A stretch of DNA of 62,887 nt, filler included, from Rhabdomonas costata (lineage: Eukaryota), in assembly GCA_019059605.1 (NCBI GenBank). It is 49 parts of 49 records of this genome, joined end to end, with 100 filler letters (N's around TTAATTAATTAA, not from the genome) between each part and the next. Parts side by side here need not be neighbours in the genome. Positions count along the whole stretch, not along the records: positions 1,284 to 2,466 come from JAHMHO010024492.1; positions 2,567 to 3,753 come from JAHMHO010024493.1; 47 more parts are not named here. One strand, given 5' to 3'. The position numbers and the translations under genes were made by a program. The notes under the pieces are model-generated. The model made no database searches. It was not told the origin of the DNA and saw only the letters and a program-made list of their open reading frames with translations. This document shows positions 1 through 62,887 of the stretch, piece by piece; the stretch's first letter is position 1; each line of letters starts with the position of its first letter.

Positions 1-171
1 CCTTAGATGTACAATTTCATTGTTTGGCAACTGTGCGTGGGCTGCACCCACCTGTCACTTTGTTACTTCCATGTCTGAATGAGTGGGAATGCCTTCCCCT
101 CGTTTCGTGATTCCTTAGATGTACAATTTCATTGTTTGGCAACTGTGCGTGGGCTGCACCCACCTGTCACT
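1..171. repeat. 59-bp exact direct repeat (1-59 and 113-171), period 112
   Basis: ccttagatgt...cctgtcact occurs twice; it is at a contig start, so probably a collapsed tandem repeat. Confidence 0.9.
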
Positions 172-1183
172 GGCTTTCCTCGTCTCAGTGTCTCAGTGCT
201 TTCCGCAGCCGGGAGCTATGGTGTGAATGGCTGTCTATTTTATATCTCGGGAGCATCGTTTCATATCATACCTTTGATTTTCAAGGATTTTTCTCTCGAA
301 AATGGCTAAGCAATTAGCTTTACCGTTTATCTCACACTGAGTGGTGTTGGACAGTGTTTTGCCGCTTGGCCAGGAAAACTGATTGCGCCGCGTTATGTAT
401 GTGTGGGTAAACCCCACCCCTGGCGTCACAAAAACGAGGCTTCCTGCTGGGCAGAGCTGTGGAAAAATTACCCGGGCTCAAAGAGTAAAAGATGAAATGT
501 GAACAAGCCGAGAAATCCGAGAAAAAAAACGGATCTACGAAACCCACACTGGTTTGAAGCCTGTGAACCCCATGTCCCACCTTCTCAGTTTCGGCGGAGG
601 CCCTTGCCCCTATTTCCTTTTTTCTTCGAGTATGAGGTGAGCTTCAGTAGAGATTTTTTTAACCCAAGGGAGCGAAGGGTAGCGATGTCCTTCCATTCGG
701 CTGGCTTCGCGCCTCTTGGCGGATCCCTGCGAACAGGGACCCCGACCTGGGCCCGCCGACAGAGCTCTGGGATCCCCGCAGGTGTTCGGGGGTGGCCCTT
801 GCTGTTGCAGGCCGGAAATGCCCCATTATTTTGAAATACGATGTGAATGACTTCATGCATGCCTATCTCATGCGTGAAGTCTCCTTTCTCGCCTCACTTC
901 GTCACCTCGTGCTACATATGCCTTCTGTTCCACAGCGGGGGAGTCGGGGCTGATCTCGCGGAACCGTTGAGGACAATTACAAACTTCCCTTTGCTATGAA
1001 CGGCCATTTTCTCGGAACCCTGGCCCCGCAAAACCCTATGTGGGAATTACATGGTCAAACGCTGTGCCTGTCCCCAATTTTGCACAGATTCACATTCACA
1101 GTTATTATGCTGATCTGCATGACCCCCCCCCCCCCACAAACCTATTTTTAGCCTGAATGCATAATTTGTTTTTACCCCACAAC

Positions 1184-1283
1184 NNNNNNNNNNNNNNNNN
1201 NNNNNNNNNNNNNNNNNNNNNNNNNNNTTAATTAATTAANNNNNNNNNNNNNNNNNNNNNNNNNNNNNNNNNNNNNNNNNNNN
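1184..1283. other. Artificial contig linker N44-TTAATTAATTAA-N44 (first of 48)
   Basis: An identical 100-nt spacer with stops in all six frames recurs about every 1285 nt. Confidence 0.99.
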
Positions 1284-1297
1284 GGGTTGTGGGTACC

Positions 1298-1477
1298 GCC
1301 GTCAAACCCTCCGGTGCAGCGGGCAGCGGGCAAGAAGCGGCACAAGATTGTACAATATATAAAATAATATAATAATAAAATATGTAATCATATATATGAG
1401 CCGCCAAAAATGGAAGTGACTGGCCTGGGGTGCAAGGACCAGCGCGCAGCCGTTTCCTGTGCTTCGGCTTAAGCCCT
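1298..1477. ncRNA. Candidate structured RNA/DNA motif, copy A
   Basis: Shares ordered blocks with 2579-2762 (GCYGTC, CCCTCCG, GGGCAAGAAGCGGC, GAGCCGCCAA, ACYGGCC, CAAGGACC, CGCAGC, TGCTTCGGCTTA, GCCCT), with covarying stems. Confidence 0.5.
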
Positions 1478-2039
1478 ATAGTCAGACATCGCTTCAAGTG
1501 CAAAAAAAAAATCGGTCACTTTTGACCAGTATGCTGTTCCAGCTGTTAGGCAGTTTTGAAGGTATGGAAGTTGGATCCTCGAGTGACTACAAAGTTTTCC
1601 GTTCTCCATTACGGGAGGGAGGAAGATGGTTCACAATTACCCGGAAAGGTGTAGACACTGGAGCTAAAACAAAGGACACTTTCGAGAAATTTACCCCCCA
1701 GGTTGAAGTTGAGAAGTCCTTGCTGTTCTCCAGAAATCGGTGACCGAGGTCCGGCTGCTGTCTCGTGCGTGGGACAAGGCGACCCAGTGGCTGCGTCGAC
1801 CTGAGGGATCTCTAGGTCGACAGTAGACGGTCCTCCTACCGTTCCCAACGAAGGGAAACAGCAAGAAAAGATAGTCAGCAGACCGCAGGCGCAGAAGACT
1901 CTTCAAAAATCTTTAGCAGAAGGAGAATGGTGATTGAGGAGTAGCTACGCTGGGGGGGTTCAACTTCACTGTGTCTGCAAAAGTCGAGTTTGAACTTCGG
2001 TTACACGTGACGTGGGGCCAAACTACTCAGTCCGCGGAC

Positions 2040-2466
2040 CGGCAGTGCCAGATGTCGAAGATTGGTTTAACTGCAGTTGTGCAACAACTAGGCAATGAGC
2101 ACTCTTGGTGATTTTGACATGAGACGTGACACTTTGACGGCAGAAACAGCAGTTCAACGTCATATCTCGACTACAGAAATGGGCCGAAGGTGACTGGGAG
2201 TCCCTTTGGAGTGAAGCCAAAGCATACGGTGCCGCCCTGACAGAATGCCAGAGCCGCAAGCACGCAGTTGAAACACCGGGCAATGATCCATAGACTCACC
2301 GCTGTCAGGCGATCCTGAGTACTTTGGCGAACCGGGGTTGCTCCAAAGCCGCAAGAGAGCTCGCATTGGCGGGAGTCCACGACTTGACGGCAGAGGTGCT
2401 ACAAAAGCTACGGGACCTGCACTCTGGCGGCGCAAGACTGGAGTCGCCTGCGTCCAACCCCAACAA
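2040..2466 (+). mobile_element. Degenerate CRE-clade non-LTR retrotransposon, pre-RT region
   Basis: The frame from 2168 reads RLQKWAEGDWESLWSEA...*...GCSKAARELALAGVHDLTAEVLQKLRDLH, matching the RL..W..G....LW and SKA...L...G.......V...L..LHP motifs of CRE-like ORFs; it has an in-frame stop. The start is approximate. Confidence 0.65.
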
Positions 2467-2578
2467 NNNNNNNNNNNNNNNNNNNNNNNNNNNNNNNNNN
2501 NNNNNNNNNNTTAATTAATTAANNNNNNNNNNNNNNNNNNNNNNNNNNNNNNNNNNNNNNNNNNNNTGTGTTGTGGGA

Positions 2579-2762
2579 GCTGTCGCCCTCCGCTGCATGG
2601 GGCAAGAAGCGGCGCAAAAGGGTTACGAAAGAGCCGCCAAGGGGCACTACAACCGGCCGAGGGTGAAAGATCGGCAATCTCCTGACCCCAAGGACCGGCC
2701 ACGCAGCGTTTCGGGAGGCCTGCTATATGCAAAAGACCCCAGGCCTGCTTCGGCTTAGCCCT
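2579..2762. ncRNA. Candidate structured RNA/DNA motif, copy B
   Basis: Homologous to 1298-1477; the extra inserts are self-complementary (GGGT/ACCC, AGGCCT/AGGCCT). Confidence 0.5.
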
Positions 2763-3860
2763 CTTAAAACCCTCACGAAAGCACTGAGTTGTAGAATTAT
2801 TTTCCATTTCGAGTTTTCTCATGTGCTCTAAAGAAGCCGTTTTACCTTGCGCTTCCTGATTAAAATACTCTACCGCGAAATTTCTGCTACTGCATGGTGT
2901 CGGCTACACCAACACCGCGACTTTATGGGTAGTTCAGGAATTATTCAGCGCTATTTGGACGTTGCTACGACTTTCCGAGCGTGATTAAATTTCCTCCTTT
3001 GAGGTTCCGCGGCCGATTTTTTTTTGCAGACTTACCGTTTCAGTTGCAATGCTCATTTTTGACATGACCCGTGCCGTAGCACGTGAACATTTAATCAAAC
3101 GCATTATACGTGTACATGTACGTCATCACATGCCAGATTCAACGGCACAGAACGTTACGTGCGAGAGTAATCGTGATGATAATCGTGGTTTCCCCGAGAA
3201 AGCAGAAAAACCCATGTAAAGCAAATAAAACTTGACCTACTGTCCCACGCGTGCGCTTCAGGAGTGGAAAGAAAAATGCTGCATAACCTCGTAAACACGA
3301 ACTGAAACAGAACCCAACTTCTTTGATAAGCAACACCACTGCAAAAACCTGGAGTTAAAGCTTCGGCCGAGCCCTCAGGTGACCCTGCAAAGTGCAAAAC
3401 GACTGTGCAGAACTGAGCGGAAAGCAAACCGATCCGTTCTCTTGTTAGAAGCTTCCCTGCAAAAACAGTTCAGCAATGGATTCATGGGTTCCCTAAGGCT
3501 GCGTGCCGTCAAATGATGAACCGAAAAAACAATAAGCTCTAGCCATCTCATCATCATCTCAGAAGGATGCACCGGAGGTCAAAATGAGGGAAAATCAGAT
3601 GCGTTGCGCATCAAAATTGTCATGCTATGAGTATGCTGCCGTTGGGGCTCGGACCCAAAAATCTGGCATTATTGTTGAGACTTTCCAAATAAAGGCACAC
3701 ACTGTCCCAGTCACCCAAACCAAGCGCAATTCAAATGCAAATTCGCAAAACACNNNNNNNNNNNNNNNNNNNNNNNNNNNNNNNNNNNNNNNNNNNNTTA
3801 ATTAATTAANNNNNNNNNNNNNNNNNNNNNNNNNNNNNNNNNNNNNNNNNNNNGGGTGGG

Positions 3861-3991
3861 GGTGGCCCGGTCTCCCCTTCGGCCTCTGGAGGGTCCGCTG
3901 GGCAGCTTCCGAGGGGGTTCATTCCCAGGGGAGGGGTGGTGGTGGCCCGGTCTCCCCTTCGGCCTCTGGAGGGTCCGCTGGGCAGCTTCCG
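3861..3991. repeat. 51-bp exact direct repeat, period 80
   Basis: ggtggcccggtctcc...gcagcttccg at 3861-3911 and 3941-3991. Confidence 0.9.
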
Positions 3992-6900
3992 CCGCGAAGG
4001 CGGGAGAAGGGACGTGCGGGGAAGGGCTCCCGCCGGGCACTACGGCAGGAGGCCCAGCTCTCTCCGCAATGAGTCGGGACAGCGGGAGGTGTGGGAATGC
4101 AGTGGAAATGAGTGAAATGATTCCAAAGTTGTGCACGTGTTCATGGACGTGAGTTTTCTGAGTTTTCTGCCAAAGGGAGATAAAAGGAATAAGATCTAAT
4201 TAATCTTGGGCATAACTTATGTTTGGTAAAACCCCCCCTCCCCGTTTGTAAGCATCTTGGATCTTGGAAAAGCTTCCCCACTGTGGAAACCCCACGGAAC
4301 ACGTGCATCGTGCGTGTGTGTGTGTGGGGGGGTGTTCACCAACCAGAGTTATGCCCCACATGCCCCACACTTTTAGGATGCAACAACCCTTCGAGGGAAC
4401 CTTGCCGCAGGGGTCAAGATGCCACGGGTTATCACCCTCTGAATCTGCCTCCTCGCAGCGCACGAGCTGTGTTCTCACCACTCTCATCTCCACATTAACT
4501 TGCCTAGCAACTCGTCCATGGCTTGTTTTGGGGGATCAAATCTGTTTTTGTGGGTTCGGTTGTTCTCTCCCAGTTCGCTTGATCACGAGGATGTGGGTGA
4601 GGCCTTCCTTTCTTATTTCCTTCCCTTTTTCTCAGATGATTGCTGCGTCTCACCCCTCCTGTGAGGCTGCGCGGTTATAACGGGATGGTGGGCAGCCGCC
4701 ATTGTTCCCTTTCTGTGATTTATCCGTACCGACGCCTCCATCCCTGGGAATTTGATGCCCATCAACTCCAGTTCTCGTCAAATCTTTGTCTTCTGAGTTG
4801 TACTTTCCGCATGCTTTTCTCGTTTTTCGCCATATTTGCGCTGTTTTTCCTTCTACCACCACCCCGCAAAAACCATTTGAGCAGGCAAAGGCTCCAGCCG
4901 AGTGTACGATGCATTTCGCCAGTGCTTCGCGAGAAGAAGATTCGCAGTTAAGGGCGGCGGTGTCGTTAGCTCGTCGACGGCATGGCGCTGCGCCCGTTTC
5001 CGTACCTTCTGCATCGTTGCCTGTCCGCCTGTTGAGAAGNNNNNNNNNNNNNNNNNNNNNNNNNNNNNNNNNNNNNNNNNNNNTTAATTAATTAANNNNN
5101 NNNNNNNNNNNNNNNNNNNNNNNNNNNNNNNNNNNNNNNGTGTGGGTGTGTTTGGGGTGTTTGGTAACTGTGGTTACTATGTGTGTTTTTATGGTTTCTT
5201 CTAACTTTTGTTTTGGGATTGGGAAAGAGAGAACTTTAAACTAAATTCATACCGAAATCAGTGAAAGTTTTTTGTACAGTAAGTAGGTGTCAGTAAACCG
5301 TGCCCTTAGCAAGGACGGGGTTCGGGAGACCGAGCCCTCTCAGCATACCATCGTGTGGTAGACTAGCAAAGGTAAGGTCTATGTCACTTGCGAAGTAAGA
5401 ACTGCCGATGCCCTGCCAATGGAGACGATGCTTCCGAGGAAGAGGAAGAGAGACGTGAAGCCCAACGGCAAAGGTAGCATTACCACCTGAGGCCTTGATC
5501 CGTTGTCAAGATCATTCAGTTTAAAGAAGCGGAAGGGAACAGGTGATGCAGTATGCTGATACCGGTTGTGGGGGGGAGAGAGACGTGATGCCAAGCTGAT
5601 GGTGAGGTTGATGCGTAAGATGCGTAACCTGACGTTGTCATGCCGATGTAAGAGATGGATGATGGCAGTCATGCTCGTCACACTCGGCATTCAGCCTCCT
5701 GTTCCTCCTGTTCCGAAGAAGGGATGTTGATGTAGATGGTTTACCGCCTGACGATGGTTACGATCACCGATAGTTCGCTCCCCGCTTCATCGCTTCATGG
5801 TACGCTCACCGATAGTTTACTCCACCGGCATAAGCACGGTTGCGTTCACTCAAGGGATGCTTTCTGTTGATCACGTGTTGATGCCATGGTTCGTTTCGCC
5901 ACCATTAGGAGCCTTCACTCACTGGGTCACTCTTGTCACATTAGGACTCACTGCATAATGCTTCCTGTTCCTCCTGTTCTTTGCATACGTTTTGTTTATC
6001 ACGGTTTACATTCAAACTCGCTACGCTCTATACCCAACTCTCCGATGCACTTAGTGTGGGGCTGATGATCGCATAGCCATACACAACGGTACGGTTTCAA
6101 CCTCAGCTCTATCCCACGTATGGAAACGCTACACCGACCAACATTGAGTGTACTACGTGAAGGATACTCATACGCATACTCCGCTGTTCTACCGGTCTGC
6201 TGGCCATGTCAACGTGCCACTCCTTAGGTGACGGGCTGCCTACCTGTGATAGCTCGCTACTTCTACCACAGTCGGATTTCTGGGTACTGACAAATCCCCA
6301 ACCAACCACCCGAGAGACTAGGGGNNNNNNNNNNNNNNNNNNNNNNNNNNNNNNNNNNNNNNNNNNNNTTAATTAATTAANNNNNNNNNNNNNNNNNNNN
6401 NNNNNNNNNNNNNNNNNNNNNNNNGGGTTGGTTGTGTGATCGTGATGTATGACAACCTGGCCGCTTTGGGACCTTGGGAGGGGGTAATGGTTTACAAAGG
6501 CAACAGGAAGCTGACTGAAAAGTTGTCTTGAGTCTGGTTACTATTCCAGCATCCTGAAAACCCGGCAAACAGCCAGGCAGCAAATATTGCTGGCTAAGGG
6601 CAAGCCTGGTGTGGGCTTTCATGGACGACAGGAATTGTTTCAGCGGCTGAGGAGGGAACGTGAGCACTGAAGTGGTAAAATGCTGCAGTCAGGTTGGAGC
6701 AATTGGTAACCATAACCACTCCATATCCCAAGGTCCTCAGCATTGCATGCTGATGAGGACGTAGGCATAAAAACCGAATCCAAAGATGAACAACCTGGAA
6801 GAAGGAACCTGCGGAAAGCACCCATGAATAACACAGCAGAGGAGGGAGGAGGGGTGCACGAAGCAGGCACACGATAAACGAATGTGAAGAACCATAAAGA

Positions 6901-7765
6901 CAAAAGAAGAACGTTTGATTTAACATGATCACGAAAAAAAGCATGAGTATATGAATGTAGGATGTATTTTTTGCTGCACTCCCGTCGAGTTTCCAGTAAC
7001 CCTGCACGGAAGAAAAAACGTCGAGGGACGAGAAGTATAGCATAATAATGCGGTGGACTGAGATGGGGGTTGGGAGGTTCAGAAGTGAAGAGAGAGGGGT
7101 GGACGAAGATTTTGTGACTTGCATATGGCAGACACACCTTTTGTGGCAGCTAACACCAGCACTCTTTTGTCCCGTCAGATGTGTGCATCGTAATCAACAG
7201 CAATGCGCTCGTATGTGCAGATGACAGTCAACCACAGTAGGAAGCAGGCAAGCACGATGTATTCCCGTTCAGCAGGGGGCTGCACATACAATCCGGTAAA
7301 CGCACAAAGACTGGCCTTACAAAAACGCGAATGGCGAACGGGAAAACTCACAACCCGGCAAGGACACGACACCATGACACTGTGCCCCAAAAACATCGAT
7401 CTCCTCCAAATCACTTCCTACTTGGTAAGCAGCTACGAGAAGAGCCACCGTGAGGAAGGAAGAGGGCACAAGAAAACACATGGCTCGACTGCTAGCCTTT
7501 ACAGGCTAACTGACGAGCACTTGCACACATACACACATCCACGCAAAAAGTTGCGTCATAGAGATGCGACGTGATATTTCAAACCCAAACCAAACACACC
7601 CACCACNNNNNNNNNNNNNNNNNNNNNNNNNNNNNNNNNNNNNNNNNNNNTTAATTAATTAANNNNNNNNNNNNNNNNNNNNNNNNNNNNNNNNNNNNNN
7701 NNNNNNGTGTTGGGTGTGTGTGGGGTGTTGGTTGATAAGCAGACAGAAAAACGAAAGCAGGGTAC

Positions 7766-8621
7766 CGTCCAGTCGGGAGTAAGGGTACATGCGAAACTGT
7801 AAGAGCTCCTCCACAAGGTCCAGAACAGATGTCATCTGACTGAATAGCAGTACCTGTGCGCGTCAGATACGTGTGCCATAATGCACAATCCTGAAAAGAT
7901 TGACAGTGGTGTGGGTGACCAGGACATCTTCATCTGCAATCCCAGCCGACTCGAACCCCAATTTTGAATCCGACCACGGCTTCTGAAGTGCCAGTTTGAA
8001 AAAAGAAAATACACCTTGTGCCGTGAAGCCCTCAGGTTGGCCAACATTCTGTCCAGCACCTCAAACTTTCCGGAACTCCTGAGGGCGTAAGATTGTTTCA
8101 AAAGGGGAAACGACAAACTGCAAGGGAGAAAATGTATCTCGAAAATGGCAGGAACCCTGCCGATGCCGATGCACAAAGGTTCGCAATGACACGATGCCAG
8201 TGAACAAAATCACATGACTTGCAGCGGATGAAAGTTTGCACGGGATCAGTAATGTTCTTCCATACTGACATTCGCGAGTTATCATTCTGACCCCCCCTCC
8301 CCTCTCCCGCGCGTTCTGACTCGCTCATCAGGACTGCATCTACTAGATCGCTGCCCTTCGAACGGAAACCTTCCAGCAACTGAGAGGATCAAGGCAAAGA
8401 ATTGGAAAAGGGCGAGATGTCAAGTGTGGCAACGACGGGTACCGGATCAGCAGGTCCATTGCCCGGGCACAGGTGTCCTCGCCGGCGTCAGGAGGTGCCA
8501 AAAAGAGGCTGGGGTAGTCCTCATACATTAGGTAGGGGTGGTTGCAGACCTTCCGCAGCTGCATCACAATGTTGTTCAGCGCTCGCCGCGACGGGGGCTC
8601 AGCCCCTCCAGCACTCCAAAG
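7766..8621 (-). CDS. SNF2-family chromatin-remodelling ATPase, partial, 3 exons (8621-8443, 8078-8015, 7853-7766)
   Basis: Phase-consistent GT-AG splicing gives LNNIVMQLRKVCNHPYL...LIRSSGKFEVLDRML...HKVLLFSQMTSVLDLVEELL...YSRLDG. Confidence 0.95.
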
Positions 8622-9046
8622 CTACCGAAATCCATGCAACATCGCATTGCAGGGGAAGCACGAATCCCCACAATTTCACTGTGAAAGAATCACATCCATT
8701 AAAACCACAACATCAAAGACAAGAAAAGGTATCAATCAAATCGGAGAGTGGAAGGTAAGGTTGCCCAACCCCATGCGCCGCTACGCGTCGCGTGGGGGGG
8801 TGTCGCCGCTTTGGTTGCGTTGGCGGCCAACAGCAACCGCAGAATGGCCGTACCACGCCGTCAGGTGAAGAGGCGTGCGCCCGCCCCCCCCCNNNNNNNN
8901 NNNNNNNNNNNNNNNNNNNNNNNNNNNNNNNNNNNNTTAATTAATTAANNNNNNNNNNNNNNNNNNNNNNNNNNNNNNNNNNNNNNNNNNNNGGTTGTGG
9001 GTCTCCATAGCGCTTCCCCATCCTCTCCCTTCTCCTGGCAAGCGCT

Positions 9047-9260
9047 ATGGAGACCCCCACTCCAGCGCCGCCCCTGCACCCCTTGGCTGTGGCAAAGCTG
9101 TTTGTCCCTGACGCCAACGCGCTGCCTCTGATCCTTCCCGAGACGAAGGCCGTGGGGCGGGTCTGGATCCCCTTCCAGTACATTATCCGCACCGGGGGCA
9201 TCGATCGCTACCTCAACAACCACCCTCATGCCCCATCGCTCTGCATGCTGTTCCAGAACG
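9047..9260 (+). CDS. First exon of a kinetoplastid-type CCCH zinc-finger protein (CSBP/ZC3H39-40-like)
   Basis: METP...VWIPFQYIIRTGG...PSLCMLFQNG|GT resembles the IP....PT....PSLC.LF..GRC motif (recalled); a pyrimidine tract and AG precede the ATG. Confidence 0.6.
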
Positions 9261-10278
9261 GTTTGCAAGGCGGGGGGGGGGTATTTTCGGAAGAAGGTAC
9301 TCTCTGAAGGTACTCTCGAAAGCCATCCTTTCTCCTGAGCGCCCCCGTTGCCCCACTTCTTTGTTCTGCTGCTTGACCACGGACGTTTGTGCCTTAGGAC
9401 CTTTGCTTCTCTCTAATTGTTGCAAAAAGAAGTTAAAACGTCACCAAGAACAAGTATGCGTGGGAGAATGAAGAGAGAGCACATCAAAAGGGAGAAAGGG
9501 CGTGATCGAGGAAAAAGCTCGATAGTGTACCCTTTCCTGTAGTGTTTCGGTCCCCCAGTTCGCTGCTGCCCCTCTTCTCTCGGTCCCCTTGTCTTTCTTC
9601 AATCTTTGACAGTCCACTTCCCCATCTTTTCTGCATTGCACTGTGCATAGAGTCCTTCCTTCCTGCTACTTTCGGTTGTTCTTGTGCCTCGCTGTTTTCT
9701 TTTGCGTGGTGAACATTGCACAGTGAACAATTGCTGTTGTTATAAATACTGTTTCCAGATAAAACTCGATCGAAAAAAGGCTTAATCTTAAAAGCATGGA
9801 AGGTGGTTTATAATAAAAACATACCCGCCATGATGCCTCTGAAGCTTTTCATTGGCGAGCAACTGCCTTGGGGACACCAGAATATCTCATCTCTACTCAC
9901 ATTTGACTTTATTGCGTATTCCGCGCTCACTAATATTCGCTTGAGAAGTAAATCAAGCCTCGTGACAACTGGTTGGTGTTTCCATTCACAATTTGGAACG
10001 CCAGATCAGAAATTACTCAGAATGCAATTCCAAATAACTATTGACACTGCTTTCCTAAGCTTTGACTCCACAAAGAACGAACAAGCCTCCCCAAAAACCA
10101 CAGACAATCACACCGAGCGTGAGCGTCTTCACCAAATGATGAGGGAGGCAAAAGAAAAAAAACCATGGAACCAAAACANNNNNNNNNNNNNNNNNNNNNN
10201 NNNNNNNNNNNNNNNNNNNNNNTTAATTAATTAANNNNNNNNNNNNNNNNNNNNNNNNNNNNNNNNNNNNNNNNNNNN

Positions 10279-10933
10279 GACCCATCAGTGAAGAGTTCCT
10301 TCACGGTGAGGGTGCTGGGCATTGCCCCCGAGACGCAGTTCTGCATTGGGTTTACGAAGGTTTCTGTGTGCATCAACTTTCAACTTGTGTTCTGACCCTT
10401 CCCCGGAGGTTCCTTGCTTCACGATCTTCACGGGGACTTCTCTCTTGCTTTATCCCGTGTTCACCCAATGCCTCCAATTCTTCCTGTTGTGTTCGCTTCT
10501 TCCAGTATTTTTGCCTTTTTAGGCCCTTGGAAGCAAACAGCAATCTGCCAATTTTAGGGTTTCCTTTCTACAATGCATCCCGGCCTAGGCGCCGTCTCCG
10601 CAAGTTTGGGCCATCGAAGCTGACTGGTGCTTTTGCCTCTGATGTAGGCTGCAGTCGATCTCCGGGTGTCGGACCAGCACTGGCTGGGCTCCGCGGAGCT
10701 TCCCGGCAGCGTGGCCCTGGTGAGCGTTGGGGGGATGGTAAGTCTGATGAGTGATGGCCGTCAGCTTCAGGCTCTGCCGGGGTGCCCTCCGTTCGCCGAG
10801 GGGGACTGCCTTCGGGTGCAGATTCGCCATAAAATGGCCTCCTTTCACCGCAATGGGGTGCAGCTTGGAGGCGGGATCGGGCCTCTGGAGGAGCTGTACC
10901 GCTACGCGATCTCTTTGACCGGGGTGGAAAAAG
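10279..10933 (+). CDS. SPRY/B30.2-like domain protein, partial (exons 10279-10359 and 10648-~10933)
   Basis: SFTVRVLG...FCIGFTK | ...FAEGDCLRVQI...SFHRNGVQLG...YRYAISL; phase-0 GT-AG intron. Confidence 0.7.
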
Positions 10934-11108
10934 GCAGAACACCAAACGAAGCCAGACCCGTGTTTGTTTATTTTCGCTTTTGTGCACTCATCGCCCATAT
11001 GACTGTTTCACCTTCACCTCTTTCTGTGTAGGACGACTCCTTTTCTGCGCGTGCTTTCATATCTGGTGCTTTCACACCTTTCACACCTTTCACGAGTCCC
11101 CGATTCAA

Positions 11109-11464
11109 ATGATGTGCGCCTTGTTTTTTGCTACGTGTGGCCTGTTGTGTGGGGGCCTCTCCATTCTCACGGTGGGGCTACTGGTGGGCTTTGAGGCGGG
11201 CACCAGTGGTGCGGTGGTTGGTATATGCCTGGCTCTTAGCGCGGTGCAGTGGGGTGTGATGCGGTGGCAGTTTAGCCACTGCCTTTTGGCGCGCGGCCGT
11301 TCCAGCACATACTACTGCAGCAGTCGACGGCCATGGTGGTGGTGGTTGGTGTGGGCGGAGGTTCATGCGGTGCAGAGGGAGTTGGCCGCCCTGCACTCCC
11401 ATCGTCAGGACGACATGCTTCGGTTCCTGAGCAACCTCTCGCACGAGCTCAACACCAACCTCAA
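11109..11464 (+). CDS. Membrane-anchored histidine kinase, N-terminal part (2 TM + HisKA H-box)
   Basis: Two hydrophobic segments followed by RFLSNLSHELNTNL; truncated by the contig end. Confidence 0.75.
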
Positions 11465-11959
11465 NNNNNNNNNNNNNNNNNNNNNNNNNNNNNNNNNNNN
11501 NNNNNNNNTTAATTAATTAANNNNNNNNNNNNNNNNNNNNNNNNNNNNNNNNNNNNNNNNNNNNGTGGGGTGTGTGAAAAAACCGGTGAGAAAAAAGAAG
11601 GGTCGGCAAAAACTGAGCAGTGTGATCACGCAAAGTGTTCCAGCGAGCACTCGAGGGAAGACCATGACAGCATAAGCCCTGTCAGTCCCCGTCATAAAAC
11701 AACACATACCCCTCCGCGCATTGGCGAGGCCTTGCCGTGAGCTCAGCACACAGCAATTTCCGGTGAGCCCAAGATGGGTTTGAACCGTTCGAATGGCACT
11801 GATTCTAGGGAGAAAGACAGGGAGGCTAGAAAGTTGCCGGCGCCGTTGAAAAGGCTTCCGCTGCAGTGCAGCTTCTGGTAAAATTTTCAGCGATGTCACG
11901 AATCGATTATTTTCCTATCCACCGTCGGCAAAAAGATGTGGTGCAGTCTATGCCCATGC

Positions 11960-12088
11960 CTCTACGATCTCCGCGGCCTTCATGGCGTCGGCGCAGGCGT
12001 CCAGCAGGCCCTGCCAGTTGGTGTACGTAGTGGCAGAGCCCCCGTGAGGGTCCGCGGAGGCATCCCCACCTTGCTCCGTGGCAGGCAT
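11960..12088 (-). CDS. First exon, possibly NatC auxiliary subunit Mak10/NAA35-like
   Basis: MPATEQ...TYTNWQGLLDACADAMKAAEIVE followed by GAG|GC; coding-like codon usage; the family resemblance is weak. Confidence 0.4.
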
Positions 12089-12849
12089 CGCGAGGCAAGG
12101 GAACTCAGCTTACAAGGGAAGGGTACAGAGTCTTGTCAATCGGGTCGACCTCACGGGCTCCATACACAATAAACATGGAACATAGAAAAGCAGCAGAGGA
12201 ACCGAAATTGCAACGGAGATAACGACACTGAAAGAATGCCCAGAAGCCCCCGGTTCCATAGAGCATTATGCGGCAAACGTCCAGAAACGCTACACAGTCC
12301 ATTCACCCTCGGCCGACGTGTGAGGCTTTTTGCAGGTTTTTCGCCTCATTTAGGGCTTCTCAACGGGTTCCGACAATCTCAAAGGAAACTAATCAAATCA
12401 TTCAAAGGGCAGATTTGGTATCTGATGGTCAATCGTTACAGCTCTTTGACCAAATACATTCTCTTTCCCATTTTCACTAGTGGCTCAGTGCTTCCAACAG
12501 ACAGCTGGAAAAAGAAGCTTAGAAGCTAAAAAAAAAAGGGCGCTTAAAGGAAATATCCCTTCCCAGAGAGAAATTTTAAAGCCAACTAAAGGAGCAAAAG
12601 ACCTCATATATCAATACAGACATCCCAGAGCGCGGTGAGGAACGTGTGTAACACTCGCCACGTGTAAACCGCGTGTAAAACTCACCACATCCATTGTAGC
12701 TTACAAACCACACAGAGAAAGCAATCAGCCGTGGGTTCCCCACACCCCCNNNNNNNNNNNNNNNNNNNNNNNNNNNNNNNNNNNNNNNNNNNNTTAATTA
12801 ATTAANNNNNNNNNNNNNNNNNNNNNNNNNNNNNNNNNNNNNNNNNNNN

Positions 12850-12867
12850 TGTGGTGGGTGTGTTTGG
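12850..12867 (+). other. Residual WGA primer-like sequence (example)
   Basis: TGTGGTGGGTGTGTTTGG matches 17/18 to the GenomePlex-type primer TGTGTTGGGTGTGTTTGG (recalled); similar tails occur at 5140, 7707, 20562, 56564 and, reverse-complemented, at 7590-7606 and 14019-14035. Confidence 0.8.
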
Positions 12868-13071
12868 GTGTTGGTGGCGAAGAGGATACCCAGAGGAGTT
12901 CTTCATCTCAGAGGAGGCTTTATGCGGTGGAGGTTTGGGTATTGTGGACGGGGGGGGGAGACTGAATGCTGATAAACGTGAAGTAATGATAGCGTGAGGA
13001 ACCACCACACACCACACACATACACAGAGACAGACAGACAGGGATAGGTGCAGGCAGGGAGAAGAAAAAAC

Positions 13072-13554
13072 CTCAGCAGCTTGTCCAGGAAGATCAGCTT
13101 GGTAGACGACTTCACCAGCTGCTCGGCCCTTTCCTCGGGAAGAAGACTCAGGGTCGCCCGCTCTGTGCGCCCAACCCTCCAATGCAAAGCGGTCGCGCCC
13201 ACAAAGGTGCGCACACGCACACAAAGGTGAGAAAAGGTTCCTTAGTCTATATATGTAGCGTCTATATATGTAGGAACCCTTCATCTTGCACCGAAGCACG
13301 GTGCAAGCACATACGCACTCTTAACCGAACGGAGGCAATGAGCTGCTGACTACTATACATTGCAGAGATGATATTTCGTTCTTGATGTGCTTTCTTTTGG
13401 AGTGGTGGTGCTGGCGGGTGGCGGTGGTAGTGGTAAGGGCAATGGGGAAGGTGAGGAAGAAGAGGACCTTCCGCCCCAGCCAAGAGGTACGGGTGGTTGC
13501 AAACTTTCCGCAGCTGCATCATCAGGTTGTTCAGCCGAACCATCCGGCCCTTCG
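13072..13554 (-). CDS. Second SNF2-family (CHD-like) ATPase, partial, exons 13554-13468 and 13162-13072
   Basis: RLNNLMMQLRKVCNHPYLLAGAEE...EQLVKSSTKLIFLDKLL; phase-1 GT-AG intron. Confidence 0.92.
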
Positions 13555-15453
13555 CTGCAACCCATGTGGTGTGCACGTGGGGAAAAAAGGCACAACCAGC
13601 GCAAGGCATTGTAAATGGCACCGTGGCAATTCTCGTGCTTAGTAAGGTTTCGTATCCGTACCCTACTCGCACTTCGTACTGTATGCTTCCAGTACCAACA
13701 AACACTGACATACGCCCGTCATCTGCTATTGTACCACAGGACGGTAAACGTCAACAGGAGAGAATGCACTGGGTTCCACACAAAACGAAAAGCAGGTGGC
13801 AGCAAATGCACATGCTCAACTAACTGCAGGGCAGATATGGTCGTGAAGTGGGCGGCGTGAGGGGGGGAGAACGAGAAGCATAAACGGCAGAAGATTCAAA
13901 AAGAGAGGAGAGAGGAGAGAGGAGAGGGAAAGGGAGCGGCTGTGGAGCAGAAAAGGTGACGGGTTGTGGAAGGGAAGAACAGTTGATATGACGGTAAACG
14001 TGACAGAAAAGAAAACACCCAAACACACCCACCACNNNNNNNNNNNNNNNNNNNNNNNNNNNNNNNNNNNNNNNNNNNNTTAATTAATTAANNNNNNNNN
14101 NNNNNNNNNNNNNNNNNNNNNNNNNNNNNNNNNNNTCGTGATGAGGTTAGAGGGGGGGGGCAGGTGAAAGGAGCACGCCATTAGAATACTGCAGAAAAAC
14201 GGGGGGAGAGGGACGGGCGGGGGGGAACCTGGCCCTCTCCCACTGGAAGAGGCAGGCGGAGAATCCCCCCGCGCACACACAAACACATGAGCGGGAGAGG
14301 GACTCTGGAAAAATAATGCAAAGAAAAAAGCTCGCGTTGTTTCGCTGTGTACATGTGTTCCGTGCAGTTACACGCACCCCAAGAGGAAGAGGAAGAAGAA
14401 GACAGTCCACTCATACCATATGCAACTGGCCCGTTACTGGGGAGGGAGGTCCGTCCCGCTTTGTATTATGGGGCAATGCCGTGCTGGGCCATTGCATGTA
14501 AATGTCTGTGTCAGTTTCCGTGTACCCGTGGGTTGTTGGATACATTAGTCGCGTGCCTTCAGTAGCAGTGGGCAAGCGAAGGGGGTGAGGGAGTTGAGAG
14601 AATCCCTCAATCTGGGGAGGGACCCCCAGAACTCGGCCTAACGGGTGCACGGGTGTGAGCGGTTAGAGGTTGTGCAGGCTGCCACCGGCACCACAGACGA
14701 TCCGCGGGAAAACTCACTCACTTCTCCGGCCAACCGCCGGCAAAGGGCACCGACCCACCTCCCCACTCGCCGGGCCCCCGGGGCGAAAAGAGGGGCGCTC
14801 CGCGTCAAAGGAGCCGTGGCTGCGGCTCCGGAAACGGTGCTGAGCTGAAGAACCACCGACAGGGCGCCCCCGAAGGGCAGAGCCACGCGCTGTGTGGAGG
14901 CCTCGTTGAGCGGCAGAGCAGCCAGAGGGATGACCTGTAATTACAAGAGGAAGAGAGGACGGAGAAGCGGGGAAGAACACGGCAGTGGATGTGCTGACAA
15001 CCACAGCAAACGTAATACCCCATGCAGATACATCTGTCATCACACCAGCAGAGGCGCAACGTTCACCGGTACTAACACCGCTCGTGAAAGTGCCTCTCTT
15101 CGTACCGGCGATGGGAGCAGCCGAGCACACCAAAAACAGGATTTTAGAAGTGAACTCTGAAAACAGAAAAACCAACAGCATGGTGAGAAAAAGCGAAAAA
15201 CCGCAACACCACAGAAGTCATTCCGGAGTCAACCCAGCCATACCGCGCGGCAGAGACATTCTGTCTGGTGCCTCCACAGCACCCGCTTTTTTGCCACAGT
15301 CCGGTGCCCAACCCCCCCCNNNNNNNNNNNNNNNNNNNNNNNNNNNNNNNNNNNNNNNNNNNNTTAATTAATTAANNNNNNNNNNNNNNNNNNNNNNNNN
15401 NNNNNNNNNNNNNNNNNNNGTGGGTGTGTCCCCGCGGTGTGTGGGATGTTCAG

Positions 15454-16043
15454 TTGTGGAGGGTGTGACCTTGACCAACCCCCGGGACCTTGGGCTGGTT
15501 TTGTCCGTGGTGGGGAGTGTGCTGACCCTGGAGGATCTCTCTATACTGCGGTGCGGGCTCACTGACGTCCATGCCTACGCCATGGTCAGGGCCCTGCTGA
15601 AGCATCCTTCACTGAAGCGCGTAGCCCTGGTGCGTGGGTGTGGGTGGGTGTGTGCGTGTGCACGCCGCCTGCTGGGAGGCGGTGGGCTTTGATTTTTTTT
15701 TCGGAATTTTATGAGTGACCCTCCCCGTAGATTCCAGTCACGGCATTTACCTTCAACCCAAATGAACTGCGTGGACTCCAGCGTCAATTGCGTGGTTCTG
15801 AGGTGGTGAGGGGGTGTTTGGCTTTTGGTGTCAATCGATTCCTCTCCCCTTTGAAAAACTCCTTTCAGTCGTTCTTCCCTTTTTCCTCCGCGCGGTAGTG
15901 CGACAACGAGTTCACAAACGTCTCCTTGCCGTTGTTCGTGAAGCTGGCCGCTGCCCCTGAGATCTCGATGCTCGACCTGCGTCGCACTGCCGTTGAGGAC
16001 CCAGACGGGGGGTTGCCTTCCAACGTCCTGGTCTCCAGAAAAG
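15454..16043 (+). CDS. RNI-like leucine-rich repeat protein, partial (exons 15454-15629 and 15899-~16043)
   Basis: LEDLSILRCGLTD...SLKRVALCDNEFT...ISMLDLRRT; phase-0 GT-AG intron. Confidence 0.75.
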
Positions 16044-16729
16044 GTTTTCACGCTACACATCTCTGCAATTGCGGTGCCTGGTTGGGGAAGGGGGAGAAAC
16101 CCTCCCAATAAATGATGTGACGCCTAAGATAACGTTTCGGCCCCACGCGCAAGAGTTCATCACGAAAGTGTTGTCAATTGTCGCCTTTCACGAGGCGAGC
16201 GCTCTGCATCCACGTGGAGCCAAAACAGCCAGGACGTCATTCTGGGGCTATGCCATTGAAGGCTGGGTCGCGGCAGAAAGCAGCTGATGGGTTACAATCG
16301 GAGCATCTGGAGTCGGTACACTGTGTTGTCCCCTTGTTCGATTGTTCTCGCCTCGCGCGCGCGCTTGAGTGAGACAGTAGAACATCCACCACACTAAAAA
16401 AAACCGTGTTGTCGTCATAACTGCCATCTACGCCAGCCACTTCACACACGCATAAACACACCCTAACAGTACGCCCTGATATCAGCGGATGCGTCAAACG
16501 CGGGCGCATCCGACATCCGCAGCTCACCAGTGACAAAGGCAGGGCATCATCATGAAGACGTCAGCATCGCATGAGTGAGCGCGATGCCCGCTCACCACAA
16601 ACACNNNNNNNNNNNNNNNNNNNNNNNNNNNNNNNNNNNNNNNNNNNNTTAATTAATTAANNNNNNNNNNNNNNNNNNNNNNNNNNNNNNNNNNNNNNNN
16701 NNNNGGTGTTTGTTTTCTTCTGCTCACAG

Positions 16730-17889
16730 CCGGATCTCCCTTCTGACGAGGAGGTGGGTGAGGGAGAGGAAGGGCAGCCACAGACGAAGAAGGCCAAAGT
16801 GGAGCCACAGCAGGCCTACCACATTGGCTTCGAGGCGAAGGTGGCTATATGGAAGGTGGGACCAGCTCTTCGCCGCGCTCCTCTCTCTCTCTCTTATGTG
16901 GAGGTTAGGTGCCAGGTTCTTGCCTTGGTTTTTCTGAGCTGACATTGAACCTGTAGTTTTTGCGTGCATAGTAGTGCCATTTTCAATGGTGGCCACAGAA
17001 ATACTACCTCCAATTGTGCTATCTCGCTTGACATGGGGGTATTGCTCATTCGGTCGTAGTGGGCCAAGCCTGGTGCCTGTCTGCTTTTGGATGATCAGCT
17101 GTTTCACGTGAGAGATGGGAGCAATGTTTCGGAAAAACCACCGTTTGGACTGATGTATGGAGGGGACGGGAAATTGCGCTTTTATCCTAAATGTTACCGG
17201 CGTTACCGTAATTAACGTCATTATACAGTTGAACGCCCCTCCCCCCCATAGACCAGACCTCATATCTTATTTACCCAGCAGTGGAAGAACAAGAGCCGAG
17301 GAAGTTGCTGCTGCTTTGGGCGAAACATTCCCACTCGTGGAATGAAGCAGAGAGTTTTCCAGGAAAAAAAGAAACGATCGTCTTTTCTTCCTTTCGGGGT
17401 GGTGTTTTGTTCCTCGGGGGGGGGGTCTCACCAGAAAGTCGCGGAGCAGAGAGAGGCCCGGGAGAAGGCCAGGCAGGAAGCCGAGAAAGCCGCCCGCATT
17501 GCTGCCAACAGCAAGGTCATCCTTTTCTGCACCCTTCCCGGCCTTCCCCCTGGAGCGCAGAATGAATGATGGATCTGTTGTCGAACACCTCAGAGGGGGG
17601 CTGCGGTTTATGTTATGCTGATACTTTTTTTTGTAACTTGTAACCCACCAGGTCTGCTTTCGCATATGAACTGCTGAACAGCTCTTCTTTTTGTTCCAGC
17701 TGTACCAACCCTGGGAGCGAGGCACGATGTGCTGCCCTGGGTCAGGCGCCGCATACGAGAACCCAGAACCCTACCACCCCACGTCTGCGGCGGTCCCCTC
17801 GAGCTCCTTAACCACCTCCGTGCTGAATCCAGCTGCGCTATGCAACTCTCCCTCTGTGGCTCACCGCCGGCCTCCCCCACCACCCCACC
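16730..17889 (+). CDS. Unknown charged/coiled-coil protein, exons 16730-16840, 17435-17515 and 17700-
   Basis: Phase-0 GT-AG junctions; PDLPSDEEV...KKAKVE...EAREKARQEAEKAARIAANSKLYQPWERG. Confidence 0.65.
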
Positions 17890-18127
17890 NNNNNNNNNNN
17901 NNNNNNNNNNNNNNNNNNNNNNNNNNNNNNNNNTTAATTAATTAANNNNNNNNNNNNNNNNNNNNNNNNNNNNNNNNNNNNNNNNNNNNGTTGGGTTGTC
18001 TCATCTGGCCATGTCTTTGGGGTGCCATGCCCTGGAAGGAAAACGGCAGTGTGCTGGAGTTTGAAGCGGTGAATTGGGATTTGGAATTGACGCATATGGC
18101 ATATGAGTGTTCTTCGTGGCTTTGCAG

Positions 18128-19175
18128 AAAGTTTCCGTCGCCCGTGGAGCAGCTGCCGTCTGTGTCACCCCCCGTCACTCCCACGAGCCGTGGGTCGGCG
18201 TACAGCGCCCCTGCTGAGGAGTCCCTGCCCTTCAATTCCTCTCGCGGAGGTGGTGCCGGAGGCCCCCCTTCGGCTCGGCTGGTGCTCGGGGGGTACGATC
18301 TTCCGCCTCCATCACCGCCTAAAGGCCTCAGGTCTCCGTCTGCCTTTCGAGTGGGAATGTGTTTGTGTTTATTTGGCTCGGGTGCTGAGTTTTGAATCCT
18401 CCTTCTTACAATGGTTTCTTTTGTGGGCCCCTTTTGCTTTTCTGGACAAATCGAACTCCCCGCACAGGTTGCTATTGCTTCTGTTATTTTCATCCTCAGT
18501 CAACATGACGCTGGTGACCTTCCCGTCCCATTTGGATGCTGCATTGTATGGTCTGCTCAGTAGTGCTTATAGTGGGCAGCTCCGCATAGCGCAGTTCACC
18601 GCACACTTGCATGTTTACAGCAGAGTTTGCTCCCTTACCCATTCCACGCATCAGATTCTTTCCTGGTTTCATGATTTTTTTGTTGTGTGTGAGGATTCCG
18701 CTTCACTTGGGGGCAAACAGAAGTATGGGAAGGAAACTGTCGTTGTACTAAGGACGAGAAGGAAGGGAAGGGAAGGGAAGGGCGTTTATGCAGAGATAGT
18801 TGTGACCCCCCACCGTTCCGTTCTCGACGCGCACCCATGCAGCCGATATTGGCGTGCGTGCCCACGAATATGCACCAGTAATGCGGATGGGTGGGCTCGG
18901 GGTATGCTCGGACTTCACGTCTGTACATGTGCCTCTTTCAGGCCCAGGACCTTCTCTGGCGTGCCGGGGCTGCGGAGCTCGGGACCCGCTGAGCACTCAG
19001 TTGCCCCGACCATCGGCGGAGCAGGCAGCCGCAGCGCCCTTCTCCTCCTCCTCAGCGGCGAATCTCACTTCGCTGAGCTGGACCCGCGCTGCGGCGCCGC
19101 GGTACCCTACCCCTCTTACCTCCAACCCCGCTGTCGCAGCTACAGCCCTGGATCAGATGCCGCCGCCCAACCCCC
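18128..19175 (+). CDS. Pro/Ser-rich unknown protein, probable exons 18128-18331 and 18942-
   Basis: GC-rich open segments with phase-2-compatible GT/AG sites; no recognisable domain. Confidence 0.35.
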
Positions 19176-19592
19176 NNNNNNNNNNNNNNNNNNNNNNNNN
19201 NNNNNNNNNNNNNNNNNNNTTAATTAATTAANNNNNNNNNNNNNNNNNNNNNNNNNNNNNNNNNNNNNNNNNNNNTTGTGGGGGTTTTTTTTAGTTCTGT
19301 GAATATTTGGACCTGTGATAGCGTGTTTTGTTTGTGGACGTTTCCTCGTCTGTGTGTGTGCGTGTGGCGCTTAGAGCGAAGGGGTGGTCACCCCACTCCT
19401 TCTAACCTTCTAACTGCTTGTTGCGAATACTTTTACAGTGCTTGTGTGCGTGGCCCGCCATGGGCCACTGGTCCTCCCTGATTTGAGAAGCCATCAGTAT
19501 CTGGAAAAGTGATGATAAATGGGAGCTGGAGAATTTGCATGTCTTAATGGGGCCTGCCTCACTCTGGTAACACACAAGCCGACGTGATATAA

Positions 19593-19618
19593 CTGCTGCT
19601 GCTGCTGCTGCTGCTGCT
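19593..19618. repeat. (CTG)8 microsatellite
   Basis: Read directly from the sequence. Confidence 0.95.
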
Positions 19619-20582
19619 ATGAGTCGGGGCTAATTCTGAACAGACACGCCGTTGTTCAAGATTTCTAATTGTAACGTTCACAAAAAAAATTGTGCCCCCA
19701 TGCGGAGTTGAGCCAGCAGGACCGTGTCAAAGCCACACCCCGAAACTTGGGAAAACCTATGCCATGCACTTCACTCTGGAGTGGAGAGATGTTTGAAAAA
19801 GTACCATAGCGATTGCCCAGCGATGCCTCCTGTTTATGCTTGCACGAAGAAAGGACTCGCATGCAACATTTTTATATGACATTCAAAGATCTCGCGTCCG
19901 CGGCGCAAATATGTTATAATGATCTTTGAAATTTCCAGTCGCGTTCTATCATATTGTCTGTGTCACCTCAAAAAGTTGCAGCCGAAAAAGGTGCATCCTA
20001 ATTCTGGCGTTCTGGAAATAGAAAAGGGACTGGTGAAAAATGGTTTTTGTTAAGTGTTTTCGCTACTTGTCGGTGTGGCCTAATTTGCGGCCTAACGTGC
20101 TCAATTTTCATTCGACAATACAGCGGCTTTCTCACTTTACGTGCCACCGCACGCCTTCCCATTGTGCACTGCTGAGGAATAATCCCCCCCCTCCGAACAC
20201 GCGATTACACGAATTCTACGAATGAGCAGTGATTTGCAGCGGGGCTTTGGGTGGCTCGCTCCACCCACGGACGAACCCGTTGCTCTCCGCTTTCACAGCC
20301 ACCACGACTGAGGTGTGAAGGCGGATAGCAACGGGTTCGTCCGTGGGTGGAGCGACGATAGCTGTGCTTCTGGTGGCCACTACTGGGCTGCTGATGCTAT
20401 CTCTGCTTACTGGACCAGTGTTGGTGACCTCGGAATTAACTTGGAGGCTGTTTTCAAGGGGNNNNNNNNNNNNNNNNNNNNNNNNNNNNNNNNNNNNNNN
20501 NNNNNTTAATTAATTAANNNNNNNNNNNNNNNNNNNNNNNNNNNNNNNNNNNNNNNNNNNNTGTGAGGGGTGTGTTTGGGGT

Positions 20583-21583
20583 TTGGGAGGGAGAGCGCGG
20601 GGAGGGGGTGAGGTCTGTGCTCTTGCTCTTCTGAGGCCTCCGGGAAATGCCGGAATAGCCCGGGCTCCACCACGGCGAGTCCCCCGGCTGTGGGGATCTC
20701 CGTGTAGGGCAGGACACCGATGGTGGGGTCGACAAGGACCTCCCGGAAGCCCAGGGGCAGGGCCACGCCATCTCGGGCAAACTGCAGCCGAAGCCTCAAG
20801 ACGGCCGCGGGCTCGTCGTCGGAGGAGGAGCAGGGTGCTGAGCTGCGGGTGAGGGTGAGGAGGCAGCTAAGGGTGTGCTGGCCCTCAGAGGGGGCCCTGC
20901 TGGGATCCTTGAGATGCGGGGCAAGGTCTTCGGTCTCCGTCGCATAGAGGGAATCTGCAGACGAAGCGGAGACCATGGAAAGGGCTAATGCTGGAACTCG
21001 TCGATGCTTCCCGAGACGAGAAACATTTTCCGACAGGTACGCCAAGCACTAAAAAAAATACCAGTGGCGCCCTGTCGGTGTGGCGGGTGCGTGCTTCATC
21101 CGAAGATAGTGACTGACACGGTGAGCAACCGTTCAGGACACAGACACCTGGCCCAATGTATTTCCGGCGCACCCTCAGTGTTCCCTTTTTCTTAGCACTG
21201 TCGTTTTTCTTATGTTGACATTTATGAAGTTCTGGCCTTTGCGGTGAGAAGCAACACGCCAGATGGTGAGGTCTTTCAAATTAAAGTCTGGGGCCATCTA
21301 TCCACAAAACAGCACAAAATATCCATAATCGACAGCACACCTAGGGACACGGCAAAAACAAAGACGAACTAGCCACAAGGACCTGGGTCGCCGCTGCACA
21401 GCAGCCACTTTGTTAGGCGACCCGCGGCATTCCGCGAGCAGGCCCCCAGCTTCACCCACGCAGAGCCAGGTACACGCTGCACTTCAAAGTACCAGCACCC
21501 GTGGCACAGAGGAACGAGAGTCAGGGCCCCAGTAAATGGCCAGGCCGCAGTGTTGGAGATCACAGGAAAGGCAGGGGCCTCGG
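20583..21583 (-). CDS. SPRY-like domain protein, partial (exon 21583-21383 plus an exon within 21045-20583)
   Basis: GCWYFEVQ...VKLG and LSCLLTL...LQFARDGVALPLGF...GVLPY; intermediate exon boundaries are uncertain. Confidence 0.55.
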
Positions 21584-21854
21584 CTGAGACGAGCAGCGGG
21601 GAAGATTTTCCACTGCGATAAACAACACCACAAAACGGTGAAAAGGGTGAAGATCACGACAAGACGAAAGTTCGACCTGAACCCATAGGCACAAGAAGTG
21701 GGGGAAATGGGGAAAGATATGCCTTTGCAGTGAAGTCCCAACCCCCCNNNNNNNNNNNNNNNNNNNNNNNNNNNNNNNNNNNNNNNNNNNNTTAATTAAT
21801 TAANNNNNNNNNNNNNNNNNNNNNNNNNNNNNNNNNNNNNNNNNNNNTGTTGTT

Positions 21855-22022
21855 GGGAAGCTTCAAAAAATTAGAACTTATCCATCGCCTTCGCTCCTAC
21901 ACTTCCCCGTCACACACGATGTTCCAATGGCAGGATGTGGAATCATTCAGCAATTTTAGCCTCTGCCTCATTAGCGTCGTCGCCCTAGGCGATGGATAAG
22001 TTCTAATTTTTTGAAGCTTCCC
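21855..22022. repeat. Perfect 36-bp inverted repeat with 96-nt spacer at contig start
   Basis: 21855-21890 is the reverse complement of 21987-22022. Confidence 0.9.
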
Positions 22023-22456
22023 TACAAGACCTGCTCCGGAGGAAGCAGAACGCCCCCTTCCGCGCTGGCGTCCAGGTCCTCCTCTGCGTCAACGGCGCCG
22101 AGCTCGTCGTCGGAATCATTGAGCACACTGAGGGTGATCGAGGAGCGATCATCCCCGTGTTTTTCCTTCCTGTGAGCGCGAACAAGGGCAAAGCGGGGTA
22201 CCAGCCAGCATCAGAGTGACACTGGTATACTTGAAATAAGAATAAAATACACGCAAATCACAATATACATGCAATTGCATCATCCGACCGAAGCAGAAAA
22301 GGGGTGTGTCCTTGATGACTTGTATGACGCAAGCACATGCAAATAGTAGCTAGTAGGATGTTCCAGTGAGGTATCTGTATGCATGTATATAAAGCAAAGT
22401 ACTACAGCGCACGCTGAGCGGATGCCGCACAACAATGCATTCTCACACGCCCACAC

Positions 22457-22606
22457 CGGTTGAGCTGGCTCCGCAGCTGCACAATGCACTGGTGCTGCTC
22501 GGCGCATACACGACGCAGCTCGTCCACCTCCTCGGCGCGCGCACGCAGCTCCGCCTCCAGCTGCCGAATTCGCTCCTCCGCGCTGCTCCCGCCGCTCCCG
22601 CTGCTC
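22457..22606 (-). CDS. Coiled-coil protein exon
   Basis: AG|...SAEERIRQLEAELRARAEEVDELRRVCAEQHQCIVQLRSQLNR|GT. Confidence 0.65.
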
Positions 22607-25600
22607 CTATACCACACAGGCGATGCCGCTCGGTGGAGAGAAGCGTCCAAAGCACTCACATGTCCACGGCTCATCAGGAAACGGAAAATAAACGAAAAAA
22701 GAAACTAGCGTGCTGGGTACGTGCTCAGTTTTATACTTCTGGTTGGATGCAGGAAGTAGTCGCTTGGGCGTGTGGCGTGTGGGGAACGGGGACAGTAACC
22801 CGCCGCACGTGACACTTACGTAAAATGCTGTCATGATGCAGGTTTCACTATTGACGTTCTGTTAACTCGCCTCGCGTCCGCGTTTGAGTGAGAAATACAA
22901 CCATCACAGAGATATTTTATATACCAAAAAAACGACATGTGAGCTGTTGCCCCACGCAAGAGAAGGTTAAGCAGCACCAACCTGGAAACAGAGGCCGCCA
23001 AACCCTACCCCATACAGCAATTCCACACCAACCNNNNNNNNNNNNNNNNNNNNNNNNNNNNNNNNNNNNNNNNNNNNTTAATTAATTAANNNNNNNNNNN
23101 NNNNNNNNNNNNNNNNNNNNNNNNNNNNNNNNNGGTGGGTGTTAAACACTGCCAACTTGTTCAAAAAAGGTCAAGGTGAAAGTCGCAGCCACAGAAAGAA
23201 CTAACTCCCTATTTCGTGGCACGTATCTAAAACAGTCGGACCCGTTTTGAACAAGTTGGCAGTGTTTAAGACCCAGCCAAAAATCCGACAAAAAACGAGC
23301 GAAAAACAAACGTTCTTTATAGCAGACGCTCCATCCAGCCACGGCAGCCACGAGGTTCAGCCACCCTGGAGAGGATGGACTGCCCTGCGGACAACCCTCT
23401 GAAAAACCGAAGACGACAGGCGGAGGCTCCTCTGGTGCCGCCGAGGGCGAGCTTGAGCGCTTCTTGGCGCTTGGAGTTGCCTGTTGGGAGTGGCAGCCTG
23501 GGCACACGTCCGCACACGCTTCGGCTTCCCCTTGCCCACCCTCGCACATTGGCACCCGTCAACCTGACAAATGCATGATCGTGTGCTGTCGTCCGGTATT
23601 GGGAGGCCGTCAGCGACCCCCAAAGGCCCAGAAGCGGGCGGTTTGCGCAGCATGTCCCTCAGAGCACTGAATCAGACCCTCAGTTCTCTTTTGGGGCACT
23701 TTGGCTGTTAAAAAATAAAATTGTACAATTTTAAGAATTTTCAACAATTGTACACCCATTCGCAAGGCCTGTGCAATTGTATCCGTTGAGCCGTTTACGC
23801 GGGAAAAAGAGAGTAGAACAACAAAAAAACTGAGAAAAAATACATTGGGACTTCCAGAAAATTAAAAAATTTCCAGAAACAAAAAATGTGTTGCACTTAA
23901 GTTTGGACTAATTTTGATTACAGAATGTTTATGTGTCTTATTTAAATTCCTAATTAGCAGTTTTTTGTTGTTAAATGCGTCATCAAAACTAAGAAGCAAA
24001 CCACAAGAAAATATTCCAATTTGCTACAATTAATTTTATCTTCATTTATCTTGTACATTTTTTTGTGAACTGCAAAGGAGCAGTGCCGGCATACGCGACG
24101 CCTGTCTTGGCGCCAGCGGGACCGGGTGCGGCAGTTGCTGCACCTTCCAAGACATCTTCGGGGAAGTTGGCTCTTCCACCGTTGAAGGCAGGGCAGGAGA
24201 AGGATTGAAAATGTACGTTAAATTTCTTTAATAACATTTTAAAGATGGATCAGCTCCGGTTTTTTCGTCACGACAAATAAGGGTGACTCAGGGCCGGAAG
24301 TGCGACGAACCAAACCACNNNNNNNNNNNNNNNNNNNNNNNNNNNNNNNNNNNNNNNNNNNNTTAATTAATTAANNNNNNNNNNNNNNNNNNNNNNNNNN
24401 NNNNNNNNNNNNNNNNNNGTTGTCTTACCGTCCAACTCTAACAAGAAAGAGTGTGTATACCTTCTGGAGGTGGAGTGCATAGCATCACCGTAGCGTTCCT
24501 GTCACCTAATCCTTCACAACGAACCAGGCGGGCACCCAACCACTGGAGGCTTTCAGTCAGAGCCACAACGTGCGGTTAACCTGGACAGCTCACCTCCATC
24601 AGGATCCGTTAAAGGTTGAATAGTGTGTGATACCGGTCCCTCTGTGCCTTGGCGTCACCTTCTGTGGGTTTACGCCATAGCCTCGCATCCATCACCAGGT
24701 CTTTCATCCTACGCCAAACTACGCATGGTATCTCACTGCGACTATAAATAGTGTCAACGTAACGCGTGCTTCCAGGCGAACCTGATGACAGAGTAGATCG
24801 TCCGTCTCAGCCAAAATTCACCACATTCGTCCAAGGGTTACTGGCTTCGTGAGAAACGTCCTTGTTGTATTAATGTGTGGTAATGTGCATCGTCCCTTGA
24901 TCGCAGCCAGGCGCACCTGCTGTCATCAATGACAAGCTTGTCTTCTACACCACCACTCAGTGCTTGATCGTACACCAGCGATTTCCGGTCGTTACAGGCA
25001 CTGGGCGTTATTTTCATCCTACGATATCCCGCGCGACATCGGAAATTCGAAACCAAACCATGAACCCTGAACCCAACCTCCGAAGATGGAACACCGACAT
25101 CGAAGACAGAACCCAAGTCATGAAGACAGAAACGAAAGCAAAGACCCACGATCAGCCATGACACAATCAAACTTCATCCTCCGACTCCAACGCAAGAACC
25201 CCCACCATCGCCATGAACCTGACACCTGTGTAACGGATCAGGAAAGTTATGTATCACGTTTGCAAGAGAAGTTGTTTCGTGACAACTAAGTGGTTTTGAA
25301 AGAGATTCCGTAAGGGAATGTTGAGCTCAGAGCTGGCTTTACCGGCTCTGTGTCTTTGTACAGAACAGCAGTTGCATTGACTGAAAGACGGCTTAGAGCT
25401 GAGCTGTTGCAGATGTTTTGATAGAGAAGAGAGAATCAGTGAAATCTCAGGAGATCAGTGAGGTGCCGATATGAAGTGTTCTCAAGTTGAGAGCAGAAGC
25501 GTTGAAGTTGCAAAGAGGCAGCAGAGCTGAAGCTCAAGAGCTTAGCTTTCAAGAAAGTTGCAAGGAAAGAGGGAAGACCTTTGTGAGGAGCTGACCTTTG

Positions 25601-25731
25601 AGAGNNNNNNNNNNNNNNNNNNNNNNNNNNNNNNNNNNNNNNNNNNNNTTAATTAATTAANNNNNNNNNNNNNNNNNNNNNNNNNNNNNNNNNNNNNNNN
25701 NNNNGGGTGGGTGGAATGGTCCGTGCTTTAG

Positions 25732-26245
25732 CAGCGGAATTGGCTGCCCATTGAGGGCCATCTCTCTGCTGCATATGTGGAACTGGTTGCGCAGAGGCTG
25801 GAGTTCGTGTGCGAGGCCTTCCCCCTTGTCCGGGCTTCCAACAACTAGGTACAGGGACAACTTCTTCGTGCAGAAGGAAATGACGGCTGCTGAGAGGGAG
25901 CGAACAGCTGCGGACCTTACAGAGCTGCTGCTCATGCCAGTGGTCTTTGAGAGGAATGGGCGGGAAGCGCAATGTTTTGAGGTGCGCCTGGAGTGGAAAG
26001 CGGAGCGTCAGGTTAAGGCCGTTCTTGCTTATTGGACGGACGTCGATTGCCGTGGAGATAGTAGTGACGTGCTGACATGGCCAGAGCTGCAGGACCTACG
26101 GACACCAGATCTGCTGCGCGGGCTTCTGGAAAGGCTTGCGTCTAAGCTGGTCCAGTACACGGCCACGAATGTAGGAGACCTACCGGACTCCATCCGCCAA
26201 GCAGTGCGGTTTCTTCGTGACAGGGGGTGCCCAAAGAAGTGGTGA
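25732..26245 (+). mobile_element. Degenerate Penelope-like (PLE) reverse transcriptase, motifs 4-7 and thumb
   Basis: QRNWLPIEGHLSAAYVELV (motif 4-like), a frameshift, then RYRDNFF, PVVFE....QCFEVRL and FLRDRGCPKKW (RGYP-like thumb); no introns. Confidence 0.6.
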
Positions 26246-28039
26246 CCTTATCTTGCCTTATCCTTCGCCGCCTTCCCGTTGCTTTTCCGCAGGTGGGATG
26301 GTTTACCATGACGGTCGTGGCCCCGCTCGCCGCTTGCTTGCTCCGGTTCCGCCCGGACCCGTAAGTGATCTCTTCCTCCAAAATCAACCACCATATATCA
26401 TTATACCTGGTGATTTATTCACAGCATCGGCCCGAAAGCTAATTCCGGACTATTTTGAACTGGAACGCCCGAAGTCCAAACGGGCCTGCTGGATGACCAG
26501 TTTTTGTATAACATAATGTCGTGACCACATCCACCGTGCCGTAATACTGATTCTATTTTTTTTTACCAAATTGCTCATTAGTTCAGCGCCGTGCTGTTTT
26601 TTATTGCGCTCAAATGCTAAAAGAAATCAAGCAAAGACCGCTCATGATCCCATATGTCGCGAGCCTTTGGTAAATTAAAATGTGCTAAAACTCTACCTCA
26701 CTTTGCACGATTTTAAATGGGATGGATCACTTTCTCCTCTATGATCCGATATATCTACTGTGACAATTTATGAGACACTCCATTATATTTTTCTGCACTT
26801 GCACATGGATGTTAGTCATACCCACAAAACCTGCTCTAATTTAATCAACATTGACATCATCTTGAATCTCTTCATTAGCACAAAAAAAACNNNNNNNNNN
26901 NNNNNNNNNNNNNNNNNNNNNNNNNNNNNNNNNNTTAATTAATTAANNNNNNNNNNNNNNNNNNNNNNNNNNNNNNNNNNNNNNNNNNNNTGTCTGAATA
27001 CGCTGATAGGGAGGGGGGGGGGAGCACACCTGCGCAGCAGTCCGCTAGGCTGCAGTTCGACGACGAACATACCGTGCCAGAGCCCTTTGTGGTGTACGCC
27101 GCGGGACAGCTGAAGCTTTCGCAGGTAGGATGCTCTACGAGAGAGGGAGGGGGAGGGGGGATTATGTTCAAGTCCCCCGCACGCACTGCTAGCCAGCAGC
27201 TTTTGAGAGATGCGATTTCGCCGAGCAAGCCGAACCCAAGCTGTACTGGAACAAGAGTGTCAAAGGGATGCTGAGGAGCATTTCAATCCCAGGCGTTAAA
27301 CGGCCATCAGCGGGTCACTTGAGCGCTTTATTTGCGCAGAAGGAGAGATACACCCATCTAGACGCGAGAAGCGGGTGGGAACTGCAAGGGTGTTGCGGAT
27401 CTTGGCCTCGTGGTTGCCCATGGGGGAAAATTCCTGATCCGGGTCGCAAACGACAGAATATTGGGATTTTTTCGGATGACTGCAAATATCGCAAGATATT
27501 TTACCATGAAAACAAACCACGAAAAACGCAATTCTGCCAACCCGCCACTATGCATGTTAAATTGGCCAAAATCCGCAACAGGTTCAGAAAAACCTGTATT
27601 CTATCTATTCTATTACGCATAGGATGGCGTCACTTCACAAAAAGGCTCAGAATTTTAAACCAAATCGCTATTGAGTGGAAAAGCGTTTCGCGGTCTGGCA
27701 CTGCCGTGACTTTCGTGAAATAAGCAGGTGCAGGGGAATATATGATTGGATAATCCATTGACGCTGAAAACGTTTGCCGAACTTGAATTCAAATCGAGTT
27801 TTGGGTTTCTACGATACTGACAGAGTCACGTACATCACCCCTTGACCCGAGGAGCTTTCCCAGGCCCCCCATCCAGGAAAACCGGAAATTTTGAATCTCA
27901 AATCTTGAAACGGCCCAAATTATAAGAACAAAATATTAGATCCAGGCAAACCAGCCAGAAACCACCGAAATCCACCTGGACAGCCCAAGGCCCCACAAGT
28001 GAGTCGCCTTCCATCGCCATTGGACCAATGGGATTCGAG

Positions 28040-28157
28040 TTTTGGGGTGAGCCCCTCGGACCCCCTGTGAGCTATAGCACGGGAGATTCCACGATACTCT
28101 GTCGCAGAAATATCCCGTGCTATAGCTCACAGGGGGTCCGAGGGGCTCACCCCAAAA
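28040..28157. repeat. Perfect 45-bp inverted repeat with 28-nt spacer at contig end
   Basis: 28040-28084 is the reverse complement of 28113-28157. Confidence 0.92.
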
Positions 28158-30196
28158 AACCAAACACACACCCCCCNNNNNNNNNNNNNNNNNNNNNNNN
28201 NNNNNNNNNNNNNNNNNNNNTTAATTAATTAANNNNNNNNNNNNNNNNNNNNNNNNNNNNNNNNNNNNNNNNNNNNGGTTTTGGGGTCGCATTTCGGACA
28301 GTTCAAGGGCATTTTTAACGACCAAAGGTGCACATTTCGTACCTGTGCAAGACTGCATCCTGGTGTTCTGGCCGGAGCTACTTTGTATTTCTAATGGCTA
28401 GGCCTGGATGTTTTTATTTAAAGCCACGCTACCGGCAACTTATTGAACGTTTTGTGGTGTTTTGGGGACCTCTTTTCTTGAAACCGGCTTGTAGGAAAAT
28501 TTGCGTTGGCAATGGCCTTACATTTGATAAGAGTGCAGACGGGACTAACTTGCAGAATTTTCCGTGTCCATAAATCAGCACGTTATCAAAGGAAAACATT
28601 TGTGTAAACACTTCATCTAAAATATTTCAACTAGCAGACAATTTTCTGAGTTTTCAGGTTTCACAAAAGAGAGAATTCGAGTTATACGCTGCAAAAAAGT
28701 GCAAACACAACCAGGCAAATAAGAGGAAATACACTTCAGAAAGCAGAATTCAAATCAAAAGCTCCAAAGCAGTAATGTTAAAGGAGGGCAAAAAGTTCAG
28801 AAAGTCTTTTTGGGTCGACACAAGCGCTCAACGCTGGTAAAAACGGCGATAAATCTTCGTGTTTCGTGCTTATGCATGCCATAATGTCGCTCACCTCGGC
28901 CTTTGGGGCCTGAAAAAATATGCCCGGCGAAATTATTGTCGCGTCCCGGATATTTTCTCAAGCCAAGACCACCCGGGTGCTTTGCCCCACCGCGATGGTT
29001 GGGACTACGTTGTTGAAGGGTAGGAAGGATAAGCCCGACAAGAATATATTCCCAGGTCTGCTTCTGGACCTGCTTCAGCTCCCTTCCCGATGGCCTTGCC
29101 GAACTTTTTCTGGCGGAAAAAACCGCTGCCCAAACGCCGGGTTCATCGTCGTTCCTTAGAAACAAGCGGCAACCATTCCTTGAACGAAGCTTTTCCTTTC
29201 AAATATTTTTTCGGAAATGCGCGGTTTCCAGTTCGGCCGAAGGAAAACCTTTCAAAAAAGTGCCGCCGCGGCCTTTGAAGAAGCCGAGGCCTTGGTCCGG
29301 AACACATCGGCAACCGAGGAATCTGCACATGAGCGGTCTGATAAATAACGGAAAACGTCGAAAATTCCACCGGCAAAAAGAAATGGCGGCACATAAGCTC
29401 CACATAACCATTCATAGCAAGGAGTCCCCTAAATAAGGGGTGTGGCCGGCGGCGCCGCCAAANNNNNNNNNNNNNNNNNNNNNNNNNNNNNNNNNNNNNN
29501 NNNNNNTTAATTAATTAANNNNNNNNNNNNNNNNNNNNNNNNNNNNNNNNNNNNNNNNNNNNGGTTTTGTTGGGATTTTAGCCCAAATGGTATCCTCTCC
29601 TGATATCGCGGCCATGCATGCTTCACCGCTCACCTGCTGCTGCTTCTCTTTCTTATTTTTGCAGTCAAGGCGGCTGGTCCATGCCCTCGGAGCCTTGAGC
29701 TGCCGCTCCTTTGAGCCTGGAACATGGTGTGGAGGGGGGAGGGATTCATGCGTGTGCTGTCTCGTATTTCTTCGCTTCGCTTCTATTCTCTCCTCTGTTA
29801 CCTTCACAAGAAAAACTACCCCTTTGCCAAATACGACTGCAGACAAGGGCACTCGCGAGCAGAAGCGCTCTCTCACACACTCGTGCGGGTACGGTGCCAG
29901 TACCCCCCACGCCCCGCACCCCCGGAAGAGAAATACATTGCAGAACCAGCCAGTGGGCACTTTCAGGCACTCTGGTTGGGTGATTGCACCCAAAGCTGTT
30001 GCGTCAACCTGAGTTTGGGTGATGCAGGCAAAATCGCTTCGTGGCATTACATCGGAAAAGCCCCAGATCAAGGGCTTGGGAGCGCGCAGCCCCTGCCCCC
30101 CATCTTTCCCTGCCAGCCTCTTCCTTCGTGTGGTTTGGCAGGGCGTCCCCGAACCTCAACCTGGGGCTGACCGTTGCCCTAGGGCGGTCCACTCAG

Positions 30197-30735
30197 GAAA
30201 AGGTCCGCGAGACTCCCTCCACGGACTCCGAGGTGGACATTGAGCAGCTGCTGCAGTCCCTCAATGCCGGGGAGACCGCAACACAGCAGCCCAAGGCCCC
30301 GAAGACCCCGCCGCAGGCCCGAGACTTGCCTCGCCCCGTAGCCATGAAACCCACCCCGCGTGCCGCCGCGAAGGCCGCGAAGGCCCCTCCTCCCTCCGAG
30401 CAAGGCAGCGAGACCCCTGCAGAGCGGGAGCCCAGAAACAGGAAACGGGGCAACCCTAGGCGACTCAGCGCCACCACAGTGGAGCAGCCTTCAGAGGGTG
30501 CGACTCCGCCTCCTGTTGCTGCTGCTGCGGCGGCGGCTGTTCCTCGCTCTTGTTCTGTGGAAGCCTCGGAGCCACGCCCGCGGGGCGGGCAGGCGAAGGC
30601 CTCGAAGAGTTCCAGGGCGTCCGAAGAGGGCAGCGAGAATGCCCCTGTCAGCCGGCAGGACTCAGAGGTCTCCGGCAGGGGGACGAAGCCCTCGAAGGTC
30701 GCCCCTCACAAGGCACCTGCCAAGCAGCCTGCAAA
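30197..30735 (+). CDS. Low-complexity Pro/Ala/Ser/Lys-rich exon
   Basis: CAG|EKVRETPSTDSEVDIEQLLQSL...PAK|GT; a long GC-rich open frame. Confidence 0.6.
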
Positions 30736-31142
30736 GTATGCACAAAAANNNNNNNNNNNNNNNNNNNNNNNNNNNNNNNNNNNNNNNNNNNNTTAATTAA
30801 TTAANNNNNNNNNNNNNNNNNNNNNNNNNNNNNNNNNNNNNNNNNNNNGGGTTGGGTGTGGGAGGTGGCCGCTGCAGCGGTGCCTGAATAGCTTTCCCTG
30901 TTGTTCGGAGGGAAATTTTCCCGGGGAGTAGAGAGGAAATGGTTCTGTGGCTGGTGTTCCTTCTCACTTGTGTGTTTTCGAACCCGCGTTTACATCGCAC
31001 TTTGGCGTACGTAAACCCAGCAAGGAACCCACTCCTGTGAAACCCGCTCAAAGATAACATACTTCTCTGAAAAGGGCAGGCGTAAATCGCATGGAGGGAA
31101 ATGAAACCCATTTACATCGTTTTTTTTGCGATTGGGGTTCAG

Positions 31143-31287
31143 GTTGCGCGGTGGAAGCTTCTGGCCAAGCCTCAGGTACTTATGTCTTCCTCGGACTCGC
31201 GGGTGTGGTGGTCCAACCCTGAGCGAGGGCTGTACGGCTCGGGCTCTCTGGAGGGCGTCATGGGCTTCGACCGATTCGGGGCCGCTG
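31143..31287 (+). CDS. Exon of an unknown protein
   Basis: CAG|VARWKLLAKPQ...VWWSNPERGLYGSGSLEGVMGFDRFGAA; donor is either G|GCAAGT or GT at 31292. Confidence 0.5.
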
Positions 31288-32177
31288 GCAAGTGAGGCTT
31301 GGCTTGAAAGTCTAAACAGCTTTGGAATGTGTGTGTTGTTTGTATTTTTACGGGGGCTGATGTCAGCTCCTTTGTGTGGTTTAATGTGCAGCACGCTTGC
31401 ATGTCCTTGGATGCTGTCTGAATTTCATGGTTTGCTCCAGAGCCCGGATGCTGCTGCTCGCTCGCAAAAATATGAAAGCTTTTCTGACTGGAGACCTGTC
31501 AAAACAGCAGATCATGCAGCCGTCCTGGATGAACACCAAGCTGGGGGCAGGCAAGTGATGTTGGCGTGCACCAGCAGCCAGCGCAAAACCATCGCGCTTT
31601 TCGAGATTTCGGGAGTGGGCATCCATCTAAGTCGCCTTCAGAAATGTGCGCCGGGCCCTTCAAAGATGAAATTTACTTGTCAGCCTAATTTCTAACGTGC
31701 GCACGGCAAAAACAACCTTGAAGCGGAGGCAACTGGTTCGATGTGGCTTGAAATGCCGCCCACCAAAGGCCACCAATTTGTGCTTGGTCTATTTAGAAGG
31801 CGCCGTTTACATCACGGCGAGATGAACATCATGTTGTGTTGATAAGAAAAACGTTGGGATACTCTTGATGGAAACTCCCGGAGCGGTTTTTTATTCCTGC
31901 CAAGCTTTTTCGATGTTTTTGAAGCAAGCGTGTGTTGATGGAACGCGCTCCGGAACGCATGGGCGCAGGGCAATTGAAGGAGAACAGTTGTCTTCGACTG
32001 GAGGGCCCACTCCCGTACAATGGGCGGTGGTTCTNNNNNNNNNNNNNNNNNNNNNNNNNNNNNNNNNNNNNNNNNNNNTTAATTAATTAANNNNNNNNNN
32101 NNNNNNNNNNNNNNNNNNNNNNNNNNNNNNNNNNGGTGGTGGTTCTGTGTCCACACCCAAGGGTAAATTGGGCCCAG

Positions 32178-33243
32178 GTTGATGGAAGGAGTCCTGGAAT
32201 TCACGATCCACCAGATCCGGTGCACTGCCTTTGACACAGGGATCCAAAATGGTGAACTGGTTCTGACCTCATTCAGGATCCGGAGTTTTTCCACAGTTTT
32301 GTATATGGTATGCCCATCACTTTTCATAGTATTCAACCGAGCTCGGATTTCAAGCACACTTCCACACAGTTTTGGAAGAAAAACAATTAACGGTTGTCAC
32401 CGGCGCCGGGCGGAGACAACACCGGAGACAACGCAGCAGAGACCAACACAAGGGGGGAAGCTGAAGAGGTGAATCTTGAGATCCAAATAACTTCATCTGC
32501 CATATGCTCCCCTTTCCTCTTCAGATTTCATCACAGTTGGAAGCGGGTGTCTGTGTATGTGTGGAAAAGCTGCAGCTCGACACAAGCTGAAGGGACAAAA
32601 GATAAGCAATTGTAGTTCAAAGGTCCATCCAAAACAAAAAATTCGACCATTAACCATGACGTCATACTCAAGACGCAGGACTACATTGGCACGCAGCAGA
32701 CAAAAACCAAGCAAAAAATTCAGTTTGTGGGGGAGGGGGGGGAGGTCACACAACGCAACACAACATACTCGATTCTGCTGCCGCAGCCCAGCTTCTTTCC
32801 ATCCGTCCATCTGAGATGGGTGGGGTGAGGGAAGAAGGGAATGGCTTCGGGCTCGAAACCGAAGAGTTTATGAACGAGCATCTCCGTCACACCAACAATC
32901 CATCAAGCGGGTGACAAAGGCAAAGTATGAAAATTCCTCTCTTACCCCGAACCCTCCACACAAAGCCCAGGTCACCGAGGTCGGTGAACGGTGCACATCC
33001 CCGCGAACAAGAACACAGACCTTTATATTTGTATCTCGGGGACCCTGAAGGAAGAAGCAAAGCCGTGAGTGCGGCAAAAAGATGCCGGTATGTGGCGCCT
33101 GAACGCAATACACGGTACACTCCAACCCAACAGATTACGGCCGAAGCAGGGCCCTGGTTGGTTAGGACATATCATTTCCTGTGGTGGCCCCTCGAAACCA
33201 GTGAGAAGCTTGGGCTGGACGAATCCATTTACCCGATGCAACG
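32178..33243 (+). CDS. Probable exons of an unknown, possibly C2-like protein (32178-32251, ?-33064, 33134-33243)
   Basis: MEGVLEFTIHQIRC, LYLYLGDP and YHFLWWPLE bounded by GT/AG sites; phases not fully reconciled. Confidence 0.35.
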
Positions 33244-33420
33244 GTACTGCGGGTGGAGGAAAACCCATTCCACCTCCGCTGCCCAATGCAATCACACAAA
33301 AACAATGTGCCACCCAAAGCNNNNNNNNNNNNNNNNNNNNNNNNNNNNNNNNNNNNNNNNNNNNTTAATTAATTAANNNNNNNNNNNNNNNNNNNNNNNN
33401 NNNNNNNNNNNNNNNNNNNN

Positions 33421-33863
33421 CTCTCGGAGAATGGGGTGTATTGTGAGCGCGAAGAAGGCTGGGCCCAAGGGGTCTCTCTGGTGGGCCCCATGGGAAGACA
33501 AGAACTCCTTACCTGCAATGGGGACGGAAGGCTGGCCGTAGCTGAAGTGGGCCCAGCCAGCTCCCGAGTGGTGCGGGACAGCAGGCTGCTTGCCGAAGGA
33601 GGGCATGCCTGTCTACGCTGTTGAAAGCGTTGCTCAGGTCCACTTGGAGGGCAAAGAGAGCCTTGTCGTGGGCAAATAGTTGACGCAGCTCTCGGGCTAA
33701 GCTCTGCGCCTCCGGGAATCCCCACTCCGACCTGAAGAGGGCTGAGCTCGTCAACCAGAACGTCGCCGTGCACTGCGGTTAGGGCCTTGGAGGTAATGCG
33801 CCACAGTATTTCGCCGACAACGATGGGCCCCAAACCTCCGGTCTGTTTCCGAAAGGGACGAGC
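33421..33863 (-). mobile_element. Degenerate CRE-clade non-LTR retrotransposon RT domain
   Basis: GGLGPIVVGEILWR...LSPLQVGVGIPGGAE / VDLSNAFNSVDR / SYGQPS...GAHQRDPLGPAFF across two frameshifts. Confidence 0.88.
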
Positions 33864-34398
33864 TGAGCGGCGGAAATCCATGGCGCGCCCCATGCGGATA
33901 ACAGTCTGGCGGCAGATATTTCGAGCCAGCGCAGCGACTGGAGAACGTCATGCTGTTCTTGCAGTCGGAAGCAAACAGAACTTGCGGAAGAACCATCTAC
34001 CCCAGTGCAGCCAATCGTGACACCGAGCCTACTTTCCAAACAAGCACGCACAGATCTCCCCAGAGACCGCTGCCAAGAAATAGCAACCAACCACACCACG
34101 AGAACTACCAAGAATGACCAATGACGAACGCCACAAAGAAGCAAAGAAGGATAGCCAGGCACAGCATGTCCACGAGGCAGAGAGACACATGTATGTGTAT
34201 ACATGGGCACATACATATCGCCCCTTCGACATCATGTATTGTAGGTAAAAACCGGCCGCTGTCGCGAAGGCCGGAGACCAGGAATAATAGCGTAGTGTGG
34301 CGGTAAAGCTGACCTTTGGGGGACAGTTCATCTCTGTTTGGGCATTTTTCATTTGCCCCTTGCTTCAGTGAGCTCGTTTCTCGCTCACATACGCAAAG

Positions 34399-34606
34399 AT
34401 GACCCATCTGCTTCCCGGGTTGCTTGTGTTCGCGTCGGTCTTGGTCTCCATGTGTGGTGGCCAGACAGTCAGCGTGCCCCTGACTTGCGACGGTCAGAAG
34501 GTCTACGTCCATCTCACTCTCGGCACCCCAGGTGTTACCGTCACCGCTGTGGTGGACACGGGCAGCGCGATGCTCTACAGCTTTCTCTACAACCACAGCG
34601 CCACCC
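34399..34606 (+). CDS. Secreted pepsin-like (A1) aspartic protease, N-terminus
   Basis: A signal peptide followed by YVHLTLGTP...VVDTGS. Confidence 0.85.
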
Positions 34607-34811
34607 NNNNNNNNNNNNNNNNNNNNNNNNNNNNNNNNNNNNNNNNNNNNTTAATTAATTAANNNNNNNNNNNNNNNNNNNNNNNNNNNNNNNNNNNNNN
34701 NNNNNNTTTTTGGGGGTGCACTCTTCAGGGGCTTGACAATGTGACAGGGAAAATTCCTGCAGCATGAAAGAAGGGCAACTATATTTTGGTTGAAAACTGC
34801 ATGCGAAAGAC

Positions 34812-35882
34812 CAGGAAGCGGTTCCAGAACATGAAGGCGTTGTTCTTGGGGGTCAGGTCCTTGCACGCCAGTCCTGTGTGGGCGCGCGCGCGACCTCCCC
34901 ACCGCCAGCCGGATTGGTGTGTGTAGATGGAAAAAAGAAAACGCACATTTTTTGGGGTCGTTCGCCGCGTGTTGGTATGAGTGCGTGTGACCTGGAAAGA
35001 CCGGGAAATGGACGAGAGGGCAGAACGCCTTCTGCAAGGTGTGTGGGACGTGGCTGTCAACCACGAGGAGTCCTGACGAAGGCCTGGGGGAGCTCTGTTT
35101 AGGACCTCACACGTCTTGCACGCGGAGCCCAGGCTTTCAGCTGGGGCTGCTTCTCACACCTTAGAGCCTTAGGGGCAAGGAGAACGCTGACATGAGAGTG
35201 TGCTGGACTGCTTTGCAGCTGCAAAGCGCCATTTTGGCTTTATTTCAATACAAACCTTGAAGGGTGCGAAGAGAACACCGGTTTTTGTGCCTGTGTGTGT
35301 GTGTTCGTTAGGGGACGTGCGGAGGGCGGAAGGGGAGGCACACCGGCGTCGTAGTAGGCGCGGTCTGCAGGGATGACATCGACGAACCGCAGCAGGGCCA
35401 CCATCAGCTTTGCCGCGATGTTTGCTAGGCCGAGCCGCTTTGCCACCACCGCCACAGCGTAGTGGTGCACCACAAGGAACTGCCGCCGCAGCGTCTGTTA
35501 CCCCCCACACACACCATGCCACCCCCAGTACAAAGAGGAGCTTGTATTTTGGTCTTAGTCTTGGTCTTGTCCTTGGTCTCAGGGCGCAGTCTTCATCTTC
35601 AAGCAAAGCCCATGGTGCCACATCAGCGGTGAGCATGCTTTTCAACATGTCGCTGACCATACACTGTGACAGGAATTCCTTCGCGGAGCTTGTGCGAGTG
35701 AAAATGCTCCTGGGGTGGCTGGTGTATGATCTTGCTGAGAACTTAGGGGGGCGGGGACGGATGATAAGGAGGTGCCATCTCGCCACCTCCAGGGGGATGA
35801 CGTCCTTGAAGTACTTCATGTCGTTGACGAGCTTCCACAGGCTGTTCCGGATGGGCATGATGTCCAGCTCCACGGGGAGGAT
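34812..35882 (-). CDS. IFT172: Intraflagellar transport protein 172, C-terminal part (exons ~35882-35787, 35494-35344, 34873-34812)
   Basis: HHYA...AAKLMVALLRFVDVIPADRAYYDAGLACK...NAFMFWNRFL matches the IFT172 C-terminus; GT-AG introns are in phase. Confidence 0.92.
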
Positions 35883-36116
35883 ACCACCAACCNNNNNNNN
35901 NNNNNNNNNNNNNNNNNNNNNNNNNNNNNNNNNNNNTTAATTAATTAANNNNNNNNNNNNNNNNNNNNNNNNNNNNNNNNNNNNNNNNNNNNACTTGAGG
36001 TCCAGTTAGGCGTTCTTATTGCAGGTCTGTACATATGAGTATGTCTATCATCAACTTTAAATGCCAGAAAGACACCACAAGCGCACGTGCACGCGTTTTC
36101 GGGGACGAATTGGTAG

Positions 36117-36879
36117 GAAGCCGTGCAGAACCGCAATAAGGAGACCGCCAACGCCTCCCTTCAAATCGACATGAGCCTCGCGATCCATACGGGAGGTGCG
36201 TCCATAGACTTCCATGGTGCCAGTATTACACGAAAGCGCATGAAATCTGCATCACATATCGGGGGGTCACTCTATTGCGGCTCGCGCATCCGCTGCGTGC
36301 GCATCTGCCTGCAACTCCTCCCTAGTTTGTCGGTGGTTAGTTGCCTCACAGTGGACGCACGTTGACCGTTTGTCTTGCATTTTGAACAAGAACCACGCAA
36401 GCCCTTCAGAAGTGGCTTCCGTTCTTGCGTCAGACATTTAACTGCGTTGTCCACACCCGCTGAGAACATGCCTGGCTCAAGGGATGCTTCTGGCATATTC
36501 GAACTTTTGACAGTTTCCTCTCACGTGTTGCGACTGTAAAATTGCACCTTAGGATTGCCTCAACTGATCTTTGGCTGTGCCCCCGTTTAAAGGCGTTTGC
36601 GACGGTATTATATTGTGATGCTTATTTGCCCCTTCGGGGCTGCTGGGCGCAACTCCAAGTGCCACTCGTAGGTACGAACGATGGTCGCGCAGCAGACCCC
36701 CCCCCATCGCGGGTTGTTGTGGTCTCTCGCGAATGAACGTTGTTTAATCTGAGTAGAGTAGTCGGATAGCATTGTTGCAGCCATCGCCTGTCTCTGCAGA
36801 CCTTATGCTGGGCACCGTTGGAGATCAGGTCCGCCAGGACACCGCAATCATCTCCGACGCTCTGACCACTGCCTTGCAG
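36117..36879 (+). CDS. Class III nucleotide cyclase domain, exons 36117-36195 and 36800-36879
   Basis: The spliced product reads LAIHTGDLMLGTVGDQVRQDTAIISDALTTALQ; phase-1 GT-AG intron. Confidence 0.85.
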
Positions 36880-37349
36880 GTGGGGCAATTCCCTCCTGTT
36901 TTTCTGTTCTGGGATGTTAGCACTGGATGAGCTGGCAGGCCGCTTCTCGACCTGTGGGATGTGCCTACACCGAGAAATGGCCCCCTCTCCCCAGTATCCA
37001 TTTTCGGCCCGTTTGACTTGAAAAGAAGACTTCAGCGATCTCAGGTGACGCGCCCTGGAATGGCCTTTGGATGAGTCATTTTGGTCCACTAACGGCGCTG
37101 GGGAGAGGGAGATGGCACCTCCCCCCCCCCGAGTCCCATACTCTCTGGACCTCTCCATCTGACCAACACACCCAACCCNNNNNNNNNNNNNNNNNNNNNN
37201 NNNNNNNNNNNNNNNNNNNNNNTTAATTAATTAANNNNNNNNNNNNNNNNNNNNNNNNNNNNNNNNNNNNNNNNNNNNTAGTCCCAGCGGCGGAGTCCGC
37301 AGGAGAAGTGTGAAGCGCCAGGTGCGCGAGCAAGCGAGGTTGTAAAGGG

Positions 37350-37508
37350 GAAGGTGGTTTAGTCCCCTTCCGAGTGTTTCGGGTCGAAGCGAAGGCGGTC
37401 AAGTCACCTTCGAGGTGAGGCAAGGTACGAGAAGCGAAGCGGGCAAGTCGGTCGGGGAGTTTGACGAATTAAGACGGGTTGCGGAACGAAGGTGGTTAAG
37501 TCCCCTTC
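37350..37508. repeat. Three copies of a 21-bp quasi-palindromic motif GAAGGYGGTYWAGTCMCCTTC
   Basis: Copies at 37350-37370, 37391-37411 and 37488-37508. Confidence 0.8.
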
Positions 37509-39411
37509 AGAGGAGTTTGAGAAACGACCGAGAGGGTGTGACGGAGTATCAGGTTGCGACCGAGAGTCGTCGACCCTCGGCCGGGCCCTCGGCGAAAGCG
37601 AGGCCAACCCGGTGGAAAGAAAGTCTCCTCACCTAGGTGAGTTGACAGCGCTCACAAAGCGAAAGCGAAAGCTTTGTCGGGATGGACCACGGAGGCGAGC
37701 GGATCAAGTGGGCTACGCGGGGAAGTCGCAATAGCCACGTAATTGGTCCGAGCCCGCCGTGCCGTCTGACAGATGGTAGCAGAGGAAAAGTTAAGGAGCC
37801 TGTGCGGAAGGAGCGTTACTCTGAGAAGAGGTACCACGTACCACTTCGTGACACGTGGTAGCAGGGGTTTGTTTCCTTCACCAGTGCGTGGGAACGCAGC
37901 AAAGTAGCACTTTGTGACAGTTGGCAACAGAGGTTTCATTTGGAAGTGTGGACAGTTTGGTTTGTTGTGACACGTGGTCAAAGGGAAAGTTTGAATTTGT
38001 TTGCTTGAGAAAAGAATGACCGAGCCGGGACCGAGCCAGCCCCACAGAGGTGGCGCCTGTCCAGTCCAAGAGATGGCAACGGTCCTGCCTGTTATACCGG
38101 TGAGTCAAGCGCGCCAGTTCAGCCAGAGGGAAGTGTTGCTGCAACGTGCGCGCGGCTTCCAATTTTCGCGCAATGGACGTGTTTAGGCCGATTGGCTTGC
38201 AATCCGTTTCCAACCGGCGCTGCCGATCAGGTGCTTTGATGATCATCACGGCTTTGCCTAGCGCAACCGTTTCGGGATAAACAACTTGGATATTTTTGAA
38301 AATCACGACAACCGAATTGAACTTCGTCCCATGGCCCTTCATACTCCAGTGCTACGTCTCCCACCCCAAAAACGCTTCTATTTTAATCCATGCAACGATG
38401 CATCTCAATTTCCTATACTAGAATCCAATGGAACACGTTCATCACCTCCTTACAACACCCCCCCNNNNNNNNNNNNNNNNNNNNNNNNNNNNNNNNNNNN
38501 NNNNNNNNTTAATTAATTAANNNNNNNNNNNNNNNNNNNNNNNNNNNNNNNNNNNNNNNNNNNNGTGTGGGTGGAGTTGAGGACGCTATCGACTGACGCC
38601 ATTTGTGACGGAGAATTCCGCTGGGCTACAAATTCCTTCGCATACTTTTCGTTTGCATCCAATGGCGTCAGTCGATAGCGTCCTCAACTCCACCGCCGCT
38701 CGAACACTGTACAGCTGCGGTGCAATTGATTGTGCGGATGTACACTCATTTTGTTGTGTGTGTGTGTTGTGTATCTGTGCTTTCACCTGAAAATATCACA
38801 GCATTAATGATTCCAGGTTGTCATTGTTCATCTTTACCGGAGTGCAAGCCGCCTCGATTGGGTGCACCTCCTTGTAGGTCCGCTTCCCTTCCCCTCGTCA
38901 AGCTTTCTGCATGTGGTGGACACTGCCCTGATGGGAGCCGAACGTTCTTTACTCCTCGACGTGCCACGAGCCGCCAGTTTGGAATTCTCTTGCGCACCTG
39001 CCGACTGTCGTTGGGCGGTAGATGCTCTAATTTATGGCTGGACAAGCAAAGTCACAACATGACCAGGCTGGGGTAGGGTCTTATGTAGTAGGTGTGTGGA
39101 AGGGGAGGGTACGAGCACACGTACTCCCCACCCCCACTCCACACGCAGACTGCCCTTTTCCAGAGCCGTTGCAAGGCGATTTATAGGTTCTGTTTCAGCC
39201 ACATCTCGCCTTTCAAGGATTCGCCTTACTTTTTTGGCAAAGATTTCTGGGGAAATGCGGGTATACTTCTTTGAATTTTGGTGATTTTCGGAATGTTGGA
39301 GCTGTTGGGGTTTGCTTCCACATTAAGAGTTCTCAGTGTTTGATTTTCCTTTTTTTTTTGGTTTCCTTTCGTTTTTTATCCTCTTCTTTTCCTGCCATTT
39401 TGGGTGCCACC

Positions 39412-39532
39412 ATGGAAGCCCTGGACGTCCTTTCCGAAGTCTTGGGGCGATCTCTGACCTCAGAGGAGGCTGAGGTTCTGCAGCACCTCAGCGCCGTTGG
39501 AATTGCCAAATTGAATACCGACCTGTGCCGAG
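39412..39532 (+). CDS. First exon of an unknown protein
   Basis: gccaccATG after a long pyrimidine tract; MEALDVLSEVLGRSLTSEEAEVL...CR|GT. Confidence 0.55.
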
Positions 39533-39851
39533 GTACGCTTTGACCACCCCAACGGCAACGTCCTTTCGCCCTTTGGAGAGGAAAGGGGGAACGTGGCCTT
39601 GCTAAGAAATACCTCTGTGATACGTTTTCTTCCGAAGCAGAGCGAAAGCCCCGGTAGTGCTCGGTGTGATGGTGTTGTGTTGGTGATGTTTGTTACCGAA
39701 CTCGGAAGCAATCCGAGCCCTCGTGCCCTCAAAGCTTTCCCAGTCCCTCCNNNNNNNNNNNNNNNNNNNNNNNNNNNNNNNNNNNNNNNNNNNNTTAATT
39801 AATTAANNNNNNNNNNNNNNNNNNNNNNNNNNNNNNNNNNNNNNNNNNNNG

Positions 39852-40871
39852 CTGCAGCACCAGCTGGGGCTGTCTGAGAAGGTCAAGCTGATCGAGGCCC
39901 TCAAGGAGGTGGAGATGCAAGAGCAGGTCTTCGAGACCTTTCTTTCTGCACCTACCCACATCCACATGCACGGGTTCGCAGGAACCTGCGTGGGTAGGTC
40001 TGCGTGCGGCGGAAAAAAAGCGAGGGCCGCAGGGCGCGCAAGGGCATGAGAGTGGGGACAGGTCCGGGGAAATGAGGGTGATCGTGGTGTCGGGTTGCAG
40101 AACCAGGGGCGAAAGCTGCTCGATTTAGGGCTGGAGGCTTTGAGCAGGTGCTCTGCTGGTGACTAAAGTTTGGAGAGTGATTGAGATCTCTGATTCTCCC
40201 TCCCCATGTCTGCGTTGAAACAACGCCCAGGGCCTCGTGGATCCGCACTTAACTTTCTGACCAGTCTCATAAGGCACCCCGCACTACCAGACACCTGCCT
40301 GAGCATGACATAAGGTGGGGCCATGGTCCATCAGGCTTATGTGATTTGCTAGGTAAGCTACACCGCAAACCCAGAACCCTTGCCTTTCACCCCTGGCCAC
40401 GCCGGAGCGAATTTGTCGGGCTTCTTGCCTGTCTCAATTGTTTTTGTTTTTTTTGTGCGGCTGTTCCATATAGACGACCCTTGACTTTAAATTTTCACTT
40501 TGAACTCTGTATACGCTTATGGAATCCCATCGGCATTTTGTAGCGTTCCCAGGACTTCAATTCGAAACGCATAAAATTCTAAACTTTGAGTATCGGGCTG
40601 CAACTTTCCTAATATCCTTCGGTCTTGCTCTTGTGCAATGATGCGAGGTACATTTTCTATGTTATCCACCCTTCCACCTCCCGTTTCCGGGTAACAGGAC
40701 ATCAGCTTTCTCTCGGAGCAGTACAAGGAGATCCTCAGCAAGGCCAAGGAGATTGAGAAGGAGTTTGAGATGCAGCCGCGGCGGCTGGAGTACCTCTACA
40801 GCCTGGTGAAGAACCTGTTCCTGGACAAGTACAAGTTCAAGGGCCAGAACGTTTCCCAAAAGCTGCAGAGG
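39852..40871 (+). CDS. BBS7: BBSome subunit BBS7, C-terminal part (exons 39852-39926 and 40698-~40871)
   Basis: KVKLIEALKEV..QE DISFL..QYKEIL...QPRRLEYLY..VKNLFLDKYKFKGQNV. Confidence 0.93.
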
Positions 40872-41136
40872 GCCAGGGCAAGCAAGGGGCACTGTAGTGA
40901 GTGGTGTGAAATTAGGTGATGTGGGTGGCGATAGACTTCAAAGACTTACAATCCTAACGACATCTCTCTCTTTGCCTGTGCGCCCTTCAACTGTAGCGGA
41001 GTTGGTGGTGTTCCTTCCAGTCCCACCACCCCCAAANNNNNNNNNNNNNNNNNNNNNNNNNNNNNNNNNNNNNNNNNNNNTTAATTAATTAANNNNNNNN
41101 NNNNNNNNNNNNNNNNNNNNNNNNNNNNNNNNNNNN

Positions 41137-42097
41137 AATCTCAACGAGGCCCTGCGGAGCTCCGAGAGGGCCATGGAGGCGATGAAGGCAGAGCGCGAGG
41201 TGCCCTTTCCCCTTACCTTCCACTTCCTTTGGACTTTTTTCTCTGATCATAGGTTTTGACCGTTAGCTTTCCGTTTCCGTTTGCGTGTTCGTTGCAGGGG
41301 TGCAGGGAACTGGGGGGAGGGTTGCGCCGAATGGCTCCTCTGAACTCGCACTTTTCAGCGGTTGGATTCTCACACTGCTTTTTGCGTTCCCTTTGGAACG
41401 AGGGGTTTTTACATCTGGGCTTGGTGTGGGATTTCTCTATATATCCATTTTTCCGTTTTGGCCCTGCAGCTTGAGCGGGAACGGCTACAGGGCCGGATCG
41501 CGCACCTCGAGGCGGAGCTGGGGGAGGAGCGCGGGCTGCGGAGTTCCACGAAGGCCCTTGAAGCGGAGAAACTTGCCGGGGAGGCGTGTGCGATATTTTT
41601 TTTTGCAGCGCTCAATGCGATGTGCAGTGGAGTGTGCCTTGGACTCAGTGAGGTCTTGGCCTTCGCCACGCATGGGACTTCCTCTTGTGCTTGCGTTGTA
41701 GGCCGCGCAATCGTCCACCGCAGCAAGCTTCAGTAGAAGGGTTGCGATGCCAGATCTCCACCACCAAGAAGATCACAAATTTTCTTGGTGGGGTGAGGTG
41801 GGGTGAGGTCATTCGTTATCACCCGAGTAACGAGATGTCTTTCATTGCGCTGCTAGACTTATACTTCATCTGTGTGGGTTGCTGGTCTTTGCGTTTTGGT
41901 GGTGCAGTGGGGGGCGGTGGCAGAGGTCTGCCGAGGAGCTGGCCCGCAGGCTGGCCGCCCTGCAGAGCGCGCTGCAGGCCGAGATCACGGCACGGAACCT
42001 TACAGAGGCCTCGCAGCGGGTGCTGGAGCAGGAACTGAGGGCCCGGATCGCCGAGGGGGAGGCCCTGAGCCTGCAGCTCAACATTTCCGAGACCAAG
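41137..42097 (+). CDS. Long coiled-coil protein, exons 41137-41199, 41470-41583 and ~41924-42097
   Basis: Heptad-rich exons; the second ends at GAG|GCGTGT (GC donor). Confidence 0.75.
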
Positions 42098-43434
42098 GTT
42101 TGTGGGGGTACGTTGTGGGTTTTCTTTTTGCTTCGCTGTGCACCACTAACCTTTTGGCCTTATTGCCAGCATGCCGTTGTCTTGCGCAGATCTCGTGTCT
42201 CTTGGGTGTTCGCATGTATTCAATTTTCGCATAAGTCTCTCGCACACGCGCACCGACAGAATTTCTTTGCTGTTACGTTTACCATTCAATTTAGCTGAAG
42301 GACCTCTACCGGCAACTGGACCACAAAAANNNNNNNNNNNNNNNNNNNNNNNNNNNNNNNNNNNNNNNNNNNNTTAATTAATTAANNNNNNNNNNNNNNN
42401 NNNNNNNNNNNNNNNNNNNNNNNNNNNNNTTTGGGTGGTGGTGGGTCACTATGCCCCCGTCCCTCCTCCGCCCGCCTTTGTGTTTCGGGGTGGGCCCATC
42501 TGTTCCTGCTCTCCACTCTCCCCGTCGGGCCTTCCCGCTTGCACTGGAACGCCGTCAAGCCCGCATCACCGTGTTTTCTCAACTGCTAGTCTTTCTATAT
42601 TCCTTTCCCACCTTTTTGGCCCATCATTCTTCTCTCTCTCTGTCTCTCTCTCTGTCTCTCTCAATCTCTCTCCCTACCTGAACCTGCAGCTTCGAACTGC
42701 CACGGCAACAATGCTGTACACAATCCTAATCGGTTGTGCAAGTACCAGAAAAGTTTGTGCGCTTCTGGTCTTCTCCCGGGTGGGCCGAGAAAAGAAAGTT
42801 TCCGAAGGAAACACATCATTATCAACAATGAAACAGTTGCCAGTCCGTCATCAGCAGATGCAGGGATTTTTGCGAGTTGTGATACTCCACACTAGATGCA
42901 AGACAACAAGGACCAATGTCCGATGTCCGAAGTCCACCATTTAGAACAGCATCACACTGCTCTCAAAACAGAAGAAAACCCAAAACCTGGGAGCCAAGCG
43001 TACAGGGGCATAGTGACGCACCACCACCGTGCAACTTGGATTCCCTGCTCCCAACAGGATTGCCGCAGGTCGGGACAACTGGTAACCAAAAAATTAGGGT
43101 CCTTCCAAAGCATGACACCTCGGAGCGCCTCTCGCTTGCACGCTGAGCGTTCGGTGGAGAGGCAGGCAGACAGCAAACCCACCAACCCCGGTGGGTGATG
43201 CCAACGGGGGTGATATGCCAAGAAGGCACATCTAGCCAGAAACCATGGAAAGGTAGGTGCTGCACATTGGTGACCAACCAATTGCCCATGCAGGCTGCCA
43301 GAAGTCGGACTGGCTAGTGACGGACCAGCAACTGATGGGCCGGCCTCCGCCCCAGCCAATTAAAACAGCCGGATTCACGTGGCACGGCATCCTTGAGCAC
43401 CCTTGTGGCTTTCCTACGGCCACGGAGTGATAGC

Positions 43435-43614
43435 CTCCCGCCCAAAGAGAGCCTCACAGCTCCTGAAGTGGGCCTCCGCCCGGTCCAAGCGGTCCTGGGC
43501 CCACGCCAGCCGGGACTCCTCCACCACCTCCACCGCGACCCGGGGCGAGAACCGCAGCAGGGTGCTCTGCAGGGTGGCCCGAGCGCTGCGCGGCCCCAGC
43601 TGCCGCTGCCCCAC
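43435..43614 (-). CDS. Exon of an unknown alpha-helical protein
   Basis: ARATLQSTLLRFSPRVAVEVVEESRLAWAQDRLDRAEAHF; probable GAG|GC donor. Confidence 0.5.
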
Positions 43615-44287
43615 CNNNNNNNNNNNNNNNNNNNNNNNNNNNNNNNNNNNNNNNNNNNNTTAATTAATTAANNNNNNNNNNNNNNNNNNNNNNNNNNNNN
43701 NNNNNNNNNNNNNNNTGCGCACACGCCCCCCCCCCCATCTGAAATCGCTCCCCGTCTGCCTCCCACCATTTCGCTGCTCCCTTGTCGTGCCAGGCCGCCA
43801 AAACGGTGGATCCAGTCGGTATTTAGTTGTATTGCGTTTAGTTTTGTTGGATCACTGACAATTGACGGCTGACGTACGATAAACCCTCCCCCGCTATTCA
43901 AAAGTGCGTAGCGGCTCCCCGCAATTCATGGCGATCGTCACTCAATCTCTCTCTCCCTTGCGATTCATAGAGAAGGTCAGGGCGTCGCAGGGGAGACAGG
44001 GATGCCGGTTTTGTCGTGCCGATTTCTTGGGCCGCTTTTCAGCCTAAATGCTGGGTGCGGGATACCGGGATTACGGGATACCGTTTCGCCCGTCACCGTT
44101 TTGCCCGGCAATTGCCGCACACCATTTTGCCCAAAGGCTACTCAAAGTACATTTCTACGCGTCGTGTCGAGGTTCACACGCCTGGAGTTTCCCGGATGGT
44201 GCTTGTGATCTCTCGCATGACAGCTTTTTTCTGTGCACGCTCTCCCGTCGAACCTCCCCTCTGAAGGAACCTGTCTTTCACTCGCAG

Positions 44288-44445
44288 GGTGTACGAGATT
44301 GGGCGGCAGTTCCGCAATGAGGGCATTGACATGACCCACAACCCAGAGTTCACGACATGTGAGTTCTACTGGGCCTACATGGATTACCACGACCTCATGA
44401 CGGTCACAGAGCAGATGCTTTCGGAGATGGTCAAGGAGATTGCCG
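44288..44445 (+). CDS. KARS: Lysyl-tRNA synthetase (class II) exon
   Basis: CAG|(R)[37 protein letters not shown]...MVKEI. Confidence 0.97.
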
Positions 44446-46486
44446 GTGATCCAGCCCGCCCCTCCCTCGCCTTCCAACCTTAGACTCGCCCAAAAAGCGG
44501 GATCAACGAACCGCACACAGGAAAACAAATATACGGCATTGCGAGCTGGGCCGAGGTGAACAGTATACCCAGTAGTATCTCAGTATCCCTTCTCGTGGCG
44601 GCAGATACTCCACCACCTGACTGTGAGAGGCTTTCCCGCTTCAGGGGTGGGAAGAGATAACTGATCCCAGGGTCAGATTTCCTTGATAATGGGGACCACC
44701 CGATTCCTTGAAGCCCCACCATTGTGAAATGAGCAATGAAGAGAAGAGGGCAGGGGGCAGAACCTGACTTCGCATGACGCCCTTCTCTGGTTATTCGATT
44801 TGCAGGGTTTGCTTTGCTGATGATTTGCGCACGCCTCGAGTAGAAACTCTGAAACCAACGTCCAAGTTTGGAAAATTGGGTGGGCGGTGAGCGCCTTCTC
44901 NNNNNNNNNNNNNNNNNNNNNNNNNNNNNNNNNNNNNNNNNNNNTTAATTAATTAANNNNNNNNNNNNNNNNNNNNNNNNNNNNNNNNNNNNNNNNNNNN
45001 TGATTTAATTGCTTGGAATTTACACCTGTGTGGCATAGAACGGAATATTAACTGGTGTCAACTACTTTACTAGTGTATAGTGATTAAAGTGTTGGCGGCA
45101 GCAAACTGCAGATGCAATAATGGAGGCAACTACGTGGATGGCAGTTAACGTTACGTTCAGCAGGTAATATCAGTTGAACGTCAGATTGCCATACATAAAG
45201 AGGTAGGAAGTTACCTTAATCTTGTGCCTCCAGACTGATTCACGAGAAGACATTGGGACAACTTGGCTGTCATATTAGCGTGAAAGTTTCATCCAAAAAA
45301 CGGTTGCCTCCAGTTGGTATCTGGCCAGTATGTAGTGACCAGCAGCACTCCTTTCAGTCAAACATTTGGCAAAAATCTGATTTTAAAATAGAACAGGAGT
45401 ATCTATTAAGATGATCGGGTTTGGTTCTCAGTTATAGATGAAGGCATTGTAGTATTCTGCCGCAAGTTTTTTAGAGTTAGCCAAAAATACCGGTTCAGAT
45501 GGTGATTGTGAAGTTTGGGAAAATATACAACTGAGGAACTATACTGAAGTTATGTGAGATTTAAATAACACCGTAGAACACAGCATCGCGCCATTGCTGC
45601 TGCTAAAACAAGGGTGATTTTACAAATCAAGCTTCATGTGCGCGCATTGGAGCTTATCTAGCATGTACATCATCTTCTTTCATCATCTTTCATCAGCTCC
45701 ATAATTGCCTTTTATTATTGACGTTTGTAAACAAACTAGCAAGTATTGCGGAAGCTTTCTTTCGGACCTGAATAAATAAATCCACACAGCAATTCAGCAA
45801 TTCTATGCAAAGTTGCCGAAACCTCTAATCAGCTTGATAGCCACATTCCACTGCTGGATCCTGCTGCAGTTCAGCTAAAAGGCACTTTGACGCGACAGAG
45901 TTTTCAACAGATCTCATACACTCAACAGCTCTGGTACATGGCTCGCCTTGTTGCCGCTCAACCAGAGACGGAGCATTTTTCATCACCAATGTTGTTGTTG
46001 CAATCAACCGCTAACAAACTTGTCGTGTAATTAATATTAACACACATTGTCTTCCAATCCATCTGTCACTTCACAATAACCAAGCCATGAGCTATCTCTT
46101 GTTCTGGAACTTCTGAGTAGTCATTAATCATGCATCCTGGATGAGAATTATCAACAACAGTCTCCGACGACAATCCAACACCACANNNNNNNNNNNNNNN
46201 NNNNNNNNNNNNNNNNNNNNNNNNNNNNNTTAATTAATTAANNNNNNNNNNNNNNNNNNNNNNNNNNNNNNNNNNNNNNNNNNNNGTGGGGGGGGGCCGG
46301 AAGGGACTCTAAATTAAAGGGGAAAGGTCTGGTCGCAGAGGCTGTTAGCTGGGCAGCACGGACCACAGCATCTGGTGGAGCCCCCAGAAAGTTGGGGGTG
46401 GCCCGCAGCCACTCAAGCCACTCCTTGTTTGGTCAAACAGAACCTCTCTCTCCCCTCTCACTTTCGAGAGTCGTACGGGAGCGGAC

Positions 46487-47468
46487 CTGCTGAGCGGGCT
46501 GTGGTGGGGGGTGCCGCAAAAGGGCCAGCAGCTTGGGCAGGAGGACAGCGGGCGGAGTGCCCGGGAACGCCCCCCAGCAGTGCGGGAACAGCCGCAGGAA
46601 CACTACCAGGGCGGGCCACAGGTGGGTGCACACCAGAGGGTCCCGCTCCGCCAGCCCGTGCAGCAGCTGCAGGAGCGTGGTCAGGGTTGGGGACAGGTTA
46701 GAGGGAAGGAAGCTCAGATACAGAAAGCTCAGGTGAGCATCGGCGTTGTGTCCTCATACCATTAATACACGCACTGTGCCCTCCCCCTTCTGACTCGGCA
46801 CCAATGTCGAGACCAAGACCCGCACACAACCTCGACTTCAGCGAAGAGCCCCAGGAATACCCTACCCGCTCCTCACTCGGGCCATCCCTCAAAGCCGAAC
46901 TGATCCGACCCTTCCCAAGAAGTCAGCAAAACCATGCTTCCAATTTCAAAAAACTCGACCCCCCACACACATGAGATTATGTACGGATTTTCATATTTTC
47001 CCGGCGAAGCAAGGGAAAGGTAGCTAGCCAACAACACAGTAAAATGCGCGGAATATCACCCAGAGTCGATGTGAAGGCGTTCCCTCACTCTAGAAATCGT
47101 CGCCGTCTAGAAGTCGTGGGCTTGGTATCCCTTGGAAACCCCTACCGCTGCTCGAGACGCCATGACACCGGTTTATGCGGTTAGCCAAAGCGACCTTTGT
47201 GACTTCACCTTTCTTTTGCGGGAATCGCATAGCGATAATTTCCCCGATCAGTTCTTCCGCATTCGGAATTCAGCTGCACCCCTCCCTTCCAAACGTTTTA
47301 CCAGGAACGTCGTCACGTTGCGCTGCAGCGAGGGCTCCTCCAGGGCCTCCCCGCAGTGCTGCGCCACCGCCAGCACCACCTCGCACGCGCTGGCACGCAC
47401 CACGGGGCACCGCACGCAGGTCGGTCCGCACAGCCCGGGCCACAGCTCGGGGGCCTTCCCCAACCACA
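46487..47468 (-). CDS. LTN1: E3 ligase listerin N-terminal region, exons ~47468-47302 and 46666-46487
   Basis: LW....VVRASACEVV... and LAERDPLVCTHLWPALVVFL...CW......LLPKLLALLR resemble the LTN1 N-terminal HEAT region. Confidence 0.7.
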
Positions 47469-50306
47469 NNNNNNNNNNNNNNNNNNNNNNNNNNNNNNNN
47501 NNNNNNNNNNNNTTAATTAATTAANNNNNNNNNNNNNNNNNNNNNNNNNNNNNNNNNNNNNNNNNNNNTTTTGGGCAATTGTTATTAATAGGGGATGCGG
47601 GAGCCGGGGCTGCGGCGTTAAATGTTTTTGCAGTGCTAAACGTTTCGCTTTGTGGATTTTTGGAATTGTGGTTGCTTTGGTTGACAACTGGTAGGGTGAA
47701 ACTAATGGGTATGGTGTCTTATGAGTGAAGACCGCGGTTTGGTGGAGCTAAACGTCCCCCCCCCCCATCTCCGCCCCTCGAAAAAAATAGATGAGATCCT
47801 GCCTGCTCTTTTGTGCGCTCCGCATTGTCCTTTTGCAGTTTTTTGGTTTGCCTTTAAACTCAGCAGTGATTCATCATGACTTGTAGGAAAGGAAAAGTCA
47901 ATAATTTGTTGGAAAACCGGGAACTGTCGCTAATAAAAGTATGTGAACAAATTGTTCCTGCAGTGGTCACCGCGCGGAGGAAAAAACCATGAGGTAGAAG
48001 CAGCTAGAAAAAGAGTAGGAAGGGGGATGTAGTTGTTGTGTTTTGTCTCTATTTTTTTTGAAGCAAGACACGAAATACATGAGCTGTACGTCGGTGGAAA
48101 CTCGGCAAAGGCGACCGGGGAAATGGAAGGCAGCAAAACAGTTAATTTGTGTGCATGAATTCGTAGGGATCATTCTCCTCGCAGGTGCTCCCCCAGGATT
48201 TCTGCGCTCCGGGGATGAGCTGCAGCGAGCTTGTAGTGAACGTCTAACCCACCACCGCCTTCCCAATTAAGTGTACACCATCTTGTGAAGTGGCTTTGGA
48301 CTTCAATAGATTTGGATGTGCTTCTCGATTAAACGACGTGATTTGTGTACCGTATAGAAACGCTTCGAGCACATTGCCCAAAAATACATTTCGAGATTTC
48401 TCAATCATCTTCCTATCTTTTCCGTGTGCCCTTTACTGCTGTGCACAGTTTCTTCTTTGTTTAGAGTTTGCCTGTGCACTGACTTTCTAGATCCTCCTCT
48501 TGCTCTGTCTCTTTGTTTGTTTGCTTTGCAATTCTGCATCCGTGTCGTATGCTGGCGTTTCCACACTGGGGCATTCATGCTTACCCCATCTTGTTAGATA
48601 ATTCCTGCACTGTACAGATGTCCTTTTCTTCTACTACTTTTTCTTCTACTTCCAGATGGTACAGTGGATGCTGTTTCTTTTTTCTCTCGGACTTTTTGAA
48701 CACAAGGAGGAAGTTCGGAATATCAGATTTACAGCAGCAGAGAGCTAAGCACAANNNNNNNNNNNNNNNNNNNNNNNNNNNNNNNNNNNNNNNNNNNNTT
48801 AATTAATTAANNNNNNNNNNNNNNNNNNNNNNNNNNNNNNNNNNNNNNNNNNNNGGGCAGTCGGGGTTGCCGTTGTTGGGCGATCTCTGGTGGAGGGGCA
48901 CACAGAGACATCAACGAGGATGCGCACGAGACGGAGACCCAGCTGTCTTTGGGGAGAGTGGGGGGCTAACAATTACCCGTGAAGACGGGAAAATGCGTCC
49001 ACCCTCGGAAGTGAAGACTTCGGCTGAAATCATTCTAGGGCTGTAAGTTGGCAAACACGTCGAACACGAACATGGTAGCTTCGGAGGCAGAGGCCAGCAA
49101 AAAGGTGCGGAAGTGGCTGCCTGGCTGAGGATGACTGTGAGCGGGTGCTGTAGCGGATCTGCCCAGTCGGGAAACCCATTGCCGATGGTAATAGTTAACT
49201 CCCGCCCCACCACACCACCACACGACACCCACGAGAAGAAAAGAGAAAGGGAAAATATTTGGGCTGGAGCCGAATCTTGTCAAGATGCGTCAGTGTCAAG
49301 GGATTGTTTTCGATGACGAGGAGTGGGCTATACACATAGTGGGATAGAGCCGAGTGCGAGGGTGGAGCAGAAAAGCTGTGCCGGTTGATACCAGTGTCCA
49401 TATTGCGGGTGCGAGTTTGGTTTGATTGTTTACTTCACAGAAAAACGGAGACCTAATCCCTCTCCGTGCTAACTAACGCGGCAAAAGCACTTCATGAAGA
49501 AGTACCGTATTAGCTTTGACGGTAGTGCTTTGGTCAAGTTGAAGCTATGCACAGCACAACACACGTGCCCAGAGGTGATGACAGTGACATTCCAGCTGAC
49601 GACTGCCCCTTTTCCACGACCGAAAGAATGCGAAAAGGTCGGACAGGAGAAAATGGGGAACCAGGACAGCAAAGTAGGAAATTAAGAGAGGGAGCCACGC
49701 CGTGGCCCACACCTTCAGGATGCCGATTCTCGCCCTTCGGCGCTGGGGGATTTTGGTGAGAAGCCTTCGGGGAACGGCTTATCCGCTGCTACAGCAGAAG
49801 CACAGGCACATCCGAACATCCCCCACCCCCAACAACAGGCTTGCATTTAATTTTCGCAAAGAAGGGCACGCCAACAATCACAGAGGTGGACCGTCAATCA
49901 CGGACAGAGGACAACATAAACAGAGGCAGAAGAAGTTTCTCCAAAAGGGCCGCAGCGCGGAGAGCGATGCCTTCATCTCAGCTGGTGTTGCAATACTGTC
50001 GTAGAGAGTCGTCCGGTTGTACCAATAAACAACACCCCCNNNNNNNNNNNNNNNNNNNNNNNNNNNNNNNNNNNNNNNNNNNNTTAATTAATTAANNNNN
50101 NNNNNNNNNNNNNNNNNNNNNNNNNNNNNNNNNNNNNNNGTTGGTGTGGGGAGCATTCACGTTCACCACCCGACTTCACGCGCAGCGTTTGGGCGGACCT
50201 GCTCAGCAAATAATGGCCGGGTAAGCCTGCCCGGTTTGAAGTACGAAAGGTCAGATATGAATATATGAAATCCGATGAAAAGATGAAAAGAGGAGTCAAT
50301 ATAGAC

Positions 50307-50702
50307 CTGCACCGCGCCCAGGATGCCATTCAAGCTGGTGTTCAGCTCATGGCTAAGCCGCGACAGCATCGTCACCATTGAGTGCCGGTCAGGAGGAGAC
50401 TCCACCTGTGAGCTTACGTACAGCGATACTTCTGGAGGGCGCAGGGTCTCCCTCCAGCACAGCCACCGCAACGCTCGCGCCTTCCGGGGACTATCCTGCT
50501 CCATACAAACCCGAAGCTGAAGAGCGCACAGCCAGCCCTGCGCCACCCCAAACACGACGCACAACACCGCCGCAACACTCATCCTCAGCCCCAGCGAAGG
50601 CGCGGATGGCGCCCCAGCCGAAACCAACAGCACGCAGCTCACGGCAAGCCCCAGCAGGAGGTGCAGCCCAAGCTGTACTGCAACCACGGGAAGCCCAAAC
50701 AT
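50307..50702 (-). CDS. Second membrane-anchored histidine kinase, first exon (2 TM + HisKA)
   Basis: MFGLPVV...two TM...LSRLSHELNTSLNGILGAVQ|GT. Confidence 0.82.
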
Positions 50703-51586
50703 TGATCTGTGGAGGAGTTCTGCGGTTGCAAGTGTGCACCACCTGTCCCGTTACCAAGAGGGACTACTCATGCGCGAAAAAAGAATGGTGGAAAAATGAT
50801 CCGAATAGATGGTGCGTCAGGGTTTTTGAATGGTCAGCAAGGACGGTACAAAAGATTGGGTGCCGTGCAGGTATACAAGCAAACTTGTCACGGAAAAGAA
50901 AGAGACAAGCTTTCTGAAAAGAGATTCCAATGTCCAGGATGTGCAGATGTGTGGTTTGGGTGATTGGGACAGAAATAATGTCTGTGTATATTTGTGCGCA
51001 AAAGAAAAAGACGGAGGAGAAGGATGCTGTTTCAATGAGTTTCCACCCCGATGAAGAACAAAAGCAGGAAAGGTGTGTTTGAGGGAGATAATCCATGTCC
51101 CTGCATAGGTCTCCCTGGGAGAGTCCCCCCCCCAGCCCCCACCACGCGCTGAATTCGCGCTTGATATGTGATTATAATCAACAGTTTTCAGGAAGCTGAC
51201 CTAACTATCTGATTACTTGCCGAGAGTGCACATCCCTTGACTGAGAAATTTCAATCAATGGGAAAGCATGGAGAATATATATGCCTCCCCTGTACCGTCC
51301 TTGCTGACCATTCAAAAACCCAACNNNNNNNNNNNNNNNNNNNNNNNNNNNNNNNNNNNNNNNNNNNNTTAATTAATTAANNNNNNNNNNNNNNNNNNNN
51401 NNNNNNNNNNNNNNNNNNNNNNNNCGGTATGCCAGCTGTCTGCGCTTGCGTTTCCACTGCAATGATTCACACACGTTTAGTGGTCGTGTAATCTGGTTTT
51501 CAGTCAAGATGCGGTCGAGCGAAATATCGAGTCGGCCCAAAGATTGGTGGTGGTGTTCAAGGGGACTGGTCATCTTTATCCTCCAG

Positions 51587-52154
51587 GTTGGCGTACTACC
51601 GTCGTATGAAGGAATGCATCGTGATGAAGCAGTTTTGCCGGCAATACAAGCCCACCCAGAAGCCCCAGGTTGTGCTCTTCGACCCCTCTGTGGCCCTCTC
51701 ACTTTGCTCGGGGTTATTTGACGTTTTCGTGCGCGTAAAGGGTAACTTGGCTGCATATATGCCCATTGGACTCTTCTCAAGATGACCCACAACCTATGCC
51801 TACTGCACCGTGGTCAGCTGGATCACCCAAATTCAACACATTCCCTTCCCACGTTCCCACGATTCTCACGTTAGGCATTGCAATACGATGAAGTCTCTTT
51901 TGTGGGTGACTTCAATGGTGGCAGTGTGTGGGCCAAGAGTGAAAGTGTATGTTTGTGTGGGGTCAGGTTCTCCCTCCAGCGGAGTGTGTGATGAACCTCA
52001 AGCCCCCTACGGGGGAGTCTGCAGAGGGGACGGGGTACGACCCCACTACGGTGAGATGGGGGCTTCCCCCGGACACCACCCTGCTGCACAGCCTGCCCGC
52101 ACTGCTGCTGCAGAAGCTGCAGGACGAGCAGATTGACCGCATGCAGGCCCTGAG
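51587..52154 (+). CDS. Unknown protein, exons 51587-51668 and 51967-52154
   Basis: LAYYRRMKECIVMKQFCRQYKP / VRWGLPPD...LLQKLQDEQIDRMQAL; phase-0 GT-AG intron. Confidence 0.6.
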
Positions 52155-52885
52155 GTGGGCTCCTGTGTGTGTATATGTTTGTTTGCAGCTGAGGGCTGCT
52201 GTGATGTTGGAGTGATGTCAATAGTGTGTTTACTAAGTGGCTTTTGTTGGTGTTGTTCCACACGCACTCTTTGTTTAGGAGAAGACTCCCAACCCTCCAG
52301 ATGATAGCTGTGGAATTTTTTTTAGGAGGAGTGACTCTGAAGATGCGGCACAATTCCTTTTTGTGGCTTTTCTTGTTCTTGTCAAGTCCTTTCTTTCCAC
52401 ACGCGCCTTCCACGTGCACTATATGCGCACTTTGCAGCCTGGGCCCCTCGCTCTTGTCTTGCCTATATCGTTGCGGTTATGCCCCACGGAAGGGATTAAG
52501 ACAATGTGCTGATTGTTTTGTCACAGCTTGGAGATTGATGCAACGAAGCGGGCGAAGGAGGAGCAGGTTGCCATTTTTGGCTTGCTTTTTTTCCCGAAGA
52601 CAACAAACANNNNNNNNNNNNNNNNNNNNNNNNNNNNNNNNNNNNNNNNNNNNTTAATTAATTAANNNNNNNNNNNNNNNNNNNNNNNNNNNNNNNNNNN
52701 NNNNNNNNNTGCGCTTGAAGGTCGAGGACAAGGAATCCGAGAGTTTTGGAGAGAACCAAAAGAATTCACACAGGCGAAGCATGACGAAGGAAAGCATGGT
52801 TACATCGTTTTCGCATCCAAACGGTGGTGGGCGGGTTGCAGGCTGTGGCGGGCAGGGCCTTACCGGCTCTCCGTCTCCGGAGCAG

Positions 52886-53492
52886 GTCGTCACGGACCAC
52901 ACCAACTGGGACTTGGTGTGTGATGTGGTGAACTCCCTGCACTACCCCTCCGCCACGCCCCGCGCCGCGTTCCACTGCAAGAACCACTTCGCGGTGATCG
53001 CTCCGGCCAACCGACACCTCTGGGTGGTTTGTGCGGATGTGCATGTCTTGGCTGGGAGAGCGACTCTGTGCGTTCCTCTGGATTCACTATGAACTTAAAC
53101 GTATCTGTGGATGTGCATGCCTGCCTATAGCGCATGACTGCGTCTTGGAAGGAGGTGGGTACCTCCCAGTATGGGCTGAAATGTGGGCAAGCCCGCGTGC
53201 TGTTCTTCCCCTGTTCACCTTTTTTTTCTACTCACCTCACCCCCCTAAACTGTATATCAGTTTACGTTCAGGATCATCTGCCTGGCTTTTCAGCCATTGG
53301 CAGCACAGTAGCATCTTGAGTAGTGCCTCCCTTGAAGGCGTTGCCGTGCTGGTTTATAATGACGACTTACCGTGTTGGTTCATCCCCTTTTCAAACTGTG
53401 CCACTGCTCAGCCGACGATGCCACCCCCGCCTCGCCGGAGGAGCCCCTCTGCCGCACGGATCTTTGGCTCCCTGCTTCGAATCCAGAAGGAG
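52886..53492 (+). CDS. Eaf1/EP400-type Myb/SANT domain protein, exons 52886-53023 and 53412-53492
   Basis: HTNWDLVCDVVNS....R....CKNHF resembles the NWDLVSDVVNS...R...QC SANT motif. Confidence 0.65.
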
Positions 53493-54665
53493 GTGCGAAT
53501 CCCACTCCCCTCAGCCCACCACATGCGGATTTGTTGACATGTGTTTTGGCTCTGGCGTGGTGTCCTCTGCCACCCTCCGTTAATCTTTTACTGGTAGCAT
53601 GTCTGTGCCCCTCTGCCTTATGCTTGGACCTTGAACCCGCGATCCCGAAGTTCGGTTGTACCTCCTTGGTATCAGGATTGCCAAAACGCCTGAGCCAATT
53701 ACCCTGCCCCGTTCCTTCCGTTTTGGCATTTTTTTAAGTGTGTATGGGGGGTGGCATCCGGCGCTGCGGCTCCAAATGCAACTTCTCACGAACCTGTATT
53801 ATTTTCTCCTCTTCTTTTACTTTTTGAATCTTGGGGGACACAGACATGCTACCAGTAAAAGATTAACGGAGGGTGGCAGAGGACACCAACCACANNNNNN
53901 NNNNNNNNNNNNNNNNNNNNNNNNNNNNNNNNNNNNNNTTAATTAATTAANNNNNNNNNNNNNNNNNNNNNNNNNNNNNNNNNNNNNNNNNNNNGGGTGT
54001 TGTGGAACGAGTCGCGTTGATTTCAAAGTGGGACCCCGCAGATAGAGCACGTCCAAGACGAATGAGACCATTGCGCTGAAGTGATGCAAACGAGTAAAGT
54101 AGCAACGGAGATACATATCACCACGAAAGTTATAACCCCCCACTCGCCACGATTAGCAGCGGTAATCATGATCTCACCATTGCGCACAATTACCACAAGT
54201 ATCTGTGCATCAGACTCGCGAATGGCGATACGATACAACCAAGCAACAATGCGAGAAAAGAACACTTAACCTCACTTTACCGCACTTTAGCTCCAATCAA
54301 AAACTGGTCACGTATCAGATTCAAAACGAGCCCGACTTATGTCTGCTGATTCAAGCCGAGGCTCAGGAATTGCACAAACACTGTAGTGCTTCAACAAATG
54401 GTGTTGCACCCCAAAGCTTACAGGGTATTGACAAAAACAAAAGCAAAGGCGTGCTGCCGCTGGGCAGGCAGCACATCCAACATGTGCATAGAATGACATG
54501 AAATTAACGGGAAAACTGCACACTGGTAAGGAATTGCCATGCACGGAGAGACAAAAGGGCACACACACACACACACCAACCGCGACGCTATTGGAACAGA
54601 AAAGAGCGTGAATTCCGAAAAGCTAGTTCCTGCTATCACATTTCCCTCCTCCCTCGGGATCTGAA

Positions 54666-55110
54666 TCAGCTCTTTCCGCTCAGCCGGTTGACCACAGCGC
54701 TCATCTGATCTGCCTGCAACTTTCGCGAAGGCCTCGGCTTGAACCCATACGACTGAAGAAAGCCACACGCCAGTTCACAAACACCAAGGATTACTTTCCT
54801 TGTGTCCCCGAATAGCCTGAATGCCTCCATATTCCGTTTAACTCGGTTGATAGACCACAATCACAAGTTGACGATATAATAAAAAACCAAACGCACTCAC
54901 GGTTTTAAGACAAGCACTCCGTCCCAGTTTCCTCACCGACTATCACCACTCAAGAGGTCGTGGTTTGAAATACGGTGGACCAGAAGGGCCCAAAGAATCA
55001 GCGGCGGACCTCCTCAATGCGCTCGAGCTCAGCCTTTTTCCGCTCCAAGGACTTTGTGAAGAGCTTGTCCACAGCTTCCTTCAGCTCCTCTGCAGAAAGT
55101 TTCTTGGGCT
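54666..55110 (-). CDS. C-terminal exons (55110-55010, 54752-54666) of a helical repeat protein
   Basis: KKLSAEELKEAVDKLF and RKLQADQMSAVVNRL* internal repeat; phase-0 GT-AG intron; reminiscent of euglenozoan cytoskeletal hypothetical proteins. Confidence 0.7.
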
Positions 55111-57197
55111 CTGTGTGAAACCCACCATCTCCCAAGCCCGCCGCCACCTGACAACTGACAAGCCAACCTACAAAAAAAANNNNNNNNNNNNNNNNNNNNN
55201 NNNNNNNNNNNNNNNNNNNNNNNTTAATTAATTAANNNNNNNNNNNNNNNNNNNNNNNNNNNNNNNNNNNNNNNNNNNNTTGACGTGGGAAGTGAACGTG
55301 GAGGGAAACGGAAGGTGAGGGCATGACGTACGCTGTATCCACCACTCTGGTGCATGACTACGGCTACCCTTACGCCTCGACCTCCAACGCTGATGAACCC
55401 CAAAGGTAGAGCTACGCGTAGTGGAGCTCGCCGAGAGCGACCCGTCATCCTTCCACCAACATCCTGAGTTAGGGTGTAAGAGTGGGAGGTGGGCCCGCAG
55501 ATGAGGAGGGAGGAACGTAGCCACCTTGAATGGTGGTGAAGTGACGACCGGTACACGTAGAAGAGAGTGACCTCAGGGATGCATCTTCTACTCCTACTCC
55601 GCTACGCTTCGTGTCTCTTGGTCGTGACTGATGCCTTCGCTACGCTCAAACATCACCCACTCCTACTCAGTACTCAGTTAATAGATGAAGAGGAAGGGCG
55701 CCTGCGGCCAAGAAGAGGGTTGCTCTGTTTCAGTCGCTATGCTCTTCATGCTACGTCGTCACTCGCGTTGCTCGTTCCTCCACCTCTTGGTCGTCGTTGC
55801 TGCGCGCCTCCTCCAACCCATGAAGATGTAAGAATAGATGCTGATTCGCTACCCTCATGGCCATGGGGCCCCTGCTGCCTCCGGCGGTTGCTGCTCGCTT
55901 CGCATCGTCACTGCGTTCCTCGCTCCGTTGCGCAACACGAATCATTTTCCCACTCTACCTTATCAAGCACGCTTCGAAGGCTTCCAGAACGTTTCGTAGG
56001 CAGTGTGCCTTGATTTCATTTTCTTTCCCCGCTCCCCTGCTCGTAGCACCCCTTTCCCAATCTGTGCCATCTATCACTCACTTCTTCCCGTATTTTTTAA
56101 GTTCAAGCGGAATCCCCTTCCTTTCCATGGCAACAAGAGTAACAGCAATTGTGGCAGTGCTGCCAATGCTGTCTCATCTACCCTCCGCTTCCAACGTTTC
56201 ACTCAAAAAACACACCCCACAGCTTTCCCAACAGTGTTCCGCCCAGTGTTCCGACCACTGTTCACGATTAACCGAAGAGTGAACGGGCGAAATCAACGAC
56301 ACTTTAAACTTGGCTTTTGGCTTACGTCGATGCGTGCACCGATGCACAACAGCAGACTGCCCTAGTGATCTCATAGGGGACGTTTCCTGGCGACGATACG
56401 GTCATAAAACCGCGGCAACCAACAATACCAGCCGGTAACCAATTTACTGCCCCCCCCCCCTTCNNNNNNNNNNNNNNNNNNNNNNNNNNNNNNNNNNNNN
56501 NNNNNNNTTAATTAATTAANNNNNNNNNNNNNNNNNNNNNNNNNNNNNNNNNNNNNNNNNNNNGTGTTGGGTGTGGGTGGGTGTTTGGTGTATGTGCGAG
56601 GATCGCATCCGCAGGCGGGATTTTCAATTTGCGTTTACGCAGAGGTGATCAGAAGGAATATGCCGAACACGCAATAAAAAGAATGTCGGTTGGGAGTGGA
56701 AGGACCGTGTAAAGCAACGCCCCGAAGAACATGGACCTCATACCTGGAGCGAGAATGGAGGGTCGGGGCTCAATCTTGTTGTGATGGTAATTTCCTGGAG
56801 ATTAGTTGACTACATCTAGTGGCCTATTTCTCTACGCCGAGATATAACCCCTAACCCCATAAAGGTTCTTTTTACGGGCATTTTCGACTTCGAAACGTTT
56901 CGAGGGCCATTTCACTGGAAACGTCACCGATATTGCCCCAGATGGCAGATGCATGCTATATGCTAAATTGCCATATTGAAGGAAGATGCGACGGTCAGGA
57001 TAGCTGCCACTCCCATGTGTGAGAGCAAATAGCGGGGAGTTACGTATTCCATGTTCACAAGCGGAGCCTGGAGCAAGTTGTCAAGACGTAAAGTGAAATA
57101 ATGCAACAGCTGACGAGAGAGCCCACACAGTAAGTAACCCAAACAGGAAGTATGCAGTGCCAGAAAAACCAATACATGGAAGAAATTCACTCGCCAC

Positions 57198-57439
57198 CTT
57201 TCCAGCGAAAGGAAGGAGCTCTCGCACGTCGCCACTTCCAGGAACTTAGACTGTGAATCCACCACGGAATGGCCCGGAGCATCATCGATCTTTAGCACCG
57301 CCATCTGCCTCATTCCACGGGCAAGACGAAACAAGGGAATCGTAATCAGTGCAGAGATCACCACGCTGCACAGCAAGCCCAGCGCCACCACTGCGCCCAT
57401 GGTGATGCCGACCATTCTCAGCACCGCCGCGTTGATATC
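57198..57439 (-). CDS. TM helix + HAMP domain exon of a receptor (probably a receptor cyclase or kinase)
   Basis: A hydrophobic segment followed by ITIPLFRLARGMRQMA.L......SKFLEV....SF; flanked by AG/GT. Confidence 0.75.
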
Positions 57440-58263
57440 CTACACGACCAAATTTCGGAGCACAACACAGAACATCAGCTCGAAGAAATATTAGCGCTTC
57501 CATGGGATTCCAGCAGGGATCGCTTGACGGCACAGCTCAGGATACCGCAGAGGACCACAGGCATAAATATAGGCTGAAAAGACTTTGAAACTGCTAATTT
57601 CTCAGTTTTCGGGGTGTTACTAGCCTCATAATGATAATAGTGGCCATGATATCCGATTATACGGGCACCCCCCCTCAAGTACCGTTCCCCAAAAGATCAG
57701 TCCAAATGAAAAACCTGCGCTTTTCGTTCAAAAAGCCGCCGAAACGCTNNNNNNNNNNNNNNNNNNNNNNNNNNNNNNNNNNNNNNNNNNNNTTAATTAA
57801 TTAANNNNNNNNNNNNNNNNNNNNNNNNNNNNNNNNNNNNNNNNNNNNTTTGTTGTGTACATTTTTTTGCGTTGTTTCTCGGTTTCTTCCGACACAGGAG
57901 ATTTCACTGGGGCTATCGGTGGACCGGGCGGCTGAGATAGGAGGCTGTCTCGGTTTTCAACAGGAGAATTTTAAACGCGTACGCGGGCGTTGCAGACATT
58001 TCGAAGCTTACTCTGTGAAGTTTTGTGCGCGGAGCAGCCTCAATTCCAAGACCTTTCACACACACAGTACAAAAGACTACCGTTGCAACCCTCGTTGTGC
58101 GTATAACGGCGGCCCCTTCTCCTAAAACGATCCTTGACCTGGATCGAGCATATGAAAGGCAATGTTTTTTTAGCGCTCGAGGATGTATCTCGTTGAATAC
58201 CACGTCGCTTCATCAGTCCTCCCTTTTGGTTCTTCCTGCCTTTGTTTGTGGTTTGCCCCTCAG

Positions 58264-59033
58264 CCGTGCCGACCTGCAGCGTTTCCACGTGGGCGAGTTT
58301 GTGTGGTGCATCAAGCTCGCAGACCATCGTGGACCTGTACAGCTACCAGTGCACAGGGACGCTGGACTTCTCCTTCTTCTCCTCCGTCACTTCCCTTACG
58401 ATTTATTCCGCTACCTTTGTAGGCGCCCTGACCATTCAGAATCTTCCTAACACTTTGATCTCACTGACGATTTACACCACAACCTTTGGCTCCGGCCTCA
58501 GTCTTGGCACCCTTCCCAGCTCGCTTTCCTTTCTCTGGATATACAGCTGCACCTTTAACTTCAGCCTCACCCTCGGCTCCATGCCCAGCTCCCTTCGGAC
58601 CTTCTACTTTTATTACAACACGATCCAGGGAGCCCTCAGCGTGAGCCTCCCCACCGGCGTGACCTACTTGGATATCAGCAGCATCAATCTCGCAGGTAAT
58701 CTACAGGTCACCAACATGCCCTACTTCAGCTCAGTTTCCATCTACTCCATCCGCTTGACAGCGAACTTCACTCCAACATTCACCTTCTCTCGGTCCAGTG
58801 GCACCTTCTCAACGTTTTCCCTGTATAGCAACTACTTTCCCTCGGGCGTCATACTCAACTTTCTCAGCTCGGTGTCCATCCTGGAGTTTTACAGCAATGC
58901 CATCTGTGGTAGCGTCTCCTCGACAGGGACCATCAGCAGTGGCAGCGTGTACGGCAACTCCGTGTCCTTCAGCTCCTCTGCACTGCAGGCCATGTTCCCA
59001 ACGCTGCCCAGCAGCAGCTTCTTCACCAACACA
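58264..59033 (+). CDS. Ser/Thr-rich LRR/FNIP-like repeat protein, probably extracellular
   Basis: Repeats of about 22 aa: LPNTLISLTI, LPSSLSFLWI, MPSSLRTFYF, LPTGVTYLDI; 770-nt open frame after CAG. Confidence 0.8.
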
Positions 59034-59205
59034 NNNNNNNNNNNNNNNNNNNNNNNNNNNNNNNNNNNNNNNNNNNNTTAATTAATTAANNNNNNNNNNN
59101 NNNNNNNNNNNNNNNNNNNNNNNNNNNNNNNNNGGGTGGGGGAGAAGGCACGATGCCAATGCGGGGCGAGCATGCCTGTGCGATGTGGTTAATATCCTGC
59201 GCGAA

Positions 59206-59227
59206 GTGTGTGTGTGTGTGTGTGTGT
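59206..59227. repeat. (GT)11 microsatellite
   Basis: Read directly from the sequence. Confidence 0.95.
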
Positions 59228-60111
59228 TTCGGTAAGCCGGAGGCACGTGAAAAGCCATATTAAATGCGGTATGTGTTCGGCTCCGCACTTCTAGCACGCA
59301 TACAAACGCACGGATGAAACTGGGCTGGTATCCCCCACCCCTTCACTCAAATGTACGTTGATGAGCAAAACTGGAGAAGAGGGAGCGATGCGAAATTGTC
59401 TGCATATTGCTCTCTACTCTGGTGTTGCTACTCACCCACCCTTCCTCCAGCTCGAGCCGTGAAAGTATTGGTTTGGAAGGTATCGTCTCCTTCTTCCTTT
59501 GTGTACACCTTGCTCACTCGCTCATCCTTCACCTTCCCTTCTCCCCCTATCTGCTCCCCAGTGCCTGACGCACCCACGCGCACAATTTTGCATACTCGCA
59601 CATTGTTTCACCCCACCCCGCGAATTGATTGTCTTGGTTACACTTTTCTTCCCTCTCCCTCCCCTTCCCACTCTTCGATCCGTTTTTCTGCATTCCTGCC
59701 CGCTCAGTTGAGCAAGATCTCTGGACATTCTTTCTGTCAGTCAGTTTCTGTCAGTGCCGTTTTTCTCACTGCAAAAAAATATTCCTTTCTTCTGAGACCA
59801 GCTTGGAATGTGTTTTGGTTATATCCGCCTATGGTCGCCTCAGCTGCTGTCACATTGACGGGCACAATTGCCCTTCCTGCAGGAGAAAGGACTGGAAGGC
59901 TAATCTTTTTCTGTTTTCGAACGAACTTCGCCGTTGCACAGTGCACGTGTGTAACCGCTGGAAAATTTCCTCTTCCCCCATCGTGCCTGTGTTGATATGT
60001 TTCTCACTCACAGTCCCCGGTCACCCGAAAGCAGGCGGACAGTCCGACAAAACGGTCGGAGCAGCCTTCCCTCACCGCCGCTCGAAAGGTCGCCTCGTTG
60101 TCTTGGTTTCA

Positions 60112-60314
60112 TTGTGTTATTGGCGAGATTTCCAAGCACAATACCAGTTCTTATCACGCAATAGCTGCTTGTCCGACTACCTGGCAGTTGTTTCACCACC
60201 TTGGACGCTGTTTTGAAAAAAGCGCCCTTATCTTATTGCATCATGGTTAGCATAGAAACAGCTATTGCGTGATAAGAACTGGTATTGTGCTTGGAAATCT
60301 CGCCAATAACACAA
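60112..60314. repeat. Perfect 56-bp inverted repeat with 91-nt spacer at contig end
   Basis: 60112-60167 is the reverse complement of 60259-60314. Confidence 0.92.
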
Positions 60315-61400
60315 CAAANNNNNNNNNNNNNNNNNNNNNNNNNNNNNNNNNNNNNNNNNNNNTTAATTAATTAANNNNNNNNNNNNNNNNNNNNNNNNNN
60401 NNNNNNNNNNNNNNNNNNAACCAGACAGCAGCCAGCGCGCAATGCGCACGTGAAGGAGAGCGATGATGCAAAGAAAACCGGCTCCGAGCTAAGATGCGCG
60501 CAGTCTGTGTGCTCGTACGGAGGGGAGGGGTCCTGTGGCACTGTTGTCAGACTTAGGGTGCCGGCTCACCAGGCAAGAGGCCCAAGCTTATGCAAAAATG
60601 CGAAAGAAACTCTATGTCCTCCTCCAACCGACTCAATTATGTGCCTTCGCCACAGGCGACTACTTCCGGCTGGTGTACGGTGGGCAGTCTGCGATTCCCC
60701 AGCTTCAGACATATTCTCGCCTGCGCCAACGTTGCGGGGTGCGTGCCCAAACCCGAACCTATCTCCTGCTTGCGTCCTCCCCCCCCCCCCCCACGCACAA
60801 TTTCCTTCCTCCAAAATTTGTCTTGAAATGCACTTTTTGCGCATTTTTGACTCCTTTTGACCCCAACTTGCATTCTTTTTCCTCCGTCCCAGTGCTCGCT
60901 GTTGAAGCAGACGGAAATTCTTCCGACGGTTGCCTGTAATACGGTTTTGTAGTGTTGACAAAATGGACCCAGGGCGGAAATTGGCTTTGCATGCACTTTT
61001 TTATTCATGTTTATTGCACAGTTTGTGTTTACATAGTCGAGCAAGAAGAGAAAGGGACCGACGAATTTCCTGAATTCTTGCAAAGTTTGCAAGCGGAGAT
61101 AGAGACCTGCAGCTTATTAGTGCTTATGTTCACGATATGATTCATCCAAGCTCGCAGTGATTGAGGGCCGGGGGTGCGACGACGTTCTTAAAAAAAAAAA
61201 GAAGAAAAGAAGCCCCCTTTGTGTTTTTTCATTTTGCAACGCATTTTTGGTCTCGCCATTCGCATTTTTCCCAGCCCTGACTTTTGATTTGTGAGCAAGC
61301 CCGATACGGTACGATTGTGTGTGTCCCGAACCGAACGCACCCCCCCCTCCCTTGCAACCGCTGGGATCCGAACACAAAATCACACAAATCGCACATTCAG

Positions 61401-61601
61401 CCCCACGCCAAGTGGCTGGCGAAGTACGCGCTGTTCCACAAGCGCGCGCTGGCCCGGCCCGACATGCACAAGTTCCTGAGCTACAAGTGCGAGGTGGGAT
61501 GCCACGGCCTGGGCGACCGCACCCTGGCCACGCTCTCTCTGTTCATGGTTGCCGTGCTGACAGGCCGGGCCTTCCTGGTGGACTCCGTGCACCCCAACCC
61601 C
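61401..61601 (+). CDS. Fucosyltransferase-like (GT37/GT23-type) exon
   Basis: YALFH...KFLSYKC...GLGDR..ATLSLFMVAVLTGRAFLVD matches the GLGNR......F..A.LT.R.LLVD motif. Confidence 0.75.
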
Positions 61602-61701
61602 NNNNNNNNNNNNNNNNNNNNNNNNNNNNNNNNNNNNNNNNNNNNTTAATTAATTAANNNNNNNNNNNNNNNNNNNNNNNNNNNNNNNNNNNNNNNNNNN
61701 N

Positions 61702-62244
61702 GGGTTGTGGGACCCGGGCCAACCCCCCATTCCACCGACGGCGCCTACGTCGGCCTACGTCAGCTTTGCGACGCTGATCTCCTGCAAAAACCAGGAAGAG
61801 GTTAGTCTTAGCCCAGTGTATTTTCGCTTCTGTCTAACAACACCCAAATTGACAACACCCAAATACAACACTCAAATTAAAATTGATCTTGAATGCAACG
61901 ACACATTTACTCCCAAAGGGGACCAAAAACGCCCAACTTCCAGTTTTGAGCCTCAAATGGAAAAAAACCTCCCAAGTTAAAGTGACTACTGTATGTGTGT
62001 TTGTAGGGCCGCGCGCCCCTGCCACGGGCCATTCTACTGAAAGGGAGGGGGGTGTCGGGGCGGAGGGTCCCGGGGCACTGGTGGGATATGGTCCGTGCTG
62101 GGGCTGGGGCGGACTCTGGGCGTGCATCGGAGGACAGAGGACCTGCTGTTCGCGTTGACGATGTGGGAGGCTGTGTGGCTGCCCCTGCTGTCCGAGCTGA
62201 GGACCCGCGCTTCACACAACCTGCAGCAGTTCAATGAAGTGAAG
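61702..62244 (+). CDS. Unknown protein, probable exons 61702-61800 and 62140-62244
   Basis: GTTAGT donor at 61801; DLLFALTMWEAVWLPLLSELR...EVK|GT. Confidence 0.45.
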
Positions 62245-62405
62245 GTCCGTGTACCAACGCGCAAAAGAGCTGCTGTAAAATACCGGAAGGTGTGATGATC
62301 TCAGGGTGAGGATAAGGGCGGGTCAACCTTCTTGGTTAGATCCTCCCCGGTTGCTTTCCCAATCAATTGAGGGTCTGGGTCTGGTTTGGGTTTCGGTTCT
62401 TTTTC

Positions 62406-62470
62406 GTTGCGTTGCGTTGCGTTGCGTTGCGTTGCGTTGCGTTGCGTTGCGTTGCGTTGCGTTGCGTTGC
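62406..62470. repeat. (GTTGC)13 microsatellite
   Basis: Read directly from the sequence. Confidence 0.97.
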
Positions 62471-62887
62471 TTCCTTTCCCCCTTTCCAAATACCAAAAAG
62501 TATTCGGGATTAATGAACACCGCTCACGGCTGAATAGTAAATGACAAAACTCGATTTAAAAAGGGGCCATCACTATGGAAAAAATGGACAATAATTCACC
62601 ATCTCGCGTGCAAACGCTTCTCAGGTCCTGTTCCCTCCCTATTGTGATTGGTTACCATGAGGCGTTTTGAAAATACTCCACTTCCGCCGACAATGGCGCC
62701 TGGGCCATATTTTAGGCTCGTTTTTCGCCTGTTTTTGGCCTATTTCTGACCCATTTTGCATGGGTTTGCCCCATTTTAGGGCATTTTTCACCAAAAATTC
62801 GACCCCCCTGCCCCCGTATGGTCAATGTTGGATCGGAAACTATGGTGGTAGTATGTCCCTCCCGGCCCTGCACTTTTTCGGGTCCAA

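Follow-up and report, generated by a model that had tools for sequence, protein, structure and literature searches.

The window analysed here, the whole stretch of DNA from Rhabdomonas costata, comprises 62,887 bases and consists of 49 contigs of 1182-1193 bp each (about 1185 bp), linked by runs of N around TTAATTAATTAA. On two separate contigs it contains two similarly patterned segments, copies A and B, which raise the question of what kind of genetic element they belong to. A sequence-only reading had described them as ordered blocks shared by independent contigs and had proposed a multicopy structured RNA, either a new ribozyme or the terminus of a SINE or retroelement. The features considered below are collected in Table 1.

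Table 1. Positions of the repeat copies, candidate helices and neighbouring features along the window
Feature	Position	Strand	Remark or basis
G/T-only run GGGTTGTGGG, start of contig A	1284-1293	+	K10 part of primer; natural G/T-rich site of the repeat
Copy A, repeat tail	1294-1477	+	H1 loop AT-rich, 58 nt; H2 loop short; GCAGCGG (7 nt) duplicated in tandem
A, H3 5' strand CGGTGC	1312-1317	+	Pair probability 0.00 in A
A, H1 5' arm GCGGC	1337-1341	+	Pair probability 0.27
A, H1 3' arm GCCGC	1400-1404	+	Block comparison, pair probabilities, RNAalifold fold
A, H2 5' arm CTGGCC	1420-1425	+	Pair probability 0.73
A, H2 3' arm GGaCCAG, bulged A	1436-1442	+	Block comparison, pair probabilities, RNAalifold fold
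A, H3 3' strand GCAGCCG	1446-1452	+	Bulge or register shift needed
A, last shared block TGCTTCGGCTTA-AGCCCT	1460-1477	+	Local alignment, block comparison
A10 run	1502-1511	+	24 nt past the last shared block; in copy A only
Open frame with one TAG, contig A (formerly 'CRE-like remnant')	2138-2464	+	Unclassified; extends to where the contig sequence stops (2466)
G/T-only primer-type start TGTGTTGTGGG of contig B	2567-2577	+	G/T-run count over 49 contigs
Copy B, repeat tail	2578-2762	+	19-nt H1 loop; 33-nt H2 loop with inner hairpin
B, H3 5' strand CGCTGC	2591-2596	+	Pair probability 0.20; extended to 2600, up to 10 bp with one A.C mismatch
B, H1 5' arm GCGGC	2609-2613	+	Pair probability 0.42-0.46
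B, H1 3' arm GCCGC	2633-2637	+	Pair-probability computation
B, H2 5' arm CCGGCC	2653-2658	+	Pair probability about 0.6
B, H2 3' arm GGaCCGG	2692-2698	+	Pair-probability computation
B, H3 3' strand GCAGCG	2703-2708	+	Pair-probability computation
B, extra hairpin AGGCCTG / CAGGCCT	2716-2722 / 2740-2746	+	
Copy D, weak diverged candidate inside a contig	12282-12369	-	Model R1, 14.6 bits, E=0.062

A gapped local alignment of A (1294-1480) with B (2578-2765) reaches a score of 50.5, compared with maxima of 33.5 among 2068 tiles of 190 nt from the other contigs (none of which attains 50.5) and 35 among 1000 shuffles. At the level of sequence comparison, this establishes that A and B are homologous, and the ordered blocks reported earlier are indeed present: CCCTCCGSTGC, GGGCAAGAAGCGGCRCAA, GAGCCGCCA, GGCC..GGGTG, CAAGGACCRG, CGCAGC, GTTTC and TGCTTCGGCTTA. 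On the 3' side the similarity stops sharply. Because the 3' blocks came out misplaced in a MAFFT alignment (A1), the copies were aligned with the blocks as anchors. The pair goes unreported by blastn at E<=1e-3, the similarity being too patchy, and both copies stand at contig starts beside primer-type runs, two circumstances that might suggest that the resemblance arose by chance or was produced during amplification or assembly, as a chimera or from primer sequence. However, the A-B score lies far above both nulls, and independent relatives exist in a metagenome contig (L094) and in two database ORFs (P0001 and P0002, described below); this explanation is already refuted and retains almost no probability.

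The location of both copies at contig starts can be traced to the library. A G/T-only run of at least 8 nt opens 30 of the 49 contigs and an A/C-only run of at least 8 nt closes 33 of them, while neither occurs in the opposite sense in any of the 49. These starts and ends are what a whole-genome-amplification primer tailed with K10NN leaves behind; the primer is quoted in the Repli-seq methods of PMC10781638. Because most contigs carry such primer-type ends, they are essentially single amplicons. In contigs A and B, the primer-type ends make up the first 10-11 nt. At the place where A has VVGTAVKPSGAAG, both P0001 and P0002 read ...KYVVGVVDKPSAAVG... ('VVG'), and GTTGTGGG is therefore natural repeat sequence; A and B lie exactly at contig starts because the G/T-only primer anneals on this natural GTTGTGGG within the repeat. 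It follows that the amplicon edge truncates the motif, which does not stand alone as a unit of 180 nt. This case carries a caution for amplified libraries, in which primer bias can place a motif twice at contig starts. As to the remaining content of the window, Pfam searches with eight long ORFs gave only weak FNIP and HisKA matches, an RT-like fragment retrieved RVT_1-type clusters in an Atlas search, and a dinoflagellate spliced-leader fragment had no match in the window.

Further copies were sought beyond the pair. Scanning with the 18-mer GGGCAAGAAGCGGCRCAA returned at least 119 metagenome loci, 120 loci in prokaryote genome contigs and 15 in viral contigs. Among the 239 metagenome and prokaryote matches listed, L094 is the sole relative, with a score of 160.5 compared with at most 52 for the others; the prokaryote (120 listed) and viral (15) loci represent chance matches only. 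Another locus, L254, was examined as a possible relative and rejected, and a second viral pattern had no match. L094 matches B with 80.3% identity over its positions 1-137 (137 nt, E about 1e-31), after which the copy is broken at a TA by a Tc1/mariner element of about 1.5 kb, flanked by TA and bearing terminal inverted repeats; the insertion encodes a transposase on its minus strand, and the N-terminus of this protein matches DUF4817 and HTH_32. When metagenomes were scanned with the pattern GAGCCGCCA-A-N11-ACYGGCC-N2-GGGTG, no match was found, and the fixed spacing of that pattern later proved inconstant: the 11-nt spacer between CCAA and ACYGGCC, as previously described, has the same size in A and B, but it is 6 nt shorter in L094.

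A covariance model (R1) was built from A, B and L094 and applied without filters to the complete window. It recovers A (91.8 bits, A itself being in the training set of the model) and B, plus D only at E=0.062. D has in common with L094 the strings CGGCCGAGGGTGAA and GTAGCGTTTC, a 14-mer and a 10-mer. Its local alignment score is 32.5 against L094, reached by 1 of 1012 null tiles, and 28.5 against B, reached by 6 of 1012, while against A it does not rise above the null. At this marginal significance, D is probably, though not certainly, a third copy in the window.

A phmmer search with the open plus-strand frame of B against 1.84 billion representative proteins gave a single match, P0001 (160 aa, E=5.5e-5, residues 118-159), and a search with P0001 led in turn to P0002 (196 aa, 64% identity over 140 aligned residues). 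Both are single-member clusters from short contigs, neither contains a Pfam family, and the Atlas model of P0002 has a pLDDT of 0.35; they are read as spurious database ORFs lying across two more copies of the repeat. The similarity between P0001 and P0002 extends about 110 residues (some 330 nt or more) upstream of the motif, which is therefore the tail of a longer unit rather than an element of about 180 nt, the length assumed in the sequence-only reading. We infer a repeat unit of roughly 450-500 nt, and A, B and L094 all begin inside it. When P0001 and P0002 were compared with the window by tblastn, no further copy of the upstream part was found, the best other match (37% over 49 aa) being unconvincing. 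The repeat is multicopy, as first proposed: the window holds two sure copies and one weak one in 58 kb of small contigs, with A, B and D on three contigs, L094 in a different flank, and P0001 and P0002 from two further contigs. The sequences that flank A, B, D and L094 show no relationship to one another.

The blocks might alternatively be the C-terminal coding end of a protein, kept by amino-acid constraint in the frame GQEAAQ...ASA*, an explanation that the sequence-only reading had named as contrary to its own. In its favour, B is open from the contig start to a TAG (63 codons), A and B both finish with ...ASA and a stop, P0001 stays in the frame of B over 52 residues at 58% identity, and some of the spacing differences between A and B are divisible by 3 (39, 6 and 30 nt). 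However, other differences in block spacing are 7, 23-24, 1 and 1 nt, and on both strands the GAGCCGCC block of A falls in another reading frame than that of B. At least two frame changes are required in A, L094 read in the frame of B contains an in-frame TAA and a 1-nt shift, and P0002 departs in the H2 loop from the frame shared by P0001 and B and continues in the +1 frame of B, leaving P0001 as the only sequence that holds it. Given that the reading frame differs among A, L094 and P0002, the repeat is not coding. The lack of Pfam families and the disordered Atlas model also count against a protein, and the 58-67% amino-acid identity between B and P0001 is about what would be expected from some 80% nucleotide identity without selection. 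A coding origin is thus largely refuted and has very little probability left.

With respect to RNA structure, the sequence-only reading had pointed to three stems, here H1, H2 and H3, and RNAalifold, supplied with an alignment anchored on the blocks and not on structure, returns a fold in which H3 encloses H1 and H2. The GCGGC/GCCGC stem (H1) does close either a long AT-rich loop or a short one, of 58 nt in A and 19 nt in B. Over the copies, loop sizes are 58, 19, 19 and 16 nt for H1 and 10, 33, 34 and 10 nt for H2. The long-range stem (H3) is recovered by RNAalifold, but its version in A needs an indel and has a pair probability of zero. The pair probability of H2 is 0.01 in L094. In the H3 of L094, a G-C pair has become G.U and the adjacent A.C has become G-C, and the MFE fold contains an H3 of 10 bp. 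D keeps H2 with a G.U pair and, at the place of H1, has GAGGC/GCCTC, as opposed to GCGGC/GCCGC elsewhere, within a hairpin TGAGGC/GCCTCA; G.U wobbles on the plus strand occur in H2 and H3 of D and in H3 of L094. P0001, as deduced from amino acids with third codon positions unknown, would have A.G at the inner H1 pair and C.A in H3. The pseudoknot proposed between GGGC and GCCC consists of four invariant base pairs, which offer no variation to test, and is not upheld.

Several statistical tests bear on this fold. Standard pairs are formed in 48 of 51 alignment cells, with two double changes, and the corresponding covariation score, calculated on 3-4 DNA sequences, is reached by 49 of 500 shuffles. 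There are 27 stems of at least 4 bp formed in A and B alike, compared with 16.2 in column shuffles (5% of which reach 27), and those with a double-sided change number 2, compared with 3.6 (86% of shuffles reach 2); when limited to well-aligned columns, the column-shuffle test broke helix contiguity and was uninformative. Plus-strand MFE z-scores are +0.11 for A, +1.92 for B, -0.64 for L094 and -0.33 for D, and minus-strand values are -0.42 for A and +0.92 for B. Fold energies thus match those of shuffled sequence. The structured RNA inferred earlier is not demonstrated by these values, with plus-strand z-scores between -0.64 and +1.92, a covariation score within reach of shuffles and no enrichment of double changes.

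The H2 change that had been presented as compensatory deserves separate comment. The sequences are as described (CTGG/CCAG versus CCGG/CCGG, with a bulged A), but the compensatory interpretation is weakened by the resemblance of the change to CpG decay. It amounts to CCGG->CTGG in one arm and CCGG->CCAG in the other, that is, two CpG-type transitions in palindromic arms, in a window whose CpG observed/expected ratio is 0.78 and whose TG/CA ratio is 1.17-1.20. Two independent CpG decays would look compensatory half the time, which cautions that CpG decay alone can yield a single 'compensatory' change in CCGG arms.

When B is compared with L094, 6 of the 76 sites on which A and B agree are different, as against 18 of the 60 other sites (Fisher p=0.0012), although up to about a 2-fold effect is expected from conditioning alone. 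Judged from these counts, the blocks that A and B have in common are also retained in the independent copy L094. For a special RNA fold of these blocks the data are suggestive only, and an RNA structure of the repeat tail, as modelled, is possible but unproven.

Comparisons with known families were uniformly negative. At the gathering score, Rfam 15 has no match in the whole window, its models including hammerhead, HDV-like, twister, pistol, hatchet, hairpin, group II domains, SRP and tRNA, and at E<=10 it has none in 1284-2800; no match overlaps the copies in L094 or in the contig of D. No rRNA was found by Rfam anywhere in the window, and ARAGORN found no tRNA-like gene there. The motif is thus absent from Rfam, in line with the previous statement that it does not fit the hammerhead, HDV, twister, pistol or hairpin consensus. 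The proposal of a new ribozyme is not supported, no Rfam 15 ribozyme model matching over the copies at E<=10.

These results bear on the reading in which the motif of about 180 nt is itself the functional unit, as a free-standing small structured RNA gene or a new self-cleaving ribozyme. Such a unit would explain why the blocks are kept while the loops of H1 and H2 vary freely in length, why the same blocks are kept again in L094, why RNAalifold recovers the helices and why no Rfam family claims them. However, the homology reaches at least some 330 nt beyond the motif on its upstream side, which is incompatible with a unit of 180 nt; fold stability is not in excess, covariation is not above controls, and the ribozyme models find nothing over the copies even at the permissive threshold. 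We regard this reading as improbable.

The open frame in contig A that had been taken for a CRE-like remnant has no match at E<=0.01 among proteins of near its length or longer, and the three forward frames of 1511-2466 contain no Pfam family, so the assignment to a CRE element is not borne out. No Pfam family at curated level was found in the flanks of B. A related possibility is that the repeat is no mobile element but a non-coding segment conserved among the members of a multigene family, for example a regulatory module or a 3' UTR. The sharp end of the similarity, the short A-run 24 nt downstream in A and the constrained appearance of the blocks would be compatible with this, but there is no recognisable coding region upstream in P0001 and P0002 or around D, the flanks are unrelated, and finding 2-3 copies in 49 random amplicons of about 1.2 kb implies a high copy number. 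A multigene-family segment is accordingly an unlikely source.

The terminus of a SINE or other retroelement, one of the two options first proposed, is still the most economical reading of many dispersed copies in unrelated flanks. With confidence only a little above even, we consider A and B to be the 3'-terminal 190 nt or so of the longer repeat, which is non-coding, is dispersed in multiple copies in a eukaryotic genome and most likely represents a mobile element of the non-autonomous kind (a SINE-like retroposon or the tail of a LINE). The repeat is uncharacterised and undescribed, and the three longest strings shared by A and B do not occur in the literature searched. A poly(A)-like run follows one of the two visible 3' ends: the A10 noted earlier does lie downstream of A, none is present in B, and L094 is cut by the transposon. 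The upstream region of about 330 nt, as translated in P0001 and P0002, contains no Pfam family, whether reverse transcriptase or other domain. A Helitron or LTR end was also considered for the 3' terminus and dropped by eye, there being no consistent CTRR or TG...CA end.

For a retroposon of this kind, the conserved blocks and their inserts of free length would reflect constraint on active master copies. In the simplest mechanism, the 3' region of the transcript would fold into a three-helix junction in which H3 closes H1 and H2, leaving the H2 loop GRGGGUGMA and the purine-rich junction GGGCAAGAAG unpaired. The three-helix junction might then be recognised by the copying machinery, for example a partner reverse transcriptase, as happens with stringent-type LINE/SINE tails. 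A junction acting in this way as a recognition element would be a reasonable mechanism, on the analogy of those tails and of the R2 3' UTR. A more ambitious version, which we hold to be doubtful, is that the tail is an undescribed Y-shaped RNA module (H3 closing H1 and H2, with the junction and the H2 loop invariant) selected across diverged subfamilies of a eukaryotic retroposon and its environmental relatives, serving the copying enzyme as a recognition handle or, with lower probability, acting as a self-cleaving ribozyme of a new kind. If the block pattern is a real RNA module, it would provide a new example of a mobile element marking its transcript for copying, in a poorly studied eukaryote, and R1 would be a ready-made covariance model for finding the family.

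Three known systems are closest to this repeat. HDV-like and other small self-cleaving ribozymes are carried by retroelements such as R2 and L1Tc. They resemble the candidate module in being small structured RNAs on non-LTR elements, but they lie at the 5' ends of their elements whereas the segment here is a 3' part, for which Rfam gives no ribozyme match at E<=10 and the proposed pseudoknot amounts to four invariant base pairs.

The 3' UTR of R2 keeps its structure, not its sequence, between lineages. Like the candidate fold of the repeat tail, it is a multi-helix 3' RNA of a few hundred nucleotides. PMC11194090 is concerned with its RNA determinants for binding and for target-primed reverse transcription. 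However, R2 is site-specific in 28S rDNA, in contrast to the unrelated flanks found here in a window where Rfam found no rRNA.

The third system is the 3' tail of stringent-type LINEs, exemplified by the ZfL2/UnaL2 type, together with partner SINEs. Unlike those pairs, the present repeat comes without an observed partner LINE, RT ORF, target-site duplication or directly attached poly(A) or simple repeat (A, B and L094 start inside the repeat), and its candidate fold would be a three-helix junction of about 150 nt rather than a single stem-loop. The principle of LINE tails and partner SINEs, as stated in the abstract of PMC4176376, nevertheless has counterparts here: a short conserved 3'-terminal RNA element with candidate hairpins occurs in many dispersed copies, and its sequence is kept where a reverse transcriptase would bind and is free to vary elsewhere.

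The assembly still contains untrimmed amplification primers. Runs composed only of G and T open 30 of the 49 window contigs, and runs composed only of A and C close 33 of the 49, while several contig ends resemble the constant part of the universal primer used in whole-genome amplification (GTGTTGGGTGTG...). Short exact duplications and long near-perfect palindromes also lie near contig edges (see table), and these may represent amplification chimeras rather than genomic features. Across the whole window, the observed/expected ratio of CpG is 0.78, with values of 1.20 for TG, 1.17 for CA and 0.57 for TA, which suggests that the genome is subject to some degree of CpG-decay pressure.

Coordinates of contig-edge features, open frames and the inserted transposon
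Feature	Position	Strand	Remark
Primer-type contig ends (examples)	5140-5165; 7707-7734; 12850-12877; 56564-56591
Short exact direct duplication	1-59 + 113-171		contig start
Short exact direct duplication	3854-3911 + 3934-3991		contig start
Long near-perfect palindromes	28040-28157; 60112-60314; 20256-20355; 38570-38694		near contig ends
Open frame, reverse-transcriptase-like stretch	33423-33947	-	...LQVGVGIPGGAE...
Open frame, LS.LSHELNT.L motif	50163-50750	-
Open frame, LS.LSHELNT.L motif	10833-11462	+
Open frame (279 aa), leucine-rich FNIP-type repeats	58197-59033	+	PF05725
Tc1/mariner-type transposon	L094:138-1637		inserted in the L094 copy of the repeat

The nearest Atlas clusters of the reverse-transcriptase-like frame carry RVT_1 with scores of 0.95-0.96; a Pfam search of this frame returned no match at E<=0.1, and a connection to the dispersed non-coding repeat was looked for and not found. 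In both frames with the LS.LSHELNT.L motif, the motif is preceded by hydrophobic stretches, and the minus-strand frame has a weak Pfam match to HisKA (E=5e-4, below the cut-off); each may be a piece of a membrane histidine kinase. The match of the FNIP-type frame has an E-value of 2.9e-5 and a score of 24.5 bits, where the cut-off is 21.

A 51-nt stretch common to two other window contigs, c12850 (13485-13535) and c7707 (8530-8580), is 88% identical between them and may constitute a further small repeat family. The transposon that interrupts the repeat copy on L094, a metagenome contig, is flanked by TA and bounded by terminal inverted repeats (CCGGGTGTCTCAGAG...). Its transposase is encoded on the minus strand in three frame pieces, with DUF4817 and HTH_32 matching the N-terminus.
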